Virus record (IMG/VR): IMGVR_UViG_2706794668_000013
Direction: 5' to 3' (one strand)
Origin: a virus
Taxonomy: Duplodnaviria > Heunggongvirae > Uroviricota > Caudoviricetes
DNA length: 4,483 nucleotides
Part shown: positions 1-4,483 of the stretch, in pieces
Numbering within the stretch: the first letter of the stretch is position 1
How the letters are laid out: every line of letters starts with the position of its first letter
Made by a program: the position numbers and the translations under genes
The notes under the pieces: model-generated
Told to the model about the DNA's origin: nothing
Databases searched by the model: none
What the model saw: the letters and a program-made list of their open reading frames with translations, nothing else

Positions 1-163
1 CACAACATCCGAGGACAGCATCGTCCGCCAGCCTACAGAAGTCCGGAAAGCCATGGAAGGTCGTTGGGAGGAGGTACGAATTCTATCATGCAAAAAATAC
101 GTAAAATCGATAACGCCTAGAAATCATTCAATACTCGCACTATCGAAAGTTTACCAGCCAACC

Positions 164-192
164 GCGGCACGTTCCTGCATACGACGTGCCGC
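164..192. terminator. Perfect 9-bp stem / 11-nt loop hairpin located 8 nt past the last minus-strand stop codon; candidate transcription terminator or RNA stability element
   Basis: GCGGCACGT (164-172) pairs perfectly with ACGTGCCGC (184-192), 7 of 9 pairs G:C. No U-tract follows on the minus-strand transcript; the plus strand has a T-rich run after it (193-206, AGCTTCTGTTATTC), so it could equally terminate a convergent plus-strand transcript. Confidence 0.35.
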
Positions 193-200
193 AGCTTCTG

Positions 201-764
201 TTATTCCACGATAAAATTCCTAACCGAATTCAAATCCTTCAGACTATTCAGCTCTTCCTTCAGCTCCCGCTGACGGCGATAAATCTCGTCATTGCGCTCA
301 ACCTGTGCCTGAGCCATTGCTGCCGCCAGTTCTTCCAGTTCCGGCATCGACTGTTTCACCTGCTGATTATCGGCATCACCCCACGTCATCACGTCCCGTA
401 CAATGTCGGATTTCGCAGCCATTACCACCGGATAAAGGCGGCCCAGTGAGTTGGGGCCAGCATTCCAGATACGACCGTTCCATTCAAACGTGAACGGCTT
501 CGCCTCCTGTTCTGTGCGCCATGCTTCAATTTCCTGACGTCTGGCCTCTCTGGCCGCTTCCAGCATTTCTGGTGTCACAGTGAATGGGGCTATCTCACCC
601 CATTTGCCACTTTGCAGTTCCTGCCAGATTCGCTGACCCGTCGGTGCGACATCATCAGCGGTGGCTGTGTAGGGGACTGCCTGGTCCCTGTCGTCAAAAA
701 AAACGTCACAGTCTACTGCGCCACTTTCGGTATAACGGGGATTAATGATTTTTTTAATTTCCAC
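201..764 (-). CDS. Hypothetical protein, probably the assembly chaperone for the Stf-like fibre
   Basis: ORF open from 824 to the TAA at 201-203 with protein-like composition. Preferred start is the GTG at 762-764, preceded by GAGGAA with a 6-nt spacer and lying just after the upstream TGA (775-777); the first ATG at 822-824 would overlap the upstream gene by 50 nt and has no Shine-Dalgarno. Function is inferred from position (small gene directly 3' of a fibre gene), not from recognised homology. Confidence 0.6.
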   Translation of the reverse strand: MEIKKIINPRYTESGAVDCDVFFDDRDQAVPYTATADDVAPTGQRIWQELQSGKWGEIAPFTVTPEMLEAAREARRQEIEAWRTEQEAKPFTFEWNGRIWNAGPNSLGRLYPVVMAAKSDIVRDVMTWGDADNQQVKQSMPELEELAAAMAQAQVERNDEIYRRQRELKEELNSLKDLNSVRNFIVE

Positions 765-774
765 GGTGCATTCC

Positions 775-1899
775 TCACGATGTGCGAATAAAAAGCCCGG
801 GCATTGCGCCAGAGACATGAGCATCCGGCACCCCGGACAGGGCGCTATATGACCCCGGTAATGAATGCTCTGAACATCCCGTAATGAAAAATTGTGGGGA
901 TGCTATATACGTTCCGGTGGGAGTACTGGGCACTGAAATCCCCACCGGTCCCAGTCGTGAGCCTCTGTATGACTGCCCCCTGACAAGTCTGATGACTTTA
1001 TCACCGTCAGCTTCTCCCTGGTACGCAGCAATAATCAGCCCGCCAATGTCAGGGTCTCCCCATCTGTTGCAGACAGAGCTCGCCACGATTCTGTAAATAA
1101 TATCTTCTGTGGTTATATTTATTTTCACCCAGCCAGTCAGTCTGGATATGGGCCAGTAGCAGTAGCGGGTGTGATAAATGGGGCCGTTAATGCCGTAAAA
1201 AGTAAGGGATTTGGCTCTGTACCTCGGTTCTGTTGTCTCAGGGCGTGCATCAGTCCACCGGATGCTGAGCACCCCTTCAAACCGTGTGTCGGGTATGATG
1301 ATGTCGTAGGGGCCAGCAACGGAATATTCACCTGGCAGCGCATTCCTTACCCAGGCCAGGAAATCACTCTTAGTGTCAAAACGGATAACATCTTCAGGCA
1401 GAAAAGCACACCCAAAGCCGAATGCGCCGGGTATCGCCAGACGGCCTTTTGTCCGGTCGTAAATGTCGCTCTGTGCTTCCATCGTGGCCGCACTTTTCAG
1501 CCCCAGATTATCCTGCGCCGTCTGCTGTGCGTTTCCGGCTGCGGCCCCGGCGCTCTGCTGCGCCTGCGCCACCATTTCCTCAAAGCGTTTGACGACATCC
1601 GGTTTCAGGTCGCCCTCATCAGGAGCAATCAGAAAGTCATTCAGCGTGCCGGGCTTTGAGTCGTCGTATACAGCAATGTCGCCAACACAGTACTCGTCGC
1701 GCCAGTCCCGTTTCAGATACACGCAATATTTTCCGACCTGTGCCTCAAACGAATATTCACCGTTATTTCCGGTCACTACATCAGCCCTGGTACGCATCAC
1801 CACTTCTGAGGTGTTTACACGGGATTTCAGAATAATCTGGCATCCGGACATGGGGATGCCTGCGCCATCAGTCAGCGCACCTGATATCACTACAGACAT
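775..1899 (-). CDS. stf: Second tail fibre protein: lambda Stf-like N-terminal tail-attachment domain, Ala/Gln-rich linker, unrecognised C-terminal domain
   Basis: N-terminus MSVVISGALTDGAGIPMSGCQIILKSRVNTSEVV...YDDSKPGTLNDFLIAPDEGDLKPDVVKRFEEMV aligns by eye with the lambda Stf N-terminus (MAVKISGVLKDGTGKPVQNCTIQLKARRNSTTVV...YEDSQPGTLNDFLCAMTEDDARPEVLRRLELMV), i.e. the prophage tail fibre N-terminal domain. It is followed by an Ala/Gln-rich stretch (AQAQQSAGAAAGNAQQTAQ). A weak GAGA motif lies 7 nt before the ATG, which is 21 nt downstream of the tfa stop. Confidence 0.85.
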   Translation of the reverse strand: MSVVISGALTDGAGIPMSGCQIILKSRVNTSEVVMRTRADVVTGNNGEYSFEAQVGKYCVYLKRDWRDEYCVGDIAVYDDSKPGTLNDFLIAPDEGDLKPDVVKRFEEMVAQAQQSAGAAAGNAQQTAQDNLGLKSAATMEAQSDIYDRTKGRLAIPGAFGFGCAFLPEDVIRFDTKSDFLAWVRNALPGEYSVAGPYDIIIPDTRFEGVLSIRWTDARPETTEPRYRAKSLTFYGINGPIYHTRYCYWPISRLTGWVKINITTEDIIYRIVASSVCNRWGDPDIGGLIIAAYQGEADGDKVIRLVRGQSYRGSRLGPVGISVPSTPTGTYIASPQFFITGCSEHSLPGSYSALSGVPDAHVSGAMPGLFIRTS

Positions 1900-1922
1900 A
1901 GTTTTTCTCGCGATAAATTAAA

Positions 1923-2468
1923 TCAGGAAGAACCTTCCGGAGAGACGGACCATTCAATGGCGTTATATGAGGATTTATCAGTGATGGTGCTGAAATCCAT
2001 CGCCTGCAGCGATTTCGCGTAAATACGGTACGCTTTCAGTTTTTCCCGGTCTTCGTCGCTGATTAGCCCCAGCAGCAGGTCTTCTTCCCATTCCCCTGTC
2101 CGGGCACTGACCTGAGCCAGAAGGGCATCACGCTCATCTTCCGCTTTGAGTCTGTAGTCAAAGACAAATTCATCATTGCGGTAAAACCAGTAACCCGGCG
2201 CGGTAATGCGGCGGTTGGCGGTAATATCAGGAACTTCAATAACACTGGCGTTACGGGGTTCAATGCCTGTCACATCCTTACCGACCCACACCACGCGCCC
2301 GTCTCCGGTGTAAACCATTTTTATGGTGTCACTGGCAAAGTTCTTCTGTTCTTCATACCAGTTTTTGCCGTCTTCCGAAAAAAGCCAGGTGACATCATAC
2401 TGTTTTGTCAGCTGATATTATTCCGCGGTTTTCGGATTACCTGCCGTAATATTTTTTAAATGCAACAT
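1923..2468 (-). pseudogene. tfa: Tail fibre assembly protein (Tfa / Mu U-type chaperone) interrupted by a single in-frame TAA at codon 17
   Basis: ATG at 2466-2468, two nt after the fibre stop, encodes MLHLKNITAGNPKTAE then TAA (2418-2420). The same frame continues without further stops as YQLTKQYDVTWLFSEDGKNWYEEQKNF...EVPDITANRR... to the stop at 1923-1925. The intact family N-terminus, as I recall it, is MMHLKNI..NPKTKEQYQLTK, so the TAA sits where a conserved Gln (CAA) codon is expected. The longest uninterrupted ORF is 1923..2318 (131 aa, from an internal Met). Confidence 0.8.
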
Positions 2469-2470
2469 TG

Positions 2471-3511
2471 TTAAATACTCGCTACGTTATACCAGGTGCC
2501 ATTAATCAGTTTTTGCAGCGGTCGGTAATACACGCCGTTGACGTTATCCGCTGAGTTACGGCCGGTATCCGATATCGATATCCCTGACAGCCCGTGTCCC
2601 GAAGGTGAGCGAAATGTCCACGAAACGGTGTTACTGCCGGGGGGGTAATACATTTCATAACCATACCGCACATCCTGCACGCCACCATTTCGCTGCTGGT
2701 AACGGGCATCAAAGTTTCCGTAGTCTGACGGTGTTACCCGTCCTGTAACGTTTACAGCTTTATTACTCTGGATACTGCCACTCTGAAAACGCAACACATG
2801 CACGCTATTGGCATAAACATCCAGCAGGCCATCACCATTCTGTTTGAATCCGGTGTCATTATCACCAAGAACAATTGAATTCCCCCCCAGGGCGTTCTGA
2901 ACGCCGATACCCAGCGCACCATTGACCTGCGAACCACCGCCAACAGACACTTTATGCGACATGGATATTTCACCCGTCCGCAGATTAATGGTGAACGGGC
3001 GCAGGGGACCAATATCGCCATTTTCCCCCTGACCTTCACTGGTGGGAATAAGGTGCAGGCACTCTTCCGAACGACGAAAAATCAGGCCAAAAGCTTCGTT
3101 GAAAATCCTCAGCGCATTAACACCACGGATTTTCAGCTCTCCGGTCATGGTGTCGCCATCACGCTGAACGGCATTTTTTGCCTTATCCACCGTGGGTTTT
3201 AATCCGAGGTTTTCAACAGCCTCATCCCTGTCTTCCACATCCGAAAGGTTATTTTTTATCAGCAATGCCTCTTCGTTAATTGCACCGCCCACCAGCAATA
3301 ATATAGCCTTATATAGCTGGTCGTGTTCTTCTTTATTCAGTTCTATCCCGGCCTTCTCAATGACACCACAGATTTCCTCCTGAATGGCATTCCACATGGC
3401 ACTGTTCAGCCAGGTAGCAAGACGTCCTGTGCGAAGATTTCCGTCAGTAAATCCGTTCTTACCCGGACCAAACTTATCTTTTACCGCAGTCAGCGTATCA
3501 ATCCTGTGCAT
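2471..3511 (-). CDS. Tail fibre protein with a P2 gpH / Mu S-like C-terminal region
   Basis: C-terminal residues (NALGGNSIVLGDNDTGFKQNGDGLLDVYANS...RPLQKLINGTWYNVASI) closely match the conserved C-terminus of P2 H-type fibres (recalled as ...NALGGSSIVLGDNDTGFKQNGDGILDVYANS...INGTWYNVAQV). The internal motif VENLGLKPTVDKAKNAVQRDGDTMTGEL is the conserved fibre junction motif. Start chosen at the third in-frame ATG (3509-3511) because GAGG lies 6 nt upstream; the ORF is open from 3523 and ATGs at 3523 or 3517 are alternatives. The start overlaps the gp48-like gene by 14-26 nt. Confidence 0.9.
   Translation of the reverse strand: MHRIDTLTAVKDKFGPGKNGFTDGNLRTGRLATWLNSAMWNAIQEEICGVIEKAGIELNKEEHDQLYKAILLLVGGAINEEALLIKNNLSDVEDRDEAVENLGLKPTVDKAKNAVQRDGDTMTGELKIRGVNALRIFNEAFGLIFRRSEECLHLIPTSEGQGENGDIGPLRPFTINLRTGEISMSHKVSVGGGSQVNGALGIGVQNALGGNSIVLGDNDTGFKQNGDGLLDVYANSVHVLRFQSGSIQSNKAVNVTGRVTPSDYGNFDARYQQRNGGVQDVRYGYEMYYPPGSNTVSWTFRSPSGHGLSGISISDTGRNSADNVNGVYYRPLQKLINGTWYNVASI
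3194..3219. other. Sequence resembling a Gin/Hin/Cin/Pin-family invertase crossover site, embedded in the tail fibre gene
   Basis: GGGTTTTAATCC-GA-GGTTTTCAACAG. The right half matches the recalled hix half-site GGTTTTCAAGAA at 10 of 12 positions, the core is GA as in gixL, and the left half is a poor match (about 6 of 12). It encodes the conserved fibre motif VENLGLKP. Confidence 0.3.
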
Positions 3512-4088
3512 CTTCATCCTCATCTGGATAGGAAAATAAAACGACGGTGTGTGACGGACATAATTTATTAATCACGCACTCCGCAACCGTATCCCCCCAC
3601 GTCCGGATCGGTGTGTTGCAGGCGTCCGTGCATGTCTGCCACTGAGCACCGGCATCCATCGGCAACGTCACACGCCAGAAATAACGCCAGCGATCTCCCC
3701 ATTCCGGATCGGGGCTTGCATCCAAGTGCTGGAACTGTTCGATCGTTACGCCGGTATATCCCAGCGCCTCAAGCTGATCCAGGAAGAACTGCTCATTTAT
3801 GCCACCAGCCACATTGGCTTTTGCTTCAAGACGTTGCTGACGCTGGCGTAATGTCTGGGTTCCGACAGGGGAACAGGAATCAGGTAAACCATACAATTCT
3901 TCATAACGTTCAATCAGCTCTGTGGACTGACCGGGATCGATTTCAATCACCAGTTCATCAGCCCGCTGGTGAACACGCACAAGCGATGGTGCCAGACCGT
4001 CAAGTACACCGTCGGTATCTGACCATGCAGGCCCCGGCGGCATCAGTCCGTACAGCAGCTTTGTATAATCATCCTGTAACGAATCCAT
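3498..4088 (-). CDS. Phage tail protein of the Mu gp48 / DUF2313 (YmfQ-like) family
   Basis: 196-aa ORF whose N-terminus (MDSLQDDYTKLLYGLMPPGPAW...ELYGLP) fits the pattern I recall for DUF2313/gp48-like proteins. Start is coupled to the upstream stop (TAATG) and the gene sits directly upstream of a tail fibre gene. Confidence 0.85.
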   Translation of the reverse strand: MDSLQDDYTKLLYGLMPPGPAWSDTDGVLDGLAPSLVRVHQRADELVIEIDPGQSTELIERYEELYGLPDSCSPVGTQTLRQRQQRLEAKANVAGGINEQFFLDQLEALGYTGVTIEQFQHLDASPDPEWGDRWRYFWRVTLPMDAGAQWQTCTDACNTPIRTWGDTVAECVINKLCPSHTVVLFSYPDEDEDAQD

Positions 4089-4483
4089 TATTTACTCCTT
4101 GCCGGGTCATAAGCCTGCCAGGTGATCTCGCCGAGCACCGGAAGCTCGGTCTCCCCCAGGTCAATATCCGATGAAGGGACGATTAACCGGTGGGCCACTT
4201 CACCAGCAGACAAACTGATGGCCTCACTGATTCTGGACAGATACATACGCCCCTCTGGCACACCATCCCGTAACATCAGTGCATTCAGCTCTGCTTTTAT
4301 TGCAGTCCTGATCTGCGGTGTGTCTTTCGATAATGCAATCGTCATCGGGATGACTTTTTCTGTGGCACCGAATACATACAATCCGCTTCCGGCAACAGGT
4401 GCCAGAGGAAGGATGTGGTCCCTGACTGCGTTAATCACGCTTTCATCCGGGGCCGGGCGTTCCGGATCGTTTGTCGCCACCAT
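4088..4483 (-). CDS. Baseplate J-like protein (Mu gp47 / JayE-like), C-terminal part only; the 5' end lies beyond the window edge
   Basis: Minus-strand ORF open to the window edge; the ATG at 4481-4483 is probably not the true start. Its TAA stop (4088-4090) overlaps the ATG of the next gene (4086-4088) as TAATG, the usual arrangement upstream of gp48-like genes in Mu-type baseplate modules. Family assignment rests on this position plus general sequence character, not on a search. Confidence 0.7.
   Translation of the reverse strand: MVATNDPERPAPDESVINAVRDHILPLAPVAGSGLYVFGATEKVIPMTIALSKDTPQIRTAIKAELNALMLRDGVPEGRMYLSRISEAISLSAGEVAHRLIVPSSDIDLGETELPVLGEITWQAYDPARSK

Follow-up and report, generated by a model that had tools for sequence, protein, structure and literature searches.

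Two fibre cassettes at the tail-fibre end of a phiP27-like prophage in Shigella sonnei

In phage lambda, the Stf docking site lies at the junction between the tail tube and the distal-tail protein, a position that is covered by the sheath and baseplate in contractile tails. Invertible segments exchange alternative C-termini of one fibre. Genes L54–L57 of phage phiP27, with which the locus described here is compared throughout, were reportedly published in 2002. Two fibres with related N-terminal domains have been solved. In Ur-lambda, StfN forms a 12-mer collar built from four trimers (PMC12617516), and gp40 of phage XM1 attaches to the neck as six trimers (PMC10457771). In addition, experiments show that phage V22 and prophage CJIE1 need DUF4376-family members as fibre chaperones (PMC7289586, PMC7882524): the V22 fibre cannot do without gp27 (PMC7289586, PMC10579305), and the CJIE1 fibre depends on the DUF4376 gene downstream of it (PMC7882524).

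We analysed a stretch of 4,483 nucleotides (the window) from a Shigella sonnei draft genome, with the exact protein present in assembly GCA_001249025.1. The window corresponds to the distal end of a late (tail) operon, that of a phiP27-like prophage with a contractile tail. The locus is of a known, ordinary type, the tail-fibre end of a phiP27-like E. coli/Shigella prophage. Its arrangement is not new but matches phiP27 L54–L57. Taken as a whole, we have good confidence in an explanation in which a phiP27-like tail operon ends in a four-gene host-recognition module, StfN acts as a tail-specific adaptor, and the S. sonnei copy is decaying.

Gene content and decay of the Shigella sonnei copy

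All genes of the window are co-directional on the minus strand, to which the positions below refer, in the order baseplate J fragment, gp48/YmfQ, fibre 1, Tfa, fibre 2, DUF4376. Every reading frame of the original prediction is present where it was placed, and its description of two fibre cassettes of different type, each with a helper gene and both read in one direction, is borne out. The baseplate J (gp47) gene is represented by its 3' part, the last 131 codons (4088–4483; PF04865 Baseplate_J, E 3.5e-8), and its frame runs past the window end for a further 102 nt in the source contig before meeting an IS1 end (100% identity), inside which the contig terminates. The baseplate wedge protein gp48/YmfQ (3498–4088; 196 aa; PF10076 Mu Gp48, E 2.3e-25; phrog_203 baseplate wedge, 4.8e-73) is intact, with a dN/dS of 0.08 against phiP27 L53.

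Fibre 1 (2471–3511; 346 aa; phrog_6859 tail fibre, 5.5e-209) follows directly after the wedge genes gp47/gp48, sharing 14 nt with the end of the latter. An alternative upstream ATG at 3523 would yield 350 aa; relatives begin at MHRID, the start of the 346-aa form. The protein combines an N-terminus of baseplate-fibre type (phrog_6859, phrog_2617) with a Mu S-like distal part, in that residues 122–345, its C-terminal two thirds, match the solved Mu fibre S (5yvq_A, E 4.2e-25). The prediction of a Mu S-like fibre accompanied by a Tfa-type chaperone gene thus holds, although this gene is no longer functional. The Tfa (gpU-type) fibre assembly chaperone gene (1923–2468) spans 182 codons, as in phiP27 L55 and in H1, an E. 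coli relative with 97% identity, and is a pseudogene: an in-frame TAA replaces codon 17 (2418–2420), which encodes Gln17 in relatives, including H1 (KTAE-stop-YQL in the window versus KTAEQYQL). The ATG reading frame that survives (2318–1923) encodes only 131 aa, which still match PF02413 (Caudo_TAP, E 7e-21), and the missing N-terminal part corresponds, in Tfa-type chaperones, to a portion of the domain that binds the fibre (PMC9608196).

Fibre 2 (775–1899; 374 aa; phrog_2636, 3.4e-181), which we classify as an accessory fibre of side/collar type from its PF08400 match and AlphaFold2 (AF2) model, is also altered. Relatives in H1 and Shigella are 421–467 aa long and have additional helical shaft separating ...TAQD from NLGLKS..., and alignment to them places the junction of an in-frame deletion at codon 130 (1510–1512); measured against the 421-aa relative, 47 shaft residues are missing. 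Contrary to the original prediction, the two cassettes are not complete: Tfa is interrupted, the fibre 2 shaft is shortened, and IS1 breaks the baseplate J gene just outside the window. Because a nonsense-inactivated Tfa gene lies in an IS1-cut prophage remnant, the locus cannot make virions. The S. sonnei copy, in which the genes are not all intact and the prophage is not complete, is a decaying, broken remnant, unable to build particles.

Conservation of the gene order among relatives

The window is 97% identical to an E. coli prophage remnant and shares with phiP27 89.5% nucleotide identity over 71% of its length, together with the order and overlaps of L53–L57. All five genes show dN/dS values of 0.08–0.23 against phiP27. 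Among complete E. coli genomes, the tfa–fibre 2 junction occurs in 105 of 5426, and tfa lies directly upstream in 63 of the 72 IMG/VR loci with P27-type StfN, counts that do not represent independent events because most of the loci surveyed belong to E. coli/Shigella prophages that are close relatives of one another. The spacer between tfa and fibre 2 (1900–1922) is 23 nt long, not the 21 nt first given, and an identical gap is found in 53 of 60 IMG/VR loci in which tfa lies directly upstream of P27-type StfN; the other proposed gap, of roughly 10 nt, is correct (10 nt from fibre 2 to the GTG of the DUF4376 gene). The four-gene module is found behind two unrelated types of contractile-tail baseplate, and both the phiP27 and the pPE4/Rac-SA53 type encode a tail sheath. 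In Salmonella and Yersinia, where the baseplates are only 27–30% identical, the order is kept with cargo genes between the cassettes.

These data bear on the proposal that the locus shows a recent, unfinished modular swap in which the older cassette still persists. The inactivated Tfa gene and the shortened fibre 2 shaft could resemble a cassette being discarded. However, the four-gene order is intact in phiP27, where L54–L57 are arranged identically, as well as in numerous prophages of E. coli, Salmonella and Yersinia. Moreover, the lesions are private to this Shigella lineage and occur together with the interruption of the baseplate gene by IS1, a sign that the whole prophage is decaying. 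A swap in progress is already contradicted by the conservation data, and we consider it very improbable.

Fibre 2, its StfN subtype and its presumed chaperone

The lambda Stf N-terminal domain predicted for the 374-aa protein is genuine. Residues 1–130 of fibre 2 match PF08400 (phage_tail_N) with 212.4 bits against a gathering cut-off of 26.6 (E 2.7e-63), and within this region the Ig-like StfN collar domain (residues 1–92; 1624–1899) has profile matches to Ur-lambda gpStfN (9e7m, E 7.7e-30) and XM1 gp40 (7kjk, E 1e-14). The AF2 model of the domain (pLDDT about 80) superposes on solved gpStfN (9e7m_Ta; Foldseek E 3.6e-8, TM 0.92, rmsd 1.4 Å over 94 columns, 45% identity), and the Foldseek match to XM1 gp40 has an E-value of 4.6e-7 at 25% identity. 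The C-terminal alpha/beta domain (residues ~165–374; 778–1407; AF2 pLDDT about 80), presumably the receptor-binding tip, has no significant fold match in the PDB by Foldseek. Upstream of fibre 2 are gp47/gp48, a fibre and Tfa, rather than J-lom, and downstream is a PF14301 (DUF4376) gene in place of a PF02413 Tfa gene.

The pairing of an Stf N-domain with a baseplate of gp47/gp48 type had been called an unusual mosaic. It is instead the rule for this subtype of the domain. P27-type StfN is only 45–58% identical to lambdoid StfN, and the subtype tracks tail type: in IMG/VR, P27-type StfN is found in 54 baseplate contexts, 2 lambda-J contexts and 16 that are neither, whereas lambdoid StfN is found in 72 J/Lom contexts, 3 that are neither and no baseplate context. 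In addition, a homologous N-domain sits on the neck of XM1 (7kjk; PMC10457771). For the neck proteins of phiP27, no solved sequence relative was found. What the two kinds of StfN locus have in common is the fibre tip and the DUF4376 gene, and the tip domain of fibre 2 also occurs behind lambdoid StfN in J-Lom contexts.

This sharing, with tip and DUF4376 sequences up to 98% identical to those of lambdoid J-Lom-Stf loci, would be expected if the second cassette were a passenger, a fragment from the stf region of a lambdoid prophage that recombination has added to the end of a prophage with a contractile tail, where it is carried along but not assembled into virions. Its terminal position in the prophage (beside attR in phiP27), the cargo genes that divide it from the first cassette in Salmonella and Yersinia, and isolated fibre 2–DUF4376 copies near IS66 fragments and ipaH in Shigella are in keeping with that idea. 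Against a passenger stand a distinct StfN subtype that is partitioned by tail type, a 23-nt junction fixed across two baseplate types and a dN/dS of 0.13 for the StfN domain against phiP27, as well as the myovirus structure (7kjk) in which a fibre with a homologous N-domain is a genuine component. We regard this explanation as improbable and favour StfN as a tail-specific adaptor, with the P27 subtype used by contractile-tailed phages. [quoted passage not shown]

The DUF4376 protein (201–764; PF14301, E 6.9e-15) has 187 aa when read from the GTG at 764, which is preceded by a Shine-Dalgarno GAGGA 7 nt upstream; homologues are mostly 187–188 aa long. An alternative ATG at 824 (824–201) would give 207 aa and a 50-nt overlap with fibre 2. 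The PF14301 match (55.9 bits; cut-off 25) covers residues 90–194 of the 207-aa form, the C-terminal half. DUF4376 lies downstream of a P27-type StfN fibre in 46 of 51 IMG/VR loci. Its N-terminal 65 aa are 97–100% identical in 22 of 23 combinations in which the fibre tips are at least 85% identical (Spearman 0.67, a co-variation that plain linkage of adjacent segments could also cause), and the C-terminal half stays near 81% identity, decoupled from the tip. The AF2 monomer model (pLDDT 83) has no significant fold match in the PDB, and hhalign detects no relation to Tfa (probability 0.1). Family membership, gene position and co-variation suggest that the enterobacterial DUF4376 protein is presumably the cognate chaperone of fibre 2.

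Nine nucleotides past the DUF4376 stop, a perfect 9-bp hairpin without a T-run (GCGGCACGT...ACGTGCCGC; 164–192), read directly from the sequence and not called in a terminator scan of the window, may mark the operon end. A promoter scan of the window returned no promoter-like sites (4.5 expected).

A model for intact relatives and comparison with known systems

Which fibres would an intact particle carry? The original prediction offered a virion with two fibre types at once. For the S. sonnei locus, which cannot make virions, this fails; for intact relatives it is the better reading, given the conserved four-gene order and the dN/dS values of 0.08–0.23 for all genes against phiP27. In such relatives the operon closes with four conserved genes that together form a host-recognition module. 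Fibre 1 would attach to the gp47/gp48 baseplate wedge, and its Mu S-like tip would be folded by the Tfa/gpU-type chaperone. Fibre 2 would be a trimeric accessory fibre, whose three N-terminal Ig-like StfN domains, on flexible linkers, could contribute to a ring (collar) that encircles the tail or neck in the manner of the solved Ur-lambda Stf and XM1 gp40. Its C-terminal receptor-binding domain would be folded by the DUF4376 protein from the next gene. We infer that both fibres are present on one virion, so that intact relatives probably carry baseplate fibres together with collar-anchored accessory fibres.

Alternatively, the two fibres could compete for one site, with one type per particle, which would hedge bets on host range without any inversion of DNA. 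Alternative fibres are a frequent arrangement, as in Mu, P1 and e14, and here both fibre genes belong to one operon, in which scanning found no obvious internal promoter or strong terminator. The N-terminal anchors are nevertheless unrelated (baseplate-fibre type versus StfN collar), which points to different docking sites, and Ur-lambda has an StfN collar alongside its central fibre (PMC12617516). Nor were the elements of a switch found: there is no resolvase/invertase gene in the window or its contig, no inverted second fibre copy, and no gix-like site or long inverted repeat in the window. Competition for one site is also improbable, and the earlier comparison with invertible segments does not apply. 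We retain the model of two fibres with probably separate docking sites.

Several known systems resemble parts of this arrangement. First, the Stx2e phage phiP27 (NC_003356) has a contractile tail (sheath L44) and likewise ends its prophage with a gp48-like gene, a fibre, Tfa, an StfN fibre and a DUF4376 gene. Its Tfa, of 182 aa, is intact, unlike that of the window, and its L56, of 490 aa, differs from fibre 2 in having more shaft and a diverged tip, the two being 54% identical overall. Second, Ur-lambda Stf (9e7m/9mgh; PMC12617516) also has an Ig-like N-domain collar, followed by a linker and helical shaft, and is accessory to a primary adhesin. Lambda Stf, however, is encoded after J-lom, relies on a Tfa (PF02413) chaperone and docks on a non-contractile tail at the gpV/gpM junction, whereas fibre 2 belongs to a contractile tail, follows the Tfa of another fibre, and has an unrelated alpha/beta tip and a DUF4376 helper.

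Third, the collar spike gp40 of the Vibrio myophage XM1 (7kjk; PMC10457771) is a contractile-tail fibre with a homologous Ig-like N-domain of ~100 aa; it is 839 aa long and solved on the neck. Fourth, Alteromonas phage V22 (gp26/gp27) and the H-fibre of Campylobacter CJIE1 share a ~190-aa protein with PF14301 in its C-terminal half, encoded right after the fibre gene, but their fibres are baseplate fibres of these phages and unrelated in sequence to fibre 2. Finally, fibre 1 and its Tfa are of the type found in Mu S-U/S'-U' (G segment), P1 C and e14 P; in contrast to those systems, the second cassette of the window supplies a different fibre with its own anchor rather than an alternative C-terminus.

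Gene content and decay of the window locus

All sizeable coding capacity of the window lies on the minus strand. A baseplate J/gp47 gene, represented by its last 131 codons (4483–4088; PF04865, E 3.5e-8), and a gp48/YmfQ wedge gene (4088–3498; PF10076, E 2.3e-25) precede two fibre–helper pairs. Fibre 1 (346 aa; 3511–2471) resembles the solved Mu fibre S over its distal two thirds (5yvq, E 4.2e-25) and is followed by a Tfa-type assembly gene (2468–1923; PF02413, E 7e-21). Fibre 2 (374 aa; 1899–775) carries a lambda Stf-type N-terminal domain, StfN (PF08400 phage_tail_N, E 2.7e-63 over residues 1–130), and is followed by a DUF4376 gene (764–201; PF14301, E 6.9e-15), whose probable start, GTG 764 with GAGGA ahead, gives a product of 187 aa, like most homologues. 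PHROGs agree (tail fibre, tail fibre assembly protein, baseplate wedge). The gene calls and family guesses of the original prediction, including the StfN domain of the 374-aa protein and the S-type C terminus of fibre 1, are therefore correct, and two co-directional fibre/helper cassettes of distinct families are indeed present.

Contrary to what had been supposed, these cassettes are not complete. The tfa frame has 182 codons, as in relatives, and its codon 17 is TAA (2420–2418, minus strand); the same codon in a 97%-identical E. coli relative is CAA/Gln. The intact remainder holds only a 131-aa ORF starting at ATG; the source gene caller gives a 162-aa product starting at CTG (2411). Tfa-type chaperones bind the fibre through their N-terminal domain (PMC9608196), and a restart product would therefore be without part of that domain. 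Compared with the protein of relatives, fibre 2 has lost 47 helical shaft residues, in frame, between ...TAQD and NLGLKS... (junction ~1510–1512; compare 8545–9810 of the related locus L002); the deletion lies between two similar ...AQQ..(Q/R)D motifs. An identical 374-aa protein was found in a single NCBI assembly, Shigella sonnei GCA_001249025.1; shaft length is highly variable in relatives, with whole proteins of 374 to 1047 aa. The baseplate J frame extends 102 nt beyond window position 4483 and is then interrupted by an IS1 end (1–83 of L003, the S. sonnei source contig), which is 100% identical to IS1 copies and inside which the contig ends. Finally, a scan of the window for sigma-70-like promoters found 0 against 4.5 expected. 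Because of the tfa stop, the fibre 2 deletion, the IS1 in J and the empty promoter scan, we conclude that the locus is a decaying prophage remnant in S. sonnei. Terminator-like hits were weak 5-bp stems within coding sequence. Separately, a perfect 9-bp hairpin with no T-run occupies 164–192, 9 nt past the DUF4376 stop, and many Stx phages have, close to their end, unannotated sequence that matches 81–350 at ~81% identity.

Beyond the prophage end, the S. sonnei contig carries broken-up genes of a sit-like transporter, then uspF, ompN and ydbK. The transporter operon, of sit/ABC-3 metal type, lies directly past the end (L003 4669–8126, just below window position 1), and its genes appear to be pseudogenes because three separate pieces are all that is left of the permease gene. 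The uspF, ompN and ydbK genes that follow are the Rac attachment neighbourhood. A near-identical remnant in E. coli FDAARGOS_944 adjoins a frameshifted ipaH. Further fibre 2–DUF4376 pairs in Shigella and E. coli adjoin ipaH effector genes (loci L017, 9483–13492, and L002, 6150–7791); in L017, an IS66 transposase fragment ahead of the pair truncates the StfN domain.

Conservation of the two-cassette order

At 89.5% identity, the window aligns with the terminal part of phage phiP27, and the phiP27 genes L53–L57 (gp48-like, fibre, Tfa, StfN fibre and DUF4376) stand in the same order. A search of 5426 complete E. coli genomes recovered the tfa–fibre 2 junction in 105. We examined 72 IMG/VR loci that have an StfN of the phiP27 subtype (P27 type) and extend 5 kb or more upstream. 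In 63 of them tfa immediately precedes the fibre, and the 23-nt spacer of the window recurs exactly at 53 of 60 junctions, counted in the 69 loci that reach 7 kb or more upstream. A DUF4376 gene follows the fibre in 46 of the 51 loci with enough downstream sequence. Moreover, dN/dS between the window and phiP27 is 0.08–0.23 for all five genes. This conserved order and these ratios together rule out the proposed modular swap in progress: the arrangement is old. The parallel drawn with invertible fibre segments also fails, as the window holds neither a gix-like site within 3 mismatches of the consensus nor long inverted repeats.

The module stands behind two mutually unrelated baseplates, one of phiP27 gp47/gp48 type, at 15 loci, and one of Rac-SA53/pPE4 type, at 39. 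Each belongs to contractile-tailed phages that encode a sheath; the pPE4/Rac-SA53 sheath was identified by PHROGs, and a Pfam search of their tail genes gave no sheath match. Salmonella and Yersinia similis prophages keep the same order although their baseplate proteins are only 27–30% identical. In these prophages, cargo genes sit exactly between cassettes 1 and 2 (loci L011, 6737–7738, and L012, 6650–7956): a family-2 glycosyltransferase in one case, and a hexapeptide acetyltransferase plus an opposite-strand gene without known function in the other. These may be surface-modifying morons. In some E. coli genomes (rows H112–H114 of the junction search), tfa is annotated directly before DUF4376, the match to fibre 2 is limited to its initial bases, and fibre 2 may have been deleted there. 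In ‘Actinobacillus phage vB_Apl-pPE4’ (L005/L098, PP818812.1), the module is 85–91% identical to those of E. coli prophages and phage Rac-SA53, and Actinobacillus looks doubtful as its host. The module is thus widespread and long annotated, in an order known in GenBank since the phiP27 genome; for the window itself, an ordinary, broken locus, the significance is very small.

StfN subtypes and the tip–DUF4376 unit

At >80% identity, P27-type StfN occurs in only four phage records (two of phiP27, pPE4 and Rac-SA53), all of which encode baseplates; its identity falls to ~45% in lambda and other lambdoid phages. In IMG/VR, P27-type StfN has a contractile baseplate upstream at 54 loci, lambda J/Lom at 2 and neither at 16, whereas lambdoid-type StfN has a contractile baseplate at 0, J/Lom at 72 and neither at 3, all counts from closely related prophages rather than independent events. 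The idea that an StfN domain behind a baseplate is an unusual mosaic, with a siphovirus adaptor out of place, does not survive this partition. The two exceptions among the 72 P27-type loci (within L018–L097) have a lambda-J-like fragment in place of the baseplate. The fibre 2 C-terminal domain, or tip, and the DUF4376 gene are common to both StfN sets, at up to 98% identity. Because the subtypes partition while tip and DUF4376 are common to both, the N-domain follows tail type and the remainder of the fibre is exchanged between morphotypes. The partition, at family level, is the sole modestly new point here. It pictures StfN as a tail-type-specific adaptor, with a tip and chaperone cassette common to contractile and non-contractile phages, and could help in host-range prediction and chimeric fibre engineering. 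It also hints at where a second fibre set might show in cryo-EM maps of phiP27-like phages.

Experiments on Alteromonas phage V22 (gp27) and the Campylobacter CJIE1 prophage have shown that their fibres require DUF4376 proteins as chaperones (PMC7289586, PMC10579305, PMC7882524). Across 72 distinct locus combinations, with identity measured to the window, tips at least 85% identical go with first 65 DUF4376 residues that are 97–100% identical (22 of 23 combinations), tips 24–44% identical go with 61–74% identity over these residues, and the C-terminal half is ~81% identical whatever the tip. Tfa-type chaperones have a modular pattern, with a tip-specific N-terminal part and a generic C-terminal part, which these DUF4376 proteins resemble; plain physical linkage with the neighbouring tip is another possible cause of the co-variation. 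The window’s own C-terminal half (201–569) is a rarer variant: most loci with a 99–100% identical tip are ~81% identical to it, and L070 and L095 alone reach 98%. A recombination breakpoint within the gene, near codon 65, is implied. DUF4376 has been claimed to be the Tfa C terminus (PMC7882524), a result not reproduced with our shallow profiles; hhalign detected no sequence relation between the two (probability 0.1). The DUF4376 model (pLDDT 83) had no meaningful match in a PDB fold search (best E ~0.1), nor did its profile match PDB sequences.

Proposed docking of the second fibre

The fibre 2 family profile matches two solved proteins, gpStfN of Ur-lambda (9e7m/9mgh, E 7.7e-30) and gp40, the collar spike of the Vibrio myophage XM1 (7kjk, E 1e-14). 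The AF2 model of fibre 2 has a mean pLDDT of 67, ~80 in two folded domains, and its N-domain superimposes on 9e7m with TM 0.92 and rmsd 1.4 Å. For the C-terminal domain (residues ~165–374), a PDB fold search gave no significant match, the best being a weak one to the C-terminal domains of phage K gp144 (probability 0.44). The phiP27 neck proteins L41–L43 had no solved sequence relative.

The proposal of a virion with two fibre types fits intact relatives, in which the order is conserved and one particle probably bears both baseplate fibres and collar-anchored accessory fibres; it does not extend to the broken window copy. We give even chances to the broader reading, in which P27-type StfN would mark a contractile-tail-adapted collar-fibre lineage, phiP27-like and Rac-SA53-like enterobacterial myoviruses would carry, besides six baseplate fibres, a second set anchored in a ring and docked away from lambda’s site, perhaps at the neck, and tip and DUF4376 would be freely traded with lambdoid siphoviruses. 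If so, StfN would be a portable ‘universal socket’ moving receptor-binding tips between tail morphotypes.

Two known systems bear on the docking site. In Ur-lambda, the collar that encircles the tube/distal-tail junction is built of 12 StfN domains contributed by four trimers, and flexible linkers connect it to the trimeric shaft (PMC12617516). The same site is buried in the contractile tail of phiP27-like phages, and for that reason their fibre 2 most likely docks elsewhere. By contrast, XM1 is contractile-tailed, and its neck is bound by six gp40 trimers via the homologous Ig-like domain (PMC10457771). This is the only precedent site, and by analogy the neck may also hold fibre 2.

Follow-up and report, generated by a model that had tools for sequence, protein, structure and literature searches.

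A crossover-site-like sequence in a phiP27-like tail-fibre gene is probably coding DNA of the hinge motif and not a working recombination switch

Results

Gene organization of the prophage tail module

The window, i.e. the whole stretch of 4,483 nucleotides that was analysed, covers the end of a prophage, and all prophage genes in this stretch are co-directional. The following genes and control features were assigned.

1..120, plus strand: 3′ end of sitD, host or island DNA (from the annotation of locus L003, 97% identical over window 1-1545)
201..824, minus strand: DUF4376 protein, tail-fibre assembly-like, the last prophage gene before sitD
775..1899, minus strand: second fibre gene with a lambda Stf-type N-terminal domain
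1492..1512, minus strand: second NLGL motif, DNLGLKS, encoded by GATAATCTGGGGCTGAAAAGT, used as internal control
1923..2468, minus strand: tail-fibre assembly gene (tfa; Caudo_TAP), co-directional with the fibre gene
2471..3523, minus strand: tail-fibre gene of the Mu S / e14 StfP type, 350 aa (phrog_6859, E = 5.7e-209)
3498..4088, minus strand: YmfQ / Mu gp48-like gene of a Mu-type baseplate module
4088..4483, minus strand: C-terminus of a baseplate J / Mu gp47-like gene of the same module

The Mu-type baseplate module (YmfQ/gp48 and J/gp47) is organized as in phiP27, e14 and SfV. Directly after the gp48/YmfQ gene follows the fibre gene with an N-terminal domain of the StfP/SfV orf21/Mu S type, whose baseplate-attachment part is 58% identical to StfP (aa 1-65). 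Homology to Mu S covers the hinge and the C-terminal receptor-binding part: Mu S aligns on either side of the hinge motif (fibre aa 83-130 with Mu 146-194) and again over the C-terminal domain (30% identity to Mu S aa 268-503, ending in INGTWYNVAS). The receptor-binding domain is followed by tfa; codon 17 of this gene is a TAA stop (window 2418-2420), where intact homologues encode Gln.

The gene order J, gp48-like, fibre, tfa, Stf-like fibre and last small ORF is the same in phiP27, and the N-terminal 130 aa of phiP27 L54 are 96.9% identical to the window fibre. Whereas phiP27 is a complete Stx2e phage, the window copy carries the tfa nonsense codon, a shortened Stf-like gene and a differing C-terminal part of the fibre. 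The fibre gene thus belongs to a defective phiP27-like prophage abutting sitD.

A crossover-site-like 26-mer in the hinge codons of the fibre gene

The first-pass annotation had placed a DNA invertase crossover-like sequence at 3194-3219, about 100 codons into the fibre gene, and this sequence was found as described. The plus strand reads GGGTTTTAATCCGAGGTTTTCAACAG, its reverse complement CTGTTGAAAACC TC GGATTAAAACCC. The 26-mer consists of the following parts.

3194..3219, minus strand: complete 26-mer, CTGTTGAAAACC-TC-GGATTAAAACCC, encoding (A)VENLGLKP; in-frame positional homologue of gixL, pixL and cixR
3208..3219, minus strand: promoter-proximal ('constant-side') half, CTGTTGAAAACC, like the real left halves of pixL (CTCTCGAAAACC) and hixL (TTCTTGAAAACC)
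3206..3207, minus strand: central dinucleotide TC, the same as in Mu gix and the EC958 Phi1/Phi4 sites
3194..3205, minus strand: distal ('variable-side') pseudo-half, GGATTAAAACCC, encoding Gly-Leu-Lys-Pro; not a half-site

The 26-mer occupies nt 305-330 of the fibre gene with the core at 317/318 and corresponds to codons 102-110 (A-VENLGLKP), or 98-106 if the Met of MHRIDT is the true start. It lies in frame within the (Q/E)(N/Y)LGL fibre motif, as do the sites of Mu, P1, e14, SKA5, SfV and ST64B; the translations are IQNLGLQE in Mu, ALENLGLGE in e14, IQYLGLRE in P1 and AVENLGLKP here. What is non-random about the sequence is its position and frame, since gixL, pixL and cixR are embedded in these very codons of the motif. 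The proposed coincidence with the conserved fibre motif that carries gix, cix or pix was thereby borne out, with Mu S aligning on both sides of the motif. An identical 26-mer is present in phiP27 (L004, 38928-38953) and in about 50 related loci.

At the DNA level, the constant-side half is one to two changes away from the natural left halves of pixL and hixL, with 10 of 12 bases matching pixL. The central 10-mer AAAACCTCGG, TC core included, is identical to Mu gix; the whole 26-mer showed 16/26 identity to gix, and its TC core is also that of EC958 Phi1/Phi4. In real sites the distal half is GGTTTnnnAGAA (Gly-Leu-x-Glu), whereas the 26-mer has Lys-Pro codons at this place.

Scoring against real crossover sites

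For scoring, a matrix was built from the 20 unique half-sites of 14 real sites. The two halves of the 26-mer reached 9.3 (promoter-proximal) and -0.7 bits (distal), in total 8.6 bits, compared with totals of 10.5-32.4 bits for the 14 real sites. With this matrix, 18% of the dinucleotide shuffles of the window reached 8.6 bits, and with two other matrices the observed score was reached by 44% and 78% of the shuffles. A half-site equal to or better than the 9.3-bit half is expected about 1.6 times per shuffled window. The best identity of the 26-mer to any real site was 17/26, which is expected about 1.5 times per shuffled window, and in the phiP27 genome the 26-mer ranks only sixth by matrix score.

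Both halves score at least 11 bits in ten of the 14 real sites, and in the other four (hixR, SKA5_R, EC958 Phi2_5′ and Phi2_3′) the stronger half reaches at least 12 bits. Working sites with one poor half thus exist (hixR, 16.0/1.6 bits; SKA5_R, 15.0/3.4 bits; EC958 Phi2_3′, -1.7/12.2 bits), so that the total of the 26-mer is only about 2 bits below that of the weakest working site. The 26-mer does not show the structure of a true site, in which two inverted half-sites of 12 bp (about TTMTCNNAAACC) flank a 2-bp core. Of the first-pass description of a near-consensus half-site and core next to a degenerate half, the resemblance of one half and the core to real sites and the degeneracy of the other half stood. 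The match as a whole is no better than background against an invertase-site matrix, the outcome that had been named beforehand as refuting a crossover site.

Search for a partner site, an invertase and inverted cassettes

Neither an inverted-repeat search nor the matrix scan yielded a convincing partner site in the window, and no inverted repeat includes the 26-mer. The runner-up of the matrix scan, the 26-mer at 2413-2438, was rejected as a partner (6.7 bits, GC core, overlap with the start of tfa). In the complete phiP27 genome, the best partner candidate reached only 9.5 bits. Using PinE as query, tblastn gave no match in the window even at E <= 10, and its best match in the phiP27 genome had E = 4.1. 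The first-pass statement that the window holds neither an invertase gene nor a convincing partner site is confirmed.

The prophage end and the related loci gave the same picture. With sitD at positions 1..120, the tail module is covered up to the end of the prophage, and there is no invertase gene beyond the fibre genes. None of the 65 loci carrying an ENLGLK(P/T) 26-mer, 24 of which have a downstream flank of at least 5 kb, contains a Pin-like match at E <= 1e-3. Likewise, no invertase was found in the closest E. coli relative (L001), in 74 IMG/VR relatives or in seven E. coli loci (L163-L167, L177, L178). The suggested check of the flanks for a serine invertase and a second site thus ended negatively up to sitD and in phiP27, and for the invertase also in the 65 related loci; this absence was the second outcome named beforehand as refuting a crossover site. 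In e14-type loci, for contrast, the distance from pixL to the downstream pin gene is about 1.9 kb, and pixR precedes pin by about 80 bp. In the known systems, the Fis-bound enhancer lies inside the invertase gene; no cis enhancer is expected here because the element has no invertase gene.

Cassettes of fibre C-terminus and tfa in opposite orientation are absent from the window, all four genes concerned (fibre, tfa, Stf-like and DUF4376) being encoded by the minus strand. The second fibre gene, being on the same strand, is therefore not an inverted alternative cassette.

Codon usage, conservation and homology breakpoints

With the codon usage of the window, approximately 24% of ENLG stretches would read GAAAACCTNGG, and the core likeness is largely explained by coding. 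The DNA of the second NLGL motif, DNLGLKS, uses other codons for the same peptide motif and is not site-like (half scores of -7.6 and -7.8 bits). Among 33 unique homologues, six of nine third-codon positions vary in the site compared with 29 of 59 in the flanks, and variants such as AAC to AAT break the AAACC core. Selection on the 26-mer at the DNA level was rejected as there is no excess of synonymous conservation in this set of closely related homologues, which has limited power.

Homology boundaries were mapped in a spread sample of 60 of the 201 E. coli matches. The 5′ boundaries are located at nt 267, 277, 308, 323, 335, 367 and 376 of the fibre gene, a scatter of about 110 bp; only one of the 60 lies inside the 26-mer (nt 308), and about 40 are at 267, 277 or 376. 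Matches that contain the N-terminal domain extend past the 26-mer to nt 391, 552 or beyond 638. A focus of breakpoints at the core is ruled out by this spread over nt 267-376 and beyond, and the 26-mer is not the junction of constant and variable parts that it had been taken for. The 26-mer travels inside a module: P2-type tail-collar fibres (L167) share the identical 26-mer together with about 40 nt upstream.

Discussion

Comparison with known inversion systems

One of the closest known counterparts is gixL of Mu, the Gin site within gene S, which has the same frame, motif, central 10 bp and TC core as the 26-mer. Mu, however, possesses both gix halves (16.8/11.7 bits), an identical inverted gixR, inverted S′/U′ cassettes and gin immediately downstream. 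The window, by contrast, offers a single weak half and co-directional genes and lacks both partner and invertase. The pixL/pixR systems of e14 (PinE) and the e14-like phages SKA5 and vB_EcoM-689R6 have the Mu-type baseplate module (YmfQ, gp47-like) in common with the window, and the site in the ENLGL motif falls at codon ~95 of the e14 gene and codon ~104 of the window fibre gene. The e14-type loci carry CTCTCGAAAACC-TT-GGTTTGGGAGAA and an inverted partner about 1.8 kb away, whereas the window has a TC core, the distal half GGATTAAAACCC and a prophage end at sitD without pin.

Sites in phages without an active invertase are known at the same place. SfV and ST64B have the same baseplate and fibre architecture as the window and a site at the homologous codons. 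In SfV, which lacks an invertase, orf21 contains a perfect orphan pixL (14.3/15.1 bits). The site in sb24 of ST64B is also good (10.6/16.9 bits) and is followed downstream by sb27, a 73-aa pin remnant. Both have kept two good halves, whereas the distal half in the window is unrecognisable. The 26-mer is either further decayed than these sites or never was a site.

The 26-mer as a probable look-alike

Very probably, the 26-mer is the coding DNA of the hinge motif, a look-alike of a crossover site and not a working recombination switch. The homology of both flanks and the identical frame and position argue that the resemblance was inherited and did not arise independently. At the same time, as only one half is site-like and both partner and invertase are absent, the 26-mer is best regarded as an ordinary look-alike.

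We suggest that, in this fibre of the Mu S / e14 StfP type, the hinge motif (NLSDVEDRDEAVENLGLKP) connects the shaft with the N-terminal domain for baseplate attachment, and that the likeness to a crossover site stems from shared ancestry with fibre genes that embed gix, pix or cix in exactly these codons. In the lineage of the window, only the promoter-proximal half and the TC core are site-like. The distal half, encoding Lys-Pro and not x-Glu, has no recognisable recombinase-binding sequence, and the 26-mer is predicted not to be bound by a recombinase. With no partner, no inverted Sv/U cassettes and no invertase, inversion would not occur and the 26-mer would be without function as DNA. As the scatter of homology boundaries suggests, the receptor-binding modules of this family may rather be swapped at several conserved stretches, and not at the 26-mer, through homologous or relaxed homologous recombination.

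Such look-alikes are already known. Sandmeier, Iida and Arber in 1992, and Sandmeier in 1994, reportedly described a conserved tail-fibre motif with cix-like sequences, and Iida and Hiestand-Nauer are said to have described quasi-sites of Cin (secondary crossover sites) in 1987. Compared with the Sandmeier motif as it is cited, the 26-mer in the phiP27-type fibre family is not the preferred module boundary and gives no evidence of use. PMC4134206 and PMC3945230 cite the idea of crossover-site-like sequences at fibre module boundaries in phages that lack an invertase.

Alternative explanations

A plausible, if doubtful, history is that of a decayed relic: an ancestor would have possessed a working gix/pix-type site, an invertible Sv/U segment and an invertase, and the segment, the invertase and the distal half would later have been lost or replaced. 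This concerns the past of the sequence and is compatible with its present lack of function. A graded series points to such decay, from the active pairs with pin in e14 and SKA5 to the orphan pixL of SfV and the site with a pin remnant in ST64B. Moreover, the residues just after the 26-mer show homology with the first residues of Mu Sv (TVNRARNAVQKNGDT compared with TVDKAKNAVQRDGDT). A scan of genome contigs for the hinge/shaft module returned only three loci. Two of these, from S. flexneri SFBU1023 and E. coli ECMA0423, carry a pin gene 95% identical to pinE that is located about 4.4 kb beyond a homologous fibre/tfa/Stf/DUF4376 cluster and is without a pixR. In these two strains, ipaH lies between pin and the cluster and the fibres have no ENLGL motif, so that this pin is a weak hint of a relic and not a link. 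Against decay, a pattern search of IMG/VR with GTTGAAAACCTNGGTTTNNNNGAA, which combines the window-type left half with a canonical right half, revealed no intermediate; the four matches are all in unrelated low-GC contigs and not in fibre genes. The Lys-Pro variant was linked to an invertase in none of the 65 loci. Furthermore, the NLSD...NLGL peptide motif is widespread in fibres never known to invert, and sites may have arisen within the motif, which would reverse the order of events. Where the first-pass annotation offered the sequence as a relic of, or a substrate for, module exchange, the relic has precedents in SfV orf21 and ST64B, but the substrate fails on the background-level score and the lack of invertase and partner.

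We consider it improbable that the resemblance is a pure coincidence of coding without historical or functional information, any gene encoding ENLGL often reading GAAAACCTNGG. The codon-usage expectation for ENLG agrees with such a coincidence, neither the matrix score nor the 17/26 identity exceeds the shuffle expectation, and the second NLGL motif indicates that the peptide needs no site-like DNA. It does not, however, account for the homology that the fibre protein shares with Mu S and e14 StfP before and after the motif, or for the identical frame and position of the 26-mer.

It is very unlikely that the 26-mer acts as a live quasi-site, at which a Pin/Gin-family invertase from elsewhere in the genome would occasionally recombine it with a true TC-core site and thereby fuse heterologous fibre modules. 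Sandmeier reportedly proposed that host-range determinants are exchanged horizontally through fusions of this kind. Invertases can work in trans, on prophages other than their own: the e14 P segment is inverted by PinQ of Qin (PMC12529663), and inversion persists in EC958 Phi4 although its invertase is truncated (PMC4134206). Additionally, Cin uses secondary crossover sites at low frequency (PMC4270481; Iida and Hiestand-Nauer 1987, cited in PMC4134206). Locus L163 contains a hybrid 26-mer, TTATTGAAAACG-TC-GGACTGAAACCC, in which a Mu-type left half meets a window-type right half, with a left flank of the Mu/P1 type (SDIPNKPLFI) and a right flank of the window type (KPTVDKA). If the half-site and TC core were usable by Pin/Gin invertases of other prophages, this hybrid might be the footprint of a module swap, which we regard as hardly credible. 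With only about 85-90% identity of its flanks to the window, the junction is old, and microhomology or ordinary divergence fits equally well; a pattern search of IMG/VR found no hybrid joints. The background-level score, the non-cognate distal half, the lack of a cis partner, the enhancer not to be expected in cis and the single boundary inside the 26-mer also speak against use. Were the quasi-site real, Sandmeier's invertase-driven fibre mosaicism would have its first genomic evidence from a phage without an invertase, and the case would bear on how host-range modules move between unrelated phages; nothing that we found supports it.

Implications

Seen as an inherited look-alike in coding DNA, the 26-mer is of small importance and adds at most one clear example to a known picture. 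For annotation, a gix- or cix-like half-site in the ENLGL codons of a fibre gene should be called an invertase site only where a partner site, inverted cassettes and an invertase occur with it. The fibre genes of prophages with a Mu-type baseplate form a series within the one NLGL hinge motif, which leads from active invertible switches to orphan full sites and on to half-site vestiges.

Results

The 26-mer at 3194–3219 (minus strand, core at 3206–3207) is coding DNA for a conserved hinge motif of the tail fibre. The genes of the window are the following.

Features of the window (coordinates, strand, description)
4088–4483, minus, baseplate J / Mu gp47-like protein, C-terminus
3498–4088, minus, YmfQ / Mu gp48-like protein
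2471–3523, minus, tail fibre, 350 aa
1923–2468, minus, tail-fibre assembly gene (tfa), Caudo_TAP
775–1899, minus, second fibre, lambda-Stf-type N-terminal domain
201–824, minus, DUF4376 protein
1–120, plus, sitD 3′ end (iron/manganese transporter), as annotated in an E. coli locus of 97% identity (L003)

The sitD 3′ end and the stop codon of the final prophage gene are 80 nt apart, and the window therefore includes the terminus of a prophage tail module. Its baseplate and fibre architecture is of the type seen in Mu, e14, SfV and ST64B. The nearest phage is the Stx2e phage phiP27, with identical gene order and a fibre N-terminus 96.9% identical, and the nearest E. coli locus (L001) is 97% identical to the window. 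In other strains the tail module adjoins ipaH (L001, L176), yodB (L177) or ssrA (L178), so several chromosomal sites are used by this prophage family.

The window is mosaic: positions 1–2887 match prophages of the RMDEC364 type, whose baseplate is different (DUF2612) and which adjoin sitD, while 2778–4483 match the phiP27/FDAARGOS_944 type (98%). The junction (2758–2887) falls within the C-terminal region of the fibre, approximately 320 nt downstream of the 26-mer. The tfa gene has a TAA stop at codon 17 (2418–2420, minus strand) where the intact homologues in L001 and L176 have Gln (CAA), and the longest ORF left restarts at Met51 (1923–2318); the prophage is probably defective. At about 1510–1545 the Stf-like fibre is without a 47-aa Ala/Gln-rich coiled-coil segment found in L001 and L003, of which phiP27 and two E. 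coli loci (L166, L178) have longer versions. The BLAST pieces share a 36-nt overlap at this junction, suggesting that the segment was deleted between two imperfect direct repeats (AQQTAQD / AQQKSRD) that lie a short way upstream of the second NLGL motif. The Stf-like and DUF4376 ORFs overlap by 50 nt (775–824), as likewise annotated in L001 and L003.

Read from 3219 to 3194, the minus strand is CTGTTGAAAACC-TC-GGATTAAAACCC and encodes (A)VENLGLKP, codons 102–110 of the fibre. Reference sites were checked directly in the genome records of Mu, P1 and e14.

Reference crossover sites (left half, core, right half)
Mu gix: TTATCCAAAACC-TC-GGTTTACAGGAA
P1 cixL: CAATCCTAAACC-TT-GGTTTAAGAGAA
P1 cixR: TTCTCTTAAACC-AA-GGTATTGGATAA
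e14 pixL: CTCTCGAAAACC-TT-GGTTTGGGAGAA
e14 pixR: TTCTCCCAAACC-AA-CGTTTATGAAAA

The promoter-proximal half of the 26-mer matches the left half of pixL at 10 of 12 bases and the left half of hixL equally well (10/12). The central 10-mer AAAACCTCGG with its TC core is the same as in gix; the distal half has no site-like character. The first-pass annotation, which described a site-like half and core beside a degenerate half, about 100 codons into the fibre gene, was thus accurate. It also rightly placed the sequence on the conserved fibre motif, which carries gix in Mu, cix in P1 and pix in e14. The crossover sites of Mu S, P1 S, e14 StfP, SKA5, SfV orf21 and ST64B sb24 all fall on the same codons of one motif, x-(Q/E)-(N/Y)-(L/V)-G-L-x-x, and Mu S can be aligned with the window fibre to either side of this motif as well as over the C-terminal receptor-binding domain. 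This makes the 26-mer a true positional homologue of gixL and pixL; position and reading frame are the part of the likeness not due to chance.

Much of the likeness at the DNA level is explained by coding alone. Given the codon usage of the window itself, GAAAACCTNGG is predicted for about 24% of ENLG stretches. In the second fibre gene, DNLGLKS is encoded by GATAATCTGGGGCTGAAAAGT, without site character (−7.6 and −7.8 bits). No selection on the 26-mer as DNA was detected among 33 unique homologues, third-codon positions varying at 6/9 in the site versus 29/59 in the flanks, and some variants (AAC to AAT, GGA to GGG) depart from the consensus.

For scoring, 14 real sites supplied 20 unique half-sites for a matrix; six of the sites come from EC958, where PacBio data showed inversion at them (PMC4134206). 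The halves of the 26-mer score 9.3 and −0.7 bits (total 8.6), compared with 10.5–32.4 for real sites (median near 28). When the window is shuffled with dinucleotides preserved, 18% of the shuffles have an equal or better 26-mer, and 44% and 78% do so with two alternative matrices, which puts the sequence at background. Approximately 1.6 half-sites of at least 9.3 bits are expected per shuffled window, as are about 1.5 26-mers that equal the highest identity with a real site (17/26). In phiP27 (42.6 kb) the same 26-mer comes no higher than sixth by score. By matrix, the likeness to crossover sites is no more than chance.

Inverted-repeat search and matrix scan found no partner site in the window and no inverted repeat taking in the 26-mer; the second-ranked 26-mer (2413–2438) has a GC core. 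The window has no inverted cassettes, the fibre and tfa genes being all co-directional, and no invertase gene was found in it, which bears out the first-pass statement that gene and convincing partner are both missing. Among relatives, no invertase was found anywhere in the complete genome of phiP27 (lowest tblastn E = 4.1), nor in any of 65 related loci with an ENLGLK(P/T) 26-mer; in 24 of these loci the downstream flank is 5 kb or longer. In contrast, of 80 e14-type loci retrieved with PinE, nearly every one that extends upstream has a pixR-type site some 80 bp ahead of pin, and most have in addition a pixL-type site 1.8–2 kb off in inverted orientation.

The 26-mer corresponds to nt 305–330 of the fibre gene (core 317/318). 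A spread sample of 60 was drawn from the 201 E. coli matches to nt 1–644 of the gene. Their 5′ homology boundaries fell at nt 267 or 277 (about 26 matches), 308 (one), 323 (two), 335 (three), 367 (one) and 376 (about 12), and in matches with a phiP27-type N-terminus homology runs beyond the 26-mer to nt 391, 552 or >638. The proposal that the 26-mer marks the constant/variable junction therefore did not hold. Base-level alignment showed that P2-type tail-collar fibres (L167) share the identical 26-mer and about 40 nt upstream, so that it moves inside a shared module; other fibre classes join after it, at VDKAK or GDTMTGEL motifs. Only one sampled case has a module boundary inside the site: at fibre codon ~352 of E. 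coli ETEC6333 (L163), the hybrid TTATTGAAAACG-TC-GGACTGAAACCC joins a Mu/P1-type left flank (SDIPNKPLFI) to a window-type KPTVDKA module. Breakpoints thus fall at several conserved peptide motifs, a pattern that would be expected of homologous or relaxed homologous recombination, unlike site-specific crossover (compare PMC3945230).

Discussion

Judged from sequence comparison, the 26-mer is very probably a half-site look-alike, passed down as part of the fibre gene, and not a working crossover site. The first-pass annotation had suggested a relic or a substrate of exchange. The substrate was not borne out, given the background score and the lack of invertase and partner, while a relic is plausible, if on balance rather unlikely. 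An ancestral fibre gene would once have carried a working site, a matter of history compatible with present non-function. Relatives form a graded series: the active switches of e14, SKA5, Mu and P1; a perfect orphan pixL-type 26-mer at codon 95 of SfV (L168) orf21, CTCTCGAAAACCTTGGTTTGGGAGAA, without invertase or inverted cassettes; a good site at codon 99 of ST64B (L169) sb24, TTCTCCAGAACGTCGGTTTAGGAGAA, with a 73-aa pin/gin remnant (sb27) about 2 kb downstream; and the phiP27/window type with the constant-side half only. Moreover, E. coli ECMA0423 and S. flexneri SFBU1023 (L175/L176, 17209–17751) have a pin gene 95% identical to pinE. It follows ipaH, some 4.4 kb past a homologous tfa/Stf/DUF4376 cluster in which IS elements interrupt the fibre gene. 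The series and this pin make a relic origin plausible. The longest ORF of this pin is only 146 aa, so the gene is probably truncated; pixR is absent 80 bp upstream, with only a half-site, TTCTCCCAA, about 600 bp upstream. Against a relic, an IMG/VR pattern search found no intermediate between the window type and a full site, the Lys-Pro variant was never linked to an invertase (0/65 loci), and the NLSD...NLGL peptide motif is widespread in fibres without known inversion.

That a trans-acting invertase uses the 26-mer as a live quasi-site is scarcely credible. The invertase gene, within which the Fis enhancer of the Gin, Hin and Cin systems is located, is absent in the window. Invertase action across prophages does occur: PinQ acts on e14 (PMC12529663), and EC958 Phi4 inverts though its invertase is truncated (PMC4134206). 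Cin rarely uses secondary sites (PMC4270481), and hixR, SKA5_R and EC958 Phi2_3′ function with one poor half; however, in each of these three the strong half reaches 12 bits or more and there is a partner in cis, whereas the better half here reaches 9.3 bits and has no partner. Either the perfect SfV 26-mer or the ST64B site could serve as substrate for a Pin acting in trans.

PMC4134206 and PMC3945230 cite papers of 1992 and 1994 by Sandmeier and colleagues. Those earlier papers reportedly described that this fibre motif resembles cix-type sites in invertase-less phages.
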